From the NCBI GenBank assembly GCA_963823815.1, contig CAWGMU010000003.1:326442-390441 (forward strand): 64,000 bases of DNA, read 5' to 3'. Below the pieces are notes generated by a model, which saw only the letters and a list, made by a program, of their open reading frames with translations, searched no databases and had not been told where the DNA came from. The stretch comes from an uncultured Acidimicrobiaceae bacterium (GTDB lineage: Bacteria > Actinomycetota > Acidimicrobiia > Acidimicrobiales > RAAP-2). Numbering within the stretch: position 1 is the stretch's first letter; every line of letters starts with the position of its first letter. Of this stretch, positions 1-64,000 are shown piece by piece. The position numbers and the translations under genes are program-made.

Positions 1-2
1 AA

Positions 3-248
3 ACCGCGCTCGACGAGGACGGCGTCGCTCGGCCCTACGACGGCTGGACCGATCTTGTCATCACGCCGGAGAATCGGCCCCGCGTCGTCGACGGCATGAT
101 CACCGGCTGGCACGAGCCCGTCTCCTCGCACCTCATGATGCTCGAGGCGCTGATGGGCCGCGAGCTGTTGGCGGACTCGTATCACGCGGCGCTGGTGCAG
201 GGCTACCGGTGGCACGAGTTCGGCGACGTCCACCTCATTCTGCCCTAG
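3..248 (+). CDS. QueA-family S-adenosylmethionine:tRNA ribosyltransferase-isomerase, C-terminal part (5' end outside window)
   Basis: Manual translation ...GWTDLVITP...DGMITGWHEPVSSHLMMLEA...YRWHEFGDVHLILP* resembles the QueA C-terminus (T-x-[FW]-H-x-P-x-S and F-G-D motifs). Confidence 0.75.
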   Translation, partial: TALDEDGVARPYDGWTDLVITPENRPRVVDGMITGWHEPVSSHLMMLEALMGRELLADSYHAALVQGYRWHEFGDVHLILP

Positions 249-263
249 TCGCCACTTGATTGC

Positions 264-306
264 GCGCAGATGCGGGTGCTGCGGGCTCTCCGCCGCGCAA
301 CTGCGC
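264..306. repeat. Inverted repeat made of two CGCA-N2-TGCG palindromes (hairpin or operator)
   Basis: GCGCAGATGCG (264-274) and CGCAACTGCGC (296-306) are reverse complements with one mismatch. Confidence 0.5.
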
Positions 307-412
307 CGAGTGAAACGCCGACGCCACTCGTGAAAATTCGAGTTGCGGTCACACACCGTGCTACTACTCTGAGGCAGTGAGGCGCGGAGCCTCTATCGAC
401 GAGGAGGTACGC

Positions 413-1528
413 GTGAGTGGCGTACGAGTGCTAGTGGGTACACGTAAGGGAGCGTTCGTCCTCACGGCGGACGGCAAGCGCGACGACTGGACGGTGAAGG
501 GCCCCTTCTTCGAAGGCTGGGAGATCTACCACGTGAAGGGTTCGCCGGTCGATCCCAACCGGATCTTCGCCTCGCAGTCGACGGGCTGGTTCGGCCAGAT
601 CGTGCAGCGTTCGGACGACGGCGGCGAGAACTGGGAGCCGGTCGGCAACCAGTTCGTGTACGACGGGGTTCCCGGCACGCACCAGTGGTATGACGGGACG
701 CCGCACCCCTGGGAGTTCGCGCGCGTCTGGCACCTCGAGCCCTCGCTCAGCAACCCCGACGAGGTACTCGCCGGGGTTGAGGACGCCGCGCTCTTTCGCT
801 CCACCGACGCGGGGGCCAGTTGGCAGGAGGTCTCGGGGCTGCGCACGCAGACGACCGGCTCGGCGTGGCAGCCCGGCGCCGGCGGCATGTGCCTGCACAC
901 GATCATCGTCGACCCGTCCAACGCGAACCGGATCTTCACCGCGATCTCCGCGGCGGGCGTCTTTCGCACCGACGACGGGGGCACGACGTGGCAACCGATC
1001 AACAAGGGCCTGCTCTCCGAGGGGATTCCCTCCGAGGCGGCCGAAGTCGGCCACTGCGTGCACCGCATCGCCCTGCACCCCTCGAACCCCAGCACGCTCT
1101 TCATGCAGAAGCACTGGGACGTGATGCGCAGCGACGACGGTGGCGACTCCTGGTTCGAGATCAGCGGCGACCTGCCGACCGACTTTGGCTTCGCCATCGA
1201 CGTGCACGCCCACGAGCCCGAGACGGTCTACGTCGTGCCGATCACGAGTGACTCGGTGCACTTTCCGCCGGACGGGAAGCTCCGCGTGTACCGCAGCCGT
1301 TCCGGTGGCAACGAGTGGGAGCCACTCAGCAAGGGACTTCCCCAGGAGAACTGCTTCGTGGACGTGCTGCGCGACGCCATGGCGGTCGACTCGCTCGACA
1401 ACTGTGGGGTCTACTTCGGGACGACCGGGGGCCAGGTCTACGCCTCGGCCAACGGCGGCGACAGCTGGAAGGCGATCGTTCACGACCTGCCAGCCGTCCT
1501 CTCGGTCGAAGTCCAGACGATGGCATGA
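413..1528 (+). CDS. BNR/Asp-box repeat beta-propeller protein (sialidase/Ycf48-like fold), no signal peptide
   Basis: Repeated Asp-boxes: [64 protein letters not shown] before GTG at 413. Confidence 0.85.
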
Positions 1529-1818
1529 TCCGCGTCGTTCTGCCGGCGCACCTGAAGACTCTCGCCCACGTGTCCGGTGAGGTCGAGTTCGACCTCGACG
1601 CGCCGACCCAGCGACTGGTGATCGACGCGATCGAGGAACGCTTCCCGGTCCTGCTCGGGACCATCCGCGACCCCGTCACCATGCAGCGGCGAAAGTTCAT
1701 CCGATTCTTCGCCTGCGACGAGGATCTCTCCTTTGAGTTACCCGACACCGTGTTGCCCCACGACGTGGTGATCGGCAAGGAGCCGTTCTTCGTCATCGGC
1801 GCGATGGCCGGTGGCTAG
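1525..1818 (+). CDS. MoaD/ThiS-family ubiquitin-like protein
   Basis: [10 protein letters not shown]...IGAMAGG* ends in di-glycine. ATGA overlap with the propeller gene stop codon. Confidence 0.85.
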
Positions 1819-1857
1819 TCGAACCACGCCCTAGTCGGCCGGACCTACGCTTTCGGC

Positions 1858-2364
1858 GTGGGACTCGCCGCCAAGGTACTCATCGTCTCGGACTCGGTGG
1901 TCTCGGGCGACCGCCAGGACACGGCCGGACCGCTGCTCGCAGCGCGACTCGAGACCGCGGGCTACAACGTTGTCGAGCAACGCGCCACCGCCGACGGCGT
2001 GGCGTCAGTGGCGGGGGCGTTGCGCGAGCTCATTGACGGCTTCGCTGGCCTCGTGGTGACGTCGGGCGGTACCGGTTTCTCGCCGCGCGACCAGACGCCC
2101 GAGGGCACCCTCGAGGTGATCGAGCGGGAGGCGCCCGGACTCGGCGAGGCGATGCGGCTGGTGAACCCCCTCGGACGGCTTTCACGCTCGCGCGCCGGCA
2201 TCGCGGGGCGAAGCCTGATTCTCAACTGTCCGGGATCACCCAAGGGAGCGGTTGAGTGCCTCGAAGCCGTGCTCGACGTGCTGCCGCACGCGCTCGAGCT
2301 CTTGGCCGACGAGCAGTCGCCTCACCCGCCCGAGACCGGCGGTAGCACGGCGATCTCGTCGTAG
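1858..2364 (+). CDS. mog: MogA/MoaB molybdopterin adenylyltransferase
   Basis: Motifs VSD...[17 protein letters not shown] and NCPGSPKG. Confidence 0.9.
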
Positions 2365-2558
2365 TCCTCGACGCGCGTCGATAGGTCCACGGGCTCACCG
2401 TTCAGCCACACCTGGCTCGATCCGAGTAGCACCTTGAACGGGGCGCCGTAGCGGGCGACGGCTTCGTTCAGGACGTCTTCGATCGTGGGCGCGTCGATGA
2501 CGTCCTCGCGCACACCCGCGACGTCGTGCGCCGGCCCGAGCAAGACGATTCGCGCCAC
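2322..2558 (-). CDS. moaD: Molybdopterin synthase sulfur carrier MoaD
   Basis: 78 aa ending [12 protein letters not shown], directly downstream of moaE-moeA. Confidence 0.85.
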
Positions 2559-2559
2559 C

Positions 2560-3792
2560 TCAGGCCCCGCTCAGCTGGTCGGCGTCGATGACCATTGCGC
2601 GGACGTCGTCGCCGACGGCGAGCCCCTCGCCGTCAGGAACGATGGCGATGGCCGTCGCGTCCGTGATGGCGTTCAGCAGGTGCGAGCCCTGGCGTGCCGC
2701 GCGCTCGACGTGGACCCGCCCGTCGGGGTGCAACTGCGTGACGACGTGTACGAAGTGGACCTTGCCGTCGCGGTGGCGTGGCAGGGGACAGTCGAGGACC
2801 ATCGAGATCGTCGGGCGTTCGAGGACGTGATGCCCCGAGAGCAGTCGTAGCGCCGGCCGCACGAAGAGCTCGAAGCCGACGAGCGTCGAGACGGGATTCC
2901 CCGCGAGGCCAAACAACGGCGCGCCGCTCGAGGTCACGCCAAAGGCGAAGGGCTTACCCGGCTTGATCGCGACCTGCATGGAACGGGCGCGCCCTTCGGT
3001 CAGGTCGGCGAGGACCGATTTCACGAAGTCGGCGTCGCCGACGCTGACCCCGCCCGTGGAGATGACGGCGTCGCAGTCGCGCAACGCCCGTTCGAAACCT
3101 GCGGTGATCTCCTCTCGAGTATCACCGACGATCCCGAGGTCGACCGGCGTGAAGCCGGACAGGCGCAACGACGCGAGGAGCGACGGGCGGTTCGTGTCGC
3201 GGATCGCGCCAGGACCGAGGGGCTGACCCGGTCCGACGAGCTCGTTGCCGGTGGAGAGCACGCCGACCTTCGCCCTCGGGATGACGCGCGCGGAGTTGAA
3301 ACCCTGACCGATGAGCACACCGAGCAGCGCCGGACCGATGGTCGCGCCCGCATCGACGAGCACGTCACCGACGGCGACGTCATCACCGACGAGGCGCACG
3401 AACTGACCCAACGCGATGCTCGGGTGGACGACGACGTACTCGCCACCGTCCTCGACGGTCGCCTCCTCTCGCATGCAGACACCGTCGGCGTCGACAGGAA
3501 CGGGAGCTCCCGTCATTATCCGCACGGCTTCACCCTCGCCGACCGACACGTCCCCCGAGTCCCCCGCGAACACCGCCCCGACGATTCGAAGACGTGCGGA
3601 GCCCCCGCGCGTGTCGGCGGACCGCAGTGCGAAACCGTCCATCGCCGAGTTGTTGAATCGCGGCGACGGCTCACGGGCGAGCAGCGCCTCGGCGGCCACG
3701 CAGCCGAGCGCCTCGTCGAGGGCGATCTCGACTGGCGCAAGCGACGCGAGATCCTCGAGGACGAACTTCTTCGCTTCGGGGTAGGTGACCAT
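2560..3792 (-). CDS. moeA: Molybdopterin molybdotransferase MoeA
   Basis: Motifs SAMDGFA, RIMTGAPVP, STGNEL, STGGVSVGDAD, KPGKP and GNPVS. Likely start is MVTYPEA. Confidence 0.95.
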   Translation of the reverse strand: MVTYPEAKKFVLEDLASLAPVEIALDEALGCVAAEALLAREPSPRFNNSAMDGFALRSADTRGGSARLRIVGAVFAGDSGDVSVGEGEAVRIMTGAPVPVDADGVCMREEATVEDGGEYVVVHPSIALGQFVRLVGDDVAVGDVLVDAGATIGPALLGVLIGQGFNSARVIPRAKVGVLSTGNELVGPGQPLGPGAIRDTNRPSLLASLRLSGFTPVDLGIVGDTREEITAGFERALRDCDAVISTGGVSVGDADFVKSVLADLTEGRARSMQVAIKPGKPFAFGVTSSGAPLFGLAGNPVSTLVGFELFVRPALRLLSGHHVLERPTISMVLDCPLPRHRDGKVHFVHVVTQLHPDGRVHVERAARQGSHLLNAITDATAIAIVPDGEGLAVGDDVRAMVIDADQLSGA

Positions 3793-3823
3793 CGAGCTTG
3801 CGCTCGCGTCGGTGCGCGCCACC

Positions 3824-4297
3824 TTAGGGTTCCCGGACGTCAAGCAGCGGGGAGGTGTCTTCGCTCCAGGCCGATCCGCCGACCCAGTGCTCACGCTTCC
3901 ACATCGGCACGCTCTCCTTCACGGTGTCGATGCAGTAGCGCGCGGCCAGAAAGGCGTCGTCGCGGTGCGGCGAGGAAACCGCGACGACGACCGTCGGCTC
4001 CGAGAGTTCGACGCGACCGGTTCGGTGATGCACGGCAACTGCCTCGAGGGAGGGCCAACTCTTCCGCGCCTGGGCCACCACCTCGCGAATCCGGCCCTCG
4101 GCGAGCTCGACGCTCGTCTCGTACTCCAGCGCGACGACGCCGTCGCGCTCGTCGGAGTGGTCACGGACAACACCGAGAAACGTGACGACGGCCCCGCAGT
4201 TCGGGCGCGTCGCCCAGGTCGTCAACTCCTCAGCCGCGAGGGGCTCCTCGCTGACCCGCACCCAATCCGAAGTCGGCGTCGGCTGCACGCGGCTCAT
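3824..4297 (-). CDS. moaE: Molybdopterin synthase catalytic subunit MoaE
   Basis: Motifs GAVVTFLGVVRDH, LEYE, HRTG, SSPHR and PMWKRE. Confidence 0.93.
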   Translation of the reverse strand: MSRVQPTPTSDWVRVSEEPLAAEELTTWATRPNCGAVVTFLGVVRDHSDERDGVVALEYETSVELAEGRIREVVAQARKSWPSLEAVAVHHRTGRVELSEPTVVVAVSSPHRDDAFLAARYCIDTVKESVPMWKREHWVGGSAWSEDTSPLLDVREP

Positions 4298-4396
4298 CCT
4301 ACCGGTGACGTCTTCGAGGCTCGTAGCGTGACGGGTGCGCAACGCCGTTGTCGCGTGGCCTTGCTTCGCTCCTTCGCTTGAGGTCGCCGGGACGAC

Positions 4397-4510
4397 TTGA
4401 CGGTGAAAACATCCTTAGCGCAGATACGTATAAAAGTTCCTCATAACATGCTATTTACGTCGAATCAGACTCGCTGTTACAGTAAGTGCAGAATGCAAAG
4501 CAGGTTGAAA
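4397..4510. promoter_or_regulatory. AT-rich divergent promoter region between moaE and modA
   Basis: Visible drop in GC. TTGACG at 4397, imperfect palindromes CGCAGATACG (4419-4428) and TGCAGAATGCA (4487-4497). Confidence 0.55.
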
Positions 4511-5446
4511 ATGTCACGCTCTCGGGTCTCCAGCACGCCGCATCGCTTCGCCGGGCGCGAGGTACTGCTCGCAGCTCTTGCCGTCGCGCTGATCGGCGCC
4601 GGCGTGTTCACGATGTCCGCCGACGGCGCCAAGGCGGGCGCGACCACGACGAAGAAGGCCTCCGGGCCCGTCGACGTCCTCTACGCGGGCTCGCTGCTCG
4701 ACCTCATGCAGCAGAAGATCGGCCCCGCCTTTCACAGGGCGACCGGGTACACGGTGAGCGGCTACTCGAACGGTTCGACGGCCCTCGCCAGCGAGATCAT
4801 CGGCGGCACCCAGGTCGGTGACGTCTTCATCAGCGCGTCGCCGGCCGTCAACGCCTCGTTGGCGGGCAGCGCCAACGGCGACTGGGTGACCACCTACAAG
4901 GAGTTCGGCTACTCGCCGCTCGTGCTCGGGTACAACGCGTCCTCGCAGTTCGCGAAGGACCTGAAGACAATGCCCTGGTACAACGTGGTGGACCTGCCCG
5001 GCTTCTTGCTCGGTCGCACGGACCCCACGACCGACCCCAAGGGCGTGCTCGCGGTCGACGCCCTCGAGGGAGTGGCGCTCAGCTACGACGTCCCGCAGTT
5101 GGCCGCGCTCGCGACGACGTCCTCCAACATCTTCGAAGAGACCGCGCTCGTCGGTGACCTTCAGGCGGGCCAGCTCGACGCGGGCTTCTTCTACGGCGTC
5201 GAGGCCGCCGCGGCCCACCTGAAGACGGTGCCGCTCACCGGCACGAAACTCTCGGGTCAGTACACGGTCGCCATCCTCAATCGCGCGCCGCACGAGGCGG
5301 CGGCGAAGGCCTTCGTGAGGTTCCTCCTCGGTAAGCAGGGTCTCGCGATTCTGCGGGCGAACGGCATCGTGCCGATCGTGCCCGCTGGGGCGTACAACGC
5401 GACGACGGTGACGACGACGACAACCACGACTACGACTGCGCCATGA
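4511..5446 (+). CDS. modA: Molybdate/tungstate ABC substrate-binding protein (ModA/WtpA-like) with Thr-rich tail
   Basis: Motifs YAGSL, GS..LA, DVFISA and TDP..DPKG. Signal peptide present. Lies upstream of the permease-ATPase in a Moco cluster. Confidence 0.85.
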   Translation: MSRSRVSSTPHRFAGREVLLAALAVALIGAGVFTMSADGAKAGATTTKKASGPVDVLYAGSLLDLMQQKIGPAFHRATGYTVSGYSNGSTALASEIIGGTQVGDVFISASPAVNASLAGSANGDWVTTYKEFGYSPLVLGYNASSQFAKDLKTMPWYNVVDLPGFLLGRTDPTTDPKGVLAVDALEGVALSYDVPQLAALATTSSNIFEETALVGDLQAGQLDAGFFYGVEAAAAHLKTVPLTGTKLSGQYTVAILNRAPHEAAAKAFVRFLLGKQGLAILRANGIVPIVPAGAYNATTVTTTTTTTTTAP

Positions 5447-7341
5447 CCCCTTCGAGGACTCTTCGGAGTCCTCTCCTTTGGCTCGGCGGACTGATCGTCC
5501 TCTACCTGGGCTACCCGCTCGTGGGCTTCGTGGTGCGTCTCATCACGGCGCCCCAGCGAGGCTTCCACGCGCCCGGCCTGTTCCCCGCGCTCTGGGTCTC
5601 CATCAGTTGCGCGACGATCTCCCTCGCCCTCGTCACCCTCTTCGGCGTGCCCCTCGCCTACGTGCTCGCGCGTTCGAGGGGGCCCTTCGCCGCCATCGTC
5701 GGCGTCATCGTGCAGGTCCCCTTAGCGCTACCCCCACTCATGAGCGGGATCGTCCTCGTCTACCTCATTGGCCCGTACACCTTCCTCGGCCAACTCTTCG
5801 GTCGTCACCTCACGGACTCGCTCGCTGGTGTCGTCATCGCCATGACCTTCGTCTCGGCACCGTTTCTCATCGTGGCCGCTCGCGCCTCGTTCGCCGCTCT
5901 CGACCAGGGTCTGCTCGACGTCGCGGCCACGCTAGGCCATTCGGAGGCGTCGCGCTTCCTTCGCGTCGCCGTACCGGGAGCGGGTCACGGGATTCGCGCG
6001 GGCATGCTGCTCACCTGGCTGCGGGCGTTCGGCGAGTACGGGGCGGTCGTGATCCTCGCGTACAACCCGGCGTCGCTGCCCATCTACACCTACAACCAGT
6101 TCAGCGGTCGTGGGCTGCCGACGACGCTAGCCCCGACCGCGCTCGCCTTGGCGGTCGCCGTGGTTGCGGTGTTGCTCAGTCGCGTCCGTCTGCCGCGCGC
6201 GACGCGTACCCCCGCGACCGCGACCGCGTCCCCGCCCACGGAGCGAGCGACGGAGCCGGTTCGCTTCAGCGTCGATCACCGCCTCGGGTCGTTCCACCTC
6301 GCGGTCGCGAGCACCTCGAACGCGCGACACCTCGGCGTGCTCGGCCCGTCGGGATCGGGCAAGTCGGCGCTGCTGCGCTGTCTCGCCGGGCTGTACGGTC
6401 CCGGCCCCGGGCCCGTCTTCTACGGCGACCAACTGGTGAGCGACGTGCCGGTCGAGAAGCGCGGCGTCGGCTACGTCGCCCAAGGATTCTCGCTCTACCC
6501 GCACCTCACCGTCTGGCGCCACCTGCTGTTCGCGAAGGGCTCTTCGCCCGAGCTCGCTGCCTACTGGCTCGAGCACCTGCGCCTCAGCGGGCTCGAAGGT
6601 CGACTGCCCGCGGAGCTCTCCGGTGGCCAACGCCAACGCGTCGGGCTGGCGCAGGTGCTCTGTGCGTCGCCGCGGGTGCTACTACTCGATGAGCCGTTCT
6701 CCGCGCTCGACGTGCCGGTGCGGCTCGAGTTGCGGCGCGAACTTCGCACCCTCCAGCGCGAGACTGGTCTGGCGACGGTGCTCGTGACGCACGACCCCGA
6801 AGAGGCGGCGTTCCTCTCCGAGGAGCTGCTCGTGATCACCGACGGCGTGGTGCTGCAGTCGGGCCCGAGCCGCGCGATCTTCAACCGCCCGGCGTCAGCG
6901 CAGGTAGCCCGTCTTGTCGGCGTCGAGAACCTTCACCGCGCGACCGTTGCCAGTCGCGCCTCGTTGAACGTGGGTGGCGACGTCGTCGCCATCGCGCCGA
7001 CCGACGTGTCGCCCGGCACCGAGGTGCTCTGGAGCATCCGGCCCGAACGCGTCACCGTGTCACCAGCGCACGTTGGCGAGATGGTCGAGGGCGTCGCGCT
7101 CGAGGGCACGCTCAATGACGTGGCCGACGTCGGCACGGCGTACGACCTCACCGTCACCCTTCGCGGCGGGCTCGAGTTGAGCGCGCGGACGTGGGGTTCA
7201 CTCGAGCTCGGCGAGGGTTCGCCGTGCCGCGTCTCGTTGGACCCGGACGGGATCGCGCTGTGGCCCGCCGAGTTGAGCGAAGACGGCGGCGCGGATCTCA
7301 CCATTGGCGTCAGTCCCGACGACGCGGGCGCCAGCAACTAG
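5443..7341 (+). CDS. Fused molybdate ABC permease (ModB) plus ATPase (ModC) with C-terminal TOBE-like region
   Basis: N-half has PLALPP and RAFGEYGA with TM helices. C-half has GPSGSGKS, LSGGQRQR, LLLDEPF and VTHD. Confidence 0.9.
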   Translation: MTPSRTLRSPLLWLGGLIVLYLGYPLVGFVVRLITAPQRGFHAPGLFPALWVSISCATISLALVTLFGVPLAYVLARSRGPFAAIVGVIVQVPLALPPLMSGIVLVYLIGPYTFLGQLFGRHLTDSLAGVVIAMTFVSAPFLIVAARASFAALDQGLLDVAATLGHSEASRFLRVAVPGAGHGIRAGMLLTWLRAFGEYGAVVILAYNPASLPIYTYNQFSGRGLPTTLAPTALALAVAVVAVLLSRVRLPRATRTPATATASPPTERATEPVRFSVDHRLGSFHLAVASTSNARHLGVLGPSGSGKSALLRCLAGLYGPGPGPVFYGDQLVSDVPVEKRGVGYVAQGFSLYPHLTVWRHLLFAKGSSPELAAYWLEHLRLSGLEGRLPAELSGGQRQRVGLAQVLCASPRVLLLDEPFSALDVPVRLELRRELRTLQRETGLATVLVTHDPEEAAFLSEELLVITDGVVLQSGPSRAIFNRPASAQVARLVGVENLHRATVASRASLNVGGDVVAIAPTDVSPGTEVLWSIRPERVTVSPAHVGEMVEGVALEGTLNDVADVGTAYDLTVTLRGGLELSARTWGSLELGEGSPCRVSLDPDGIALWPAELSEDGGADLTIGVSPDDAGASN

Positions 7342-7739
7342 AACTTGTCGGGCAGCTCGACGCTGACGTTGGTCGCCTTGATCACCGCGTCGACCACCAC
7401 GCCGGGGGCCAGTTCCAGTTCGTCGGCGCCCTCGCGCGTGATGAGTGACACGAAACGGTGGGGGCCAGCTTGGATCTCGACCTGGGCGACGACCTTGTCT
7501 TTGACGACCTTCGTCACGATGCCGACGAATCGATTGCGCGTCGACTGCGCTCGCGGGCTCTTCGGCGCCGGACCGCCGCCCGCCGCGACGGCGGCTCTCG
7601 CGAGCTCCTCGCCCTCGAAGTACCGCTTGCCGTCGGACGCGACGGTCGACTTGATCCGTCCCGCGTCGGCCCAGCGGCGCACGGTGTCCGCGCTCACCCC
7701 GAGCAGTTCGGCGGCCTGCGCCGCCCGGTACTTCGCCAT
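7338..7739 (-). CDS. HTH (MerR/excisionase-like) plus TOBE molybdate-binding regulator
   Basis: AAELLGVSADTVRRW HTH, followed by the Mop/TOBE motif STRNRFVG...SLIT...IKAT. Confidence 0.9.
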   Translation of the reverse strand: MAKYRAAQAAELLGVSADTVRRWADAGRIKSTVASDGKRYFEGEELARAAVAAGGGPAPKSPRAQSTRNRFVGIVTKVVKDKVVAQVEIQAGPHRFVSLITREGADELELAPGVVVDAVIKATNVSVELPDKF

Positions 7740-7801
7740 GGCGAAAGAGTAGCGGGCGTCGGTCCACTCGCTCTTGGTCGACGTTGCGAGCGTCTCGGCG
7801 A

Positions 7802-8878
7802 TCAGCCGCCGATCATGGACATCGAGCGAGCGGGGCGCAGGAAGCTCGGCTCGTTGATGGCGTGGCCGGGGTACTTGTCCCAGACGGCGCGTCGAAGCGC
7901 CAGGGCGACGTCCTCGTCGGTGCCGCCGCCGCGCAGGAGGTCACGAAGTGATCGTTCATCGTCGGAGAAGAGACAGTTGCGCACCGAGCCGTCGGACGTG
8001 AGGCGAAGTCGATTGCACGTGCCGCAGAACGGCTCCGACACGCTCGAGATGAGCCCAATCTCGCCGTGGCCGTCGGCGAACGTGAAGCGCTCGGCGGGCG
8101 CCGAGCCGTGGCGCTCGATAGCGACGAGCGGCCACCGCTCGTGGATGCGGTCGAAGACCTCTCGGCCCGAAACCATTTGGCTTCGCTCCCAGTGTCCCGC
8201 CGCGTCAAGCGGCATGAACTCGATGAAGCGCACGAGGCGGCCCGTCCGTCGCGCGAAGTCGGCGAAGTCCAGGATCTCGTCGTCGTTCTCGCCGCGGAGG
8301 ATGACAACGTTCACCTTGATCGGCGTCAACCCCGCCGCCTCGGCCGCGTCCATCGACGCGAGCACGGTGGCGAGGTCGCCCCGACGCCGGATGGCGGCGT
8401 AGCGGTCGGGTCGCAAGGAGTCGCAGCTGATGTTCACGCGTCGAAGTCCGGCGTCGGCGAGCGACTGGGCGATCGGGGCGAGCAGCATGCCGTTGGTGGT
8501 CATCGCGATGTCGGTGAAGCCGATGTTCGAGAGATGCTCGACGAGGGAGACGATATTTCGTCGAACGAGCGGCTCGCCGCCCGTGAGGCGCAACGCGGTG
8601 ACACCGAGACCGAAGGCGACCGAGCAGACCCGTTCGATCTCTTCGAAGGTGAGCAGGGCCGAGCGTGGCTGGAAGGTCATGTCCTCGTCCATGCAGTAGA
8701 CGCATCGCAAGTTGCAGCGGTCGGTCACCGAGATCCGCAGGTCGTCGTGCACCCTTCCGTAGCGGTCAACGAGTGGCCCTTCGAGGGGCATGGCCGCGTC
8801 GTTGTCCGCGCTACTTCGACCAACGGCGCCGACGAGTTCCCGGATGGGGCCGGACGGATACCGAGACGGTCGTGGCAC
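7802..8878 (-). CDS. moaA: GTP 3',8-cyclase MoaA (start may be 8791)
   Basis: LRISVTDRCNLRCVYC radical-SAM motif, LTGGEP, FIEFMP, FCGTCNRLR and C-terminal MSMIGG. Confidence 0.96.
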   Translation of the reverse strand: MPRPSRYPSGPIRELVGAVGRSSADNDAAMPLEGPLVDRYGRVHDDLRISVTDRCNLRCVYCMDEDMTFQPRSALLTFEEIERVCSVAFGLGVTALRLTGGEPLVRRNIVSLVEHLSNIGFTDIAMTTNGMLLAPIAQSLADAGLRRVNISCDSLRPDRYAAIRRRGDLATVLASMDAAEAAGLTPIKVNVVILRGENDDEILDFADFARRTGRLVRFIEFMPLDAAGHWERSQMVSGREVFDRIHERWPLVAIERHGSAPAERFTFADGHGEIGLISSVSEPFCGTCNRLRLTSDGSVRNCLFSDDERSLRDLLRGGGTDEDVALALRRAVWDKYPGHAINEPSFLRPARSMSMIGG

Positions 8879-8962
8879 TGCCGATGATCGGCGAGGAGCG
8901 GTGGCCCGTGGCGGGGTGCGTCGGTGGGTTCGGCACTGCCGCCATGCTAACGGTGGGTCCCG

Positions 8963-9529
8963 TCACGACTCGTGTCGCGCCCTCGTTGCTGTCGCCGGTC
9001 GTGGAATGAGGACGCGACGCAGCTTCAGCGTCCTCTTTGGTGCGCGCACCGTCGCTCCCGCGACAAGTCGTCCCCAGTTGCCGGACTTGCCACCTTCCTT
9101 GCGCAAGAGCACGAGGTCTTCCACGCGCGCCTCGGGGTCCGCCTCACTGAGGGCGTCGAGCACGCTGAGGGCGGCGAACGCGCACGCCGTCAGCGCTTCC
9201 ATCTCGACGCCCGTGCGCTGGGTCGCCGTGACCGACGAGGTGACGGTCAGCCCGCCGTTACGCGCTTCGAGGACGACGTCGACGTCGTTCAGATTGAGCG
9301 AGTGACAGAGGGGGATGATCTCGGGGGTGCGCTTGGCGGCGAGCACGCCGGCGACGCGCGCGACGTGCAGGACACTGAGGCCGTCGGCGCGCGGCGCGAG
9401 CTTGGTGACGTCGACGCTGGTCACGACGACGCAGTGAGCCTCAGCCCGGCGACGCGAGGGTCGCTTCGTCGAGACGTCGACCATCCGCAGCCGGCCCGTG
9501 GCGTCAACGTGGGTGAACGGACGCTCCAT
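8963..9529 (-). CDS. moaC: Cyclic pyranopterin monophosphate synthase MoaC
   Basis: Motifs FTHVD...MVDVS.K, AAKRT..IIPLCH, TGVEMEALT and KEGGKSG. Confidence 0.94.
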   Translation of the reverse strand: MERPFTHVDATGRLRMVDVSTKRPSRRRAEAHCVVVTSVDVTKLAPRADGLSVLHVARVAGVLAAKRTPEIIPLCHSLNLNDVDVVLEARNGGLTVTSSVTATQRTGVEMEALTACAFAALSVLDALSEADPEARVEDLVLLRKEGGKSGNWGRLVAGATVRAPKRTLKLRRVLIPRPATATRARHES

Positions 9530-9781
9530 CGCTCGTGCCTCCCCTGGTCGAAGGGTCGCTCCCAATTCAAGCGGTCCTTGGTGCCAACGCGCCGGGAACC
9601 AACGGTAGTCGGGACCAGTCCAGCAAGGACTCGTCGAAGGGGGTCGCCTCGAGCGACCCGCGACGCCGACGGGCACGTGGGAGGCTTGGACCGGCGCCCG
9701 TAGCGTGGTGTAACGCCGTTGGCGACGAGAGAACTGTAGTTATGGACGAGACCGTTCCACGAATCGAACCGAAGAGAAGCC

Positions 9782-10510
9782 GTGGCCGCCATACCTGACC
9801 AGACCCACCCGGATCCGCCGGCGGTGCGCGTGGCGGTCGGTCGTCGCGTGTTTCTCGGCCTGGCCGCCGTGGGGGCGGTCGGCGTCGCCTTCGGGAACCG
9901 CATCACGAGCATGTTGAGCGACGTCTTCGGATCGGGATTCGGCGGGCTCTTGCCGTTCGGTGACCACTTTCGGATCTACTCGATCACGGGCGCCTACCCT
10001 AAGGTCAGCGAGCAGAACTACCGCCTGAAGGTGAGCGGACTCGTGCACCGTCCGACGACGTTCACGCTGGCTGACCTGCGCGCGATGCCAAAGACCTCCT
10101 TTACGAAGACCTTCCAGTGCGTCACCGGCTGGAAGGTGCCCGGCGTGCACTGGGAGGGCGTGCAGCTCTCTCACATCCTCGAGACCGTCGGCGTGCAGCC
10201 CGGAGCGGTCGCGATCAGCTTCGACTCCTACGACCACGCCGACAGCGAGAGCCTCTCGCTCGACCAGGCCCAGCTGTCCGACGTCATCGTCGCCTACAAG
10301 ATGCTCGGTGAGAACGTCACCATTGAGCACGGCGGTCCGGTGCGCCTCTACGTGGCACCGATGTACGGCTACAAGTCGCTCAAGTGGCTCTCGGCGATCC
10401 GCGTCGTCGACAAGGTCGAACCGGGCTTCTGGGAGGAGAACGGGTATCCGGTGAACGGCTGGCTTGACGGCACGACCGGACCGACCAATCCCAATCCCGA
10501 GCTGACCTAG
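9782..10510 (+). CDS. Sulfite-oxidase-family molybdopterin oxidoreductase (MsrP-like) with twin-arginine signal
   Basis: GRRVFLG Tat-like motif, FQCVTGW Mo-ligand Cys, HGGPVRL, YGYKSLKW and GFWEENGY. Confidence 0.88.
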   Translation: MAAIPDQTHPDPPAVRVAVGRRVFLGLAAVGAVGVAFGNRITSMLSDVFGSGFGGLLPFGDHFRIYSITGAYPKVSEQNYRLKVSGLVHRPTTFTLADLRAMPKTSFTKTFQCVTGWKVPGVHWEGVQLSHILETVGVQPGAVAISFDSYDHADSESLSLDQAQLSDVIVAYKMLGENVTIEHGGPVRLYVAPMYGYKSLKWLSAIRVVDKVEPGFWEENGYPVNGWLDGTTGPTNPNPELT

Positions 10511-11178
10511 TGGTGTCACTGGCCCAAACTCGCTCGAGCACGGTGCGGATCCTCCGCTTCGATCGCGTACAGCGCGCCGCCCACTGGTTGAACGCGGCGC
10601 TCTTTGGCGTCTTGATGGTGACCGCCGTCGAGCTCTACTACGGCTCGTTCTTCGGACTGGTGTGGCCCCGCCACGTGATTGAGATGATCCACCTCTGGAC
10701 CGGACTCGCCCTGCCGGTCCCGGTCATCGTCTCGTTGCTCGGTCCGTGGGGACGCGGCATGCGCCGCGACCTGAAGCGCGTCAACTTCTGGTCGCGCGAC
10801 GAGATCCGGTGGCTGTGGTCCCTCGGGCGCACGTCACTGCGGGCCGACAAGTTCAACCCGGGCCAGAAGCTCAACACCATCTTCATCGGCGCGGCGATTC
10901 TGGTGATGCTGGTGACCGGATCGATGCTCCAGTGGTTCCGGTTCTTCTCGCCCTCCATCCGGACCGGCGCCACGTTCGTGCACGACGCGTTCGCGCTCGC
11001 GATCTTCGTCGTGGTCTTCGGGCACCTCTACATGGCCCTGACGCACCGCGACTCGCTGCGCTCGATGTTCAAGGGTTGGATCACCGAGGGGTGGGCCGCG
11101 CGCTACGCGCCGCGCTGGCTGAAGGAACGCGAACCCGACGTGTCACTCGACGCCGGTATTCCGGTCGACGCTCCCTAA
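10510..11178 (+). CDS. Di-heme cytochrome b membrane subunit (FdnI/HyaC-like)
   Basis: Four TM helices with His ligands (AHW, IHL, VHD, GHL), KFNPGQK and SM..GW. Start overlaps the upstream stop. Confidence 0.88.
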   Translation: MVSLAQTRSSTVRILRFDRVQRAAHWLNAALFGVLMVTAVELYYGSFFGLVWPRHVIEMIHLWTGLALPVPVIVSLLGPWGRGMRRDLKRVNFWSRDEIRWLWSLGRTSLRADKFNPGQKLNTIFIGAAILVMLVTGSMLQWFRFFSPSIRTGATFVHDAFALAIFVVVFGHLYMALTHRDSLRSMFKGWITEGWAARYAPRWLKEREPDVSLDAGIPVDAP

Positions 11179-12428
11179 CTCAGCGACTCCGCCTCGCGCA
11201 GGCCGCGCAGGCTGAGCGCCATCACCGCCGAGACCGCGAGCGCCGCGGCGAAGGCCCCCATGGCCCAGTGGGCGGAAGTGTGGGCAACGAGGAGTCCGGC
11301 GACCAGCGGCGAGAGCGCGGCGAGGCCCACCGCCACCTGGAGCAGCGCGTTCGTGACGCGTCCGCGCAGCGCCTCGGGGGTATTGCGCAGCAGCACGGCG
11401 AACAGCGCCGCGTTGGCCGTGGGCGCGAGGAAGAAGGGAATCGCGATCGGAATCGCGATGAAGAGCGACGGCGAGATTAGCGCCGCGAGCACGAAGAGCA
11501 GCGTGCCACCGGCGGTGATCGTGATCACCATGCCCGAGAGGGAGAGTCGACCCTGCAGCTTCGGTGCGGCGATGGCGCCGAGTAGTCCGCCCACCATGAT
11601 CGAGGATTCGATGAGACCGATGGCCGTCGCCGAGCGGCCCGCGTGGCGCAGCGAGAGGATGACCGTGAAGATGACGCCGTTGAAGGCGAAGTTGATGAGC
11701 GGCGACTGGATGAGCACCGCGCGCAGCAGTGCGTTGCGCCAGAGGAAGCGCACCCCGTCGAAGGCCTCGGACCAGAGGCCCTTGCGCTCGACCTCCGAGG
11801 TCGGGCGAAACGCCCCACGCATCCGCCACGAGGTGAACACCGAGACGCCGTAGGAGAGGGTGTCGCCGAAGAAGGGCACGGCGCGGCCGACGCCGTAGAG
11901 GATCCCACCGAGCGCGGGTCCCGCGAGGTTCGCCCCGTACTGACGCGCCTCGGTCGCGGCCCAGGCACCCTCGAGCTGTTCGTCGGCGACGACGTTCGCG
12001 AGCGCGGCGGTCGAGGACGGGGAGAAGAGCGTGTCGCCCACGCGATCGACGATCGCCACCGCGAGGACGACGGGCCAGTCGATCGCGTGCAACACGACCA
12101 GGATCGCGAGGGCCCCGAGCACGAGCGCGCGTGCGCCGTCGCAGACGATCATGGTGCGGCGCCGGTCGAGCCGGTCGGCCAGGGCGCCCGCGGGAAGGCG
12201 CACGGCAAAGGCGGCGATCGCCGTCACGGTGCCCACGACGCCCGCGATGACGGGCGAATGGGTCAGGGCGAGGATGAGCAGGGGATAGGCGAGGGCTCCG
12301 AATTGGGTCCCGAGGTCCGAGAGAACCTGACCGATCCAGAGCAGTCGGAAGTTGCGGTTGTGCCGAAGGGCGAGCGTCGGCGATGCCGCCGACTTCAGTG
12401 ACGGCGCGTTGGGGTCGTCACTCACCAT
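11175..12428 (-). CDS. MFS transporter (DHA3/EntS-like)
   Basis: NFRLLWIGQ and GALADRLDRRR (motif A), about 12 TM segments. Confidence 0.9.
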   Translation of the reverse strand: MVSDDPNAPSLKSAASPTLALRHNRNFRLLWIGQVLSDLGTQFGALAYPLLILALTHSPVIAGVVGTVTAIAAFAVRLPAGALADRLDRRRTMIVCDGARALVLGALAILVVLHAIDWPVVLAVAIVDRVGDTLFSPSSTAALANVVADEQLEGAWAATEARQYGANLAGPALGGILYGVGRAVPFFGDTLSYGVSVFTSWRMRGAFRPTSEVERKGLWSEAFDGVRFLWRNALLRAVLIQSPLINFAFNGVIFTVILSLRHAGRSATAIGLIESSIMVGGLLGAIAAPKLQGRLSLSGMVITITAGGTLLFVLAALISPSLFIAIPIAIPFFLAPTANAALFAVLLRNTPEALRGRVTNALLQVAVGLAALSPLVAGLLVAHTSAHWAMGAFAAALAVSAVMALSLRGLREAESLS

Positions 12429-12456
12429 CGAGCGAGGCTACCCGTGCCCGGGAACG

Positions 12457-13173
12457 TCAGTCGCTCACGATCGTCGGGTGATAGCCAATGAACAGTCCGG
12501 TCGCGACGACGCCCGGCAGCGAGCGCAGCCGTGCGTCGAGGTCGGGCGTCACGTCGTCGAAGCGGACGTCGAGTATCACGTTGCCGTGCTCAGTCATGGT
12601 CGGGCCATCCTTGCCGGTGGCGAGTCGCAGTTGCATCTCTCGCACGCCCGCCATGTCGGCGAGCTCCGCTCGGACGAGATTGAGTGCTTCGGGCACGAGC
12701 TCCAGGGGGATCGGTGCCCGAGTGCCGAGCCTGGCGACGCGCTTCGTGCGATCGGCCACGACGTAGCGCTCGGGCGAGGCGGCCATGAGCAGTCGTTCGC
12801 GCAGGAGGGCGCCGCCGCGACCCTTGATCATGTCCAGAGCGTCGTCGACCTCGTCCGCGCCGTCGAAGGACCAGTCCGGACGTGTCGCGATGAGGCTGGT
12901 GGTCCCGACGCCGAGAGTCGCGCAGGCGACCTCCATCTCCACTGACGAGGTGATGGCGACGAAGCGCAGTGACCCCTCGCGAGCTCGACCGGCGAGCGCG
13001 TGCAGCGTGACGAGACTCGTTGAGCCGCTGCCGACACCGACGATCTCACCGTCGCGAAGGCGCGCGGCCATCTCGTGGGCGATAGCGCTCTTCGCGTCAA
13101 AGTTGTCGACGCCGGCGTGCCACGAGGTGTCATCCATCCCCGGTGTTGACCAGTGCATTCGCCCGCCCGCCAC
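12457..13173 (-). CDS. rpiA: Ribose-5-phosphate isomerase A (start may be about 13137)
   Basis: Motifs GVGSGST, DGADEVD and IKGRGGALLRE. Confidence 0.92.
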   Translation of the reverse strand: MAGGRMHWSTPGMDDTSWHAGVDNFDAKSAIAHEMAARLRDGEIVGVGSGSTSLVTLHALAGRAREGSLRFVAITSSVEMEVACATLGVGTTSLIATRPDWSFDGADEVDDALDMIKGRGGALLRERLLMAASPERYVVADRTKRVARLGTRAPIPLELVPEALNLVRAELADMAGVREMQLRLATGKDGPTMTEHGNVILDVRFDDVTPDLDARLRSLPGVVATGLFIGYHPTIVSD

Positions 13174-13229
13174 CTTTCCGTTCGCCAGGGCCCAAGTTAA
13201 CGCGGGCCCCGGCGAAGGGCGTCGCCGGG

Positions 13230-15584
13230 TTAGGCGACGTCAGACAGCTGAGCCGGTGATTCGACGACCTCGCTGGCGAGCGCCGGCGTCAAGACGTCGG
13301 CGATCGTCGCGGCGAGGTGGAACGTCATCGATTGGCGCACCTCTTCTGGCACGTCTTCGAGGTCAGGTCCGTTGCGCTCGGGCAGGATCACTTCGGTGAG
13401 CCCCGCTCGGTGCGCGGCCAGGACCTTCTGCTTCACGCCGCCAATGGGCAAGACACGCCCTTGGAGCGTGACCTCGCCCGTCATGCCGACGGTCGAGCGG
13501 ACGGGCTCGTCGCGCAACAGGCTCACGAGTGCGGTCGTCATCGTGACGCCCGCCGAGGGACCATCCTTCGGGACGGCGCCCGCGGGCACGTGCACGTGGA
13601 AGCGCTTGTCGGCAAAGGCCTTGGGGTCGATGCCCAACTCTCGCGCGTGCGAGCGCACGTAGGACATCGCGATCTCGGCGGACTCCTTCATGACGTCGCC
13701 CAGTTGCCCGGTGAGGGTCAGCCCCTCGGGTCCCTCGGCGACACTCGCCTCGACGAAGAGGACGTCGCCGCCGGCGCCGGTGACGGCGAGACCGGTGGCG
13801 ACACCGGGCACGCTCGTGCGGTCGGCGGGCTCGAAGTAGAAGCGTGGCCGTCCGAGCCACTCGCGCACGTCGGCGGCGTCGACCTTGAGGGGCGCCTCAC
13901 GCTCGCCGCTCGCGAGCTTCGTCGCGACCTTGCGCAGCAGGCGCCCGATCTCGCGCTCGAGTGAACGCACGCCCGCCTCGCGGGTGTAGTCCCCGATGAT
14001 GGTCTGCAGCGCCTCGTCACTCACGTCGACCTCGTCCTCGCGCAACGCGGCGCGCGCCAGCTGTCGACCCATGAGGTGGTGCTTCGCGATAGCGACCTTC
14101 TCCAACTCGGTGTAGCCGTCCAAGCGGATGACTTCCATCCGGTCGAGTAGCGGTCCGGGGATCGTGTCGATGACGTTGGCGGTCGCGATGAACATGACCT
14201 TCGAGAGGTCGAGGTCGACCTCAAGGTAGTGATCGCGGAACGTGTGGTTCTGGGCGGGGTCGAGGACCTCCAGCAGCGCCGACGAGGGGTCGCCGCGGTA
14301 GTCCGAGCCGAGCTTGTCCACCTCGTCGAGCACGATCACCGGGTTCATGGTTCCCGCTTCGCGCAGGGCGCGCACCAGGCGGCCGGGCTGAGCGCCGACG
14401 TACGTGCGCCGGTGCCCGCGGATCTCGGCTTCGTCACGCACGCCACCGAGGGCGACGCGCACGAACTTGCGTCCGAGCGCGTTCGCCACCGACTGGCCGA
14501 GCGAGGTCTTGCCGACGCCCGGGGGCCCGACCAGGGCCAAGATGGCGCCGGACCCGCGACCGTCCAAGGGCTCGATGCCACGCTCGGCACGAAGCTTGCG
14601 CACCGCGAGGTGCTCGAGGATGCGCTCTTTCACGTCGACGAGCCCGTCGTGGTCGGCGTCGAGCAGCTTCGCCGCTTCGGCGACGTCCAGGCGGTCCTCG
14701 GACTCGACGCCCCACGGCACTTCGAGGATCGTGTCGAGCCACGTGCGGATCCATCCGACCTCGGGGCTCTGGTCACTCGTGCGCTCGAGCTTGTCAACCT
14801 CGCGCATGATGGCCGTACGCACGTCCTCGGGCAGGTCGCGCTCGTTGACCTTGGTGCGGTAGTCGTCGGGGTCGGCCTCGTCGCCGTCGCTCAGCTGGCC
14901 GAGCTCCCTGCGGATCGCCTCGAGTTGGCGCCGCAGGAGGAACTCGCGCTGGGTCTTCTCCATGCCCTCTTCCACGTCGCTCTTGATCCGTTCGCGCAGG
15001 GTGAGGTCGGCGAGGGTGTCGCGCGCCCAGGCGAGCACGAGCCGCAGCCGCTCTTCGACGTCGACGGTCTCGAGGATCTGGACCTTCTGCGCAAGGGAGA
15101 GGTCGGGGGAGTAACCGGCCACGTCGGCGAGACGACCCGGCTCGGTGATCTCGCGCAGCTGCGCGGCGACCTGTCGCGCCCCGCGGCTAAGGAGAATGTT
15201 CTCGAGGACCGCGCGGTACTCACGGGCGAGCTCGATGGCGGCGGGGGTTGCCTCGCCGTCGTCAAGGGGCTCGGCCTCGACCCAGAGCGCGTCGCCGGTG
15301 CCGGGCACGCCGGTGCCGATCGTGGCGCGCTGGTCGCCGCGGATCGCGGTGGCGTCGAGGCCACCGGGGAGGGTGCCCTCCTCCATCACCTCGGCGATCA
15401 CGCCGACGTTCGCGTAGCGGCCTTCGATGTGGGGCACGAGGAGCAGGTGCCCACCGGCGGAGCGTGCCGCCTCGACGGCGGCTCGGGCCTCGTCGGACTC
15501 GAGGGCCATGGTAAAGACCATGCCCGGCAAGACCACGCCGGACTTGAGAGGTAGTAGGGGAAGCGTCACGTTGGCGTTGGCCAC
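13230..15584 (-). CDS. lon: ATP-dependent Lon protease
   Basis: GPPGVGKTS, DEAEIRGHRRTYVGA, DEVDK and PKDGPSAG (catalytic Ser), followed by GGVKQK. Confidence 0.97.
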   Translation of the reverse strand: MANANVTLPLLPLKSGVVLPGMVFTMALESDEARAAVEAARSAGGHLLLVPHIEGRYANVGVIAEVMEEGTLPGGLDATAIRGDQRATIGTGVPGTGDALWVEAEPLDDGEATPAAIELAREYRAVLENILLSRGARQVAAQLREITEPGRLADVAGYSPDLSLAQKVQILETVDVEERLRLVLAWARDTLADLTLRERIKSDVEEGMEKTQREFLLRRQLEAIRRELGQLSDGDEADPDDYRTKVNERDLPEDVRTAIMREVDKLERTSDQSPEVGWIRTWLDTILEVPWGVESEDRLDVAEAAKLLDADHDGLVDVKERILEHLAVRKLRAERGIEPLDGRGSGAILALVGPPGVGKTSLGQSVANALGRKFVRVALGGVRDEAEIRGHRRTYVGAQPGRLVRALREAGTMNPVIVLDEVDKLGSDYRGDPSSALLEVLDPAQNHTFRDHYLEVDLDLSKVMFIATANVIDTIPGPLLDRMEVIRLDGYTELEKVAIAKHHLMGRQLARAALREDEVDVSDEALQTIIGDYTREAGVRSLEREIGRLLRKVATKLASGEREAPLKVDAADVREWLGRPRFYFEPADRTSVPGVATGLAVTGAGGDVLFVEASVAEGPEGLTLTGQLGDVMKESAEIAMSYVRSHARELGIDPKAFADKRFHVHVPAGAVPKDGPSAGVTMTTALVSLLRDEPVRSTVGMTGEVTLQGRVLPIGGVKQKVLAAHRAGLTEVILPERNGPDLEDVPEEVRQSMTFHLAATIADVLTPALASEVVESPAQLSDVA

Positions 15585-15809
15585 GGTCCATCCTTTCCAA
15601 GCGATCGAACTCACTTGGCAAGTCAGCGACGCGCCGTACAAGTTCTTCCCCGGTCACCAACGGTGCTGCCAGGGGCCGAATCATCTTTCGGGGCATCCAG
15701 TATACCTGTCGTCATAGAAGTCGGAACGGGCTCAGGCGTGCCGTTCTCGCGCGCCACCCACTTAGAATCGCGACGATCGACCGCAAGGTCCTCGTGAGAA
15801 GGAGTGCGC

Positions 15810-16265
15810 ATGGTACTTCCCGCTGGCACCCCGGCGCCGGACTTTACGCTTCTGTCCGCGCCCGGAGAGAAGGTCACTCTTTCGGATCTCGACCGACCGA
15901 CCGTCCTCATCTTCTATCCCGCCGACTGGAGCCCCGTCTGCAGTGACGAGCTCGCGGTCTTCAGTGCCGCGAAACGGCTCTTCGACGAACGTGGTGCGCA
16001 GCTACTCGGGGTCTCGGTCGACAGCGTCTGGTGTCATCAGGCCTTCGTCGCGGACCGACGACTGTCCTTTCCCCTGCTCGCGGACTTCGAGCCGAAGGGC
16101 GAAACCGCCCGAGCCTACGGCGCCTACCGGGACGTCGACGGCACTTCCGAGCGGGCGCTGTTCGTTATCGACGGGGACCACGTGATTCGCTGGAGCATGG
16201 TGTCGCCGATCGACGTGAGCCCTGGCGCCGACGGGGCGCTCAAGGCCGTGGAGGCACTTTCGTGA
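15810..16265 (+). CDS. Peroxiredoxin (AhpC/TSA, AhpE-like)
   Basis: APDF, FYPADWSPVC (PxxxSxxC), GVSVDS and ERALFVID. Confidence 0.88.
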   Translation: MVLPAGTPAPDFTLLSAPGEKVTLSDLDRPTVLIFYPADWSPVCSDELAVFSAAKRLFDERGAQLLGVSVDSVWCHQAFVADRRLSFPLLADFEPKGETARAYGAYRDVDGTSERALFVIDGDHVIRWSMVSPIDVSPGADGALKAVEALS

Positions 16266-16798
16266 GCGGCGGCGCGTTCCTCGTGGAGCCGGTCAACGCC
16301 GACGACCATTCGCGCGGCAACGAGGGCGCCGCCATCACCCTGGTCGAGTATGGCGACTACGAGTGCCCGTACTGCGCCATGGCTGATCCGGTCGTCAAGC
16401 AGTTACTCGAAGAGTTCGGTGAGGATCTGCGACTCATCTTTCGCAACCTTCCCCTGGCCGACGTGCACCCCCACGCGGAGCAGGCTGCCGAGTTCGCCGA
16501 GGCGGTCGCGCTGCAAGGCAAGTTTTGGGAGATGCACGACGCGCTCTTTAAGAACCGCAAGGACCTCACCGAGCCGGCCCTTCGCAACTACGCGAGCGAC
16601 GTCGGGGCCGAAGCGAAGAGGCTCGACGAGGACCTCGAGTCCGGCGCGCCGCGTCGACGCGTCGACGCGGACCTCGAGAGCGCGATTCGCAGTGGCGCGA
16701 ACGGCACGCCGACGTTCTTCATCAACGGCGAGCGTTACGACGCGTCGTGGTCGTACGAACCCTTCGCCGAGTACCTGCACGGGGTGCTCGGCCGATGA
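16262..16798 (+). CDS. DsbA-family thioredoxin-fold protein
   Basis: EYGDYECPYC, FRNLP..HP and GTPTFFING. GTGA overlap with the peroxiredoxin gene. Confidence 0.9.
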   Translation: MSGGAFLVEPVNADDHSRGNEGAAITLVEYGDYECPYCAMADPVVKQLLEEFGEDLRLIFRNLPLADVHPHAEQAAEFAEAVALQGKFWEMHDALFKNRKDLTEPALRNYASDVGAEAKRLDEDLESGAPRRRVDADLESAIRSGANGTPTFFINGERYDASWSYEPFAEYLHGVLGR

Positions 16799-16865
16799 CC
16801 GTGACCCTTCAGCTTCTGCGCGAGCAAACCGATGAACGCGTGCGCGTCAGTTTCCATGGAGGAGC

Positions 16866-17471
16866 GTGACGGCCGTCACCAGGGGCTTCTTCGGTCGCGG
16901 CGCCAAGGATCCCCGACTGCCGCCGGGGCAGTACGAGGTGGGCAGCGGGTGGCCCATTCTCACGGCGGAGGCGACGCCGGACCTTCCGACCTCGACGTGG
17001 ACCTTTCGCGTCGAGGGACTCGTCGACCAGCCGACCACGTGGACCTGGGACGAGCTCCACGCGTTACCCCCCTCAACCTTTGAAGGTGACATCCACTGCG
17101 TGACCTCCTGGTCGAAGTTGGGCGTCACCTTTAGTGGCGTGTCGATCGACACGCTGCTCGGACTCGCGAAGCCCCAGGCGAGCGCGACGCACGTCCTCGC
17201 GTTCTGTCACACGGGCTACACGACGAACCTGCCGCTCGCCGACGTCACGAACGGTCAGGCGTGGGTCGCCTGGGAGTTCGGTGGCAGCCCGTTGCCGACC
17301 GAACACGGCGGACCCGCGCGGCTCCTCGTGCCCCATCTCTACTTCTGGAAGAGTGCGAAGTGGGTCGCGGGACTGCGAGTGCTCGATCACGACGAGCCGG
17401 GTTTCTGGGAGCAGAACGGCTACCACGACCGCGGCGACCCCTGGCTCGAACAGCGCTACCAAGGTGATTGA
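16866..17471 (+). CDS. Cytoplasmic sulfite-oxidase-like molybdopterin oxidoreductase (YuiH-like)
   Basis: RLPPGQ, DIHCVTSWS, HGGPARL, YFWKSAKW and GFWEQNGYH.RGDPW. Confidence 0.9.
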   Translation: MTAVTRGFFGRGAKDPRLPPGQYEVGSGWPILTAEATPDLPTSTWTFRVEGLVDQPTTWTWDELHALPPSTFEGDIHCVTSWSKLGVTFSGVSIDTLLGLAKPQASATHVLAFCHTGYTTNLPLADVTNGQAWVAWEFGGSPLPTEHGGPARLLVPHLYFWKSAKWVAGLRVLDHDEPGFWEQNGYHDRGDPWLEQRYQGD

Positions 17472-18186
17472 CCCGACGGCGCCCGCACCGGGGCCCGGCC
17501 CCTGGGAGATGGCGCGCGTGACGGACGTCCGCAGCGAGACCGCCACCGCGAAGTCCTTCCGACTGGCGCTCGCTGAGCCCGCGAACTACCTGGCCGGACA
17601 GCATTACCTGGTTCGACTCACCGGCCCCGATGGCTACCGAGCCTCGCGCTCGTACTCGGTGGCGAGCGCTCCCGACGGCACGAATGAGATCGAGCTCACC
17701 GTCGAGCGACTCGTGAACGGCGAGGTATCCCCGTTCCTCCACGACGTGGTCATGACCGGCGACGCCTTCGAGGTTCGAGGACCGGTCGGCGGCTGGTTCG
17801 TCTGGCGTGGCGACGCGCCGGCGATCCTCGTCGGCGGCGGCTCCGGCGTCGTGCCGCTGATGGCCATGCTGCGCCTCGCTCGACGAGAGGGACGAAGCGA
17901 CCTCGTTCGCCTCATCGCTTCGGTGCGTTCTCCCGAGGACCTCTACTACGCCGACGAGATACAGGGTGGGGAGACGACGATCGCCTATACGAGGACGGCG
18001 CCCGAGGGGTTCGCGCGGCCGGTCGGACGTCTCGGACACGCGGACTTTGCCGATACCGCTCGAAACGGCGCGACCGTCTACGTGTGTGGGTCGGCAAAGT
18101 TTGCGGACGCCGCGACGGCGCTGCTCATGGACGCCGGCCACGACGCGTCGTCGATCCGGGTGGAGCGCTTCGGGCTTTCGGCTTGA
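17464..18186 (+). CDS. FAD/NAD(P)H ferredoxin-reductase-type oxidoreductase
   Basis: GQH, RSYSVAS, GEVS, RGPVG, GGSGVVP, YVCG and ERF. Confidence 0.9.
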   Translation: MIDPTAPAPGPGPWEMARVTDVRSETATAKSFRLALAEPANYLAGQHYLVRLTGPDGYRASRSYSVASAPDGTNEIELTVERLVNGEVSPFLHDVVMTGDAFEVRGPVGGWFVWRGDAPAILVGGGSGVVPLMAMLRLARREGRSDLVRLIASVRSPEDLYYADEIQGGETTIAYTRTAPEGFARPVGRLGHADFADTARNGATVYVCGSAKFADAATALLMDAGHDASSIRVERFGLSA

Positions 18187-18234
18187 GGAGACCCGTCACG
18201 CGGTCACGTCAGGGGGCGCCGTTCGCCCGCCCCG

Positions 18235-19026
18235 GTGACCGAAATCCGGGAGAGGCTCACGTATGATTCGCGCGTGGAAGTCACGATGCTCGGCACGGCC
18301 AGCCCCTACCCGCGTCCCGGCGATCCCTGTTCCTCGTTCCTGCTCAGCACCAACTCGACGCGACTGTGGGTCGACGCCGGTTCGGGGTCGCTCGCGGCGT
18401 TAACGTCCGTGTGCTCGCTCATCGACCTCGACGCGGTGTGGATCTCGCACACGCACGCCGATCACTTCAGCGATCTCTCGGTCACCTTCTACGCGCTGCT
18501 GTTCGGGGACGTCTCGCGAGCGCCGCTGCCGGTCTACGGCCCCGCCGGGTGGGCCGGACGTTTGCGCGAGTTCCTGACGCATCGCAAGCGCCCACCGCTC
18601 GAGGACGCCTTCGTCATCCACGAGGTGAGTGACGAGGACCTCGTCGAGATCGGACCGCTCTCACTCAGCGCGCATGAGATGACTCACGACGCGCTCTGCC
18701 ACGGCTTTCGGGCCTACGGCGACGGCGTGGTCGTCGCCTACACGGGCGACACTGGCGTCGGACCGGGTCTCGATCGCGTGGCGGCCGACGCGGATCTGCT
18801 GGTGTGCGAGGCGGGTCACGGCGCGCACGCGAAGCCCTCGACGCCCTTTCACCTCACGGCGAAGCAGGCCGGCGCCGCGGCCGCCGCTAGCGACGTTCGT
18901 CATCTGCTGCTCACCCACCTCGCTGGCGCCGACGTGGAGGAGTGCGTGATTGCGGCGAAGGCCGGGGGAGCGGGCAACGTCACCGGCGCTCGGCCCGGCG
19001 ACGTGGTGCGCGTCACCCCGAGCTGA
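18235..19026 (+). CDS. MBL-fold metallohydrolase (RNase Z/phosphodiesterase-like)
   Basis: LGT..P, DAGSG, SHTHADH, YTGDT, CEA and LTH. Confidence 0.87.
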   Translation: MTEIRERLTYDSRVEVTMLGTASPYPRPGDPCSSFLLSTNSTRLWVDAGSGSLAALTSVCSLIDLDAVWISHTHADHFSDLSVTFYALLFGDVSRAPLPVYGPAGWAGRLREFLTHRKRPPLEDAFVIHEVSDEDLVEIGPLSLSAHEMTHDALCHGFRAYGDGVVVAYTGDTGVGPGLDRVAADADLLVCEAGHGAHAKPSTPFHLTAKQAGAAAAASDVRHLLLTHLAGADVEECVIAAKAGGAGNVTGARPGDVVRVTPS

Positions 19027-19084
19027 TCGTTTCTGCCTCGTCGGCCTCGGCACCAGCGGGGACGCTTCGGCGCCGGCCCCGTAC

Positions 19085-19152
19085 TTGACAAGTCCGGTCG
19101 GTTACCATAAGGTGCCAAAAGTTAATTGGAACTAAGTTCTAATTATTGGAAC
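19085..19152 (+). promoter_or_regulatory. Sigma70-type promoter plus IclR-like operator for the ABC operon
   Basis: TTGACA (19085)-N17-TAAGGT (19108), followed by GGAACTAAGTTCT and GTTCTAATTATTGGAAC (19136-19152). Confidence 0.7.
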
Positions 19153-19173
19153 TGTCTAGCACAGGGGGGCGTC

Positions 19174-20532
19174 ATGTTTCGATCCACTAAGGAAGGTCGC
19201 GGCAGCCGCCGGTATCGAGTGGTGGCGGTCGTCGGCCTCGCCGTGGCGCTCGCCTCGGGCGCGGGACTCGTCACCGCCGCGGGCGCGAGCTCGAAGGTGA
19301 CCCTCACGGTCTGGAACGACCCGCTCGCGGCCGGCTCGGTCGGCGTGCCGGCGTCGAAGTCGTTCCTCACGAAAGGCGTCGATCTCTTCATGAAGGCGAA
19401 CCCCAACATCCAGGTGAACATCATCCAAGAGCCGATGGCCTCCTCGACGGCCTTCGACACGCTGCTGCAGTCCTCGGAGCTAGCGGGCACGACGCCCGAC
19501 ATCGGCCAGCTCTACGTCGGCGGCCAGGTGATCCAGAACGCCAAGTTCCTCGACCCGCTCAACTCGCTGCTCGGCCAGTCCTACATCAACTCGCTCACCG
19601 GCTGGCAGTTCGTCACCGGGGGCTACAAGGCCGGCGGCAAGATCTACGCCGTTCCCTACGGCGCGGGCTACTACTACACCGTGTACTACAACAAGAAGGA
19701 CTTCGCGAAGGCCGGCATCACCGGTCCGGCGCCCACCACGTGGACGGCGCTGCTCGCCGACGCGGCGAAGCTGAAGGCGAAGGGCATCACGCCCTTCGAG
19801 TTCGGCGAGAAGGAGGGCTACTTCGGCGCCTGGTCGATGGACGCGATGATGTCGATGCTCGGCGGGAACCAGGGCGTCCTCAACATGTACACCGGCAAGT
19901 CCTCGCTCGACACGAACCTTCTGATCAAGCCCTACGAGGCCTGGCACGCGCTCTTCGGCGACGGGCTCACCAACTCGAACGCGGCGACGCTCACCTACAC
20001 CACGGGCGTCGCGAACTTCGCGGCGGGCCAAGCGGCGATGACCATCACGGGCCAGTACTACGACACGCAGATCTCCCAGGGGCTCGGCACCAACGTCGGC
20101 CTCTTCCCGGTGCCGGCGCTTACGGGCTCGAAGTACCCGAAGTCGCTCTCGGGCGGCCCGAACAACTCGTACGTGATCTTCAAGAACTCGAAGCACGTCG
20201 CTGACGACGTGAAGCTGATCAAGTTCCTGACGACCATCAAGGTTCAGGAGCTCTCGGTCCAGGAGCTGGGCCAGCTGCCGAACAACATCTCCTTCTCGGC
20301 GTCGGCGGCCTTCGCGAAGGCCCAACCGCTCTTGGCCGAGCTGAGTACCTACATCAAGACGGACCACTACGCGCTGGATGAGGCCTTCGACAACGTGATG
20401 CCCGGCAGCATCGACTCGTACTGGTACCAGACCAACAACGGGGTGTTCTCCGGGGCACTCAGCGCGCAGAGCGCAGCCTCGAGCATGCAGTCCCAGATGA
20501 AGAGCTACCTCGCCACTGCCTCGACGGGCTGA
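19174..20532 (+). CDS. Carbohydrate ABC (CUT1) substrate-binding protein
   Basis: Signal peptide, then VTLTVW, NPNIQV, PDI, IYAVP, YYNKKDF..AG, TW and F.AG.AAM. Confidence 0.9.
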   Translation: MFRSTKEGRGSRRYRVVAVVGLAVALASGAGLVTAAGASSKVTLTVWNDPLAAGSVGVPASKSFLTKGVDLFMKANPNIQVNIIQEPMASSTAFDTLLQSSELAGTTPDIGQLYVGGQVIQNAKFLDPLNSLLGQSYINSLTGWQFVTGGYKAGGKIYAVPYGAGYYYTVYYNKKDFAKAGITGPAPTTWTALLADAAKLKAKGITPFEFGEKEGYFGAWSMDAMMSMLGGNQGVLNMYTGKSSLDTNLLIKPYEAWHALFGDGLTNSNAATLTYTTGVANFAAGQAAMTITGQYYDTQISQGLGTNVGLFPVPALTGSKYPKSLSGGPNNSYVIFKNSKHVADDVKLIKFLTTIKVQELSVQELGQLPNNISFSASAAFAKAQPLLAELSTYIKTDHYALDEAFDNVMPGSIDSYWYQTNNGVFSGALSAQSAASSMQSQMKSYLATASTG

Positions 20533-20597
20533 GCCGTCGCGGCCGCGGCGGACGCGGCGAATCTAGGTAACTTCGGGATGTGTTGAGGAGGCGGTCG

Positions 20598-21530
20598 ATG
20601 GGGTCACGGAGCAACTCCGCGATCGACACTGACGACGCACCAACCGAGCAACCCCAGCGGCTGAAGAAGCGGCGCAACGTCTTCTCCTACGTGGCCCTCC
20701 TGCCCGTCGCGATCCTCGTGCTCGGACTGATGGTGCTGCCGATCGGCGAGACGATCTACCACAGCTTCACCAACTGGGACGGCGTGTCGAGCACCTGGAT
20801 CGGGCTGCGCAACTTCGACCTGATCGTGCACGACACGATCATCCGCGAGGTCTTCGTCAACTCGTTCATCTTTCTCATCTCGGTGCCGCTCATCCTCGCG
20901 GCGTCCCTCGTGACGGCGGTCCTCGTCTACGAGAAGGTGCTCGGCTGGAAGGTCTTCCGGTTCCTCTTCTTCATCCCCATGGTCCTCTCACCGGTCATCA
21001 TCGGCGTGCTCTTCAGCACGTTCTTCCTGCCCGGCGGCGCGGTCGACCAGATCCTGCGACCCCTCGGCCTCGGCCAGTTCTCCTGGCTCGGCAATCCCTG
21101 GGCGGCGCGTTGGGTCGTGATCCTCGCCCTCGTGTGGGCCTCGTTCGGATTCGGGATGGTCGTCATCCTCTCGGCGATGGCGACCGTCGACACCGCGCTC
21201 TACGACGCCGCCGCGATCGACGGCGCGTCGTGGTGGCGGCGACTGCGCTCCATCACCATTCCGATGATCTCCGGGTCGCTGCAGTTCCTCAGCGTCATCA
21301 ACGTGATCTACACGTTCACGTCGCTCTTCGCCTTCGTGTTCGTGATCACCGCGGGCGGACCGGGCTTCGCCACCACGACCGTCGACTACTACACGTACAT
21401 CACGACCTTCGAGAACGGCCAGTTCGGCTACGGGGCGGCGCTGGCGCTGCTGCTGTTTCTCATCGTGCTCACGCTCACCATCGCTCAGGTGAAGCTCTTT
21501 CCCAACCGCGAAGTGCAGCAGGGGTCCTAG
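20598..21530 (+). CDS. Carbohydrate ABC permease
   Basis: SFTNW, GLRNF, LYDAAAIDGA (EAA loop) and GYGAA. Start position uncertain. Confidence 0.9.
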   Translation: MGSRSNSAIDTDDAPTEQPQRLKKRRNVFSYVALLPVAILVLGLMVLPIGETIYHSFTNWDGVSSTWIGLRNFDLIVHDTIIREVFVNSFIFLISVPLILAASLVTAVLVYEKVLGWKVFRFLFFIPMVLSPVIIGVLFSTFFLPGGAVDQILRPLGLGQFSWLGNPWAARWVVILALVWASFGFGMVVILSAMATVDTALYDAAAIDGASWWRRLRSITIPMISGSLQFLSVINVIYTFTSLFAFVFVITAGGPGFATTTVDYYTYITTFENGQFGYGAALALLLFLIVLTLTIAQVKLFPNREVQQGS

Positions 21531-22352
21531 GTGTCGTCTCGGATCGCGCGCGGACTGGTCTTCACGGCCCTCACGTTGGTGGGGATCTCGACGGTCTACC
21601 CGCTGCTCTTCATGGCGCTCAACTCAATGCGCACCCCCCAGCAGTTCGAAGTCAACCCGTTCGGCCTGCCCCAGCACTGGGGCCTTTCGAGCTACCACTC
21701 GCTCTTCTCACAGATCCCGTTCCTCCAGAGCATCCTGCACTCGCTCATCGTCGTGGTGCCCGCGGTGCTGCTCGCGACGTTCGCCTCCTCGCTCGCCGCC
21801 TTCGTCTTCACGAAGGTGCCCGTCAAGCTCGGCAACGTCTTGTTCTGGACGATGTTGATGATCATGTTCATGCCGGGCATCGTCGTGCTGCTCCCGCTCT
21901 ACGTGGAGGTCGCGCGCACGGGGCTCGCCAACAACTTCGCCCCGGCAATACTCATCTACACCGCCATCAACATCCCCTACGGGACGTACCTGCTGCGGTC
22001 GAACTTCCGCGCCATCCCCAATTCGGTCGTCGAGGCCGCGCGGGTCGACGGCGCGAGCTGGATCAAGGTCTACTGGCGCGTCATCTTGCCGATCGGCCGT
22101 CCCGGGATCATCACGGTCGCGATCCTCACGTTCCTCAACATCTGGAACGACCTCTTTATCTCCCTCGTCCTCTTGCACGCGCCCAACACGGAGATGGTGA
22201 CCCCGACGCTCGCCCAGCTGAGCGGCAAGTTCACCTCGGACATCCCGGTCTTGATGGCCGGGCTGCTCCTCGGGGCGATCCCGACGCTGCTGCTCTACGC
22301 GGTCACGGCGCGGGTCTTCATTCGGGGCATGCTCTCGGGCGCCGTGCGTTAG
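21531..22352 (+). CDS. Carbohydrate ABC permease
   Basis: IPNSVVEAARVDGA, WND and a C-terminal GAVR. Confidence 0.92.
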   Translation: MSSRIARGLVFTALTLVGISTVYPLLFMALNSMRTPQQFEVNPFGLPQHWGLSSYHSLFSQIPFLQSILHSLIVVVPAVLLATFASSLAAFVFTKVPVKLGNVLFWTMLMIMFMPGIVVLLPLYVEVARTGLANNFAPAILIYTAINIPYGTYLLRSNFRAIPNSVVEAARVDGASWIKVYWRVILPIGRPGIITVAILTFLNIWNDLFISLVLLHAPNTEMVTPTLAQLSGKFTSDIPVLMAGLLLGAIPTLLLYAVTARVFIRGMLSGAVR

Positions 22353-22361
22353 AAAGGTGTC

Positions 22362-23519
22362 GTGAGTACCGGCCCCTCGCCAGCGGAGACCATGGCGATC
22401 GACGCCGGCATCGCGAAGGAGACGCCCCTCGAGCGCGTGAAGGCGGCGTTGCGCGAGTCCGTCCACGACCTGCTCGTCCTGACCGGACGCGACTGGGTGC
22501 GGTGGCTCACCGGTTACGCGCGCTTCGGCGGCGGGCTCACCTCGATCCTCGTTCGCCCCGACGCCCCCGCGACGCTGTTCCTGCCCAGCTACGAGATCGA
22601 CGTCGCGCGCCAGATGATCGACGTCGCGGCGGTCAACCTCACGCCCTTCACCGACGACGGCTTCGGGATGCTCGAGGACCCCCACGAGGCACTCGTCGAG
22701 GCGTTCCGCTCGAGTGGGATCGCTGGCGACGCGCACGTGGGCGCCGTCAACAGCGACTGGCTCGCCGACCGGTACCTGATGATGAACGCGCCGGTTGACG
22801 TGGGCAATCAGGCGGGGGCTCTGCGGATGGTGAAGAGCGCCAACGAGGTGGGCGAGATGGCTCGCCGGGTCGAGCTCTGCTGGCTCGCCCACCGCGCCCT
22901 CGCGCGCGCCCTCGACGAGGGCGCGACCGAGATCGACCTCTACTCGCTCGCGCGCTCCACCGTCGAGCACGAGTGGGGGACGCCGATCGACATGAACGCC
23001 GACGTCGTCAGCGGTCCGTCGTGCGCGCTCATCGGCGCGCCGATCTGCGTACCCTCGTCGAGAGTGGTCCAACCCGGCGAGACCGTGATCGCGGACCTCG
23101 TGATCGGGGCGGACGGTTACTACGCCGACGTGACGTGGACCCACGTGCGCGGTTCCAACCCCGACGCGGAGAAGCTGCGTGAGGGCCTCATCGGGGTGAT
23201 GGAGGAGACGGCGCGAGGACTCGTGCCGGGACGTCGCGCCTCGGAGGTGTACCGCGACATGGCGGCCAGGATCAAGGAACTCGCGCCGGATGACACGTTT
23301 CGCCACCACGGCGGCCACGGCGTCGGCCTCTCGGGCTACGAGCCGCCGTTTCTCACCCCCTACGACGACACCGTGCTCCAGGTGGGCATGACCCTCGCCG
23401 TCGAACCCGGCTCCTACGGCGCCGATCACGGGGTCCGCGTGGAGAACGACTACCTGGTCACCGAGAACGGCGGCCTAGAGATCCCGGGCCGTCCGCTCGA
23501 CATGGATCTCACCAAGTGA
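22362..23519 (+). CDS. M24 (Xaa-Pro peptidase/creatinase fold) metallo-amidohydrolase
   Basis: LRMVKSANE, then metal ligands IADL, YYADVT, GHGVG, VEPG and RVEND. Confidence 0.88.
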   Translation: MSTGPSPAETMAIDAGIAKETPLERVKAALRESVHDLLVLTGRDWVRWLTGYARFGGGLTSILVRPDAPATLFLPSYEIDVARQMIDVAAVNLTPFTDDGFGMLEDPHEALVEAFRSSGIAGDAHVGAVNSDWLADRYLMMNAPVDVGNQAGALRMVKSANEVGEMARRVELCWLAHRALARALDEGATEIDLYSLARSTVEHEWGTPIDMNADVVSGPSCALIGAPICVPSSRVVQPGETVIADLVIGADGYYADVTWTHVRGSNPDAEKLREGLIGVMEETARGLVPGRRASEVYRDMAARIKELAPDDTFRHHGGHGVGLSGYEPPFLTPYDDTVLQVGMTLAVEPGSYGADHGVRVENDYLVTENGGLEIPGRPLDMDLTK

Positions 23520-24250
23520 CCCTGAGCGTCGCGGTCGTCACCGGCGCCGCCAACGGCATCGGACGAGCGGTCGCCGAGCGGCTGGTTCGAGACGGTTGGC
23601 GCGTCGTCGGTGTGGACCGAGTTGTTATCGACGGACCGATCGACTTTGCTCCACGCACCTTCGACCTCGCCGAGACCGAGGCGATCGCACCGATGGTCGC
23701 GGACCTCGAAGGGGAGTTCGGTCCGATCGAGGCGCTCGTGAACGTCGCCGGCGTCTACGAACGGATCGATCCCTCGGCGTTCTCCCTCGAGGCGTATCGC
23801 CGCGTGTTGGCCGTCGATCTCGACGCGCCGATCGCGCTCGCGGCGGCGGCGGGGAGCCGCATGGCCGAGCGCGGGTACGGACGCGTCGTGAACGTGACGA
23901 GCATCCACGGCGAGTTCGGCGAGCGCGGCGGCCTGGCCTACGACGCGGCGAAGGGCGGTCTCAACCAGGCGACGCGCACGCTCGCTCTCGAGTTCGCCGA
24001 CTCGGGCGTGCTCTGCAACGCGGTGGCGCCGGGCTTCATCGAGACGGCGATGGCGATGGTCGACGGCGTCCTCGAGACGGCGACGGAGGCGTTTCGACGC
24101 GTCTACGTCGAGGGAGGGAAGCTCCCACTCGGGCGTGCCGGCCAGGCCGAGGAAGTCGCCGGACTCGTTGCCTGGCTCTGCTCCCGTGACAACACGTATC
24201 TCACGGGACAGGTGCTTCGCGTCGACGGGGGGCTCTCCGCGACGTTCTAG
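23516..24250 (+). CDS. SDR-family oxidoreductase
   Basis: TGAANGIG, YDAAK, NAVAPG and VDGG. Confidence 0.92.
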   Translation: MTLSVAVVTGAANGIGRAVAERLVRDGWRVVGVDRVVIDGPIDFAPRTFDLAETEAIAPMVADLEGEFGPIEALVNVAGVYERIDPSAFSLEAYRRVLAVDLDAPIALAAAAGSRMAERGYGRVVNVTSIHGEFGERGGLAYDAAKGGLNQATRTLALEFADSGVLCNAVAPGFIETAMAMVDGVLETATEAFRRVYVEGGKLPLGRAGQAEEVAGLVAWLCSRDNTYLTGQVLRVDGGLSATF

Positions 24251-24272
24251 CGATCGCCCGAGGGTGAGTCCG

Positions 24273-25229
24273 TCAGGGCTGCAGGAGGATCTTCACCGAC
24301 TTGGTCAGCTGTCCGGCGAGGTTCGCGAACGCCGCGGCCCCGTCGCGCAACGGGAGTCGCTCCAGCCACCCCACGGCCGGGGGAGCGGTAGCGAGCATCG
24401 CCAGCGCCTCTTCGAAGTCGTGGCGGGTGTAGGCGTAGCTGCCCCGAAGGGTGACGCCGCGCCGAACGAGGTCGCCGATGTCGAGATTCCCCGCGTACTG
24501 CCCGAGTCCGACGACGACGACGTGCCCACCCGGACGCACGGTGCGCAGTCCGGCGCTCCAGGTGGCCTCGTAGCCAACGGCGTCGATCACGACGTCAGCG
24601 GAGGCGGTGGCGAACTGGTCGGCCGAGGCGACGGCGCTCGCGGCACCGAGCTCGAGGGCCGTGGCGCGCCGGTCGGCCATCGGATCGGCCGCGGTGACCA
24701 CCGACCCGGCGAGAGCGGCCGCGTAGATGGCGAGCAGGCCAATGGACCCACAGCCGATCACCGTCACGTTGACGTCGGGTCCGAGCGTGACTCCTTCGAA
24801 GGCGGCGAGCGACGTCGCGAGTGGTTCGGTGAGCGCCGCGACGTCAGCCGAGACTCCCTCGGGCACGGGCACGAGTGCTGACGTCGGGACGACGACGTCG
24901 TGGGCGAAGGTGCCCGGACGGTCGAGGCCGAGCAGTTGACGATCGGAGCACAGATTCTCCCGTCCACCCAGACAGAGCGCGCAGTGCCCGCAGCCCTGGA
25001 GCGGCAGTACGACGAAGAGGCGATCGTCGCCATCAATCCGGCCGACCGCCTCGTGGCCGAGCACCAGTGGCGGCACCCGCTTGCCACCCGCGCCTCGGTA
25101 GGCGTGGAGGTCGGACCCGCAGATGCCCGCGAGAACGACATGAAAAAGTGTCTCTGCGGGACTAGGAGTTTCGGCGGGAAGGTCCTCGATTTCGAGGCGG
25201 TCGCCGCCGAGCCACACGAGTGCTTCCAT
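24273..25229 (-). CDS. Zn-dependent alcohol/polyol/sugar-acid dehydrogenase (MDR)
   Basis: GICGSD, GHE, CGHCALC...C, EP and GCGSIG. Confidence 0.9.
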   Translation of the reverse strand: MEALVWLGGDRLEIEDLPAETPSPAETLFHVVLAGICGSDLHAYRGAGGKRVPPLVLGHEAVGRIDGDDRLFVVLPLQGCGHCALCLGGRENLCSDRQLLGLDRPGTFAHDVVVPTSALVPVPEGVSADVAALTEPLATSLAAFEGVTLGPDVNVTVIGCGSIGLLAIYAAALAGSVVTAADPMADRRATALELGAASAVASADQFATASADVVIDAVGYEATWSAGLRTVRPGGHVVVVGLGQYAGNLDIGDLVRRGVTLRGSYAYTRHDFEEALAMLATAPPAVGWLERLPLRDGAAAFANLAGQLTKSVKILLQP

Positions 25230-25243
25230 CGGGCCCCCAGTCA

Positions 25244-25269
25244 GTTTCAATTATCAGAACAGTGTTCCC
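25244..25269. promoter_or_regulatory. IclR-like operator in the divergent ADH/IclR intergenic region
   Basis: GTTTCAATTATCAGAAC (25244-25260) overlaps AGAACAGTGTTCC and resembles the site at 19136. Confidence 0.62.
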
Positions 25270-25320
25270 ATTCTGGATAGACTGACTATAGTGGCGAATC
25301 AGGCTCGCCGAAGGGGAAAA

Positions 25321-26130
25321 ATGAAGGTGAACGAGGAGCTCCAGGCGTCGCGTCTGGACGAGGTGAAGGGCCTCAATGGGGCCGATCGGGTGCTCGCCAC
25401 CCTCAACCTGCTGGGTGGCTACCCCGAGGGCATCGGGCTCAACGACCTCGCCCGTCTCATGAACTCTCCGCGTTCGAGCGTCCACCGGGCGCTCGCCGCG
25501 CTGCGCCGGGCCGACCTCATCGAGCAGGATCGCGACAGCCGCTACCGGCTCGGCTACGGCCTCTTGAAACTGGCCTTTTCCTACTACGAGGAGCTCGACG
25601 AGGTCGGTCGGATCCGACCGGTGCTGTCGGCGCTCGCGGAGAACTTCGGCGAGACCGCCCACTACGCCACTCTCGACGGGTCCGAAGTCGTCTACTTGGC
25701 GAAGGTTCAGCCTGCCGCCTCGCGCTACCAGATGACCTCCGTGATCGGCGGGCGCAACCCCGCCTACTGCACCGGCGTCGGCAAGGCGTTGCTCGCCTAC
25801 AGCCTCCGCGACGAGGCGGCCGTCAACGCGTTCGTCGAGCGGCACGACCCGCCCCTCGCGCGCCACACCGACCACACGATCACGACCGCGGAGAAGCTCC
25901 ACCTCGAGCTCAGCCAAATTCGCGATGAGGGCTACGCCCTCGATCGCGAGGAGAACGAGCCGGGGATCAACTGCCTCGCGATCCCGCTCTTCCTCACGTC
26001 GACGACCGTGCCGGACGGGGCGGTCAGCGTGACCGCGGTCGCCCAGCGCTTCCCCCTCGAACGACTCGTCGCCTCCGTCGACGAGGCCAGGGCGATGATC
26101 CGCTCGCACCTCGGCGAGGTAATGGTGTGA
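25321..26130 (+). CDS. IclR-family transcriptional regulator
   Basis: N-terminal HTH (RSSVHR), GETAH, PAYCTGVGKALLA, GYALDREE and CLAIP. Confidence 0.93.
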   Translation: MKVNEELQASRLDEVKGLNGADRVLATLNLLGGYPEGIGLNDLARLMNSPRSSVHRALAALRRADLIEQDRDSRYRLGYGLLKLAFSYYEELDEVGRIRPVLSALAENFGETAHYATLDGSEVVYLAKVQPAASRYQMTSVIGGRNPAYCTGVGKALLAYSLRDEAAVNAFVERHDPPLARHTDHTITTAEKLHLELSQIRDEGYALDREENEPGINCLAIPLFLTSTTVPDGAVSVTAVAQRFPLERLVASVDEARAMIRSHLGEVMV

Positions 26131-27251
26131 AGATCACCGACGTCGAGGCGCTCGTGCTGCGCACGGGCGAGATCGACGCGTCGCGCGCCGACGGCACCCA
26201 AGACGCCTTCGTCGTGCGAATCCACACCGACGAGGGCGTCGTCGGTGTGGGCGAGGGCGACACGTCCCCGTACGTCGCGCGCACCATCGTCAACACTCCC
26301 TCGTCGCACTCGCTGTCGCGCGGGCTGCGCGACGTCATACTCGGCGAGGATCCGCTGCGCGTCCGTCCACTGTGGGACGAGATGTTCCTCGCGAGTTACC
26401 ACTACGGCCGCGACGGGGCTGCGCTGCACGCGATGAGCGCCATCGACATGGCGCTCTGGGATCTCGCGGGCAAGGTCGAAGGACGCTCGGTCGCCGACCT
26501 GCTCGGCGGGGCCGTCGCGAACGAGGTCGAGGTCTACGCGAGCGAGGTGATGCCCGAGACGCCCGAAGAGGTGACCGCCGTCGCGGCCAGGGTGGTCGGG
26601 GAGGGCTTCGGAGCGCTGAAGCTGGGCTGGGGTCCGCTCGGTCGAGACGTTGGTCGCGACGTCGAACTCGCCACCGCCGCGCGTGACGCGCTCGGACCCA
26701 ACCGCAAGCTCATGATCGATGGCGGCATGGCCTACACCGTGGCGAGCGCGCAGGAGTTCTGCCGACGGAGCGAGAGCCTTCATCTCTTCTGGTTCGAGGA
26801 ACCCTTCCTCGCCGATGACCTCGACGCCTACGAGCGCCTCACGAGGTCCGTCGGCATCCGGATCGCCTGTGGCGAGGCGCACTCGACCGCGGCGCCGTTT
26901 CGCCAGCTCATCGCGGCGGGCGTGAGCATTCTCCAACCGGACCTCGGGCGTTGCGGCGGGCCGACGATCGCCCGCGACATCGCCGCCCTCTGCCGAGACG
27001 ACGCCGCGAGCGCCGTCGTGATCCCGCACTGCTTCTCGACCGACGTGCTCCTCGCCGCGACGTTGCAGTTCGTCGCGACCTTGCCCGGCGAGCGGCTCAT
27101 CGAGTACCCGGTGACGGCGTCCAAGCGGTCGGGCACGCTGCTCACGACGCCGTTCACACCGATCGAGGGGACGCTGCGCCTGCCGGGCGGTCCGGGTCTT
27201 GGCATCACGCTCGACGACGAGGCGCTCGATCGTCGACTGGTCAAGGACTAG
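26127..27251 (+). CDS. Mandelate racemase/enolase-superfamily enzyme, probably an acid-sugar dehydratase
   Basis: SAIDMALWDLAGK, YAS, LMID, WFEEP, ACGE, QPD, PH and PGLG. Confidence 0.9.
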   Translation: MKITDVEALVLRTGEIDASRADGTQDAFVVRIHTDEGVVGVGEGDTSPYVARTIVNTPSSHSLSRGLRDVILGEDPLRVRPLWDEMFLASYHYGRDGAALHAMSAIDMALWDLAGKVEGRSVADLLGGAVANEVEVYASEVMPETPEEVTAVAARVVGEGFGALKLGWGPLGRDVGRDVELATAARDALGPNRKLMIDGGMAYTVASAQEFCRRSESLHLFWFEEPFLADDLDAYERLTRSVGIRIACGEAHSTAAPFRQLIAAGVSILQPDLGRCGGPTIARDIAALCRDDAASAVVIPHCFSTDVLLAATLQFVATLPGERLIEYPVTASKRSGTLLTTPFTPIEGTLRLPGGPGLGITLDDEALDRRLVKD

Positions 27252-27292
27252 GGCCGTGACGTGCGTCAATCGACTAGAAATCGCCAGAGGAG

Positions 27293-28471
27293 GTGGTCGT
27301 GGCGTCGATCTCGATTGAGCAAGTCTCGAAGATCTACCCCAACGGCTTCCAGGCGGTGTTCGACCTCGACCTCTCGGTGAGCGAGGGCGAGTTCATGGTG
27401 ATGGTCGGGCCGTCGGGCTGCGGCAAGACGACGGCACTGCGCATGGTGGCCGGTCTCGAGGAGATCACGTCGGGCACGTTGCGCATCGGTGACCGGATCG
27501 CCAATCAGCTGACCTCAAAGGAGCGCGACGTGGCGATGGTCTTTCAGAACTACGCGCTCTATCCGCACATGTCCGTCGAGGAAAACATCGCCTTCGGTCT
27601 AAGCCTGCGCAAGATCCCCCGTGCCCAGATCAAGGAGAAGGTCGCCGTCGCGGCCGAGATCCTCGGACTCGCTGATCTCTTGAAGCAGAAGCCCGGCCTC
27701 CTCTCGGGGGGTCAGCGCCAGAGGGTCGCCATGGGACGGGCCATCGTGCGCGAACCCAAGATCTTCTTGATGGACGAGCCGCTCTCGAATCTCGACGCCA
27801 AGCTGCGCGTGCAGATGCGCACCGAGGTCCGCCGGATCCAGCGTCGCATCGGCGTCGCCACCCTCTACGTCACCCACGACCAGACCGAGGCCATGACCAT
27901 GGGCGACCGTGTGGCGGTCATGCGACTCGGGGTCCTCCAGCAGTGCGACCAGCCGCAGGTCCTCTACAACAACCCGGCCAACCTCTTCGTGGCCGCGTTC
28001 ATCGGGTCGCCAGCGATGAACCTGTTCGAGGCGAACCTCAGCGAGGACGGCACGACGATGGCGATTGGCTCGCAGTCGATCGCCATCGGCGACGCGGTGT
28101 ACCGCCACCGGCCTGGACTCGCCGCGTTCCGGGGACGGCGACTCATCGTCGGGCTCCGCGCGGAGGACTTGCCAGTGGTCGCGGGGGACTACGCGCCCGA
28201 TGGCGTGTTGAAGGCACGCGTGGAGGAGATCGAGGCGTTGGGAGCGGAACTCCTCGTGCACTTCTCGCTGGACGCGACGCGCGTCAACGCTGAGCTGAAG
28301 AGCGCGAGCCGTGACGAGGAGCTCGACTCCGCCGCCATCGACATCGTTGGTGAGGGCGTGGCCCGCGTCGAACCGCGGGCCAATCTTGTCGTCGGCGAAG
28401 ACGCCCTGTTCCGCGTCTTTCCCGAGCGCCTGCACTTCTTTGACCCCGAGAGTCAGAACGCGGTCCAGTAG
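27293..28471 (+). CDS. Sugar ABC ATP-binding protein (MalK/UgpC/MsiK-like)
   Basis: GPSGCGKT, VFQNYALYPH, LSGGQRQR, DEPLSNLD and FIGSP.MN. Confidence 0.95.
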   Translation: MVVASISIEQVSKIYPNGFQAVFDLDLSVSEGEFMVMVGPSGCGKTTALRMVAGLEEITSGTLRIGDRIANQLTSKERDVAMVFQNYALYPHMSVEENIAFGLSLRKIPRAQIKEKVAVAAEILGLADLLKQKPGLLSGGQRQRVAMGRAIVREPKIFLMDEPLSNLDAKLRVQMRTEVRRIQRRIGVATLYVTHDQTEAMTMGDRVAVMRLGVLQQCDQPQVLYNNPANLFVAAFIGSPAMNLFEANLSEDGTTMAIGSQSIAIGDAVYRHRPGLAAFRGRRLIVGLRAEDLPVVAGDYAPDGVLKARVEEIEALGAELLVHFSLDATRVNAELKSASRDEELDSAAIDIVGEGVARVEPRANLVVGEDALFRVFPERLHFFDPESQNAVQ

Positions 28472-28520
28472 TGACGAGCGACGCGAGCGAGCACGTGGCG
28501 ACACAATCGAAAGGCGTCCG

Positions 28521-29372
28521 ATGAGATTCGTTCGAGTTGGCGAGCGGGGGCGCGAGCGGGCGGCGGTGCTCGGGCCGAGCGGCGAAACCCTTCGACTACC
28601 GGCCACCGTGGGCGACCTCGACGCCGCGTTCTGGCGCGACGGCCACGCCGACGAAGCGCGACGGCTCCTCGACTCAAACACCCTGCTCGAGATCGGCGGC
28701 GAACCCCTGCGGCTCGGACCGCCGATCGCCAAGCCCGAGAAGGTCGTCTGCATCGGGCTCAACTACCGCGACCACGCCGAGGAGACCCACGCGGCGATTC
28801 CCGACGAGCCGATCATCTTCATGAAGGCACCGAACTGCGTGGTTGGCCCGAACGACGAGATCCTCATCCCGCGCGGGTCGACGAAGACCGACTGGGAGGT
28901 CGAACTCGGGGTCGTGATCGGTGAGCGCGTCCGCTATCTCGACAGCCCGGACGACGCCCCGGCGGTGATCGCCGGTTACTGCGTCTCCCACGACGTCTCC
29001 GAGCGCGCCTTCCAACTGGAACGGGGCGGCCAGTGGGACAAGGGCAAGAGCGCCGAGACCTTCAACCCGCTGGGCCCGTGGCTGGTGAGCGCCGACGAGG
29101 TCGGTGATCCCCAGAACCTGCGACTGCAACTCAGCGTGAACGGGGTCGTGCGCCAGGACGGCTCGACCGCCAACATGATCTTCCCGGTTAACTATCTCGT
29201 CTGGTACGTCAGCCAGTTCATGGTCCTAGAGCCCGGCGACTTGCTCAACACCGGCACGCCCGCGGGGGTCTCGATGGGACACGACGACGTGCCGTATCTG
29301 CAACCGGGCGACGTGGTCGAACTCTCGATCGAGGGCCTCGGCAGCCAGCGAAGCGTCCTCGGCCAGGCCTAA
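28521..29372 (+). CDS. Fumarylacetoacetate hydrolase family protein
   Basis: CIGLNYRDH, DWEVEL, DVSER, QWDKGK and TGTPAG. Confidence 0.93.
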   Translation: MRFVRVGERGRERAAVLGPSGETLRLPATVGDLDAAFWRDGHADEARRLLDSNTLLEIGGEPLRLGPPIAKPEKVVCIGLNYRDHAEETHAAIPDEPIIFMKAPNCVVGPNDEILIPRGSTKTDWEVELGVVIGERVRYLDSPDDAPAVIAGYCVSHDVSERAFQLERGGQWDKGKSAETFNPLGPWLVSADEVGDPQNLRLQLSVNGVVRQDGSTANMIFPVNYLVWYVSQFMVLEPGDLLNTGTPAGVSMGHDDVPYLQPGDVVELSIEGLGSQRSVLGQA

Positions 29373-29382
29373 AGGGGGAACG

Positions 29383-30154
29383 ATGGACAATCTCAATGGC
29401 AAGCGAGCGCTCGTCACCGGTGCCTCGAGCGGCATTGGTCAGGCGATCGCCGTCAAGCTCGCGAGTGAGGGCGCGGACGTCGCGGTGGGTGGACGCGACG
29501 TCACCCGCGTCGCCGAGACGTGTCGCCAGATCGACGAGAGCGGCGGCCGCTCCGTTGCGGTCGTGGGCGACGTGTCCAACGCCGACGAGGCGGAGCGCGT
29601 CGTGAGCGAGACGGTCGCGGCGTTGGGCGGTCTCGACATCGTCGTCAACAACGCGGGCATCGACGCCAACGAGTGGCACGACGTCGCCGACTGGCCGATA
29701 GACGCCTTCGACGAGATCATGGCCGTCAACACGCGCGGGCCGTTTCTCATCTCCAAGTTCTCGATACCTCACCTCCTCGCGGCCGGTGGCGGCTCGATGC
29801 TCCACATCAGTTCGGTCTGCGCGGTGACGGTGTGGGCCGGCGACTGCGCGTACGACGTCTCGAAGGCCGCGCTCAACATGCTCTCGGACCACATCGCCGT
29901 CGAGTACGGGTCGCGAGGAATCATCTCCAACACCTTGATGCCCGGGGTCGTGCGCACCGCGCTCCACGAAGGCGTGATGGAGGGCATGAACGACGGGCGG
30001 GCCTTCGAAAGGGTGCTGCTCTCGCGCCATCCGATCGGGCGCTTCGGCACGGTCGAGGAGATTGCCGAGAGTGCGGCGTTCCTCTGCAGCGGCGTCGCAC
30101 CGTTCATGACGGGTGCGAACATACTTGATCGACGGGGCCTACAGTCGGGTCTGA
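29383..30154 (+). CDS. SDR oxidoreductase with an apparent +1 frameshift near 30126 in its last codons
   Basis: TGASSGIG, NNAG and YDVSK. Removing one base restores the SDR-typical end TGANILIDGAYSRV* (stop at 30152-30154). Confidence 0.85.
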
Positions 30155-30212
30155 CGTCACGACGAGCGACGTTCTGGTCGCGCTGACGTCGCGCAGAGGG
30201 GGTGACACGCCA

Positions 30213-31026
30213 TTGACGAATGAGCTTCGCGTCGCCGCGGTGCAGATGACCTCGGGCGCGAACGTGTCGGCAAACGTCGAGCGAGCGATCGAACTGATCT
30301 CAGCTGCCGCGAGCGACGGGGCCACGTACGTCCAGTTGCCCGAGCTCTTCAACTACCTCGGTCCGCCCGAGGGCTATCAGTTCGTTGCCGAACCGATACC
30401 TGGTCCCACGACCAAGCACTTCGGTGCGCTCGCGAAGGAACTCGGCATCACGCTGCATCTCGGGAGCATGCTCGAGACGTCGCCGGTCTCGGAACGGTGC
30501 TTCAACACGAGTGTCGTGCTAACCCTTCTGGCGAGATTGCCGCAACCTATCGCAAGATCCATCTCTTTGACATCGACGTGCCCGGTGAAGTTTTCTTCGA
30601 AGAGTCCGCCACCGTCGCCCCCGGAGATCAGGCGGTGGTGTTCAGCGACCGTGAGGTGGCGATCGGACTGACGTCTGCTTCGATCTGCGCTTCCCGGAGC
30701 TCTTCCGCGCACTGGCGACGCGTGGCGCGACGATTTTGGCCGTCCCGTCTGCCTTCAACGCGGTGACGGGAGCAGCCCATTGGGACGTCCTGGTTCGTGC
30801 TCGGGCGATCGAGAACCACGCCTTCGTCGTCGCCGCGGCCCAGGCGGGCGCGACCGCCGAGGGCATCGCGACCTACGGACACTCGATCGTTGTTGGTCCG
30901 TGGGGTGAGACGCTCGCCGAGTCCAAAGCCGCGGGCGAAGACGTTCTGATCGTGACGCTCGACCTGAGCGACGTCACGCGGCGACGCTCCCAGATCAACG
31001 TCTTGGGTCTCCGTCGACCCACGTGA
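30213..31026 (+). pseudogene. Carbon-nitrogen hydrolase (Nit1/amidase-like) with two frameshifts (about 30520 and 30673). May be intact in vivo.
   Basis: The triad motifs LPE, YRKIHLFD and CFDLRFPE, plus HW..L.RARAIEN and YGHS, are spread over three reading frames. Confidence 0.8.
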
Positions 31027-31137
31027 CCGGTCCATAGGTTCATTGAGTTTCCGCCACAAAGGAACGGAGATCGAGTCGGATCGGCACGCAACGAGTGGTA
31101 GGTGTACCGTCCGATTGTCGGGAAAGTTGTTCCTGAC

Positions 31138-31214
31138 GCGGAAGCGACGCGTTGACGCACGGGCTCCATTTGGTCGCCACACGGCCCGCGACGAGCTAAT
31201 GGCGAAACCGACGC
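31138..31214 (+). ncRNA. Probable c-di-GMP-II-class riboswitch aptamer
   Basis: The 3' segment GAG-CU-AAU-GGCGA-AA-CC-GA parallels class II GAG-YU-AGU-AGUGC-AA-CC-GA. Loop GG-UCGCC (31172-31178) keeps the pseudoknot pairing. P3 is CGGGC/GCCCG with UGA...GAG kink-turn-like flanks. P1 is short and uncertain. Confidence 0.62.
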
Positions 31215-31237
31215 CTCCCTACAGAAGTTGGAGGGTA

Positions 31238-31912
31238 ATGATGAAGAGAGCACCGTTGTTCAGGGGCCGAATCAGGCGATTCTCGGCCGTTTCGGCGGCC
31301 GCGGCGCTGGTTGGTTCGGTAGCGCTGGTAGGCGTTGCAAGCACAGCCGGGGCTTCGGTCGCCCGCAACGAGATAATCACGTACACGTATTCCTCCGTGG
31401 CGTACAGCTACTCCTATCCCACTTACTACGAGACGAATGATGTGATCACCATCAATCCTTGCGACGGAACCTTTACCGGGACCGCGGTCAACTCGGTTTG
31501 GGGAGATACGGTCATCCAGGGATATTCGACCAGTGAGAACACGGCAACGTTCACGGACAGCTAGACGGTTTTCGCGCAGACGAACTACGTCAAGACGGTC
31601 AATATCACCCTCAATCCAGACGGCTCGTTCACCGGGACGTGGTCCGACAATCTCTTGCCCATTTACGGGGGGCCGCTGTCGGGAACAGTGGTCGCCGGCG
31701 CGCCAACGGTGACGTACTCGACGTACGCGAACCACGGCCAGTACGTCTCATCGATGGGTGGAGGCAGTGATGCCGCCCACTCCTGCATCGGAATGCCGAT
31801 CCAGAGCAGCAGTCGTCCAACAACGCGCAGTCCCTCTCGCTGGTCAAGTCGTCGCGCTTGGCGGGCGAGGGGGACTGACCTTTCCTCCAGCGCTCCTCGC
31901 AACGAGGCATGA
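31238..31912 (+). CDS. Hypothetical secreted Thr/Tyr/Ser-rich protein interrupted by an in-frame TAG (31562-31564). 3' end uncertain.
   Basis: GGAGG RBS and a signal peptide ending AGA. ORFs 31043-31564 and 31655-31912 share a frame with coherent sequence across the TAG. Internal repeat ITINPCDGTFTGT / ITLNPDGSFTGT. Confidence 0.65.
31828..31884 (+). terminator. Intrinsic terminator-like hairpin between convergent genes
   Basis: CAGTCCCTCTCGC (31828-31840) pairs with GCGAGGGGGACTG (31865-31877), followed by ACCTTT. Confidence 0.55.
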
Positions 31913-32008
31913 GCCACTCGAAGTTCCGAAGCGACATCTCCGACGAGATTGAGCAGCGGTTACAGTCGGCCGCCGTTCAGCCGACGCCTCGGCAGCGGAC
32001 CAGGGGAG

Positions 32009-33187
32009 TCAGCCCGCGCTCGTCGGCTTGAAGCGCAGGGCGGAAGCGAACGCCGCGACGTTGAGCGCGGCGAAGGACGCAATGACAATGGGGACCGCGT
32101 GGATGCTGAAGAGCGAAACCATGAGGCTCTCGGCCCCGGGGCCGATGACGCCGCCCAACATCATGAAGAGGATGATCATCGCCAGTCCGTCGCCGTCGTG
32201 GGGGCAGAGCACCGTGTACCACACGAGGCCCATCGGGTAGACCGACGCGAGCACGAGACCCATGATCGGGTAGGCGTACGGGGCGAGAACGTGCGCGTAC
32301 GCGCCAAGGCTGAGGACGATAGCGAGGGCGAGACCGCCGAGGACGAGGCTCTTGTCCGAGAAGCGCTTGTAGAGTGGCCCGCCCACGGACCGTCCGAGCG
32401 CTAGGCCGAGCCAGAAGGCGCCCGTGACGAGGCTGCCGATCGAGGTCGAGTAGCCCTCACGATGGAGCTGCGCGGCGACCCAGCCCGCGGTGCTCGACTC
32501 GGTCGCCACGTACAAGACGTAGGCCACGATGAACGTCACGAGGATGGGCGTTCGCCGTGCGTGTTGGATCGAACGGGCATGGCGGCGCGTCTCGTGGGTG
32601 AGCGGCGGCGCGATCACGCCACCGTTGAGTGTCGACAGGACTACGGCGATGGCGGCGACGCCCCCAAAGATCACGGGGAAGTTCTTCGGGTCAACGGCGA
32701 TGATGAGTAACGGCCCGACGACGGCGCCCACGCCGTAGCCGGCGTTGGCGAGGCTCAGGCGGTGGGCTCTTCCCAGCACGGCGGTTCGTACCAGCAGCGT
32801 GTTCAAAGTGAAGTCCAGCGCTCCGAAACCAAGTCCGATCACGAAGACGCCGGTCAAGAAGAGTCCCCAATGGGCCGCGAACGCGACGGTCCCGGCGCCG
32901 ACGGCGAGCAGCAACAGCGCGGCACCGATTACCACCTTTCCGGGATAACGCCGCATCGAGATCCACCCGAGTGGGACGCCGAAGAAGGCGCCGACGAAAT
33001 TCACGCTCAAGACGATGCCGGCCTTCGGCAGTGAGAGGTGGAACTTTGTGGAGAACTGGACGAGCAGCGGACCGTAGAGGGAGGCCGTGGCGCCGACGAG
33101 GACCAACATCGAGGTGACGTTGGCAAAGGCGAAACCACGAAGCGTCACCTGCGTCGCGGGTTCCGCCGCTTCGTCGTTGGGCATCAT
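32009..33187 (-). CDS. MFS sugar permease (GlcP/FucP-like)
   Basis: About 12 TM segments with GVGAVVGP, YVATES...W and FWLGLALGR. Last gene of the iol operon. Confidence 0.85.
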   Translation of the reverse strand: MMPNDEAAEPATQVTLRGFAFANVTSMLVLVGATASLYGPLLVQFSTKFHLSLPKAGIVLSVNFVGAFFGVPLGWISMRRYPGKVVIGAALLLLAVGAGTVAFAAHWGLFLTGVFVIGLGFGALDFTLNTLLVRTAVLGRAHRLSLANAGYGVGAVVGPLLIIAVDPKNFPVIFGGVAAIAVVLSTLNGGVIAPPLTHETRRHARSIQHARRTPILVTFIVAYVLYVATESSTAGWVAAQLHREGYSTSIGSLVTGAFWLGLALGRSVGGPLYKRFSDKSLVLGGLALAIVLSLGAYAHVLAPYAYPIMGLVLASVYPMGLVWYTVLCPHDGDGLAMIILFMMLGGVIGPGAESLMVSLFSIHAVPIVIASFAALNVAAFASALRFKPTSAG

Positions 33188-33257
33188 GAGTCGGTCGTCC
33201 CCGGTGAAGAGTGGCGAAGGAGCATCGCGTTCCGCAGTTCGTGAGCGTCGATCGCGC

Positions 33258-35153
33258 TCACGACGGCGTGTCGGGTTTTCCGTCTCGAAGCGTCGTTGGT
33301 CGAAGGTAGCCACGTTGGCGACCGCGGGCCGCCTCGTAGTTCCCCCGCGCACTTCGCGTCGTCGCGCGTTCGCTGACCTCTGCGACTGGAACGTCCCACC
33401 ACGACTCGGAGTCGGGCGCTGGGATCAGAGGATCCGTCTCGACGTGCACGACGGTCGTGACGGTGTTGGACCGCGCCTGGACGAGCGCGTCACGCAACTC
33501 GGCGATCGTGCGCGCGCGAAGCACCGCCACGCCGTAGCTCTCGGCGTTGGCCGCGAGATCGACGGGTAATGGTGCACCGGCGAGTTGTCCCGACGCGTCG
33601 CGATAGCGGTACTGGGTGCCAAAGCGCTCGACCCCGACCGACTCCGAGAGCGCGCCGATCGACTGAAAGCCGTGATTCACGACGAGCACCACGATGATCT
33701 TGATCCCCTCGGCGACGGCCGTGGCGAGCTCGCTGCTCAGCATGAGATACGAACCGTCGCCGACGAGCACGTAGACCTCGCGGTCGGGTGCGGCCATCTT
33801 GACGCCGATGCCGGCGGCGATCTCGTAGCCCATCGTGCTATACGCGTACTCCACGTGGTAGCCCTTGGGGTCGCGGGTCCGCCACAGCTTGTGCAGGTCG
33901 CCGGGCAGGCTCCCGGCCGCCGCGACCACGACGTCGCGGGTAGTTGACGACTCCTCCACCGCGCCGATCACCTCGGCCTGACCGGGCAGCGGCTCGTGCA
34001 CGGTCTGGTACGCCTCCTCGACGATCGCGTTCCAGCGCTCGGCGTCGGCCCGGTAGTTGCCTTCGTACTCGGCGCTGACGCGCCAGCCCTCGAGTCGTTC
34101 GGTTAGCGCCTCGAGGGCCTCGCGGGCGTCGGCAACGATCGCGACTCCAGAGAGCTTCGCGGCGTCGAACGCGGCGACGTTGATGTTGACGAAGGCAACG
34201 TCGTCCGCCTGGAACGCGGAAAACGACGCCGTCGTGAAGTCGCTCCACCGCGTGCCGACACCGATGACGAGGTCGGCGTCGTGCGCGGCCTTGTTGGCGG
34301 CCGTCGTCCCCGTGGCGCCGATCCCGCCGAGCGACGACGAGTGGTCAAAGGAGAGCGATCCCTTGCCCGCCTGGGTCTCGGCGACCGGCACGCCCGTCGC
34401 GTCGGCGAGTCGTCGCAGCGCGTCCGTCGCCTCGGCGTAGAGCACGCCGCCGCCGGCGACGATGAGCGGACGCTTCGACGAGCGAACGCGTTGCGCCAGT
34501 GCGTTGATCTGTTGCGCCTCAGGCGGCGGACGCCGGACCCGCCAGACGCGCGGAACCAGCAGATCGTCGGGCACGTCGAAGGCCTCGACCTGCACGTCCT
34601 CCGGTAGAGCGAGCGTCACGGCTCCAGTCTCGGCGGGGTCGGTCAGGACTCTCGTCGCGTGCAGCAGCGCCTGAGCCAGCTGCTCGGGTCGCCAGACGCG
34701 GTCGAAGTAGCGCGACACGGGTCGCAGGCAGTCGTTCACCGAGACGTCGAGCGACGCCGGGTCCTCGAGCTCCTGCAAGACCGGGTTGGCGCGACGCGTG
34801 GCGAAGACGTCGCTCGGCAGCAACAGCACGGGCAGGCGGTTGGTGGTCGCGACGGCGGCGCCGGTCACGAGGTTGGTCGCGCCGGGACCAACTGAGGTCG
34901 TGCACGCGAACGCTTGAAGCCGATTCGCCATGCGCGCGTAGCCGACCGACGTGTGCACCATGGCCTGCTCGTTGCGCGCGAGGTAGTAGCGAAGGTCGCC
35001 GTCGTACTCGAGGAGCGCCTGACCGACGCCGGCCACGTTGCCGTGGCCGAAGATGCCAAAGCAGCCGGCGAAGAATCGCTGCTGCACGCCGTCGCGCTCG
35101 ACGTACTGGACTGAGAGGAAGCGCACCAGTGCCTGGGCGACGGTGAGCCTCAC
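33258..35153 (-). CDS. iolD: 3D-(3,5/4)-trihydroxycyclohexane-1,2-dione hydrolase IolD
   Basis: RLTVAQAL, IFGHGNVAG, RNEQAM, GSLPGDLHKLW, YHVEY.YS.MGYE, GDGSYLM and SWWDVP. Confidence 0.96.
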   Translation of the reverse strand: MRLTVAQALVRFLSVQYVERDGVQQRFFAGCFGIFGHGNVAGVGQALLEYDGDLRYYLARNEQAMVHTSVGYARMANRLQAFACTTSVGPGATNLVTGAAVATTNRLPVLLLPSDVFATRRANPVLQELEDPASLDVSVNDCLRPVSRYFDRVWRPEQLAQALLHATRVLTDPAETGAVTLALPEDVQVEAFDVPDDLLVPRVWRVRRPPPEAQQINALAQRVRSSKRPLIVAGGGVLYAEATDALRRLADATGVPVAETQAGKGSLSFDHSSSLGGIGATGTTAANKAAHDADLVIGVGTRWSDFTTASFSAFQADDVAFVNINVAAFDAAKLSGVAIVADAREALEALTERLEGWRVSAEYEGNYRADAERWNAIVEEAYQTVHEPLPGQAEVIGAVEESSTTRDVVVAAAGSLPGDLHKLWRTRDPKGYHVEYAYSTMGYEIAAGIGVKMAAPDREVYVLVGDGSYLMLSSELATAVAEGIKIIVVLVVNHGFQSIGALSESVGVERFGTQYRYRDASGQLAGAPLPVDLAANAESYGVAVLRARTIAELRDALVQARSNTVTTVVHVETDPLIPAPDSESWWDVPVAEVSERATTRSARGNYEAARGRQRGYLRPTTLRDGKPDTPS

Positions 35154-36037
35154 GTGGTCGCGTTCGCCGACGTCATCGGGAGCCTCGGGTCGACGTCCTG
35201 CTCGTGCCAGGAGTCGCGTATCCAGGCGTGGGAGGGATCGTCACAGAAACTCATGGTACGAGGCGACGCCGGTCCGGCGAGAACGTTCAAGAAGTAGAGG
35301 TCGTAGCCCGGGGCCGCCATCGTCGGGCCGTGGTAGCCGTGGGGGATGAGGATCGCGTCGCCCGTCGAGACCTCTTCGAGCACGTCGATCGGACGGGCGG
35401 GGTCGGTGCTGTAGACGCGCTGGTAGCCGCCGGGACCGGGCGCGCCGATCGTCGAGCCCCGGACCTCGAAGTAGTAGATCTCCTCCAAGACCGCCTCGCC
35501 GGGGCGTTCCTCGTCGTGCTTGTGGGGCGGGTACGACGACCAGTTGCCCCCGGGCGTGAGGACCTCAACGGCGATGAGCCGGTCCGTCTCGAAGGCGCCG
35601 GGCGCGGCGAAGTTGTTGAGCTGGCGACTGGCACCGCCCGCGCCGCGTAGCTCGACCGGCACGTTCTCGGCGGGACCGTAACGCACCGGCAGCACGGCGT
35701 CGGCCCGAGCGCCCGTGAGCGCGAAGCGTCCACCGCGTTCGCTCGTGATCGTGACCACGGCGTCACGCGGCACGTAGCAGAAGTCGCTCACGCGTGAGAA
35801 CACGCTGGCGCGGCCCTCGAGCGTGACGGTCGCGTCGCCACAGGAGGTGACGCAACTTCCCTCGAGGGGGAGCACGATCCACTCGAAGTCGCCCGTCTCG
35901 AAGGTGACGCTGTCGGAAGGACCGAGCAACAGGGTCCGCAGCGCGCTGTACGTCCAGCCGGCGTTCCCGGGCTCGATGGAGAGCATCCACCCGTTCTCGT
36001 CCGGCGAGGGTGCCGGCCGGTAGAGCGGAACGGTCAT
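35150..36037 (-). CDS. iolB: 5-deoxy-glucuronate isomerase IolB
   Basis: EVLTPGGNWSSYPPHKHD, LEEIYY, GYHGP and YFLNV.AGP. Confidence 0.95.
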   Translation of the reverse strand: MTVPLYRPAPSPDENGWMLSIEPGNAGWTYSALRTLLLGPSDSVTFETGDFEWIVLPLEGSCVTSCGDATVTLEGRASVFSRVSDFCYVPRDAVVTITSERGGRFALTGARADAVLPVRYGPAENVPVELRGAGGASRQLNNFAAPGAFETDRLIAVEVLTPGGNWSSYPPHKHDEERPGEAVLEEIYYFEVRGSTIGAPGPGGYQRVYSTDPARPIDVLEEVSTGDAILIPHGYHGPTMAAPGYDLYFLNVLAGPASPRTMSFCDDPSHAWIRDSWHEQDVDPRLPMTSANATT

Positions 36038-36915
36038 AACAAGCTGAGGGCGGTCTTCACCGCCGAGGTCACGTCGTCGTCGTGCGGGTAGAGCAAGTTG
36101 CGCCCGATGACGAGGCCGCGGACGCCCGGCAGTCGCAGGGCCTTCTCCCAACGCGCGAACATCTCCTCGGGTTCGTCACTTCGCTCCCCGCCGAGCAGCA
36201 CGATCGGGAGTGTCGTCGCTTCGACGACGTCCTCCATGCGGTCGACGACGGGCACCTTCAGCCACGTGTACGCCGACGTCGCCCCGAGGGCGCTCGCGAT
36301 CGCCATCGAACGGATGACCGCGTCGTGCGTGAGCACGTTCCGCTGGCGTCCGTCGACGCTCTGGGTCATGAACGGCTCGACCATCGCGAGATGCTTCGTT
36401 GCGGCGAGCGCCGTGACGGCGTCCGCGCACGCCGCGAGCGTCGACGCGGTTGACGGGTCGTCGACGTTGATGCGTAGAAGCATCTTGCCCCCGTCGAGCT
36501 TCGACTCGACGATGGACTGCGGGGTGTAGCCGGTGAAGCGATCGTCCATCTCGAAGATGGAGCCGGGCAGCCCACCACGGTTCATCGACCCAAAGACGAC
36601 CTTGTCGTCGAGCGCGCCGAGGATCAAGAGATCTTCGATGACGTCCGGCGTGCCGAGCACGCCGTGCACCCCAGGGACCTCCAGCGCCGCCGTCAGCCGG
36701 TCGAGGAGGTCGTAGCGATTACGCATCGCGGTCGCGTTCCCGCCGACGCTGAGGATGCCGCGCGCGGTGTGGTCCGCCGCGAGGATGAGCAGGCGTTCGC
36801 CGCTCGAGAGGGCGTCACCCCGTCGACGATTCGCCGCGAGCGTCGCGATCGTGCCAGGCGCGCGGAATCTCGTCTCCATCAGCAGGTTCTGGTCTTCGTT
36901 ACGCACCCCCGGCAC
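36034..36915 (-). CDS. TIM-barrel aldolase of actinobacterial iol clusters (Cgl0159-like)
   Basis: AADH.ARG, GSMNRGGL, FEMDDRFTG, GGKMLLRI and TSAYTWLK. Located between iolC and iolB. Confidence 0.82.
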   Translation of the reverse strand: MPGVRNEDQNLLMETRFRAPGTIATLAANRRRGDALSSGERLLILAADHTARGILSVGGNATAMRNRYDLLDRLTAALEVPGVHGVLGTPDVIEDLLILGALDDKVVFGSMNRGGLPGSIFEMDDRFTGYTPQSIVESKLDGGKMLLRINVDDPSTASTLAACADAVTALAATKHLAMVEPFMTQSVDGRQRNVLTHDAVIRSMAIASALGATSAYTWLKVPVVDRMEDVVEATTLPIVLLGGERSDEPEEMFARWEKALRLPGVRGLVIGRNLLYPHDDDVTSAVKTALSLL

Positions 36916-37847
36916 CCTCCATTAGGTCTTCGATCTCCTGACGCGTCGGCATCGCGTCGGAGCACGCCAGACGAGAGGCGACGATCGCCCCGGCCGCGTT
37001 GGCGAAGCGCACCGTGTCGGCCAGTTCCCATCCGGCGAGTACGCCGTGACAGAACGCACCGCCGAATCCGTCACCCGCGCCGAGACCGTTGACGACCTCA
37101 ACGGAAAACGGCGGCACGAGGACCCGAACGTCGTGCGTCTTCGCGAGCACGCCTTCGGGGCCGAGCTTGATGACCGCGAGATCGGGACCCATCGCGAGCA
37201 GCCGGTCCGCCGCCTCGTCAGGGTCAGTCGCGTCGACCGCCATCGCGGCCTCCTCGAGGTTGCCCACGGCGATCGTGACGAGAGCAAGCGCCTCCGCGCG
37301 TCGCGGCGCGGGCGTCCTTCATCGACGTCCAGAACGTGGGTCGATAGTCGAGGTCGAGCACCGCCGGGAGATCGTGGCGTGCCGTAAAGGCTTTGAGCGT
37401 CGCCGTGCGACTCGGTTCGACAGAGAGGCCGCTCACCGTGGCCCAGAAGAGCCGCGCCGCAGTGATCGCGTCGAGGTCGAGCTCGTCCTCGTAGATCTCG
37501 AGGTCGGGTGCCTTCGGTGCTCGATAGAAGTAGATGGGAAAATTGTTGGGAGGAAAGATCTCACAGAACGTGACCGGCGTCGGCAGTCCCTCGACGTCAC
37601 TGACGAAGCGATCGTCGACGCCGTAACGTCTTAGGGCGACGTGCACGAACTGGCCGAAGGGATCGTGCCCCGTGCGCGTGATCACGGCCGAGCGATCGCC
37701 AAGTCGAGCCGCCGCCACCGCGACGTTGGTCGGACTCCCCCCGAGGAACTTCTCGAAGTACTGAACGTCGACCAGGCTTCCTGGTTGGGTGGGGTAGAGG
37801 TCCACGCCGACACGACCCATCGTGACGAGGTCGAATGGCTCGCTCAT
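36899..37847 (-). CDS. iolC: 5-dehydro-2-deoxygluconokinase IolC, split by a +1 frameshift near 37294
   Basis: N-part has GRVGVDLYP, GGSPTNVAVAAARLG and DLDYRP. C-part, in another frame, has GN.EE, KLGPEG and NGLGAGDGF. Confidence 0.9.
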
Positions 37848-37916
37848 GGCGGCGACGCGCTCTCTGCTCTCAGCCACGGTGCGCGTGATGAACGTTTCGG
37901 ACGCGGGGCTAAGCGC

Positions 37917-37932
37917 ATATGTCCTAACAATA
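37917..37932. promoter_or_regulatory. Candidate GntR (IolR) operator
   Basis: ATGTCCTAACAA (TGT-N4-ACA, GntR/HutC-like) in the divergent iolC/GntR intergenic region. Confidence 0.55.
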
Positions 37933-37984
37933 GCAGTAGCGACCTCAATTTCGTATAGGCTCAGCCGCAAGGTCGCGACGGAGG

Positions 37985-38779
37985 ATGACGATGGCTCGAC
38001 AGATGGTGCCGGCGTACAATCCGCTCGAGACCATCGTGCTCGACCGCAACAGTCCGGTGCCGCTGTACTTCCAACTGGCCCAACACTTCGAGAACGAGAT
38101 CCATTCCGGCAGCCTCAACTCCGGCGACCGCTTGGAGAACGAAGTCAAGATCGCCGAAGAGCTCGGTCTCTCGAGGCCCACGGTTCGTGCCGCCTTCCGC
38201 TACCTCGTCGACAAGGACCTGGTGCGTCGCCAGCGTGGTCAGGGCACCGTCGTGACCAAAGAAAAGGTGAACCGCAACGTCCGCCTGACGAGTCTCTTCG
38301 ACGACCTCGCCGTCGCGGGAAAGAAACCCACCACCAAGGTGCTCCACAACGAGGTGGTGCGTGCATCGGACCTGGTCAAGGGTGCGTTAGGGCTTGCCGA
38401 TGAACAGTTCGTCATCTACCTCGAGCGGCTTCGTTTCGGCGACGGCGAACCAATCGCCCTGATGCACAACTTCATTCCGACGTCGCTCGTGACCATGAGT
38501 AGCGAGATGCTCGAGGATCACGGTCTCTACGAGCTCCTGCGCGCTAGCGGCGTCTTTCCTCATCACGCGACCCAGCGCATCTCGGCGAAGAACGCCTCGA
38601 CGGTCGAAGCTCGCTTGCTGAACGAGACCAAGGGAACGGCGCTCGTCACGATGGAACGAACCACGTTCGACGAGCGCGGTCGAGCAATTGAATTCGCCCA
38701 ACACGTCTATCGGGCCTCACGGTACACGCTGCTCACGGCCGTCGCGATCGACGACTTTGCGGCGGAACGGGCTATGTAA
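37985..38779 (+). CDS. GntR-family (HutC/UTRA) regulator of the iol cluster
   Basis: SPVPLYFQL, LSRPTVR and GQGT, plus a UTRA domain. Divergent from iolC. Confidence 0.92.
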   Translation: MTMARQMVPAYNPLETIVLDRNSPVPLYFQLAQHFENEIHSGSLNSGDRLENEVKIAEELGLSRPTVRAAFRYLVDKDLVRRQRGQGTVVTKEKVNRNVRLTSLFDDLAVAGKKPTTKVLHNEVVRASDLVKGALGLADEQFVIYLERLRFGDGEPIALMHNFIPTSLVTMSSEMLEDHGLYELLRASGVFPHHATQRISAKNASTVEARLLNETKGTALVTMERTTFDERGRAIEFAQHVYRASRYTLLTAVAIDDFAAERAM

Positions 38780-38798
38780 TGTCAATTGATAGCAGTTG

Positions 38799-38827
38799 TT
38801 GACATAAAGGGGGATGTACGTTACAGT
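38799..38827 (+). promoter_or_regulatory. Sigma70-type promoter for the inositol ABC/dehydrogenase operon
   Basis: TTGACA (38799)-N17-TACAGT (38822), overlapped by TGT...ACA half-sites. Confidence 0.68.
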
Positions 38828-38998
38828 CGCTCGCAGCACGGTCACCGAGGGGGTGTCCAGAGGTAGGCGTGTCGCGCCCCATGGCTAGTTCCGCGTGGGC
38901 GGCGGGCCGGTAGGAGGGGACGTGGGGGAGCGAATCGTTTCGACCGTTCTTCCCGCGTCGTTGCGACGGCGTCGAACGGCGCGAAGGGGCGTTCGCGC

Positions 38999-40135
<1,137 letters not shown>

Positions 40136-40196
40136 GGGGCCACGCGAACGTTCGTTTCAAGGAAGTTTAAAAAGTAAATCCAACTAGGGGGAGTAA

Positions 40197-41604
40197 ATGA
40201 GTAATAGGAAACACATGAGCAAGGGCCGACTGCACCGGTTCATCGCCGGGGCTTCGGTCGCGGCGATGGTCGCGGCGGGGGCCGTTGGAGCAACCGGCGC
40301 GGGTTCGGCGGGCGCTTCGAGCAAGGTCTCGATTTCGGTGGCCTACGCGGCGAACACCACCTTCGACACGACGCCACTCGGCCACACGTGGTGGACGGCG
40401 GTGAAGAAGGAGTTCGAGACGAAGTATCCGAACGTCACGGTCAACCTCATACCGGTCCAGGGCGGCGAGCCCGACTTCTTGACGAAGTTGGCGCTGCTGT
40501 ACCACACGGCGTCAACGGCACCGACGATTGCCCAGTTCCCGTCGACCGAGATTGCCCTCTACGCCTCGACGGACTACCTGATGTCGATGAACTCGTACCT
40601 CGCCACTTCGTCGTGGTTCAAGGAGTACCCGACGGTCATCCAGAACGAGGGCAAGATCAACGGCAAGATCTACGCGGTGAGCGCCGGCGAGAACAACAAC
40701 GGCATCTACTACGACAACGCGATCCTCCAAAAGGCGGGGATCAAACTGCCGTGGCAGCCGAAGACCTGGCAGGACATCATCACCGCCGCGCAGGCGATCA
40801 AGAAGGCTGAGCCGAAGGTGATTCCGCTGTGGCTGGACGCTGGAACGGCCGCCGGTCCCAACGGCGCCGGCTACGGCATCTTGAACCTGCTCGCCGGGTC
40901 GAGCACGCCGACGATCCAGACCTCGAGCGGCAAGATGGTCGTTGGGAGCCCGGGACTGCTGCAGGCGCTCGAACTTCTACCACACCGTCTTCGCGGACGG
41001 CCTCGGTGCGCCCACGTCGCAGCTCTTCAGCCCGAACAACGCGCCGAACATACCTTCGGCGGACTTCGCCAAGGGGACGCTCGGCATTGCGGTCAGCGCG
41101 AACTTCATCGGTGGCAACTGGACCAAGCAAGTGAGCTTCCCGTTCTGGTCGAAGGCCTCGACCGCCATGGGTGTCGCGGGCCTGCCTACGGCCAGCGGCA
41201 AGGGCTACGCCTCGACGCTCAGTGGCTGGGACTACGGCATTTCGTCAGGGGCCACCTCGGCTCAGGCGACGGCCGCCGAGAACTTCTTGAACATTGCCCA
41301 GGAGCCGACCAACTTGATTGACGCCGCCAACTGGGCCGGGTGGGTTCCACCGGTGCAGACCGACTGGTCCGTCCCGCTCTACAAGAACTTCGACGCGCCC
41401 TTCGCCGAGGAGTTTGGCAAGTTGCTGCCGTACTCGTCGGAGCTCCCGTCGAGCGCTAACTACTCGGTGTGGGTGCAGGGCATCGAAGAGGCCAGTGGGG
41501 CGATTGCTGAGAAGCCCAGCACCACTGGAGCTCAGGCCGAGGCGCAGATGAACAGCTTCGTCACGAACCAGCTCGGATCCAGCGCCGTCACGACGCTGAA
41601 ATAG
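40197..41604 (+). CDS. Carbohydrate ABC substrate-binding protein, split by a +1 frameshift near 40971
   Basis: Signal peptide, FETKYPNVTV, GKIYAV, YYD and WQPKTW. The C-half (NFYHTVF...STLSGW...) continues in the next frame. Confidence 0.86.
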
Positions 41605-41634
41605 GACCACGAAAGTTGAGATGAGGAGGGCTCG

Positions 41635-42561
41635 GTGACGGTGTCAACGCTGGAGGCAGACACCGTCACCGACCTCCCCATCGCCGATCTGTGGAAACGC
41701 CGTCAGGATAAGACGCGTTTCCAGTGGAGCAGCCTGGCCCTGTTGACGCCAGCCTTCGCGCTGCTCATCATCCTCTTTCTCATCCCGATGGGCTACGCGG
41801 TCTACCTCGGGCTGACCAACCTGACCCTCGTCGGGCCGACCGCCCTCAAATGGGGATTCACCGGCGCTCAGAATCTGGAACGTCTCAAGTCCGACACGTC
41901 GTTCTGGATCTCGCTCCGAGTGACCGGCGTCTTCATCGTCGGCTCGATCGTGGGCGTCGTCATCGTCGGTTACGGACTCGCCTCCTTGCTGTTGCGCGCC
42001 CGACCGTGGCTGCGGGTCATCGTCGGAGGGATCGTCGTCGTCGCCTGGATGATGCCGGCCGTCACGGCGGGTATGACCTGGTACGCCTCGACGACCGGCG
42101 CGGGCACGTTCGCGACGCTCCTCGGGACGCCGAACACCAACTTCCTCGACAGCCAGCCGCTGCTCATCGTGACGCTGGCGAACATCTGGTCCATGACGGG
42201 CTTCTCCATGCTGGTGATGGGGGCGGCGTTGCGCAACATCCCGAGCGAAGCCATCGAGGCCGCGGTCGTCGAGAACGCCTCGGTCTGGCAACGCTTTCGC
42301 ATGATCGTGCTGCCACTCATGCGGTCCACGATGATCGCGGTGGTGTTGCTCGTCGCGCTGCTCTCGCTCGCCAACTTCTCGTTGATCTACATCATGACCC
42401 AGGGCGGTCCGGGCAACGCCACGAACATCCTGCCCCTCTACTCCTACCAACAGGCCTTCTCCTACAACAACCTGGCCTACGGCGCGTTGATCGGCAACGT
42501 CATGGTCGTCATCGCGACGATCTTCGGCGCGCTCTACGTTCGAATCGCGCGGCAACGATGA
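41635..42561 (+). CDS. Carbohydrate ABC permease
   Basis: IPSEAIEAAVVENA (EAA variant), MTQGGPG and AYGA. Confidence 0.9.
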   Translation: MTVSTLEADTVTDLPIADLWKRRQDKTRFQWSSLALLTPAFALLIILFLIPMGYAVYLGLTNLTLVGPTALKWGFTGAQNLERLKSDTSFWISLRVTGVFIVGSIVGVVIVGYGLASLLLRARPWLRVIVGGIVVVAWMMPAVTAGMTWYASTTGAGTFATLLGTPNTNFLDSQPLLIVTLANIWSMTGFSMLVMGAALRNIPSEAIEAAVVENASVWQRFRMIVLPLMRSTMIAVVLLVALLSLANFSLIYIMTQGGPGNATNILPLYSYQQAFSYNNLAYGALIGNVMVVIATIFGALYVRIARQR

Positions 42562-43460
42562 GCACGGTGGACGACGTCGCGCTGTCGGATCCCGGTGAGC
42601 CGCCGGTCGAGGTGGCGGCGCCGGCGATGCCGCCCGAGAACCGCCCAACCCAGCGCACCGCGCTGCGCAGTCTGTCGTCGAACTCTCTGCTCGGGGCGAT
42701 CGGGCTGCTGTTCGTCGCGCCGATGCTGTGGCTGCTTCTCGCCTCGATCGACTCCCACGCGTCCTTCGGTGTCGAGTGGCCCCACTTCTCGCTCATCAAC
42801 TTCAAGCACGTGCTGAGCGGGACGCTCCTGCACTCGCTCCTCAACAGCATCATCCTGGCCGTGATCTCGACGGCGATCGCTTCGGTCGCGGGCGTGTTCG
42901 CCGCCTACTCGTTCTCGCGACGCAAGATCCCCTTCAAGGGCCCGTTGCTGCTCTTCATTCTCTTCTCCTCGGGCGTGCCGCTCACGATCATGGTGATCCC
43001 GGTGTACGAGATCTTCGCCCGCTTCGGCTTCCTCTCGATCCTGCCGACGGCCCTCTTCCTGTCGGTGACCTCGCTGCCCTTCGAGGTCTACCTGATGAAG
43101 AACTTCATCGACGCGGTGCCCTTCGACCTCGAAGAGGCCGCTCGGATGGAGCGCGCCAGCACCTGGCAGATCCTGCGTCGAGTGATCGTGCCCCTCGCGC
43201 TGCCCGGCATCGCCGCGGCGGCGATCTTCGGCTTCGTGAACGCCTGGGGCTCGTTCATCGTCCCGCTCATCTTGATCAGCTCCCAGAACCAGCAGCCCGC
43301 GCCGATTGCGCTCTACACCTTCCTCACCCTGCCCAAGACCGAGTTCGGCAACATCGCGGCGTACTCGCTGGTGTTTTGCGTCCCGGTCTTCGTGCTCTAC
43401 GCCGCCTCCGCCCGCCTCTTCCGAGAGGGATTCGTTCTCGGCGGGGGCATCAAGGGATGA
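42558..43460 (+). CDS. Carbohydrate ABC permease
   Basis: AAYSFSR, LEEAARMERA, AWGSF and C-terminal GGIKG. ATGA overlap with the upstream permease. Confidence 0.9.
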   Translation: MSTVDDVALSDPGEPPVEVAAPAMPPENRPTQRTALRSLSSNSLLGAIGLLFVAPMLWLLLASIDSHASFGVEWPHFSLINFKHVLSGTLLHSLLNSIILAVISTAIASVAGVFAAYSFSRRKIPFKGPLLLFILFSSGVPLTIMVIPVYEIFARFGFLSILPTALFLSVTSLPFEVYLMKNFIDAVPFDLEEAARMERASTWQILRRVIVPLALPGIAAAAIFGFVNAWGSFIVPLILISSQNQQPAPIALYTFLTLPKTEFGNIAAYSLVFCVPVFVLYAASARLFREGFVLGGGIKG

Positions 43461-43506
43461 GCGAAGCGCGCACGAGGTACCGCGTCAACAAGAAGGCGGA
43501 GGACTA

Positions 43507-44610
43507 GTGAGCGACCGTCTGCGCGTGGGCGTCGTCGGCACGGGGGTGATCGCCCAGGTGATGCACCTTCACTTCCTGCGCGAGCTCGCCGATCGCTACG
43601 AGGTCGTGGCCCTCTGCGATATCTCGGCAGCGAGCGCCAACGCGTGTGCCACCGACTACAACGTGCCCGAGGTCTTCACCGACTGGCGAGAGATGCTTCG
43701 CCGACCCCTCGACGCCGTCTTCATCTTGACCTCGGGGAGTCACGCGCCCCTCGCGATCGCGGCCGCAAAAGAGGGCCGTCACGTCTTCGTGGAGAAGCCC
43801 ATGTGCTTCTCAGCCGCCGAGGGCGTCGAGATGATCGAAGCCGCGAAGGACACCGGCGTGACGTTGATGGTCGGTTACCCGAAGCGCTACGACGGTGCCT
43901 TTCGGCGCTTCAAGCTGGAAGCCGACCAGCTGGAAGAGAAGCGCCTCCTCCGCGTGACGACGACGGAGTCGCCGTTCCTGCCCTACGTGCGCCACTACGG
44001 CCTGCATCCTCCCGCGAACGACGTCGATAAGGACGTCCTCGCCGCCCTTCGGGCCGACAGCGAGGCGAGGCTGCGTGATGCCCTCGGCACGGATGACGAG
44101 TTCCTCCTCACCCAGTACCAAGCTGTGCTCCTCGACACGCTCGTCCACGAGATCAACACCGTGCGCGCGGTGCTCGGCGAACCCGCGTCCCTCGACTACG
44201 TCGATCTCCGTCCCGGCCAGGCGACGGTGCTCCTCGGCTACGGCCCGACGCAGGCGGCGATCCACTGGGTGGATACACCGAACATGACCCGCTACTCGAT
44301 GGAGTTCGCGCTGCTCGCCGCCGGCGGGCGGGTCACGCTCACGTTCCCCTCGCCGTATCTTCGCAACGCGCCCGCGTCGCTCGTCGTCGAAGGGGGCAGT
44401 GCCGACTCGACGACGTCGTGGCGTCGCGAGGAGACGACGGACTACGAGAGCGGCTTCAAGGAGGAGCTTCGCGTCTTCTACGACGCCGTCACCGCGGGGG
44501 GACCCGTGCCGACCGACGGCACGGACGGCGTGCGCGACGTGGCGCTCTGCCAGGCGATCATCCGCTGCGCGCACACGCGCCAGCCCGTCGAGCGGCCAAC
44601 CGACTTCTAG
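43507..44610 (+). CDS. Gfo/Idh/MocA oxidoreductase
   Basis: GVVGTG, HVFVEKP and VGYPKRYD. Confidence 0.9.
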   Translation: MSDRLRVGVVGTGVIAQVMHLHFLRELADRYEVVALCDISAASANACATDYNVPEVFTDWREMLRRPLDAVFILTSGSHAPLAIAAAKEGRHVFVEKPMCFSAAEGVEMIEAAKDTGVTLMVGYPKRYDGAFRRFKLEADQLEEKRLLRVTTTESPFLPYVRHYGLHPPANDVDKDVLAALRADSEARLRDALGTDDEFLLTQYQAVLLDTLVHEINTVRAVLGEPASLDYVDLRPGQATVLLGYGPTQAAIHWVDTPNMTRYSMEFALLAAGGRVTLTFPSPYLRNAPASLVVEGGSADSTTSWRREETTDYESGFKEELRVFYDAVTAGGPVPTDGTDGVRDVALCQAIIRCAHTRQPVERPTDF

Positions 44611-44663
44611 GGTTGGTCATCGCACCTTCGCGCAGCACCTGACGCGACGAGAGAGAGGCAGTA

Positions 44664-45581
44664 ATGAAGTTGACGGTAGCGAATGCGCCGATCAGTTACG
44701 GGGCCTTCGAGTTGACGGTGGGCGTCGACCCGAACGTCCCCGACGGCGAGATGGTGCTCGACGAGGTGCAGCGCGCCGGCTACGCCGGCATCGACCTCGG
44801 ACCCGTCGGCTACCTCGGCGACGGTGCGGAACTGGCGAAGCGACTCGCCGCGCGCAACCTCGGACTCGCCGGGGCGTACCTGGAGTTCCCCTTCAGCGAC
44901 CCCGACGCGCTGCCGGCGCTCTACCCAGAACTCGACGCCCTGCTCGACATTTTCGACGCCGTCGCGGGCGCGATTCCCGGTCCGTCGCCACGCCCGACGA
45001 TCGCCGACGCGGGCAGTGCCGCGCGCCGCGCCGCGCCGGGACGCAGTTCGATTGACCACTCGGTGGGGCTCGACGACGACGGCTGGTCGCGCTTTCGCGT
45101 TGGCGTGGCGACGATCGTCGAACGCTGCCGCGCCCGGGGCTACGAGCCCACGTTCCACCCCGAGACGGGCACCTTCGTCGAGGCGCCGTGGGAGTTCGCG
45201 AAGGTCATCGAACTCTCGGAGGTTGGCATGTGCCTCGAGACCGGCCACCTCTTCGTCGGTGGGGGAGATCCTCTCGCCATCTTGCGTGAGTGGTCCGGTC
45301 GGATCAACCACGTGCACCTAAAGGACGCGGTGCGCTCGGTGATGGACGGCATCATCGCCGACCACGAACCCGCGACGGCCATCTGGGGACGTGAGGCGTT
45401 CTGCGCCCTCGGCGAAGGTGACGTCAACCTCATCGGCGTGCTCGAAGAGCTCGATCGGCTCGACTTTGAGGGGTGGCTTGTCGTCGAGCAGGACATCTTT
45501 CCCCAGACCGCGGCACGCTTCGCGAAGGCGATTGAGGATCAACGGGCCAACCGGGAGTTCCTCGCGAGCCATGGCGTCTAA
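44664..45581 (+). CDS. IolE-like inosose dehydratase / sugar-phosphate isomerase TIM barrel
   Basis: ANAPISYG, LGP.GYL, FHP, ETGH, HVHLKD, LG.GDV and WLVVEQD. Confidence 0.8.
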   Translation: MKLTVANAPISYGAFELTVGVDPNVPDGEMVLDEVQRAGYAGIDLGPVGYLGDGAELAKRLAARNLGLAGAYLEFPFSDPDALPALYPELDALLDIFDAVAGAIPGPSPRPTIADAGSAARRAAPGRSSIDHSVGLDDDGWSRFRVGVATIVERCRARGYEPTFHPETGTFVEAPWEFAKVIELSEVGMCLETGHLFVGGGDPLAILREWSGRINHVHLKDAVRSVMDGIIADHEPATAIWGREAFCALGEGDVNLIGVLEELDRLDFEGWLVVEQDIFPQTAARFAKAIEDQRANREFLASHGV

Positions 45582-46512
45582 CGCCGCCCCGTTTCGACTC
45601 GGGCTGGTCGGCGCCGGGCGGATGGGCCAGACCCACCTGCGCGCCCTCGCGAGCGCGGACGACGTTTCCTTCATCGCGGTCGCCGAACTCGTGGAATCGC
45701 TGCGCGACAGGGCGGTCGCCAACTTCGGCGTGACGGGCTACTCCTCGGTCGCCGATCTCCTCGGTGACACGCGTCTCGACGGCGTCGTCATCGTCAGCCC
45801 GAGCGACACGCACGTCGAGGTGGTGGAACTGGTCGCTGCGGCGGGACTCCCGATCCTGTGCGAGAAGCCCTGCGGGGTGAGCCCTGACGACGCTCGTCGA
45901 GCGCGCGAGCTCGTCGTCGCGGCTGGGGTCGCCCTCCAGGTCGCCTACTGGCGTCGCTTCGTACCCGAGCTCCAGTTGTTGCGTGAGCGGATCCTCAGTG
46001 GGCACTTCGGCGAGATCCTCTCGTTCTCCTGTCTCCAGTGGGACGGCGAGCCGCCCGCGTCGTCGTTCCGCGCCCGCAGTGGCGGCATCTTCATCGACAT
46101 GGGCGTGCACGAGTTCGACCAGGCCCGGTGGTTGACGTCAAGTGACGTCGGAGCGCTCTTCGCCGTCGCCTCGGGCGTCGTCGACGCGAACGCCGGCGGC
46201 GACCCCGATGGCGCCCAGGTGCTCGCCCGCATGACGAACAACGCGGCGGCGCTCGTCTCCCTCGGTCGCCACTACGCGGGCGGCGACATGGCGAGTGTCG
46301 AGGTCTTCGGTACCCGCGACCACGAATGGACGATGTTCCTTCGCCCCGAAGACGGCGAGCGCGCTCAACTCGAGGCACTGCGTCGTCAAGCCTCGGCCTT
46401 CGCCGGACTCGCTCGCGGTGGCCCGGCGCTCGGCGCGAGTGTCGACGACGCCATCGCGGCGCTTGAGGCGGCGTCGGAGGCCGCCACGCAGATCGGCAAC
46501 GCGGGGAAGTGA
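45571..46512 (+). CDS. Gfo/Idh/MocA oxidoreductase, inositol 2-dehydrogenase (IolG)-like
   Basis: GAGRMG, CEKP, RRF and SGGIFIDMGVHEFDQARW. Confidence 0.85.
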   Translation: MASNAAPFRLGLVGAGRMGQTHLRALASADDVSFIAVAELVESLRDRAVANFGVTGYSSVADLLGDTRLDGVVIVSPSDTHVEVVELVAAAGLPILCEKPCGVSPDDARRARELVVAAGVALQVAYWRRFVPELQLLRERILSGHFGEILSFSCLQWDGEPPASSFRARSGGIFIDMGVHEFDQARWLTSSDVGALFAVASGVVDANAGGDPDGAQVLARMTNNAAALVSLGRHYAGGDMASVEVFGTRDHEWTMFLRPEDGERAQLEALRRQASAFAGLARGGPALGASVDDAIAALEAASEAATQIGNAGK

Positions 46513-47651
46513 TGAGCGACGAGCTGCGCGTCGCCATCGTCGGTTACGGCATGACGGGTCGGGCGCACGCCTACGCCTACCGCGCCGCACCGCTGCTGCG
46601 CCCCGCGCCGGTGCGTTTCGTGCCGGTCGTCATGACCGGCCGCGACGAGGCGGCGCTTGCGGCGGCGTCGTCGGCATTGGGCGTTGAAGAGTGGATGACG
46701 GATTGGCGCGACGCCGTCGCGCGTGCCGACGTCGACGTCGTCGATATCTGCACGCCCCCGGGCACGCACGCCGAGATCGCCGTCGCCGCGGCGGCGGCCG
46801 GAAAGGCCGTCGTCTGCGAGAAACCGCTCGCCACGAGCTACGCCGACGCAGCGAGGGCGCGCGACGCGGTGGTGGCGGCCGGCGTTCGCAACGCCGTCAT
46901 GTTCAACTACCGCCACCTTCCGGCGCTCGCGTTGATGGCCGAGATGGTGAGAAGCGGCGAGCTGGGCGAGATACGACTGTGGCGCGGGACCTGGCTCTCT
47001 GATGAGTTCGTCGATCCCGACATCGCCTTCGACTGGCGTTTCGAGTCGGCGATGGGCGGCTCGACCATCGCCGACCTCGGCAGTCATCTCGTCGACCTGG
47101 CGACGTGGATGCTCGGGCCGGTCGCCGAGGTCACCGCGACGTCCTCCACCTTCATCGAGGATCGGCGTCAGGGAGCGACGAGTCGCCGAGTGGAGATCGA
47201 CGACGCGTCCTCGGCGCTCGTGCGTTTCGCCTCGGGCGCACAGGGAACGATGGAAGTTGCGCGCGTGGCTCCACGTCGGCCGTGTGATGTCATCGTTGAG
47301 GTGAACGGGAGTCGCGGGACTGCGTCGTTCTCGTACGCCCGGCTGAATGAGCTCTGGTTCGGGTCCGTCGATGACGAGTCGCGCCACTACGGTCTGCGCC
47401 GAATCAGAGCGGAGCATCCCCTCCACCCCGAGACGGCGGGTTGGTGGCCGATTGGCCAAGGAGTCGGCTACGAAGCAAGCTTCATCAACTCGATGGCCGA
47501 CCTCGCCGCGTCGTGGCCGAGCGGTCAGTGGACACCGAGCTTCGCCGACGGCGCGCAAGTGGCCGCCGTCTGCGCGGCGATGGAGCGGAGCGCGCTCGAG
47601 CGACGCTGGGTCGAGGTCGCCGAAGTGACCGATGAGCAGATAGGCACCTGA
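46512..47651 (+). CDS. Gfo/Idh/MocA oxidoreductase
   Basis: VGYG, CEKPLA, FNYR..PA, WRF and DLGSHLVD. Confidence 0.9.
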   Translation: MSDELRVAIVGYGMTGRAHAYAYRAAPLLRPAPVRFVPVVMTGRDEAALAAASSALGVEEWMTDWRDAVARADVDVVDICTPPGTHAEIAVAAAAAGKAVVCEKPLATSYADAARARDAVVAAGVRNAVMFNYRHLPALALMAEMVRSGELGEIRLWRGTWLSDEFVDPDIAFDWRFESAMGGSTIADLGSHLVDLATWMLGPVAEVTATSSTFIEDRRQGATSRRVEIDDASSALVRFASGAQGTMEVARVAPRRPCDVIVEVNGSRGTASFSYARLNELWFGSVDDESRHYGLRRIRAEHPLHPETAGWWPIGQGVGYEASFINSMADLAASWPSGQWTPSFADGAQVAAVCAAMERSALERRWVEVAEVTDEQIGT

Positions 47652-47819
47652 TGACCTGAGGTTCCCGGGTAGATAGTCCAGCGCGCCACCATCGTCATCC
47701 GAAAGTCCTCTCGATCAGCAACCGTCCGTCGGCGGTAGGTACCTTGACACTCGCGCCCCTTCGCCCTTACCTTGGAGTCGAGGAGGGCTACGAGTTAGTT
47801 GTCCGCGGAGGGAGAGGCC

Positions 47820-49259
47820 ATGAAGTGCGCCACCCTTCCTCACCGCGCAGTCCGTGGCCTCGCCGGCGTGCTCGTCATTGCGGGAGCGCTCTTCTTCTGT
47901 GCGCCCGTCCATCCGGCCGGCGCCGCACTGACCGGGCGCTTGTTGGACGTCGCCGACATGCCGCGGGGCTGGCACGAGCACGCGATCTCTCCGTCGTCCG
48001 TGTCGACGGTGAAGTCCGGATGTCTCGCCCACGCGACGACAAGTCCGCGCAAGGGCGTTCGCAAAGCCGAAACGTACCTGACGGAGGGCGCTGGCCTCCC
48101 CTCATTCACTGAGGTCCTCCTACGCGATTCGAAGGCGACCTCGGACTGGGCAAAAGGAGCGGCGGTGCTCTCGAAGTGCTCGTCGCTCACCTTCCGCCTG
48201 GGCACACTGACGGTCCACGCGTCGTTGAATCCGCTCACGCTGCCGACCTTCGCTGACAGCTCGTCGGCCTTCGTGCTGCACTTCACCGTCGCGGGACTCT
48301 CCATCGTGGAGGACCTCGCGCTCTTCCGGCAGGGCGACTACGAGGGCTTTCTCGAGTACGCCGACACGGTCTCTCAGAGTGCGAGCACCTTCGTGACTCT
48401 TGCGCGGGCTGCGGTATCGAAGGTCGAGGGAGTGGCGGTCCACGTGGCGGCGCTCTCCGTGACCTCCATCCGCGAAACCGAGGCGCACAGCACCGACGGG
48501 AGCGTCGGCTACCGCGTCTTCGGCTCGGGCCCGCCACTCGTGCTGATCACTGGCTACAGCGGGACCATGGAGAGCTGGGACCCGCGCTTCGTCGACGCCC
48601 TCGCCCAGCACTTCCGCGTCTACATCTTCGACAACGCCGGCATCGGCCGCACGACCGCCGTCGAACCGCTCACCGTGGACGCCATGGCCGACCAGACGAG
48701 CGCGTTCATTAGCGCCCTCGGTCTCGCCCGGCCCGACGTGCTCGGGTGGTCGATGGGCAGCATGATCGCCCAAGCCCTCGCCGTGCGCCATCCCGACCAG
48801 GTGCGTCGACTCGTCCTGTGCGCGACGTATCCCGGAGACGGCTCCGCCGTCGTGCCACCGCAGAAGAACATCGACGCGCTGAAGAGCGGCGTACCGACGA
48901 AGGAGCTCGCCGAACTCTTCCCACCGTCGCAACAGGGAGCCGCGGAGGCCTACGCGACGGCAACCGCCGACTTCCCCGCTGCGAATCCGGCACCCGAGAA
49001 GGTAGTCGCGGGCCAGGCCACTGCCATCACGTCGTGGTGGGCCGGCAAGGACGTCGCCGGTCGCCACTCGGCGTCGATCGCCGTGCCCACGCTCATCGCC
49101 GACGGGAGCGAGGACCGACTCGACGCGTCGAAGAACGACCAGGACGTGGCCAACATCATTCACGGAGCAAAGTTGGCGTTGTTTCAGGGGGCCGGGCACG
49201 CCTTCTTGTTCCAAGACGAAGCCGCCTTCGTGCCCAAGGTTGTCGCGTTCCTCAAGTAG
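47820..49259 (+). CDS. Secreted two-domain protein: unknown N-terminal domain plus alpha/beta hydrolase
   Basis: Signal peptide ending AGA. The C-domain has GWSMG, D.L and GHAF. TTGACA-N18-TACCTT lies upstream (47744-47773). Confidence 0.82.
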   Translation: MKCATLPHRAVRGLAGVLVIAGALFFCAPVHPAGAALTGRLLDVADMPRGWHEHAISPSSVSTVKSGCLAHATTSPRKGVRKAETYLTEGAGLPSFTEVLLRDSKATSDWAKGAAVLSKCSSLTFRLGTLTVHASLNPLTLPTFADSSSAFVLHFTVAGLSIVEDLALFRQGDYEGFLEYADTVSQSASTFVTLARAAVSKVEGVAVHVAALSVTSIRETEAHSTDGSVGYRVFGSGPPLVLITGYSGTMESWDPRFVDALAQHFRVYIFDNAGIGRTTAVEPLTVDAMADQTSAFISALGLARPDVLGWSMGSMIAQALAVRHPDQVRRLVLCATYPGDGSAVVPPQKNIDALKSGVPTKELAELFPPSQQGAAEAYATATADFPAANPAPEKVVAGQATAITSWWAGKDVAGRHSASIAVPTLIADGSEDRLDASKNDQDVANIIHGAKLALFQGAGHAFLFQDEAAFVPKVVAFLK

Positions 49260-49375
49260 GAGGCCGCGATGGGCGAGGATTCAATCAGTCGCGAACGCCG
49301 CGAGATCGCGCGCGGTTTCGCGGCGTCGTGGGTCCAACCGGGCCGCGATCGCCGGGTCAAGCGGCACGGTCGGTC

Positions 49376-50416
49376 TTAGAAGGTGGCGGCGTCGATCACG
49401 AAGCGATACTTGACGTCGCTCGCGACCGTCCGCGCCCAGGCGGTGTTGACGTAGTCCGCCGCGACGACCTCGACGTCGGCGGTGAGATCGTGCTCCGCGC
49501 AGAAGTCCATCATCTCCTGGAGCTCGCGCATCCCTCCGGCCATCGATCCCGCGAGCGAGCGGCGCTTGTTCACGAGCGGACCCGCCTCGACGCGGTAGGG
49601 CCTCGCGGGCAGGCCGACGATCACGAGCGACCCGTCGACCTTCAACAGTTCGAGGTACGGCGCGAGGTCGAGGTCGGCCGACACCGCGTTCAAGATGAGG
49701 TCGTAGGAGCCGGTGTGCTCGCGGGCCGTCGCCGCGTCGAGGTCGGTGACGAAGTGGTCCGCACCGAGTCGCAAAGCGTCCTCGCGCTTGCTCGGCGAAT
49801 GAGAGAAGACGGTCGTCTCGGCACCGAGCGCGTGGGAGAACTTGACGCCCATGTGGCCGAGTCCTCCGAGTCCGATGATCCCGACGCGCTTGCCGGGCGC
49901 CGCTCCCCAGTGACGCAGCGGCGAGTAGAGGGTGATCCCGGCGCACAGCAGTGGCGCGACGCTCGCGAAGTCCAGGTTGTCCGCGACGTGCACGGCGTAG
50001 GTCTCGTCGACCACGAACCGAGTGCAGTAGCCGCCGTAGGTTACGGTCTTGCCGTCGCGCTCGAGGGCGTTGTAGGTCCCGGTCGGGTCGGTCGTGCAGT
50101 ACTGCTGGTCGCCGACGACGCAGTAGTCGCACGTTCGGCACGAGTCGATGAAGGTGCCCACCCCGATGCGGTCGCCGACCTCGAACTTCTTCGCCGCAGA
50201 CCCCGTCGCCGTAACGACGCCGACTATCTCGTGACCGGGGACCATCGGGAAGATCGACGCACCCCAGTCCTCGTCGACCTGGTGAATGTCCGAGTGACAC
50301 ACCCCTGAGAATCGCACGTCGAAGGCGACGTCGTGCGCGCCGACGTCGCGACGCTCGAACGCAAAGGGGACGAGCGGCTCCTTGGCGCGGAGTGCCGCGT
50401 AGCCAGCGGTCTTCAT
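49376..50416 (-). CDS. NADP-dependent cinnamyl-type alcohol dehydrogenase (AdhC/YahK-like)
   Basis: GVCHSD, PGHEIVG, CRTCDYC, APLLCAGIT, GLGGLG and VKYRFVID. Confidence 0.94.
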   Translation of the reverse strand: MKTAGYAALRAKEPLVPFAFERRDVGAHDVAFDVRFSGVCHSDIHQVDEDWGASIFPMVPGHEIVGVVTATGSAAKKFEVGDRIGVGTFIDSCRTCDYCVVGDQQYCTTDPTGTYNALERDGKTVTYGGYCTRFVVDETYAVHVADNLDFASVAPLLCAGITLYSPLRHWGAAPGKRVGIIGLGGLGHMGVKFSHALGAETTVFSHSPSKREDALRLGADHFVTDLDAATAREHTGSYDLILNAVSADLDLAPYLELLKVDGSLVIVGLPARPYRVEAGPLVNKRRSLAGSMAGGMRELQEMMDFCAEHDLTADVEVVAADYVNTAWARTVASDVKYRFVIDAATF

Positions 50417-50542
50417 GACGTTTCTCTCCGTTCGGCGGCGGTCAGGGACGACGTTGACTCTATTCGAGCCTCCCGTAAAACCGAGAACCGACTGCTGGAG
50501 CACGGGTCATCTTCGAGACCGCGCTCGAGACGGCCACGTAAG

Positions 50543-50950
50543 ATGCGGCCATACCACGGATCGCATGCCAGCACGGAGGATCGCATTCCAGCACGAGTAG
50601 GGAACATCACCTTCGATTGCGACGACGCGCTTCGGGTCGCGAGGTTCTGGTCCGACGCCCTTGGACGGCCGCTCGACCCTGGCAGTGGCCCGGGTTACGC
50701 GTCGATCGGTCTTCTCGATGCTGAGCGAACTGAGCCGGCTTGGTTCTTCGAGAAGGTCCCGGAGTCCAAGATGGCCAAGAACCGTGTGCACGTGGATCTG
50801 ATGGACGATGACCCCGCGGCTGTGGCGCGATTGGTGACCCTAGGCGCGACCGTCGTGGGCGAGCACCGCGCGGGAAGCCACCGCTGGACGGTGATGCAGG
50901 ACCCCGAAGGTAATGAGTTCTGCATCGCCGAAGGCAGCTACACCGGTTGA
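50543..50950 (+). CDS. VOC/glyoxalase-like protein (start ambiguous)
   Basis: ITFDC.D, FW..ALG, KNRVHVDL and DPEGNEFC. Confidence 0.88.
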   Translation: MRPYHGSHASTEDRIPARVGNITFDCDDALRVARFWSDALGRPLDPGSGPGYASIGLLDAERTEPAWFFEKVPESKMAKNRVHVDLMDDDPAAVARLVTLGATVVGEHRAGSHRWTVMQDPEGNEFCIAEGSYTG

Positions 50951-51060
50951 TTCGCGAGACGCCCTTTGCGCCTGATCTAGCCGCCCACGCGACCGTCACC
51001 ACCGACTCATCGTCGAAGGAGCGGACCGGTTTCCCCGACGAAACGAGGCGGTGCGTCGCG

Positions 51061-51100
51061 GACCCGACGTCACAGGTCTGCTACCACCCACTGGCGGCTT
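51061..51100 (+). repeat. Degenerate direct repeat, left copy flanking the TA module
   Basis: GACCCGA-N21-CACTGGCGGCTT. The same pattern recurs 723 bp downstream. Confidence 0.5.
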
Positions 51101-51160
51101 CGAGAGGGTGATACCCCATGCACGCGTCAAAGGGCGCTTCTGGCGTCCCCCGCGAAGCGT

Positions 51161-51541
51161 TCAAGCCGTGACCGGAGTCAGCTTAAGTCTGTCAGCAATC
51201 GCCGTAATGTTCTCCTCGAGCGAACTCGAAATATCCCAGACAAGCTGAAACGCGTCATCATCATCCAGGTCGGGAGCAAAGCCGTTGAGATCACAACAGA
51301 CCACGGTGCTGAGCCAGGCAAGTCTCTTATTGCCGTCAACAAGCGCATGGTTCTTGGTCATCGAGTGAAGTAGCGCAGCGGCTTTGAGCTCTAACGTCTT
51401 ATATGCGTCCTCACCAAACGCGCTGGATCGGGGCCGGCCCACGGCTGAGTCCAAGAGGCCGAGATCACGGATGGGGCCAACGCCCAGCGTCCGAATCATC
51501 TCTACGACATCCTCAATATCGAGGTACTCGGTTTCGATCAC
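51161..51541 (-). CDS. doc: Doc/Fic-family toxin
   Basis: RDLGLLDSA..RP, KAAALL and HALVDGNKR (Doc-type motif). Visibly AT-richer than its neighbours. Confidence 0.9.
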   Translation of the reverse strand: MIETEYLDIEDVVEMIRTLGVGPIRDLGLLDSAVGRPRSSAFGEDAYKTLELKAAALLHSMTKNHALVDGNKRLAWLSTVVCCDLNGFAPDLDDDDAFQLVWDISSSLEENITAIADRLKLTPVTA

Positions 51542-51744
51542 TCGGCGCCGAGCCGCTCCAAGACATCGGCCCAGCGAATGGCCATGCGGTGTGTCGCGTC
51601 CGTCACTCGAGCTTCGTGACCTGTCCGCTCGTAACGCTCGAGAACCGCACGCCGAATGATCTCTTGGCGCGAGATACCCTCAACTCGTGCAAGGGAGTCG
51701 AGCGCCTCTTCGAGTGCGGCGTCGGTGCGAACTGTAAATGCCAT
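51538..51744 (-). CDS. Ribbon-helix-helix (CopG-like) antitoxin
   Basis: MAFTVRTD...LA..EGISRQEIIRRAV, C-terminal L.RL, and a 4-bp overlap with the toxin start. Confidence 0.87.
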   Translation of the reverse strand: MAFTVRTDAALEEALDSLARVEGISRQEIIRRAVLERYERTGHEARVTDATHRMAIRWADVLERLGAE

Positions 51745-51751
51745 GATTCAA

Positions 51752-51770
51752 TGATACCACTTCGGTATCA
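51752..51770. promoter_or_regulatory. TA autorepression operator
   Basis: Perfect inverted repeat TGATACC-N5-GGTATCA just upstream of the antitoxin start. Confidence 0.72.
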
Positions 51771-51783
51771 CTCTCGTGTCGGA

Positions 51784-51823
51784 GACCCGATTCAGCGGAG
51801 GTGCCATCTCGCACTGGCGGCTT
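51784..51823 (+). repeat. Degenerate direct repeat, right copy flanking the TA module
   Basis: GACCCGA-N21-CACTGGCGGCTT, 27/40 identical to 51061-51100 by hand alignment. Confidence 0.5.
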
Positions 51824-51895
51824 GATGTGTTCGAAGCGGTGTTAGGACCGAGTAGCCAAATGCGACGCTGCGTTCATCGCCGCGACCGTGCCATC

Positions 51896-52390
51896 TCACT
51901 CAGTAGCAGGGTTCCGAAGGTCATGTGGGTGGGCGTCAATCACGACCCGAAGGGTGACGTCGTGTTCAAGGGCGGCCTTGAGGGAGCTCAGCAGGAACGT
52001 GAAGCCGGCCGTTGACTCGAGCGCACGCGCGACCTGGGTGTCGGCGTCGCCGGTGAAGCCGGTTTCGGTGATGACCACGTAGGTCGTGTCGTTCTCGTGT
52101 GGACTGAAGTTGAACTCGACGGTAGTCGGATGGGAGGGGTCGTACCCGTCCCAGGTGAATCGGATCAGCCGGTCGTCCTCAACCTTGTCGACTCGGACGG
52201 CCCCGGCGGCGCCGTACATCTCCCACTCCCAGAGAAGTTCGGCGCCCTCGACCATTCGGCCGCTGCTCTTCGAGTACCAGAACCTCGTGGTGATGCTCGG
52301 ATCCGCGAGGGCCTCGAACACGTCGTGCGGCGCTCGCCGGATGAGCATGCCGACGCGCACCGTCGGCGGTCGAGTTAGTTCGCTCGACAT
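51896..52390 (-). CDS. SRPBCC/AHSA1-family protein
   Basis: VFEALADP..T.FW, WEWEMY, IRFTW and ITETGF. Confidence 0.88.
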   Translation of the reverse strand: MSSELTRPPTVRVGMLIRRAPHDVFEALADPSITTRFWYSKSSGRMVEGAELLWEWEMYGAAGAVRVDKVEDDRLIRFTWDGYDPSHPTTVEFNFSPHENDTTYVVITETGFTGDADTQVARALESTAGFTFLLSSLKAALEHDVTLRVVIDAHPHDLRNPATE

Positions 52391-52472
52391 GGATGATCTC
52401 CTCTCTTCGCGGGCGGTAGTAGCGAGCCCGAACGTTGCGGACCAGGTGGATGAGAAGCGAAGTTAGTTGGTG

Positions 52473-53918
52473 TCAGGGGAGTGAGTTGATCACCACCTGC
52501 TTCACTCGGGTGAACTCCTCCACGCCCGCGGCGCCGCCCTCCTTGCCGTAGCCCGAGGAGCGGAATCCGCCCACCGGCATCTCCGGGCCGAGGGTCAGGT
52601 GGTCGTTGATCCAGACGGTCCCGAACTGCAGGGCGTTGGCGAAACGCGTCGCGCGTCCGACGTCACGCGTCCAGACGGACCCGGCCAGTCCGTATTCGAC
52701 GTCGTTGGCGAGTTGGAGCGCCTCGTCCTCGTCGGCGAACCGCTGCACCGTCACGACCGGCCCGAAGCACTCCTGCTGGACCAGGGCGTCGGCCTGGTCC
52801 AGATCGGTCACGATGGTCGGTTCGAAGAAGAAGCCGGGCCGCTCGGGAGCGCCGCCGCCGAGCACGATGGTCCCCGTCGAACGCGCTCCCTCGACGAAAC
52901 CGCGGACCCGTGTCCGCTGGGCCTCGGAGATGAGCGGGCCGAGGGTCGTCGCGCGATCGGCGGCCGCTCCGAGCGCAACCCGCTGGAACTCGCTCGCCAA
53001 TCCTGCGAGGAAGAAGTCGAGGAGGGGAGCGTGCACGAGGATCCTTGTTGCGGCGGTGCAGTCCTGACCGGCGTTGTAGAGCGCGCAGCCGGCGATGGTC
53101 GGGAGCGCCGACTCGAGGTCGACGTCGCTGAAGACAACCACCGGGGCGTTACCGCCGAGCTCGAGGACGACGGGTTTCGGCGTCGCCGCGGCGAGCTCGG
53201 CGATCCGTCGCCCCGCTCTGGTCGAACCCGTGAACGTCGTGAGCGCGGTCAGGGGATGGGTGACCAGCGCCTCGCCGGCGACGGGACCACGCCCGTGGAC
53301 GACGTTGAGCACGCCCGGCGGCAGGACTTCGGCCGCGAGTTCACCGAAGGCGGCCGTCGTCAGTGGCGTGTTCTCCGAGGGCTTGACGACGACGGTGTTG
53401 CCCGCGGCGAGCGCCGGGCCGATCTTCCAGACGGCCTGCCACAGCGGGTAGTTCCACGGCGTGATCGCGGCGACGACGCCAAGCGGTTCTCGCCGGAGGT
53501 AGAAGGAGCGTCCCGCCACGTAGTCGCCGCCGACCTGGCCCGAACCCATCCGCGCCGCACCGACGAAGTAGCGAAACGCGTCGGCGATGGCGGGGAACTC
53601 GACGTCGTGGGCGGCGGTCCACGGCTTTCCGGCGTCGAGTACCTCGAGGTCCGCGAACCGGTCCAGGTCGGCCTCGAAGCGGTCGGCAAGTTTGCGCAGC
53701 TGCTGGAAGCGCTCACCCGGCGTGTAGCTCGACCACCGCGGAAACGCTCGGTGAGCGGCCTGGATCGCGTCCTCGACGTCCGACGCCGACGAGTCGCCGA
53801 CGGTCGCGATGGTCTCTCCCGTCGAAGGGTCGAGCACGTCGATGGTGTCATCAGACGAAGCTGGCCGCAGCGCGCCGTCGATGAGATTGTCAACCCTTCG
53901 CACCGAGTTGTCGCGCAC
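52473..53918 (-). CDS. Aldehyde dehydrogenase (aminobutyraldehyde/betaine-aldehyde type)
   Basis: ITPWNYP, KPSE, FTGS, LELGG, NAGQDC and E.FGPV. Confidence 0.92.
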   Translation of the reverse strand: MRDNSVRRVDNLIDGALRPASSDDTIDVLDPSTGETIATVGDSSASDVEDAIQAAHRAFPRWSSYTPGERFQQLRKLADRFEADLDRFADLEVLDAGKPWTAAHDVEFPAIADAFRYFVGAARMGSGQVGGDYVAGRSFYLRREPLGVVAAITPWNYPLWQAVWKIGPALAAGNTVVVKPSENTPLTTAAFGELAAEVLPPGVLNVVHGRGPVAGEALVTHPLTALTTFTGSTRAGRRIAELAAATPKPVVLELGGNAPVVVFSDVDLESALPTIAGCALYNAGQDCTAATRILVHAPLLDFFLAGLASEFQRVALGAAADRATTLGPLISEAQRTRVRGFVEGARSTGTIVLGGGAPERPGFFFEPTIVTDLDQADALVQQECFGPVVTVQRFADEDEALQLANDVEYGLAGSVWTRDVGRATRFANALQFGTVWINDHLTLGPEMPVGGFRSSGYGKEGGAAGVEEFTRVKQVVINSLP

Positions 53919-54010
53919 GTGGCTCCCCTCTACTCGCCGAGCGTCGCCGCTCACCGTGGCGGTCCGCCCGCGACGGGCCACGGTGCTCGGCCCCTCTCGG
54001 GTGTACCGGT

Positions 54011-55654
54011 CTATTCGACCGGGATCTCCTTGTTGATGAGACCGAGGTCGATGCCCTGGCTCTTGCGCACGAGTCGCGCCACGATGTAGACGACGATCGC
54101 GAGCACGTAGAGCGCGGCCATGAAGACGAGCGAACCCTTGTTGTTCACGCCGAACGCGCTGTTCTTCATCCACTCGATGAGGTTGTAGATGATGAGGCTC
54201 ATCGTCACGAGTCCCGCGACCGGCACGATGGGTACGCCCATGAATCGGAATTTGCTCGCGGCCGACGAGGCCCACAGCTCGGGCTTGCGCCAGGGGAGAA
54301 TGACGACCGCGAAGGCGCTGACGAGATACGTCACCGCGATCACGAGCGTCGCGTCCAAGGTATACGTCGCGAATTTGACCCAATAGGAGTAGACGGCGCT
54401 CAGCGCCACGGCCGGCAACAGCATCAAGAAGAGCGACGCCATCGGGACCTTGCGCTTCTCCGAGACCGAAGCGGCCGCGTCGGGCAGCACACGGTCGAAG
54501 GCAGCGGCGAAGATCACCCGAGTGGAGGAGAGAAAGAGTGTCCCGACCCAGCCGAAAAACCAGAGGCTCATCACGAGCAGCAAGATCACCTGGAAGGCCG
54601 CGTTGTGGACTAGCCAACCGGCCAGCATCATCGGGTACGGCCAGATCGGGATGGTCGCCTTGCCCGCCCAGTAGACGGCGTTCGCGTCGTTGTAGAACGA
54701 CCAGCCGAAGGTCTTGAGCATCAGCAACAAGAACACGACCGAGAGCAGGACCGTCAGCCAGAGGCCCGTGAACATGCCGGTGAAGACGCGCTTGAAGTCA
54801 CTCGCGCCGCGCACCTCGCCGTAGAGCGTCGAGCCCCAGTTCGGCCACAGGAGATAGAACATCAGCATCGGCACGAGCAGCATGCTCGCGCCCCAGGCGT
54901 TCAGCCCGAAGGCTGGCGCCGAGTAGCTGATGGCTTTCGCGGCGGACTGCGTGGCGCCGTAAGCGTGGTTGACGCCGAAGATCTTGTGCGCCTCAAGGTT
55001 GATGGAGCTCACGAAGCTGCTGTGCGAGTGGAAGAGCAACAAGACGACGACGGCGAGGAAGCCGACCATGCCGCCGAGGAAGCACCACTTCTGGATCTTG
55101 GCGTAGCCGCCCATGCCGAGCGAGACGAAGATGCCCGCCAGGATGATCGTGATGACGCAGATCGTCATCGTGCCGTTGTGCGTGCCGAAGTACGAGGCGA
55201 GGCCCTTCGCGCCGATGGTGTAGAGCACCGGCTGGAAGAGTTCGACGTTGAGGACCGTCCCGTAGATCGGCGCCCACAGCCAGAGGATGAACCACCAGCC
55301 GGTCGTCGCGAACACGAAGCCCACCGGTCCGCCGAGGATGCGACTCTGCCAGACGTAGTCGCCCCCGGCTCTCGGTATCGTCACGATGAGGCCGGTGTAG
55401 GCGATCACGAGGAACGACACCCACACCGCCGAGATCAGTACGCCCGTGAGCAACTGGCCCTTCGGGATGAACGAGTTGAAGGAGAACTCATAGATCCCGA
55501 GCGTGATGATGTTCGTCGACAGGCAGGCGTAGATGATCGCGTCGCGCACCGACCAGCCCCGCACTAGGCCGGTCGCCTTGCGCAGGAACAGCGTCGGGGC
55601 TTCGGACCCCAACGGCCTTCCCCCCAGGTCTCCGGTGTCTTCGGTAATTGCCAC
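54011..55654 (-). CDS. APC-superfamily amino acid/amine permease
   Basis: FLRKATGLVR, PRAGGDYVWQSR, GEV, R.IFA.AFDR.LP and C-terminal EIPVE. At least 12 TM segments. Confidence 0.88.
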   Translation of the reverse strand: MAITEDTGDLGGRPLGSEAPTLFLRKATGLVRGWSVRDAIIYACLSTNIITLGIYEFSFNSFIPKGQLLTGVLISAVWVSFLVIAYTGLIVTIPRAGGDYVWQSRILGGPVGFVFATTGWWFILWLWAPIYGTVLNVELFQPVLYTIGAKGLASYFGTHNGTMTICVITIILAGIFVSLGMGGYAKIQKWCFLGGMVGFLAVVVLLLFHSHSSFVSSINLEAHKIFGVNHAYGATQSAAKAISYSAPAFGLNAWGASMLLVPMLMFYLLWPNWGSTLYGEVRGASDFKRVFTGMFTGLWLTVLLSVVFLLLMLKTFGWSFYNDANAVYWAGKATIPIWPYPMMLAGWLVHNAAFQVILLLVMSLWFFGWVGTLFLSSTRVIFAAAFDRVLPDAAASVSEKRKVPMASLFLMLLPAVALSAVYSYWVKFATYTLDATLVIAVTYLVSAFAVVILPWRKPELWASSAASKFRFMGVPIVPVAGLVTMSLIIYNLIEWMKNSAFGVNNKGSLVFMAALYVLAIVVYIVARLVRKSQGIDLGLINKEIPVE

Positions 55655-55673
55655 GATTCCCCCTTGGTAGTGG

Positions 55674-56612
55674 TTAGCCGTTGACGAGGATGTACCTCGT
55701 CACCTTCTTCTTCTTTTCGTTGAGATCGATCACGGCGCCCTGGAGGACGCCGTCGGTGTAGACGCTGCCGGGATTGAGCGCCAAGGTGCGGCCCAGGTTC
55801 TTCATGCCCCGGCTCTCGTGGATGTGGCCGTGCACCGAGAGCATCGGCTGGTGCTTCATGATCGCCTCGGCGACGGCCTTCGAGCCGACCGGCTCCATGA
55901 CTGCGCCGCCATGCTTCGGCCGCAGGGTCTCGTCGAGTGCCGGCGCCTCGTCGAGGCCCGAGTTATAGGGCGGCGCGTGGAAGTTGAAGATGGCCCGACC
56001 CATGTCGGGGATCTGCTCGGCGAGGGCCTCGATGCGCTGGGCGAGCTCGGGCTCGCTGGCCTCGCGGAAGGTGTTCCAGGGGGTGGGGTTGGTGTAGCCC
56101 ATTGAGGCTAGATAGAACCCGTCGAGTTCGACGACCTTGCCCTCGGTGAAGTTCACGTGGGGCGCGGACTCGATGACGTTGTCGATCTCGAAGGTGTCGT
56201 CGTTGCCGCCGTTCAGGTAGCACGGGATCGTTCCCTCGCGCAGCTTCGAGTCGGCCATGTCCAGCCAGCGGTCGAGGGTGTGGACCATCTCGGTCGTGAA
56301 GCGACGGTCGATCGAGCCGTCCTCCTCGTTGAGGGCGTTGAGCTCCTCAGAGGAGATGCGGGTGGGGTAGAAGCCGCGGTTGCGGATCAGCGCCTCGATG
56401 GCCTTCACCTCTTCTTCGGACTCGAGGTGGTGCTTTTCGCCGGCGAAGGTGACCTCGTAGAAGCCGTTCCCGACGACGACCGGCACCAGCACCTTCCCGG
56501 TGAGGTCGCCGCCCAGGATCACCATGTCCGCTTTGTAGAAGGCGGCGGCGTTCAGGAACTTGCGCCAGCAGATCTCCGAGCCGTGGATGTCGGTCGCGAA
56601 GAAGATCCTCAT
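55674..56612 (-). CDS. Calcineurin-like (Icc-related) metallophosphoesterase
   Basis: TDIHGS, GGDLTGK, GNDD, HAPP and HGHIHE. Confidence 0.9.
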   Translation of the reverse strand: MRIFFATDIHGSEICWRKFLNAAAFYKADMVILGGDLTGKVLVPVVVGNGFYEVTFAGEKHHLESEEEVKAIEALIRNRGFYPTRISSEELNALNEEDGSIDRRFTTEMVHTLDRWLDMADSKLREGTIPCYLNGGNDDTFEIDNVIESAPHVNFTEGKVVELDGFYLASMGYTNPTPWNTFREASEPELAQRIEALAEQIPDMGRAIFNFHAPPYNSGLDEAPALDETLRPKHGGAVMEPVGSKAVAEAIMKHQPMLSVHGHIHESRGMKNLGRTLALNPGSVYTDGVLQGAVIDLNEKKKKVTRYILVNG

Positions 56613-56655
56613 GCCCGCCTTCGCACCTCCCGACTACCGCTCAGGGCGAGCGTAA

Positions 56656-56671
56656 AACCACCATATGGAAC
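56656..56671 (-). promoter_or_regulatory. Candidate IclR-like site upstream of phosphoesterase-APC-ALDH
   Basis: Minus-strand GTTCCATATGGTGGTT matches GTTCTACAATGTGATT (63322-63337) at 11 of 16 positions. Confidence 0.4.
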
Positions 56672-56738
56672 GGCGCTTCTCGCCGCCTACCCGGAGCGCT
56701 GGCAATGCTTATCACAGGTCCCCAAGAGTTTCAAGGAG

Positions 56739-57518
56739 TTAGTGATCAACCTCTTCGGGTAACTCGTACCAGCGCGTCCGCTCACCGACCTTGGCGCGCA
56801 TCTTCCACTTCATCGACTTGGGCGTCGTGTTCGCGATCTCGAAAAGCAAGACGGCGCTCGCCAAGGCGTCGTACGGCGCGGGTGTCGGCACGAGGTGCGG
56901 ATGCTCCTCGGCGAGGTGCGGCAGCTTCGCGAGGTTGCCCGTGACGGTGCGCCACCAACCCCAGTCACCGGCGAGGACCTTCTCGAATCTCGTCGCGTCG
57001 ATGCCGCCCGCACTCGTGGTCTCGCCGACCACCACGGGGTGTCCCGAGAGCAGGTGGAAGATGTCGTGCGCGTCCTTCTCGTTGATCTCGATGATCTGGA
57101 GCTTCGTGAGCAGCACGTCGACGACGTCGAGCGTGATCGGCATCGCCGAGAAGCGCGGTCGAAAGTCCAGCACGTGGCACATGTTGAGCTGGTCCACCAT
57201 CACGTCGATCGGCCGCCCCGAGGGCGCGTTGAAGTACATCTGGCGATCACCGTTGAGCGAGTTGAACCGCTTGTCCGCCTCGCAGCCGGCCGACTCGAGG
57301 TAGGTGACGACGTCCTTTCGACCCTTCGAGAGACAGCCGAAGTCGATGTCCTGATCCCGGCGCAGTCGCGGCGTGAAGTCGGGGCAGAGCACGCGCACCG
57401 CCAGTCCGCCGAGCAGACGCAAGTGCACGCCCGCGGCGGCGGCCCCCTCGGCGAGCGCGCGCGCCTCGGTTAAGGGGTCGTCGGCCGTGCCGACGAGGTC
57501 CGCTGCGCTCTCGGCCAT
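56739..57518 (-). CDS. Pol-beta-superfamily nucleotidyltransferase-like protein
   Basis: LLGGLAV (hGG), DIDF (DxD), IDV (third Asp), LLTKL and KD..D. Confidence 0.75.
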   Translation of the reverse strand: MAESAADLVGTADDPLTEARALAEGAAAAGVHLRLLGGLAVRVLCPDFTPRLRRDQDIDFGCLSKGRKDVVTYLESAGCEADKRFNSLNGDRQMYFNAPSGRPIDVMVDQLNMCHVLDFRPRFSAMPITLDVVDVLLTKLQIIEINEKDAHDIFHLLSGHPVVVGETTSAGGIDATRFEKVLAGDWGWWRTVTGNLAKLPHLAEEHPHLVPTPAPYDALASAVLLFEIANTTPKSMKWKMRAKVGERTRWYELPEEVDH

Positions 57519-57585
57519 CGGTGCTCCCTTGATCGACAGGGCAAATCTATACCGGGGCGCACGTCGCCTCGGAGCCGCGCTGAGC

Positions 57586-58464
57586 TCAGCGACGCGCCGT
57601 CGAGTCGTCGAGCGTGGGGGAGTGCGTCGTGGCGGCGGCGAGCAGCGACTGGCGCCACTGTTCGGTCTCGCGCAGTTGGTTGAACGTGAAGACGTGCACA
57701 CCGTCGACCTTGTTCCCCGGGTCCGCCAAGGCCGCTCCCTCGCGTTGGAGCAGCCGAGTCGGGTCGTAGCCGCCGGGCGTGCCGAGGCGCACGATCCAGT
57801 TCCGGTGCCCCGAGAGGACCCGCGCCGATTCGCCGACGCCGATCTTCGTCGCCATGCGCAACAGCTTCGCCTGCTCGACGGGTCCCGCGAGTCCGAAGTA
57901 GAGCGGCAACTCGACGCCGCGCGAGCGCACCCGCGCGATCCATTTGCGCGCCGTCGTCGCGTTGAAACAGAGGTTGCTCACGATGTAGGTGGCGTAGCGG
58001 CGCTTGTCCCACATCGCCTGAACGGTGAGGTCGTCCGAGATGCGCGGATGGCTCTCGGGATAGCCGGTGATCCCGACGTTCGGAAACGGCCGCCCGAGTT
58101 CGTCGAGTTCGAGCAGCAGACCGAGCGAGCTGTCGTAGCGCCCGACCGGGGGATCGGCGTCGCCCGCGGGAACAAAGACGTCCTCCACGCCGAGGGCCAC
58201 GAGTCGCGCGACGATCTCTTCCAAGTGCGAGCGATCGACGACGAGTCTCGCCGAGACGTGCGGCACGACGCGATAACCCTCAGCGCGAAGGCGCTCGGTT
58301 ATCTCGAGCGAGGTGTCGAGGCCCTTGGTGGGCGAGGCCGTCACGGTGACGGTGACGTCGCGCGGCACGAACTCGAGGACCTTCTGCGCGATGGACGCGT
58401 TGGGGATGATCTCGTAACGTGGACGCTCGAGCAAGGTCGTGGCCGACCGGAGTGAACTACGCAC
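57586..58464 (-). CDS. metF: Methylenetetrahydrofolate reductase (MetF-like)
   Basis: YEIIP, VVPHVSAR, AGD, ITGYPESHP and HVFTFN. Methyl-transfer gene context. Confidence 0.82.
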   Translation of the reverse strand: MRSSLRSATTLLERPRYEIIPNASIAQKVLEFVPRDVTVTVTASPTKGLDTSLEITERLRAEGYRVVPHVSARLVVDRSHLEEIVARLVALGVEDVFVPAGDADPPVGRYDSSLGLLLELDELGRPFPNVGITGYPESHPRISDDLTVQAMWDKRRYATYIVSNLCFNATTARKWIARVRSRGVELPLYFGLAGPVEQAKLLRMATKIGVGESARVLSGHRNWIVRLGTPGGYDPTRLLQREGAALADPGNKVDGVHVFTFNQLRETEQWRQSLLAAATTHSPTLDDSTARR

Positions 58465-59125
58465 GATGACTCACCGCCACCGTCGCCCCGGATGAGCGCG
58501 CCATCCGCAGAAGACTCTCGAGCTCGACTTCGAGTGAACCGGTGCCGACGTTCACGATCTCGAGCGGCAAGGCGAAGAGCGTCGCCACCGCGCGGGCCTC
58601 CTCTTCGAGTTCGGCGCGCGGTCGCTGTGCCAGCCACACGACGCGCCGATAGTGGGAGAAGTAGTCGCCCCAGAGCTCGGGGTGACGGTCGAGACCGAGC
58701 TCGTGTAGCACGGTGCGGCGAAAGCTCTTCACCAAGAAGTCCGTCAGCAGATAGGTGCCGGGCTCTGCGGCGAACAGCTCAGCGACTTCGGTCGAGCCGG
58801 CAAAGACGTCGTAGCAGTGCTGACCGCCGAGGCGCTCGAGCGAGAGTCGGCGACAGACGTCGTCGAGCGCGCCGTAGGTGCCACAGTCGGCGTAGGCGAG
58901 AGCGACGCGGTGACCCTGAGAGAGGAGCTCTCGGGCGAGGGACTCGACCGCCGGTGCGATCTCGTGGGGACGATTGTGCAACAGAGCGGGCAGGAGATGG
59001 AGGTCGACGGACCAGTTCCGACGACTCGCGATCTCGCGGATCGAGGGGCCGAGCGCCCCGCAGGCGATGACCGCGACCTCGGGAACCTCAGGCGGGGAAG
59101 GCCAGCTGATCGACGAATCGGTCAT
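58457..59125 (-). CDS. DUF1638-like protein (corrinoid reactivation accessory)
   Basis: VIACGAL, LHNRP..I, YADCGT.G.LD, HCY, YLLTDFL and YF.HY. Adjacent to the ASKHA activator. Confidence 0.8.
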   Translation of the reverse strand: MTDSSISWPSPPEVPEVAVIACGALGPSIREIASRRNWSVDLHLLPALLHNRPHEIAPAVESLARELLSQGHRVALAYADCGTYGALDDVCRRLSLERLGGQHCYDVFAGSTEVAELFAAEPGTYLLTDFLVKSFRRTVLHELGLDRHPELWGDYFSHYRRVVWLAQRPRAELEEEARAVATLFALPLEIVNVGTGSLEVELESLLRMARSSGATVAVSHRA

Positions 59126-60992
59126 TGAAGTCGCTTCTATCGGAAAGCTCGACATACTCCACCTCCTCCAGCAAGGTCATGGCCCCCGCGCGTTCGCGCA
59201 GACTGAGGAGCGTCATCTTCGCGCCTTCACCGGCGACGTTGCCGGCGCTGACGATGCGCAGCAGCGGGAGCTTTGGCACGAGACCCAAGCGAACGGCGCT
59301 CGCTGGTGAGAGGTAGCTCCCGAAGGAGCCGGCGAGCAGGACCTGCTGGAGGTCCTCGACGGCGAGCCCCGCCTCTTCGAGCAGTATGCGCCATCCGGTC
59401 GCGATCGCGGCCTTCGCGAACTGCAGCTCGCGGACGTCGCGCTGTGAGAGATAGATCGACTGTTCGACGTCGCCCTCGTCGCCGAGCCAGTGCACGACAA
59501 AGACGCGGTGCTCGCCCAACTGGGTCAATCGGTCGGCGACCCCGGGCGCGAGAGTTGCGGCCTCGTCGTCGCTCACGAATCGACCCGACGAGTCGATGAG
59601 CTTCAGCTCCACCAGTTCGGCTACGACGTCGACGAGTCCCGATCCGCACAGTCCGAGTGGTTCGGCGTCGCCGATGACGCCGAGCTCGATCCCATCGGCG
59701 CGCACCTTGACGACCTCAATGGCGCCCGGCGCGGCGCGCATCCCGCAGCGGATGGCGGCGCCTTCGAAGGCCGGACCCGCCGGCGCGGCCGTCGCGAGAA
59801 GGCGATCGCTGTTGCCGACGACCACTTCGCAGTTGGTGCCGATGTCGAGGAAGAGCCGCACGCGAGAGTCCCGGTCCATGCCCGACGCCAAGAGCCCCGC
59901 AATGATGTCCCCGCCGACGTAGGCGCCCAGCGCCGGGAAGACCACCGCGCGAGCTCGTTCGTGCACGTTGACGCCGACGTCGCTCGCGAGGATCTCGGGG
60001 AAGAACTTCGTTGACATGATGAAGGGCGCGACACCGAGCGCCTCGGGGTCGATGCCCAGCACGACGTGGGTCATGGTGGCGTTGCCCGCGATCGCCACTT
60101 CGTAGACCTCGCTCGGATTGACGCCGCCCTCTAGACAGACGGCCTGGGCGAGCTCGTCGAGCGACTCGTGGGCCAGCTGGGTCAACCGCTCGAGTGCCCG
60201 AATGTCCATCATGATGGCGCTGATGCGCGTGATCACGTCGGCGCCGAAGGGCTGCTGCTTGTTGAGCATCGAGTGCACCGCGACGGGCGTGCCGGTCGAG
60301 AGGTCGAGCAGCGTCGCGACGACGGTCGTCGTGCCGAGGTCGAAGGCGATGGCGAAGTTGCGTTCGGTGGTGTCGCCGGGCTCCACCGCGATCAGGACGT
60401 CATCGACGACAACGGCGGTCACCTTGTAGTCGTTCGCGCGCAGCACCGTGCCGAGTGAGCGCAGCACGCTGAGCTCGGGCCGCAACTCGAGGTCGTCAAG
60501 GGCCGCGAAGAGCCGATCGAGGTCGGTCGTCTGGTCCGACAGCGAAGGTGCCGCGAGCTCCACGTAGCGCTTCTGGACGGCGGGGCGCAGGATGACTTTG
60601 CGTCCGACACCGACGGTCGCCGCCTTCGGCCGAGTGACCAGTGGCGGGACCTCGACGTGGAGGTTGCTCGTAACTTCCACGCGGCAGGCGAGTCGCCAGC
60701 CAGCGCGCAGCTCGTCGGTCGAGTAGGCGCGGGTGTCGAGCGCGGTGATCGGCGCAGCCCCGTCGAGAACCTTGACCTTGCATTTGCGGCACGTGCCGTG
60801 ACCGCCACAGGTGGAGTCGATGGCGACCCCGTTCCAGCTCGCGGCGTCAAAGAGGATGACACCCGGCGGCACGCGAACCTTGCGTCCGGCCGGTTCGAAA
60901 AGGAGGTCGAATCGGCCCCGCGCGTCTCCGGTGAGACCACCCGTTGATCCCGCGAGCGGTTCGTCGTCGCGAAGCGTTCGGGCCTCGCTCAT
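59088..60992 (-). CDS. Reductive activator of corrinoid proteins (2Fe-2S plus ASKHA ATPase, RACE/RamA-like)
   Basis: CGGHGTCRKC...RLAC, DLGTTT, GADVITRI, DIGTN.E, AGPAFEG, CGSG and LAGSFG. Confidence 0.92.
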   Translation of the reverse strand: MSEARTLRDDEPLAGSTGGLTGDARGRFDLLFEPAGRKVRVPPGVILFDAASWNGVAIDSTCGGHGTCRKCKVKVLDGAAPITALDTRAYSTDELRAGWRLACRVEVTSNLHVEVPPLVTRPKAATVGVGRKVILRPAVQKRYVELAAPSLSDQTTDLDRLFAALDDLELRPELSVLRSLGTVLRANDYKVTAVVVDDVLIAVEPGDTTERNFAIAFDLGTTTVVATLLDLSTGTPVAVHSMLNKQQPFGADVITRISAIMMDIRALERLTQLAHESLDELAQAVCLEGGVNPSEVYEVAIAGNATMTHVVLGIDPEALGVAPFIMSTKFFPEILASDVGVNVHERARAVVFPALGAYVGGDIIAGLLASGMDRDSRVRLFLDIGTNCEVVVGNSDRLLATAAPAGPAFEGAAIRCGMRAAPGAIEVVKVRADGIELGVIGDAEPLGLCGSGLVDVVAELVELKLIDSSGRFVSDDEAATLAPGVADRLTQLGEHRVFVVHWLGDEGDVEQSIYLSQRDVRELQFAKAAIATGWRILLEEAGLAVEDLQQVLLAGSFGSYLSPASAVRLGLVPKLPLLRIVSAGNVAGEGAKMTLLSLRERAGAMTLLEEVEYVELSDRSDFNDRFVDQLAFPA

Positions 60993-61852
60993 TGGCCGCT
61001 CGCGGCCACCTGGGATCGATGGGTGGCGATCCACGCGGCCCCCCACGGGTCGCGATCGAGGAGGAGATCGCCGGCCTGAACGGCCCGCACCAATTGGGGC
61101 GTGCGCGCGTCCATGATCGCGCTCGTAAGCCCGCACTGCATCGCGATGGGCAAGAACGTCGCCCCGAGGGTTGCGCGATCGGGCATGCCGAAGGAGACGT
61201 TCGACGCGCCGAGGGTCATGTTCACCCCGAGTTCGTTATGGATCAGTGCAATGGTCTCCAAGGTCTTGGCGACAAGGGTGGTGTCCGCTCCGATGGGCAT
61301 CGCGAGCGGGTCGATGAGGACGTCTTCGACAGGGATGCCGTACTCGCCGGTCGCGACCGCCACGAGCTTTCGCGCGAGCTCGAGTCGCCGCTCGGGCTCG
61401 TAGGGGATCTCGTTCTCGTCGTTGGGCAGTCCGATGATCGCCGCGCCGTAGCGTTTCACGAGCGGCAGGATCGCCTCGAGCCGATCGTCCTCGGCGGTGA
61501 CCGAGTTGACGAGGGCCTTGCCTTGGTACGTCGCGAGTCCGGCGTCGAGGGCCTCGATGACCGAGGAGTCAATGCAAAGTGGTAGGTCGGTGAGTCCCTG
61601 AATCATGGTGACGGCCTGGATCATGAGGTCGACCTCGTCGGCGAGGGGGACGCCCATGTTGACGTCGAGCACCATGGCGCCGCCCGCGACCTGCTGGGCG
61701 ACGTCGATCGCGATGCGCGAGAGGTCGCCGGCGCGCAGCTGCTCTTGGAAGATGCTGCGCCCGGTCGGGTTGATGCGTTCCCCGATGATGCAGAACGGCT
61801 GGTCCACCCCGATGACCACTTCCTTGGTCGGCGAGGAGAGGACGGTGTGCAC
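60989..61852 (-). CDS. Methyltetrahydrofolate:corrinoid methyltransferase (pterin-binding domain, AcsE/MetH-like)
   Basis: IIGERINPTGR, LDVN, IDSS, NSV, IDPL and GASNVSFG.P. Confidence 0.92.
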   Translation of the reverse strand: MHTVLSSPTKEVVIGVDQPFCIIGERINPTGRSIFQEQLRAGDLSRIAIDVAQQVAGGAMVLDVNMGVPLADEVDLMIQAVTMIQGLTDLPLCIDSSVIEALDAGLATYQGKALVNSVTAEDDRLEAILPLVKRYGAAIIGLPNDENEIPYEPERRLELARKLVAVATGEYGIPVEDVLIDPLAMPIGADTTLVAKTLETIALIHNELGVNMTLGASNVSFGMPDRATLGATFLPIAMQCGLTSAIMDARTPQLVRAVQAGDLLLDRDPWGAAWIATHRSQVAASGQ

Positions 61853-61857
61853 GGCGA

Positions 61858-62523
61858 CTACGCCAGGGCCGTGGCGCGACGTCGCGCCAGGAGGTCCTTC
61901 GCCTTCTTCACGGCGGCCGACGCGTCCGAGGCGTAGCCGTCGGCTCCGACGGCGTCGGCGTACTCCTGGGTGACCGGGGCGCCGCCAACCATCACGATGA
62001 CCTTCTCACGCAGACCGGCCTTCTCGAGCACGTTCATGTTGGCCTTGAACATCGGCATCGTGGTCGTGAGGAACGCCGAGAAGCCGACGATGTCGGGCTT
62101 GTGCTCGATGATCGCTTCGACGAAGCGTTCGGGGGCGACCTGAACCCCGAGGTCGATCACGTGGAAGCCCGCGCCCTCGAGCATGATGTCGACCAGGTTC
62201 TTGCCGATGTCGTGCACGTCGCCCTTCACGGTGCCCATGACGAACGTGCCCACGGGTTCGACGCCGGTCTCGACCATGAGTGGCCGCAGGACCTCGAGTG
62301 CCCCGGCCATGGCGCGCCCCGCGATGAGCATCTCGGGTACGAAGAAGTCGCCACGCTCGAAGCGCGCGCCGACCTCCTCGAGCGAGGGGATGAGCGAGTC
62401 GAAGAGCAGGGTCTCGGGGGTGAGGCCCATGGCGAGGCCGGCGTTCGTGAGCTCGAGCACCACCGGCGCGTTGCCGAGCAGCGTGGCGTCGTACATCTCC
62501 TTTAAGAGCTCGTCCTGGTTCAC
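61858..62523 (-). CDS. Corrinoid (B12-binding) protein
   Basis: FVPEML, GTVKGDVHDIGKNLV (DxHxxG), S.FLTTT and GGAP. Confidence 0.95.
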   Translation of the reverse strand: MNQDELLKEMYDATLLGNAPVVLELTNAGLAMGLTPETLLFDSLIPSLEEVGARFERGDFFVPEMLIAGRAMAGALEVLRPLMVETGVEPVGTFVMGTVKGDVHDIGKNLVDIMLEGAGFHVIDLGVQVAPERFVEAIIEHKPDIVGFSAFLTTTMPMFKANMNVLEKAGLREKVIVMVGGAPVTQEYADAVGADGYASDASAAVKKAKDLLARRRATALA

Positions 62524-63308
62524 GCGGCCCCCCTCCTCTTCGCTCGGTACCCGAGGGTTGCTGACAACGCGTTCGCCTCATTGACGCACTGAGCGCCGAC
62601 CTGGCTGACGCGCGTCGCGCCGAAGCGCGTCGACGGTCCCGACACCGAGATCGCGGCGAGAACGACTCCGTCGGCCCGACGCACCGGTGCGGCAACGGCG
62701 ACGAGCCCGGACTCGAGCTCCTCGTTCGCGACGGCGAAGCCGCGTCGTCGGATCCGGGCCAACTCCGCGTCGAGTTCGGTCCGCGAGGTAATGGTCCTCG
62801 GGGTGAGGCGTTCGAGGCGCCCCGGGGGCAGCGTGGCCGCGCCGTAGGCGAGGAGGACCTTGCCGAGTGCCGTGCAGTGCAGCGGCTCGGAGCGGCCGAG
62901 CCAGTTGGTGCCGCCGAGCACGTAGCGGCTGTCGACCTGGGCGATCTGGACGACGAGGGCGTGACGGATGACCCCGAGGTTGACCGTCTCGCGACTGCGC
63001 TCGCCCAGACGTTCGAGGAAGGGCTGCGCGACGGCGGCGAGGTCGGTCTCGGCGTTCGCGCCGAGCGCGTAGCGCACGAAGGCCTCCCCGGGCACGAAGC
63101 CACTCGGGTCGCGGCGGAGCAGTCCATTGCGTTCGAGGGCACTGAGGATGCGCGACGCGGTGCTCTTGGCGAGTCCGGAGGTCTCGGTGAGTTCGGCGAA
63201 GCTGACCGGACGGGTCGCCTCGACGACGTGACGCACGAGCGCGGCGGCCCGGTCGATGGCCTGCGAGCCGGACGGCTTGGTCGTGGCGGTCGCTTGCACG
63301 GGTTCCAT
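62520..63308 (-). CDS. IclR-family regulator heading the corrinoid operon
   Basis: GLAKSTASRIL HTH, ETVNL, PLHCTALGK and AVAAPV. Confidence 0.93.
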   Translation of the reverse strand: MEPVQATATTKPSGSQAIDRAAALVRHVVEATRPVSFAELTETSGLAKSTASRILSALERNGLLRRDPSGFVPGEAFVRYALGANAETDLAAVAQPFLERLGERSRETVNLGVIRHALVVQIAQVDSRYVLGGTNWLGRSEPLHCTALGKVLLAYGAATLPPGRLERLTPRTITSRTELDAELARIRRRGFAVANEELESGLVAVAAPVRRADGVVLAAISVSGPSTRFGATRVSQVGAQCVNEANALSATLGYRAKRRGAA

Positions 63309-63385
63309 AGTACAGTACGAGGTTCTACAATGTGATTCGCGGCCTCAGGCGCGTGGCTGCTGATCTCGAGCGAAGTGGGGTGACG

Positions 63386-64000
63386 ATGTTCGTAAACAAG
63401 ATGGCCCGCTACGAGCTGCTCTCACCCGACGCGATCGAGGTCCTTGATCGCGGGTGGCGACGCATCGTCTCGGAGATCGGCGTGCAGTTCGTGAAGCCCG
63501 AGGCGACCGAGCTGTTCGCCAAGGCCGGACAGAAGGTGGACGGCCAGACCGTGTGGCTCGACCCCGACTTCGTGATGGAGCAGATCGCAAAGGCCCCAGG
63601 CGAGTTCGACGTCCAGGCGCGCAACCCGGCCAACAACGTCCACGTCGGTGGTGACGCCATGATCTTCTCTGGGGTGTACGGCCCCCCGTTCGTGCGCGCC
63701 GGTAGCGAGCGACGCGACGCCACGCTCGATGACTTCCGAAAGTTCTGCATGCTCGCCCAGAGTTTCCCCGAGCTGGACTCGGCCGGCGGGGTCATCTGCG
63801 AACCCAACGACGCGCCACTCGACTCACGGCACCTCGACATGATCTACGCCCTGCAGACGGTGACCGACAAGTTCTACATGGGCAACGTCGTCTCGGGCGT
63901 AAACGCGCGCGACACGATCAAGATGACCGAGATCCTCTTTGGCAGTCGCGAGACCATCGAGGAGACTCCCGCGACGATCTCGCTCATCAACTGCAACTCG
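63386..64000 (+). CDS. Trimethylamine methyltransferase (MttB) superfamily protein, 3' end outside window
   Basis: Manual translation MFVNKMARYELLS...EIGVQF...AP.EF...ARNP...YGPPFV...RRDATL.DF...CEPND.PLDSRHLD...INCNS matches the MttB N-half. Divergent from the corrinoid protein operon. Confidence 0.88.
   Translation, partial: MFVNKMARYELLSPDAIEVLDRGWRRIVSEIGVQFVKPEATELFAKAGQKVDGQTVWLDPDFVMEQIAKAPGEFDVQARNPANNVHVGGDAMIFSGVYGPPFVRAGSERRDATLDDFRKFCMLAQSFPELDSAGGVICEPNDAPLDSRHLDMIYALQTVTDKFYMGNVVSGVNARDTIKMTEILFGSRETIEETPATISLINCNS

Follow-up and report, generated by a model that had tools for sequence, protein, structure and literature searches.

Gene organization of the locus

The window analysed in this work comprises 64,000 nucleotides of DNA from an uncultured Acidimicrobiaceae bacterium. 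It carries three co-oriented genes coding for a Pol-beta-fold nucleotidyltransferase (NTase), a metallophosphoesterase (MPE) and an APC-superfamily permease (Table 1), which is the arrangement given in a preliminary description of this DNA. The start assigned to the NTase gene is an ATG internal to a longer open reading frame, and the gap between the MPE and permease genes amounts to only 19 bp.

Table 1. Coordinates of the trio and its flanking genes in the window.
Feature	Position	Strand	Characteristics
Aminoaldehyde/betaine-aldehyde-type ALDH, downstream	52473 to about 53981	minus	Start approximate
APC-superfamily permease	54011-55654	minus	547 aa, 12 TM; PF13520 (AA_permease_2) match
Metallophosphoesterase (MPE)	55674-56612	minus	312 aa; invariant metal-ligand motifs including GNDD
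Pol-beta-fold nucleotidyltransferase (NTase)	56739-57518	minus	259 aa; intact catalytic motifs
MTHFR-like gene, upstream	57586-58464	minus	PF02219, 26.5 bits
Corrinoid-dependent glycine-betaine demethylation cluster, upstream	57586-64000	mixed	Pfam matches

The flanking genes, described earlier as a MetF-type gene and an aminoaldehyde dehydrogenase, were recovered as the MTHFR-like gene and the ALDH. The latter scored 529 bits against PF00171, 458 bits against BADH (NCBIfam) and 594.5 bits, under the cut-off of 615, against the NCBIfam aminobutyraldehyde dehydrogenase subfamily; it is pathway context and lies outside the constant trio. On the minus strand of the upstream cluster, Pfam matches identified the MTHFR-like protein, DUF1638, RACo, a pterin-binding methyltransferase, a B12-binding protein and IclR; MttB is encoded on the plus strand and runs off the window end. 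The order of this cluster is repeated in loci L002 and L079-L084. In the window the trio supplies a choline/glycine-betaine catabolic island, which makes choline, or else a closely related quaternary or methylated amine, its most likely substrate here. In agreement with the preliminary description, no HEPN or antitoxin gene was seen beside the trio.

Conservation and fold of the NTase

Conservation of the NTase was computed over 43 relatives with 33-65% identity. The GG, DxD, D, K and KD..D motif set that had been read from the sequence is intact (G37-G38, D57-x-D59, D105, K139 and K148-D149..D152), with all catalytic and NTP-binding motifs kept. Residues G37, D57, D59, D105, H115, K139, Q141, D149, W186, W238, R241, G245, W250 and Y251 are invariant, conservation of G38, K148 and D152 reaches 90% or more of the relatives, and the C-terminus carries a conserved W-Y-E-L-P-E-E. 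In a Pfam scan at E <= 0.1 the sole match was NTP_transf_5 (PF14907; 20.2 bits, below the gathering threshold of 31.2), and DUF1814 was not among the results. Among the distant relatives tested, P0363 alone passes NTP_transf_5 (33.2 bits); relative P0258 scored 19.9 bits against PF10706 (cut-off 21), a model to which the window NTase gave no match. Neither a GlnD_UR_UTase nor a GlnE domain was detected with Pfam and NCBIfam in this protein, which has a single NT domain.

The predicted model (pLDDT 93.8) matched MenT1 (Z 11.8), ANT(2'')-Ia (Z 11.6) and LnuA (Z 9.9), then MenT3 and MenT4; matches to CD-NTases were weak (Z about 6). Motifs and fold place the enzyme in the Pol-beta-type nucleotidyltransferase superfamily. 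AbiEii/MenT motifs III and IV are present (K139 in L-L-T-K-L-Q; K148-D149-x-x-D152), and as judged from the model the NTase probably belongs to the MenT/AbiEii/ANT(2'')/LnuA structural group. Neither a match to an AbiEii/MenT family model nor an adjacent antitoxin gene was found, the neighbours being the MPE and MTHFR-like genes. The closest folds (ANT(2'')-Ia, LnuA and MenT1/MenT3/AbiEii; Z 11.6, 9.9, 11.8 and 10.1) have the hG[GS], DxD, D, K, KD..D motif set in common with the NTase, but identity to them is just 11-19%. The NTase differs further by an extra conserved C-terminal helical region (W186, W238, W250, Y251), and in place of a resistance or toxin-antitoxin context it has the MPE and the permease as constant partners.

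Searches at E <= 0.001 returned 1879 representatives of the NTase relatives, and homologues with 66-94% identity are present in many Acidimicrobiales assemblies. The archaeal NTase carries, as a fusion, a xanthine-PRTase-like domain for nucleotide/PRPP binding; additions of this kind are acquired by regulated enzymes.

Conservation and fold of the MPE

The metal-ligand motifs of the MPE (D8-x-H10, G35-D36, N137-D138-D139, H212 and H261-G262-H263) are all invariant in 31 relatives. The GNDD that had been noted in place of the usual GNHD proved to be family-wide, with D138 replacing the His of GNH[DE] throughout. Other GNxD forms occur in small phosphodiesterases, YfcE and MJ0936 (GNCD) among them. 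Pfam matches to Metallophos, Metallophos_2 and Metallophos_3 were weak, with 23.2 bits against PF00149 (over the cut-off of 21.5) and 25.4 bits against Metallophos_3 (PF14582; below the cut-off of 28.2).

Best structural matches of the predicted model (pLDDT 94.2) were 2yvt (aq_1956; Z 24.5) and 1uf3 (TT1561; Z 23.8), followed by the folds of Mre11, MPPED2, Rv0805 and GpdQ (GpdQ-like similarity Z 17.6). By its invariant motifs and its fold the protein is a member of the calcineurin-like metallophosphoesterase superfamily, namely a cytoplasmic dinuclear metallophosphoesterase of the TT1561/aq_1956 type. TT1561 and aq_1956 are structural-genomics metallophosphoesterases of unknown function, assigned to Pfam Metallophos_3, with no known substrate or partner. 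The match to them spans the whole catalytic domain, but identity is 16-21%, and some 90 additional residues are inserted in the module MPE after motif II and before motif III.

Hallmarks of the permease

The permease scored 42.8 bits against PF13520 (cut-off 27), its hydropathy profile has 12 peaks, and both APC signatures, P-x-G-G-x-Y and G-E, are conserved (P94-R95-A96-G97-G98-D99-Y100 and G279-E280); these features place it in the APC superfamily. No subfamily was reached in an NCBIfam profile search, and the permease represents a divergent, distinct APC subfamily.

Two termini, FLRKATGLVR and EIPVE, had been singled out as distinctive. Both are present and are family hallmarks: among 120 distinct module permeases, 109 keep the N-terminal F-x-R-x-[AS]-[ST]-G-L and 116 end in [EQ]-[IL]-P-x-[ED]-COOH (Q-G-I-D-L-x6-E-I-P-V-E-COOH in the window), and the motifs persist down to 21-30% identity. 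The '+-x-x-G-L' start as such, however, is ordinary for APC carriers; specific to the subfamily are just the [AS]-[ST] that precedes G-L and the tail at the C-terminus. Position 28 (T28 here) is T or S in every readable sequence.

Co-inheritance of the three genes

Among 401 Actinomycetota genomes, permease and NTase occurred together in 51 and were both absent from 347. A single genome had the NTase without the permease, at a contig end, and two had the permease without the NTase, both as fragmentary matches in genomes that are 57% and 88% complete; one of the genomes in these tallies (G120) is unpublished, and relatedness means that the genomes do not all count as independent samples. No permease match fell between E 1e-42 and 1e-18 in the Actinomycetota sample, so that the permease subfamily has no orphans there.

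Of 40 NTase-seeded loci, about 37 contained all three genes; the gene order took at least four forms, and identities were as low as 31-38% (NTase), 38-50% (MPE) and 21-30% (APC). Among 80 loci seeded with the MPE, which represent at least six phyla, the permease gene adjoins in 79 and the NTase gene lies within 8 kb in 63; all five genomes tested in which it was not nearby encode the NTase elsewhere, mostly beside further MPE/APC copies. Gaps between MPE and APC genes are often below 30 bp across loci. The trio was also found in Chloroflexota, Dormibacterota, Firmicutes and archaeal contigs, which bears out the earlier statement that similar trios exist in archaea and other bacteria, and both enzymes retain all catalytic residues across bacteria and archaea. 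Lack of co-occurrence elsewhere had been set beforehand as a possible refutation; the co-occurrence in bacteria and archaeal contigs is decisive, and the association of the three genes goes far beyond chance. Many soil bacteria and some archaea inherit the three genes jointly, and the trio is a conserved, mobile module, one functional unit, which no fourth conserved gene accompanies. The locus in the window displays linkage of the genes, the tail, the N-terminal [AS]-[ST]-G-L and the GNDD that characterize this NTase-MPE-APC module. Within genomes, copy numbers follow the hierarchy APC >= MPE >= NTase, with MPE-APC pairs lacking an NTase and lone tail-bearing permeases, which fits enzymes that recognize a constant permease feature and not variable substrates.

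Some modules lie beside choline dehydrogenases of the BetA type (841 bits, cut-off 732) or GbsB type (574 bits, cut-off 550). Further neighbours are a sulfatase, OpuAC/ABC genes, a type III glutamine synthetase (GS-III) with formamidase, a choline-kinase-family kinase, a creatinase-like protein and DMGDH-like enzymes. Glycerol-kinase-like FGGY genes occur near some modules, IclR, GntR and AsnC regulators are frequent neighbours, and in archaeal contigs no catabolic genes lie beside the trio. Since the adjoining pathways differ among modules, the two enzymes follow the permease and not the pathway.

Predicted complex of MPE and permease

Prediction of an MPE-permease complex gave ipSAE values of 0.65, 0.64 and 0.68, compared with 0.00 for the best control; at least 73% of the contacts were common to the runs, and partner pLDDT was at least 84. 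When the tool was calibrated, 58 of 80 solved complexes attained the ipSAE mark, as did 2 of 110 mismatched pairs; these figures apply only roughly here, as our own alignments were used for this prediction. To our knowledge no APC-MPE complex has been solved, and PDB sequence searches returned no close relative of the MPE or the NTase, so that the passing score is unlikely to reflect a structure already familiar to the tool.

On the permease side, the predicted interface comprises the N-terminus, alternate loops and the tail, all of which lie on one side, the cytoplasmic one, of the 12-TM topology. In the model the tail packs on MPE helix 14-26 (with the invariant K18) and extends the last beta-strand (308-312), and the catalytic face of the MPE (H10, K40, N137, D138, W179, E266) is directed to R-x-[AS]-[ST]-G-L of the permease, by the inner gate. 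According to the prediction, the permease thus binds the MPE at its cytoplasmic side by way of the C-terminal tail. An active site facing the permease exit is also expected of a substrate-channelling enzyme.

Proposed function and alternatives

A literature search for this trio found no report, and we consider it a previously undescribed uptake unit. New here are the permease tail and N-terminal motif as subfamily hallmarks and the controlled prediction of MPE-permease docking. The best reading, which we put forward tentatively, is a reversible nucleotidylylation switch on the permease; it builds on the computed gene families, intact catalytic motifs, co-inheritance, pathway independence, conserved tail and N-terminal motif. 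The trio would form one uptake module, a specialised APC permease with two dedicated cytoplasmic enzymes. The MPE would be seated on the cytoplasmic face of the permease, anchored by the E-[IL]-P-x-[ED]-COOH tail, and the NTase would use NTP to place an NMP on the permease, with the Ser/Thr at position 28 as prime candidate site. The NMP would switch transport, and the docked MPE would hydrolyse the phosphodiester and thereby reset the carrier. Nucleotidyl transfer, target residue, direction of the transport effect and controlling signal are elements that we only infer. NMPylation of the permease, one of two options raised in the preliminary description, is indirectly supported by the predicted docking, by the invariant Ser/Thr in the contacted N-terminal segment and by the enzymes tracking the permease across unrelated downstream pathways. 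If true, this would be a reversible nucleotidylylation switch acting on a transporter.

A serious rival, though in our judgement a rather doubtful one, is chemistry on the substrate: the NTase would O-nucleotidylylate the imported amino alcohol or amine, and the MPE at the permease exit would cleave the phosphodiester or phosphoester, the outcome being metabolic trapping of the solute or a transient nucleotide 'handle' on it. Cytidylylation in fosfomycin biosynthesis provides a comparable handle. The NTase fold is equally compatible with such chemistry, since the small-molecule enzymes ANT(2'')-Ia and LnuA are among its near neighbours (Z 11.6 and 9.9) and several of the substrates inferred, choline and possibly ethanolamine, have a hydroxyl group. 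The other option raised in the preliminary description, a conjugate of the imported amine with a nucleotide or phosphate group, is of this kind and may likewise hold. In the C-terminal domain of the NTase, four invariant aromatics together with several acidic residues might form a cation-binding cage, the nearest characterised MPE folds are the phosphodiesterases MPPED2, Rv0805 and GpdQ, the catalytic face of the MPE points at the permease in the model, and the choline-kinase-family kinase adjoins some modules. However, identity among the permeases falls to 21-30%, they lie beside chemically different pathways of which some likely substrates (GS-III/methylamine type, creatinase-like) have no hydroxyl, NTase and MPE are more conserved than the permease, and a single NTase can accompany two or three permeases. 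Canonical BetA/GbsB and ALDH act on free choline, so that a conjugate would have no obvious consumer, and if hydrolysis merely regenerated the amine, NTP would be spent in a futile cycle.

No two genes of the trio are linked more closely than those for MPE and APC (neighbours in 79 of 80 loci, many of the gaps being below 30 bp), as would also suit an 'import and hydrolyse' device, which we regard as improbable. Here the permease would import a phosphoester of zwitterionic character (phosphocholine, phosphoethanolamine or glycerophosphocholine, for example), and the docked MPE would free amine and phosphate, with the NTase acting as an accessory regulator or in an unrelated role. The predicted orientation of the active site to the exit, the GpdQ-like fold (Z 17.6), the FGGY genes near some modules and the choline-oxidation genes downstream agree with this. 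Yet the near-exceptionless co-inheritance in the Actinomycetota sample and the presence of the NTase in all five further genomes argue that the NTase is not optional, and we know of no APC carrier for phosphoesters; moreover, the GS-III/formamidase and archaeal contexts offer no phosphoester role, and the MPE has no phosphate-starvation context.

Quite improbable, too, is a transceptor or signalling module in which the permease would report substrate flux to the NTase and the bound MPE to control the catabolic island; the enzymes would either mark some third protein with a nucleotide and remove the mark again, or make and break a small nucleotide signal. AmtB-GlnK-GlnD and LysP-CadC are transporter-linked signalling systems and serve as precedents, a stable MPE-permease complex is predicted, IclR, GntR and AsnC regulators often adjoin the module, and the PRTase-type domain fused to the archaeal NTase is sensor-like. 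Against this stand the lack of a fourth conserved gene, the archaeal contigs with no regulated pathway near the trio, and an NTase fold group not known for cyclic or oligonucleotide signals (CD-NTase matches weak, Z about 6). Finally, a MenT/AbiEii-type toxin (tRNA nucleotidyltransferase) of a toxin-antitoxin or defence system lying merely beside transport genes would fit the best match to MenT1 (Z 11.8), those to MenT3 and MenT4 and the AbiEii-like K139 and K148-D149..D152, but is highly improbable given that no antitoxin-like gene was seen beside the NTase, no DUF1814 match was found in Pfam, homologues at 66-94% identity occur in many Acidimicrobiales assemblies, linkage to MPE and permease is near-perfect across phyla, and the gene is embedded co-directionally in catabolic operons.

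Comparison with known systems

The proposed nucleotidylylation switch on the permease can be set beside amtB-glnK-glnD, an operon conserved in Actinobacteria that encodes an ammonium channel, a PII protein and a Pol-beta-type uridylyl/adenylyl-transferase with an HD removing domain. Both combine genes for a nitrogen-compound transporter, a Pol-beta-fold nucleotidyltransferase and a phosphohydrolase activity; in both, too, the transporter binds a soluble partner at its cytoplasmic side (here by prediction), and uptake is governed by reversible NMPylation (in the trio as proposed). Unlike that operon, the trio has no PII protein and an APC carrier instead of an Amt channel, its hydrolase is a separate calcineurin-type MPE where the operon has an HD domain joined to the nucleotidyltransferase, the NTase falls in the MenT/ANT-like group and not with GlnD, and the proposed target is the carrier itself.

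Legionella DrrA/SidM is a Pol-beta/GlnE-like AMPylase, SidD a phosphatase-fold de-AMPylase, and GlnE acts with glutamine synthetase. With these the trio would share a writer/eraser NMPylation pair with a Pol-beta-fold writer and, as regards SidD, a phosphatase-fold eraser, which in SidD has the PP2C fold. They differ in that they belong to other families, their targets are soluble proteins (Rab1, GS), and their genes form no obligate three-gene module with that of the target.

Channels and transporters recruit calcineurin and PP1, both phosphatases of the metallophosphoesterase fold, by short linear docking motifs (PxIxIT, RVxF). Similarly, the MPE-fold enzyme of the trio would be held on a membrane partner by a short conserved peptide, which in the model binds by beta-strand addition next to the catalytic domain. 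In contrast to those phosphatases, the trio enzyme is a bacterial/archaeal TT1561-like MPE with GNDD, its docking motif is strictly C-terminal (E-[IL]-P-x-[ED]-COOH), and the bond that it is proposed to cleave is a phosphodiester (NMP-O-Ser/Thr), not a phosphomonoester.

Gene organization of the locus

Nearly all genes between 52.4 and 64 kb of the window are located on the minus strand (see table). Coordinates, motifs and flanking genes that a preliminary description had assigned to the Pol-beta nucleotidyltransferase (NTase), the metallophosphoesterase (MPE) and the APC permease were all correct when checked by ORF analysis and against Pfam and NCBIfam. These databases recognize each of the three proteins weakly: the NTase falls under the NTP_transf_5 threshold, the Metallophos_2 and Metallophos_3 scores of the MPE lie slightly below the Pfam cut-offs, and the permease reaches none of the curated subfamily models in NCBIfam. 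Intergenic gaps amount to 67 bp (MTHFR-NTase), 126 bp (NTase-MPE) and 19 bp (MPE-permease). Rfam detected no RNA family between 52000 and 64000, the promoter scan of the locus revealed no σ70-like promoter, and terminator-like sites did not clearly exceed those in shuffled sequence.

The genome containing the window is a soil MAG of 2.16 Mb (77% complete) which harbors a single module and one unrelated APC protein. Occurrences listed for this DNA are soil metagenomes, with no RNA data set among them, and close homologues carry the names Acidimicrobiales or Acidimicrobiaceae. The region directly upstream of the trio encodes a complete corrinoid-dependent quaternary-amine demethylation cluster; this block, from MttB to the MTHFR-like gene, recurs in loci L002 and L079-L084.

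Features of the module and its flanking genes in the window
Feature	Position	Strand	Remarks
MttB (non-Pyl)	runs off window	plus
IclR		minus	first in minus-strand transcription order
B12-binding corrinoid protein		minus	after IclR
Pterin-binding methyltransferase		minus	after B12-binding protein
RACo (corrinoid reductive activase)		minus	after pterin-binding methyltransferase
DUF1638		minus	between RACo and MTHFR-like gene
MTHFR-like protein	57586-58464	minus	barely passes PF02219; no NCBIfam model matched
NTase	56739-57518	minus	259 aa; NTP_transf_5 20.2 bits (cut-off 31.2)
MPE	55674-56612	minus	312 aa; Metallophos 23.2 bits (cut-off 21.5)
APC permease	54011-55654	minus	547 aa; AA_permease_2 42.8 bits
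Aminoaldehyde-type ALDH	52473 to about 53981	minus	last of minus-strand order
Demethylation cluster	57586-64000		directly upstream of trio
NTase C-terminus W-Y-E-L-P-E-E	56739-56780	minus
Permease tail E-[IL]-P-x-E	54011-54030	minus

Conserved features of the three proteins

Among 31 MPE relatives (38-75% identity), residues D8, H10, G35, D36, N137, D138, D139, H212, H261, G262, H263, H265 and E266 are invariant, and all metal ligands are retained. Judged by this alignment, the GNDD motif is a family trait rather than a defect. The structural model of the MPE (pLDDT 94.2) matched best the structural-genomics metallophosphoesterases aq_1956 (PDB 2yvt; Z 24.5) and TT1561 (PDB 1uf3; Z 23.8), neither of which has an assigned function; Mre11, MPPED2, Rv0805 and GpdQ followed with Z scores of 17.6-20.1. 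The MPE is a true member of the calcineurin superfamily, nearest to the orphan TT1561/aq_1956 group. A PDB sequence search with the MPE gave only matches with E > 0.3. The family is large, with 7861 relatives scored in the search and at least 566 genomic loci encoding one. In some choline islands, a second MPE paralogue (MPE2; 36-40% identical to the MPE of the window) follows the ALDH gene, the gene order being NTase, MPE, APC, ALDH, MPE2, DMGDH (L050 2601-3563; L051 14487-15440; L054 16381-17334; L126, L144, L145).

The NTase is invariant at G37, D57, D59, D105, H115, K139, Q141, D149, W186, W238, R241, G245, W250 and Y251 in 43 relatives (33-65% identity), its conserved positions covering the Pol-beta triad, two AbiEii-type NTP-binding motifs and the C-terminal W-Y-E-L-P-E-E. 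A PDB sequence search returned nothing at E ≤ 10. The folds nearest to the model (pLDDT 93.8) were MenT1 (Z 11.8), ANT(2'')-Ia (11.6) and a fungal NTase-like protein (11.1), followed by MenT3/TglT (10.1), LnuA (9.9) and JHP933 (9.7). Based on the folds in this list, the predicted structure places the protein among the minimal NTases that modify tRNA or small-molecule hydroxyls. Its family comprises 1879 cluster representatives at E ≤ 0.001.

The permease shows twelve hydropathy peaks and carries the usual APC signatures P-R-A-G-G-D-Y, G-E and F-D-R-x-L-P. Two further motifs are constant in the permeases of the module. The C-terminus Q-G-I-D-L-x6-[EQ]-[IL]-P-x-[ED]-COOH is present in 116 of 120 distinct sequences, and F-x-R-x-[AS]-[ST]-G-L precedes TM1. 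Position 28 within the latter motif is Thr or Ser in every readable sequence; apparent misses trace to ORF starts called too far upstream or to G-L-T variants, in which [ST] is retained. A putative permease-NTase fusion in one family (f19) was rejected: the permease ends at its own stop, and the open frames of 800-870 aa represent high-GC read-through in another frame.

Co-inheritance and distribution of the module

The three genes constitute an obligate and mobile module. Among 401 Actinomycetota genomes, which are partly related and hence not independent samples, 52 encode the NTase, 53 a strong match to the permease subfamily, and 51 both. These tallies include one unpublished genome (G120), the removal of which alters nothing material. 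In the sole NTase-only genome the contig breaks off about 0.5 kb from the gene, and the two permease-only genomes (57% and 88% complete) contained fragments only. No permease match in the 401 genomes fell between E 1e-42 and 1e-18; the subfamily therefore has no orphans. A genus-mate of the window genome (G173; 99% complete) lacks the NTase, the MPE and a permease of this subfamily, so that the module is an accessory element recently gained or lost in the lineage. Metagenome contigs of close relatives carry NTase, MPE and APC in the same order as the window, within choline/glycine-betaine islands.

Neighborhood analysis of NTase homologues, proposed in the preliminary description as a check on co-occurrence, found all three genes together in about 37 of 40 NTase-seeded loci; the others are contig ends or decayed copies. 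Linkage persists at identities as low as 31-38% (NTase), 38-50% (MPE) and 21-30% (permease). Gene order varies (NTase-MPE-APC, APC-MPE-NTase, APC-NTase-MPE and MPE-APC-NTase), and in two low-GC genomes the permease is encoded on the opposite strand. In the decayed modules L076, L077 and L078 (G154:C8, G376:C3, G271:C1), NTase and permease are fragmented or contain an internal stop, and one of them lacks the MPE/APC partner.

A search seeded with the MPE, restricted to one genome per species, yielded at least 566 loci, the best 80 of which were analyzed. The permease adjoins the MPE in 79 of these 80, and the NTase is found within 8 kb in 63. Five genomes without a nearby NTase encode it elsewhere, mostly beside further MPE/APC copies. 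The best 80 loci belong to Acidimicrobiia, Streptosporangiaceae and Trebonia, Rubrobacteraceae, Dormibacterota, Chloroflexota (Limnocylindria, Anaerolineales), Eisenbacteria, Acidoferrum and Syntrophomonadaceae; the families as a whole span Actinomycetota, Chloroflexota, Dormibacterota, Firmicutes and archaeal contigs. Copy numbers within genomes follow APC ≥ MPE ≥ NTase, with variants such as MPE-APC pairs devoid of an NTase and tail-bearing permeases that stand alone.

In two archaeal contigs, identified by TBP and ribosomal protein L21e, the permease gene is followed by that of an MPE homologue and then by the NTase gene. The homologue keeps GNDD and is matched with an hhalign probability of 100% (E 3.5e-79). 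The NTase carries a fused xanthine-PRTase-like domain of about 300 aa. These modules are located at L167 5464-9731 and L168 5432-9740, and one record is named Micrarchaeaceae. The NTase-PRTase fusion (proteins P0377, P0395-P0402) is 530-590 aa long and falls into ten clusters.

Neighboring pathways and likely substrate

When all neighboring genes were clustered, the trio emerged as the sole universal element. Its surroundings vary between lineages and include a BetA-type choline dehydrogenase (841 bits, cut-off 732) accompanied by ALDH, DMGDH and ETF; in Dormibacterota, a GbsB-type choline dehydrogenase (574 bits, cut-off 550), again with an ALDH; OpuAC/ABC genes together with a sulfatase; and a type III glutamine synthetase (478 bits, cut-off 470) accompanied by formamidase, GATase and AsnC. 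A creatinase-like protein and FGGY kinases also recur. That two non-homologous choline dehydrogenases adjoin one module type argues strongly for import of choline or a close relative by the permease in the BetA and GbsB lineages and in the window described here. The breadth of the remaining contexts and the archaeal contigs without a catabolic neighbor argue, in turn, that whatever the NTase and the MPE act on stays constant. Both enzymes track the permease, not the pathway.

Further contexts were observed. A small-molecule kinase of the choline-kinase/APH family is encoded between two DMGDH-like genes, within an oxidative demethylation cluster, beside many modules of Actinomycetota, Chloroflexota and Dormibacterota (L056 15386-16708; L063, L070, L077, L125, L128-L138), in actinomycetes together with a conserved 99-aa companion protein that has no family match. 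In L008 (1-2855), an NTase relative (42% identical) lies between a module-type permease and the A subunit of a hydantoinase/oxoprolinase, a different nitrogen-compound setting. One Streptosporangiaceae MAG (L169 8001-10607) contains an 868-aa ORF (P0394) joining a BetA-type (GMC) choline dehydrogenase to the NTase, with the MPE directly after it. This ORF was set aside as evidence because it may reflect loss of a stop codon or a misassembly, if not a real fusion.

Predicted complex of permease and MPE

Controlled modeling of the permease together with the MPE predicted a complex, with ipSAE values of 0.65, 0.64 and 0.68 compared to 0.00 for all three controls. The runs agreed on at least 73% of contacts, and the partner pLDDT was at least 84. 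When the tool was calibrated, 58 of 80 solved complexes and 2 of 110 mismatched pairs attained its mark, counts that apply only roughly here because custom alignments served as input. The contacts of highest confidence connect tail residues 539-546 with MPE helix 14-26, which includes the invariant K18, and lay them alongside the last MPE strand (308-312). Permease segments 20-33, 93-105, 181-185, 382-399 and 459-468 are predicted to face the catalytic side of the MPE (H10, K40, N137, D138, W179, E266). All contact segments share one side of the 12-TM topology. APC carriers have an established N-in topology, which makes this side cytoplasmic. Together, the models support binding of the MPE to the permease. 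We know of no solved APC-MPE complex that the prediction could merely reproduce. Mutual information between the 12 C-terminal residues of the permease and the MPE columns ranked the predicted contact columns 24, 27, 37, 38, 65 and lower of 313, at most a weak enrichment that is confounded by phylogeny.

Possible mechanisms

Any mechanism must explain an obligate NTase with intact chemistry, independence from the transported compound, an MPE predicted to be anchored on the carrier so that its active site lies by the N-terminal gate segment, the invariant hydroxyl residue in that segment, the lower number of NTases than permeases in some genomes, and the nucleotide-binding domain on the archaeal NTase. 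The most economical model is a writer/eraser nucleotidylylation switch on the permease, corresponding to the reversible NMPylation of permease or pathway enzyme envisaged in the preliminary description. The NTase would attach an NMP to the permease, T28 being the best candidate residue, and the MPE docked there would strip it off. We favor this model tentatively, at somewhat less than an even chance.

Nucleotidylylation or trapping of the substrate itself would suit the ANT/Lnu-like fold of the NTase and an MPE active site that, in the predicted complex, faces the permease exit. Against it stand the independence of the module from any one pathway and the want of a consumer for the conjugate, and we consider it unlikely. 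Import of a phosphoester followed by its hydrolysis, which would leave the obligate NTase an accessory role, is improbable, and little probability is given to a transceptor controlling a third target. It is very improbable that the cycle of NMPylation and hydrolysis is the energy coupling itself and not a regulatory switch. In that case the NTase would NMPylate the T28 gate segment at each turnover and hydrolysis by the docked MPE would drive the conformational cycle. The APC protein, otherwise a secondary carrier, would thereby become a primary pump for scarce amines that is powered by NTP and receives its modifying enzymes in trans. A MenT-like toxin can practically be dismissed; the NTase fails the AbiEii/MenT sequence-model and antitoxin tests. 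The rest of the probability falls to mechanisms we have not thought of.

Relation to described systems

Closest in logic are amtB-glnK-glnD and writer/eraser pairs of the DrrA/SidD type. The predicted tethering of the MPE resembles the short-motif docking of calcineurin or PP1. The module belongs to none of these groups: it has no PII protein, lacks GlnD, GlnE, HD and PP2C domains, and contains a transporter of another class. A carrier to which an NTase and an MPE are obligate partners fits no described kind of system. Literature searches found no functional study of the gene combination, TT1561, aq_1956, Metallophos_3, NTP_transf_5 or PF14907; none of the three large, widespread families united in the module has a described function.

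In soil lineages that are abundant and uncultured, the module stands at the entry to the catabolism of choline, glycine betaine and methylamine, where it probably controls the uptake of major nitrogen and one-carbon compounds. If the nucleotidylylation switch is real, the permease would be the first transporter under direct reversible nucleotidylylation, extending NMPylation to a transporter, and the MPE the first prokaryotic enzyme of its fold tethered to a carrier via a short C-terminal motif. The orphan TT1561/aq_1956 fold and a MenT-like NTase outside toxin-antitoxin biology would then acquire a function. The predicted interface offers testable mutation sites in the tail, at K18 of the MPE and at T28 of the permease.

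The conserved C-terminus of the NTase resembles the permease tail, which suggests, speculatively, that both might bind one MPE surface.

Follow-up and report, generated by a model that had tools for sequence, protein, structure and literature searches.

Gene content of the locus

The 64,000-nucleotide stretch analysed here (hereafter the window) ends in a set of genes for corrinoid-dependent methyl transfer, which raises the question of what its host, an uncultured member of the Acidimicrobiia (Actinomycetota) from a soil/peat MAG lineage, demethylates and what becomes of the methyl groups. The preliminary description had proposed acetogen-style, oxygen-independent methylotrophy in an actinobacterium. 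The host assignment was borne out by the nearest relatives of the MttB-family gene, which are found with 86-93% identity in Acidimicrobiaceae/Acidimicrobiales MAGs from palsa, peat and Danish soils. As to function, we consider it probable that the cluster encodes an aerobic-type MtgBCD glycine betaine:THF demethylase within a locus for choline and glycine betaine catabolism in a soil bacterium that respires oxygen. The features concerned are the following:

52473..53918, minus strand: NAD(P)-dependent aldehyde dehydrogenase (ALDH) of the aminobutyraldehyde/betaine-aldehyde dehydrogenase group (Aldedh, 529 bits)
54011..55654, minus strand: APC-superfamily permease, candidate importer (AA_permease_2, 42.8 bits)
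55674..56612, minus strand: calcineurin-like metallophosphoesterase-like gene, co-oriented (Metallophos matches weak, near the cut-off or under it)
56739..57518, minus strand: small ORF of no clear family, co-oriented with the operon (in a longer frame PF14907, nucleotidyltransferase-like, E 7e-4, below cut-off)
57586..58464, minus strand: metF2-like gene, divergent MTHFR homologue (PF02219, weak: 26.5 bits, cut-off 24)
58457..59155, minus strand: DUF1638 protein (PF07796, 82.5 bits)
59088..60992, minus strand: ramA, RACo-type ATP-dependent reductive activase with N-terminal [2Fe-2S] (Fer2, RACo_linker, Raco_middle, RACo_C_ter)
60989..61852, minus strand: mtgD, methyl-corrinoid:THF methyltransferase, pterin-binding TIM barrel (Pterin_bind, 91.8 bits)
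61858..62523, minus strand: mtgC, corrinoid (cobalamin-binding) protein (B12-binding_2 and B12-binding, Pfam)
62520..63308, minus strand: iclR, IclR-family transcription regulator heading the minus-strand operon (HTH_IclR and IclR_C, 137.8 bits)
63309..63385, no strand: divergent iclR/mtgB intergenic region of 77 bp, bounded by the start codons
63386..64000, plus strand: mtgB-like gene, MttB superfamily, non-pyrrolysine, 5' part (the gene continues to L003:2267, G000:C3:391263)

Domain content could be assigned by Pfam search to all seven cluster genes, six on the minus strand and the divergent plus-strand MTTB gene, and the parts named in the preliminary description (MttB-family enzyme, corrinoid protein, pterin methyltransferase, 2Fe-2S/ASKHA activase, DUF1638, MTHFR-like protein and IclR) were all recovered, as were the ALDH and the APC permease that it mentioned. 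The junctions between cluster genes are operon-like overlaps of 4-8 bases: iclR and mtgC share 4 bases, and the ramA start codon (ATG, 60992) and the stop of mtgD overlap. Promoters and an IclR operator presumably lie in the 77-bp gap, and among 80 related loci 77 retain the divergence of iclR and mttB.

The mtgC product, whose gene is the sole stand-alone copy in the host genome, carries the DxHxxG motif (D102-G107), and its best NCBIfam match is the glycine-betaine corrinoid protein MtgC_2 (203.9 bits, under the 370 cut-off). MtgD exceeds the cut-off of NF005719 (291.9 against 259), and its best PDB matches are AcsE/MeTr (1F6Y, 2YCK), followed by the MetH folate domain. The activase aligns end to end with Carboxydothermus hydrogenoformans RACo (3ZYY, E 2e-100) and carries the Cys62/68/71/103 motif; like MtgC with its own model, it scores under the NCBIfam cut-offs (AcsV and RamA). 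By analogy with split-MetH/MtgBCD systems (PMC12478193), the DUF1638 protein may be an accessory to corrinoid reactivation.

Farther along the minus strand, conservation in five close relatives extends to the 56739..57518 ORF (kept beside metF2; its 259-aa frame has no Pfam match), to the metallophosphoesterase-like gene (79-86% identity, same position) and to the APC permease (81-90%), for which the Atlas shows generic APC clusters only. The ALDH gene starts with a GTG at 53918, preceded by GAGGGGAG, and its product fits aminobutyraldehyde dehydrogenase (NF010000, 594.7, cut-off 615) slightly better than betaine-aldehyde dehydrogenase (TIGR01804, 458.5, cut-off 668.6).

Substrate of the MttB-family enzyme

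The MTTB match in the window (start 63332/63386, 204.6 bits over the first 223 aa) runs off its end. Extension along the contig gave a full gene of 479 codons with no in-frame stop, matching PF06253 over its full length (617.9 bits); the ATG at 63386, with AAGTGGGG upstream, yields the length shared by nearly all homologues. Among solved structures, the product is closest to the MttB-family protein encoded in the mtg locus on Sinorhizobium meliloti pSymB (4YYC, E 1e-130, 439 bits), followed by Desulfitobacterium hafniense MtgB (2QNE/9YCE, E 1e-114, 387 bits), whereas true MttB (7XCL) is matched at 1e-37 only. The pyrrolysine position, for which an inspection after contig extension had been proposed, aligns to Leu335, an outcome in favour of the earlier view. 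That a non-pyrrolysine MttB enzyme passes quaternary-amine methyls via a corrinoid protein to THF was thereby supported.

Which amine is used can be approached through the four glycine-betaine contacts of MtgB defined by mutagenesis and structure (PMC13080624). Three are kept: Y116, R330 and H366, invariant or nearly so among 121 close homologues, match MtgB Y97, R312 and H348. The fourth, F356, aligns to Gly374, and its place may be taken by Trp370, a conserved residue four positions upstream. The lost F356 leaves some room for another substrate (proline betaine, carnitine, gamma-butyrobetaine, choline or phosphocholine) with the rest of the chain unchanged, and in the same direction point the presence of R312 and largely H348 in MtcB, MtpB, MtyB and MthB, which makes these residues poor discriminators of substrate, the similar closeness of the protein to D. 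hafniense MtgB and to the S. meliloti protein, and the metallophosphoesterase-like gene and unassigned permease in the same operon. We nevertheless regard another amine as unlikely, since the tyrosine equivalent to Y97 is retained, and the MtgB study (PMC13080624) describes the aromatic pair as not conserved in enzymes of other specificity, and since a DMGO/DMGDH homologue and betA lie beyond mttB.

About 100 bp after mttB, on the same strand and beyond the window, lies a gene of DAO-FAO_M-GCV_T-GCV_T_C architecture whose product is closest in the PDB to Arthrobacter dimethylglycine oxidase (1PJ5, E 2e-159), with mammalian DMGDH next; a downstream check for a GcvT-like gene had been proposed, and this GcvT-domain DMGO/DMGDH homologue came out in favour of the earlier view. 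It is followed by etfB and etfA and, 6 kb on, by the choline dehydrogenase gene betA, whose product passes its equivalog cut-off (836 against 732). With BetA just outside the window, the proposal that the ALDH could supply betaine gained support. The arrangement of mttB, the DMGO/DMGDH homologue and BetA recurs in 14-16 closest relatives. It counts against the glycine betaine reading that most related Actinomycetes-type loci have no DMGDH within 10 kb. The homologue shares the four-domain architecture of Arthrobacter globiformis DMGO and mitochondrial DMGDH, but here its gene sits immediately ahead of etfBA, a position that hints at ETF instead of O2 as the electron acceptor.

Fate of the methyl groups

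The MetF2-like protein is the proposed methyl-THF oxidase. Its best PDB match is S6MTHFR of Sphingobium lignivorans (7XG9, E 3.8e-31; canonical MTHFRs reach only 5e-5), a type-4 MTHFR that oxidises methyl-THF and is coupled to THF-dependent demethylases (PMC11868366). Both genes lie beside a methyl-THF-making demethylase, and the P49 and F269 equivalents are kept. This likeness supports the earlier view of an MTHFR-like enzyme placed to oxidise methyl-THF; however, four of the six highlighted type-4 residues are missing (L48S, R78L, C219I, P268T), so that the direction of the reaction is not secured. The protein thus departs from the published type-4 motif definition and may form a separate branch. 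Fifty of the 80 related loci retain the metF2-like gene.

Because the host genome is only 77% complete, the absences of MtgE, MetE, FTHFS, ACS, ETF-QO and CobS are provisional. A canonical metF (229 bits) adjoins folD elsewhere in it, and PurU scores above its cut-off; of the folD and fhs genes that the preliminary description proposed to look for, folD was thus located and FTHFS was not found in the 77%-complete genome.

A full-length, five-domain MetH is encoded on another contig. The sole PF02574 match of the genome lies inside it, in keeping with the earlier statement that the window holds no homocysteine-binding domain, and a stand-alone module of the MtgE type was not found in the 77%-complete genome. 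On these two grounds we rejected a split methionine synthase and read the system as catabolic. The broader alternative is that the module, like its counterparts in Phaeobacter and Ruegeria, serves mainly to provide methionine or C1 units, either as a split methionine synthase or as a glycine-betaine-driven source of methyl-THF for MetH. It could draw on the related actinobacterial loci, 18 of 80 of which have a core-MetE-like gene no more than 10 kb from the module and several a full-length metH, and on MetE not being found in the 77%-complete genome. This role appears quite improbable: each of the five closest relatives checked has a single full-length MetH, and genes for a methyl-THF-oxidase-like MetF2, DMGDH, ETF and BetA accompany the cluster. 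The distribution within the host genus also argues against it: the module occurs in 16 of the 120 searched species and is missing from the other 104, high-quality genomes included, a pattern that fits an accessory catabolic trait rather than a core biosynthetic one. More widely, at least 80 species of soil Actinomycetota share the module, with its genes syntenic in 50-77 of 80 species loci.

Strictly oxygen-independent, acetogen-style methylotrophy, with methyls disproportionated or entering a Wood-Ljungdahl-type pathway in an anaerobe, is highly improbable. In its favour, acetogens and Desulfitobacterium supply the best-studied relatives of the corrinoid, RACo and AcsE-like parts, and the methyl-transfer step has no oxygen requirement. 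Against it, the host carries two haem-copper oxidase subunit I (COX1) genes, a search of the 77%-complete genome found neither CdhC/ACS nor FTHFS, the enzyme encoded next to mttB most resembles an oxidase/ETF-linked dehydrogenase, and the same machinery functions in aerobic Ruegeria.

For the favoured glycine betaine demethylase, the following route is proposed on the basis of homology and gene order. Choline would be converted to glycine betaine by BetA and the ALDH. MtgB would then transfer one N-methyl group to Co(I) of MtgC, releasing dimethylglycine, and MtgD would pass the methyl of methyl-Co(III)-MtgC to THF. The methyl-THF could be oxidised to methylene-THF by the MetF2-like enzyme and carried to formate by FolD and PurU, or be used directly by MetH. 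MtgC that has fallen to Co(II) would be re-reduced with ATP by the RACo-type [2Fe-2S]/ASKHA activase, DUF1638 probably helping. The adjacent DMGO/DMGDH homologue would demethylate dimethylglycine and hand electrons on to EtfBA and the respiratory chain, and a second DMGO/DMGDH paralogue on contig 2 is the candidate enzyme for sarcosine. IclR would control the divergent operons.

The capability had been called under-described. This holds for the Acidimicrobiia, for which we found no paper on the pathway, though expression of mtxB genes by Actinobacteriota had been recorded earlier in Stordalen Mire (PMC10805028). It does not hold for the mechanism, published in 2025 for aerobic marine bacteria, and the degree of novelty is accordingly smaller: what is new is the host range of a known mechanism, the atypical MTHFR partner also setting the cluster apart.

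Comparison with known systems

RACo of C. hydrogenoformans and methanogen RamA resemble the activase over its full length, including the N-terminal [2Fe-2S] and ASKHA ATPase domains, whereas the partner here is a small MtgC-type corrinoid protein and not CoFeSP. With MtgABC of D. hafniense (MtgB DSY3156) and with Methanolobus vulcani the locus shares an MtgB homologue with three of the contact residues, a DxHxxG corrinoid protein and THF as the final methyl acceptor. Those hosts are anaerobes. Here F356 is lost and the downstream chemistry would be respiratory; the THF enzyme is AcsE/MetH-like, and D. hafniense MtgA is absent among the PDB matches of the mtgD product. The split methionine synthase of Phaeobacter inhibens, composed of corrinoid, pterin and homocysteine modules with a RamA-like protein and DUF1638 (PMC12478193), has its corrinoid protein, pterin-binding methyltransferase, activase and DUF1638 in common with our locus, but here a classical MetH is present and a stand-alone homocysteine-binding module was not found in the 77%-complete genome.

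The closest likeness is to the MtgBCD systems of aerobic Proteobacteria. In Ruegeria pomeroyi, MtgB, MtgC, MtgD, RamA, DUF1638 and MetF2 were shown genetically to demethylate glycine betaine aerobically (Mausz et al., PNAS 2025, PMC12478193), the mtg genes being SPO2108/2134, SPO2160 and SPO1863; in S. meliloti, the MtgBCDE genes are colocalized in one locus (PMC12478193). Seven kinds of parts are shared: a non-pyrrolysine MttB, a corrinoid protein, an AcsE/MetH-like pterin methyltransferase, an ASKHA activase, DUF1638, an extra MTHFR and nearby dimethylglycine-demethylation genes. Identities to the S. meliloti pSymB locus are 46% (MttB), 45% (MtgC), 44% (MtgD), 33% (RamA) and 39% (DUF1638), and in both the corrinoid gene is divergent from mttB and the host aerobic. 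The MTHFR belongs to another branch, and BLAST did not match it to the MetF/MetV pair of S. meliloti. With a full MetH in the host, and an MtgE/Bhmt-type module not found in the 77%-complete genome, the system here need not serve a dual role. The host is a soil actinobacterium instead of a marine or rhizobial proteobacterium, IclR heads the operon, and the proposed choline-to-sarcosine route lies all in one locus.

Gene content of the cassette

The preliminary description had placed an MttB-family methyltransferase, a corrinoid protein, a methyl-THF methyltransferase, an activator, DUF1638, MetF and an IclR regulator at the end of the window, and a Pfam search found every one of these genes in place.

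Genes of the cassette (window positions, strand, assignment)
57586-58464, minus strand, MTHFR-like gene (metF2-like; Pfam, weak at 26.5 bits)
58457-59155, minus strand, DUF1638 gene (Pfam)
59088-60992, minus strand, RACo/RamA activase gene (Pfam Fer2, RACo_linker, Raco_middle and RACo_C_ter)
60989-61852, minus strand, mtgD (Pfam Pterin_bind)
61858-62523, minus strand, mtgC (Pfam B12-binding_2 and B12-binding)
62520-63308, minus strand, IclR regulator gene (Pfam)
From 63386 past the window end, plus strand, MttB-family gene, 77 bp from iclR

The junctions between the minus-strand genes show few-base overlaps and are operon-like. Farther along this strand and co-oriented lie an aldehyde dehydrogenase (ALDH) gene and, between it and metF2 (54011-57518, minus strand), a small ORF without clear family, a metallophosphoesterase-like gene and an APC permease gene. 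The latter three occupy the same position, with 66-90% identity, in the five closest relatives whose flanks are long enough, and may be part of the cassette operon; the permease falls only in generic APC clusters of the Atlas. Rfam detected no cobalamin riboswitch within the window or its 20-kb downstream flank. Elsewhere in the window, at 31136-31222 (plus strand), a c-di-GMP-II-GAG riboswitch aptamer (RF03169) was matched over the full model length with 50.3 bits, the gathering threshold being 40.

A predicted route from choline to sarcosine

About 100 bp downstream of mttB, on the same strand and beyond the window, lies a gene for an 840-aa protein of DAO-FAO_M-GCV_T-GCV_T_C architecture, whose best PDB match is the Arthrobacter dimethylglycine oxidase (1PJ5, E = 2e-159), with mammalian dimethylglycine dehydrogenase (DMGDH) in second place. 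It precedes, in this order, etfB, etfA, a BNR/DUF4232 gene and, on the opposite strand, a GMC oxidoreductase gene whose product is BetA, passing the choline dehydrogenase equivalog TIGR01810 with 836 bits (cut-off 732). The ALDH stays under both NCBIfam cut-offs (BADH, 458 versus 669; aminobutyraldehyde-DH, 595 versus 615). From the gene content within and beyond the window, the locus thus reads as a route leading from choline through betaine aldehyde, glycine betaine and dimethylglycine to sarcosine.

The BNR/Asp-box and DUF4232 protein encoded between etfA and betA (plus strand, positions 6739-8400 of L003, the extended host locus) was not found at this position in any of 80 related loci. 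A second DMGDH-family protein, of 820 aa and 33% identical to the mttB-adjacent one, is encoded on contig 2 of the host genome (G000:C2:328239-330701, corresponding to L091:6240-8702, plus strand) and is a candidate for the sarcosine-demethylating enzyme. Its gene has as neighbours a further APC permease gene and a choline/ethanolamine-kinase-like gene accompanied by a SAM methyltransferase.

Substrate of the MttB-family methyltransferase

Extension of the contig past the window end yields a complete MttB-family protein of 479 aa without in-frame stop, a length shared by nearly all of its homologues; in the 504-aa open frame, likewise without stop, PF06253 scores 617.9 bits across profile positions 12-500. 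The pyrrolysine-equivalent residue, whose identity the preliminary description had set as a check, proves to be Leu335, aligned to X of the true pyrrolysine MttB (PDB 7XCL), as in 2QNE (Desulfitobacterium hafniense MtgB) and 4YYC (Sinorhizobium meliloti). With a PF06253 TIM barrel along its full length and a sense codon replacing amber/pyrrolysine, the protein is a non-pyrrolysine member of the MttB superfamily. Similarity in the PDB is highest for 4YYC (E = 1e-130), lower for D. hafniense MtgB (2QNE/9YCE, E = 1e-114) and far lower for 7XCL (E = 1e-37). The homologue database returned only close relatives that were unnamed or bore the label 'trimethylamine methyltransferase'.

The glycine betaine contacts of MtgB (Y97, R312, H348 and F356) have been set by mutagenesis and a ligand-bound structure (PMC13080624). 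Three of the four are kept here (Y116, R330 and H366), and F356 aligns with Gly374, with Trp370 located four residues before. The S. meliloti protein 4YYC displays the same contact pattern, including the F356 replacement, and in 121 close homologues the contact positions and Trp370 are invariant or nearly so. Because F356 is replaced, the residue evidence is incomplete, though suggestive of MtgB identity. The main rival explanation, that the enzyme takes a different quaternary amine, draws on this replacement. Gene order, with a dimethylglycine-oxidising enzyme encoded right after mttB and BetA nearby, provides the strongest argument for glycine betaine. As judged from sequence and gene context, the cassette quite probably functions as a glycine betaine:THF demethylase.

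Partner proteins

MtgC combines a B12-binding_2 cap with a Rossmann B12-binding domain and carries the DxHxxG ligand motif (D102-x-H104-x-x-G107); its best NCBIfam match is the glycine-betaine corrinoid protein MtgC_2, at 203.9 and under the cut-off of 370. MtgD passes the methyl-THF:corrinoid methyltransferase model NF005719 (291.9 versus 259) and is similar to AcsE and to the folate domain of MetH (PDB 1F6Y at 1e-42), D. hafniense MtgA being absent from its PDB matches. The activase, with its four Pfam domains, can be aligned to RACo (3ZYY) from one end to the other, the four-Cys [2Fe-2S] motif included.

The metF2-like gene is distinct from the housekeeping metF, a separate gene beside folD on contig 2. 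The best PDB match of its product is S6MTHFR (7XG9, E = 3.8e-31), a 'type 4' MTHFR oxidising methyl-THF from THF-dependent demethylases (PMC11868366). Assignment to type 4 was rejected on alignment: at the positions of the motif Leu48-Pro49, Arg78, Cys219 and Pro268-Phe269 the metF2-like protein has Ser-Pro, Leu, Ile and Thr-Phe, so that four of the six highlighted residues are replaced (L48S, R78L, C219I and P268T). From its context, we infer methyl-THF oxidation as the direction of its reaction.

Host genome and lifestyle

The host genome (2.16 Mb in three contigs, 77% complete), in which the window occupies G000:C3:326442-390441, carries two haem-copper oxidase subunit I (COX1) genes, a complete five-domain MetH and PurU above cut-off. 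The acetogen-style lifestyle put forward in the preliminary description is therefore wrong: in addition to the two COX1 genes, neither CODH/ACS (PF03598) nor FTHFS (PF01268) had a match in this 77%-complete genome, and the host is read as an aerobe. MetE, an ETF-QO domain and CobS were likewise not found; all five absences are provisional at that completeness.

That the cassette acts as a split methionine synthase, a second role that MtgC and MtgD do serve in Ruegeria pomeroyi (PMC12478193), is an unlikely alternative. With a complete MetH present the cassette is not needed for this purpose; the sole homocysteine-binding (PF02574) match in the 77%-complete genome lies within MetH, leaving no MtgE-type module found for a split enzyme, and each of the five closest carriers checked has one full-length MetH. 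Of 80 actinobacterial loci related to this one, 18 have a core-MetE-like gene (Meth_synt_2, about 380 aa), which has no counterpart in the window, no more than 10 kb from the mttB module, and nine have a MetH activation domain within the same distance, mostly inside full-length metH. Neighbours of these two kinds include those at L022:15016-16161, L024:14499-15185 and L033:17143-20904 (all minus strand), and point tentatively to a connection with methionine synthesis for Actinomycetes-type loci.

CobS was found in one of six cluster-bearing genomes of the genus (the host G000 and its relatives G161, G190, G198, G225 and G233), all of which rely on the B12 enzymes MetH and MtgC; carriers of the cassette may be cobalamin scavengers. 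PurU lies no more than about 10 kb from the cluster in three relatives and about 90 kb from it in the host.

Distribution of the cassette

The nearest MttB genes (86-93% identity) belong to Acidimicrobiaceae/Acidimicrobiales MAGs from palsa, peat and Danish soils, and the window DNA is present in soil metagenome DNA runs, four of them from one study, with no RNA run among them. The order metF2-DUF1638-ramA-mtgD-mtgC-iclR, divergent from mttB, recurs in 50-77 of the 80 species loci, all labelled Actinomycetota and including MAGs of Streptosporangiaceae, Micromonosporaceae and Nocardiopsaceae; the DMGDH-EtfBA-BetA extension is shared by the nearest 14-16 Acidimicrobiia. Of 400 high-quality genomes drawn across the phylum, 49 had some MttB-family gene at E <= 1e-50 and three exceeded 70% identity (the tally includes one unpublished genome, G676, on which no claim rests). 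A plasmid collection returned proteobacterial homologues only, all below 60% identity.

Since a family-level search found no other carrier among 150, misbinning was tested and rejected: the three contigs are alike in GC and tetranucleotide profile (r = 0.9995), orthologs turn up in 16 of the 120 species covered by a genus-wide search (and in 7 of 70 high-quality genomes, the host counted), and MetH identities of 79-89% put the carriers in the host genus. The cassette is an accessory trait of this large uncultured genus.

Between the host and the MAGs labelled Streptosporangiaceae, Micromonosporaceae or Nocardiopsaceae (loci L020-L086 against window 57586-64000), MttB is 80-84% and MtgC 76-84% identical, while MetH shares just 61-68% identity from one family of the host order to another. 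The similarity could stem from strong constraint, from mislabelled bins or from inter-class transfer. It is a tentative and rather unlikely proposition that the seven-gene cassette (iclR-mtgC-mtgD-ramA-DUF1638-metF2, divergent from mtgB) spreads horizontally among soil Actinomycetota, uncoupled from methionine synthesis and with an unclassified MTHFR branch as methyl-THF oxidase, and would sustain a significant, overlooked aerobic B12-dependent demethylation of glycine betaine and choline in soils and peat, partly by B12 scavengers, as the CobS count would suggest.

Comparison with known systems

Soils and peat are rich in the osmolytes glycine betaine and choline. Removal of the first methyl group by aerobic soil bacteria is known mainly via Rieske monooxygenases, and the corrinoid MtgBCD route has been known in marine Proteobacteria since 2025. 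The present locus holds a complete predicted B12-dependent route in an uncultured member of the Acidimicrobiia, and 80 or more actinobacterial species of soils have conserved copies; it would extend the corrinoid route to another phylum and habitat and tie soil betaine turnover to cobalamin supply.

At Stordalen Mire, Actinobacteriota are among the expressers of corrinoid methyltransferase genes, filed under anaerobic methylotrophy (PMC10805028). The 'trimethylamine methyltransferase' annotations that such genes bear in soil data need careful handling, as does their reading as anaerobic methylotrophy in studies of peat. Our literature search found no paper on the pathway in Acidimicrobiia.

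Aerobic R. pomeroyi demethylates glycine betaine via MtgB, MtgC and MtgD with RamA, DUF1638 and MetF2, as established by proteomics and knockouts, and in further marine bacteria comparable clusters adjoin genes for dimethylglycine and sarcosine (Mausz et al., PNAS 2025, PMC12478193). Actinomycetota account for 5% of ocean mtgC reads in that study, and names of Actinobacteria do not occur in its supplements. The mechanism is thus already known and the locus brings no new one. Of the preliminary interpretation the chemistry stands, but not the lifestyle or the extent of the novelty.

All six parts of the system (MtgB, MtgC, MtgD, a RamA-type activase, DUF1638 and an extra MetF) are united here in one locus of an aerobe with two COX1 genes. 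On pSymB of S. meliloti, 4YYC is the MttB-family protein of a locus with a corrinoid protein, DUF1638, a methyl-THF:cobalamin methyltransferase, an ASKHA protein and bmt, to which the present proteins are 46% (MttB), 45% (MtgC), 44% (MtgD), 33% (RamA) and 39% (DUF1638) identical. Compared with the system of Mausz et al., the present one belongs to another host phylum and habitat, occurs in a genome with a full MetH and no MtgE found at 77% completeness, draws its MTHFR partner from another branch and includes an IclR regulator.
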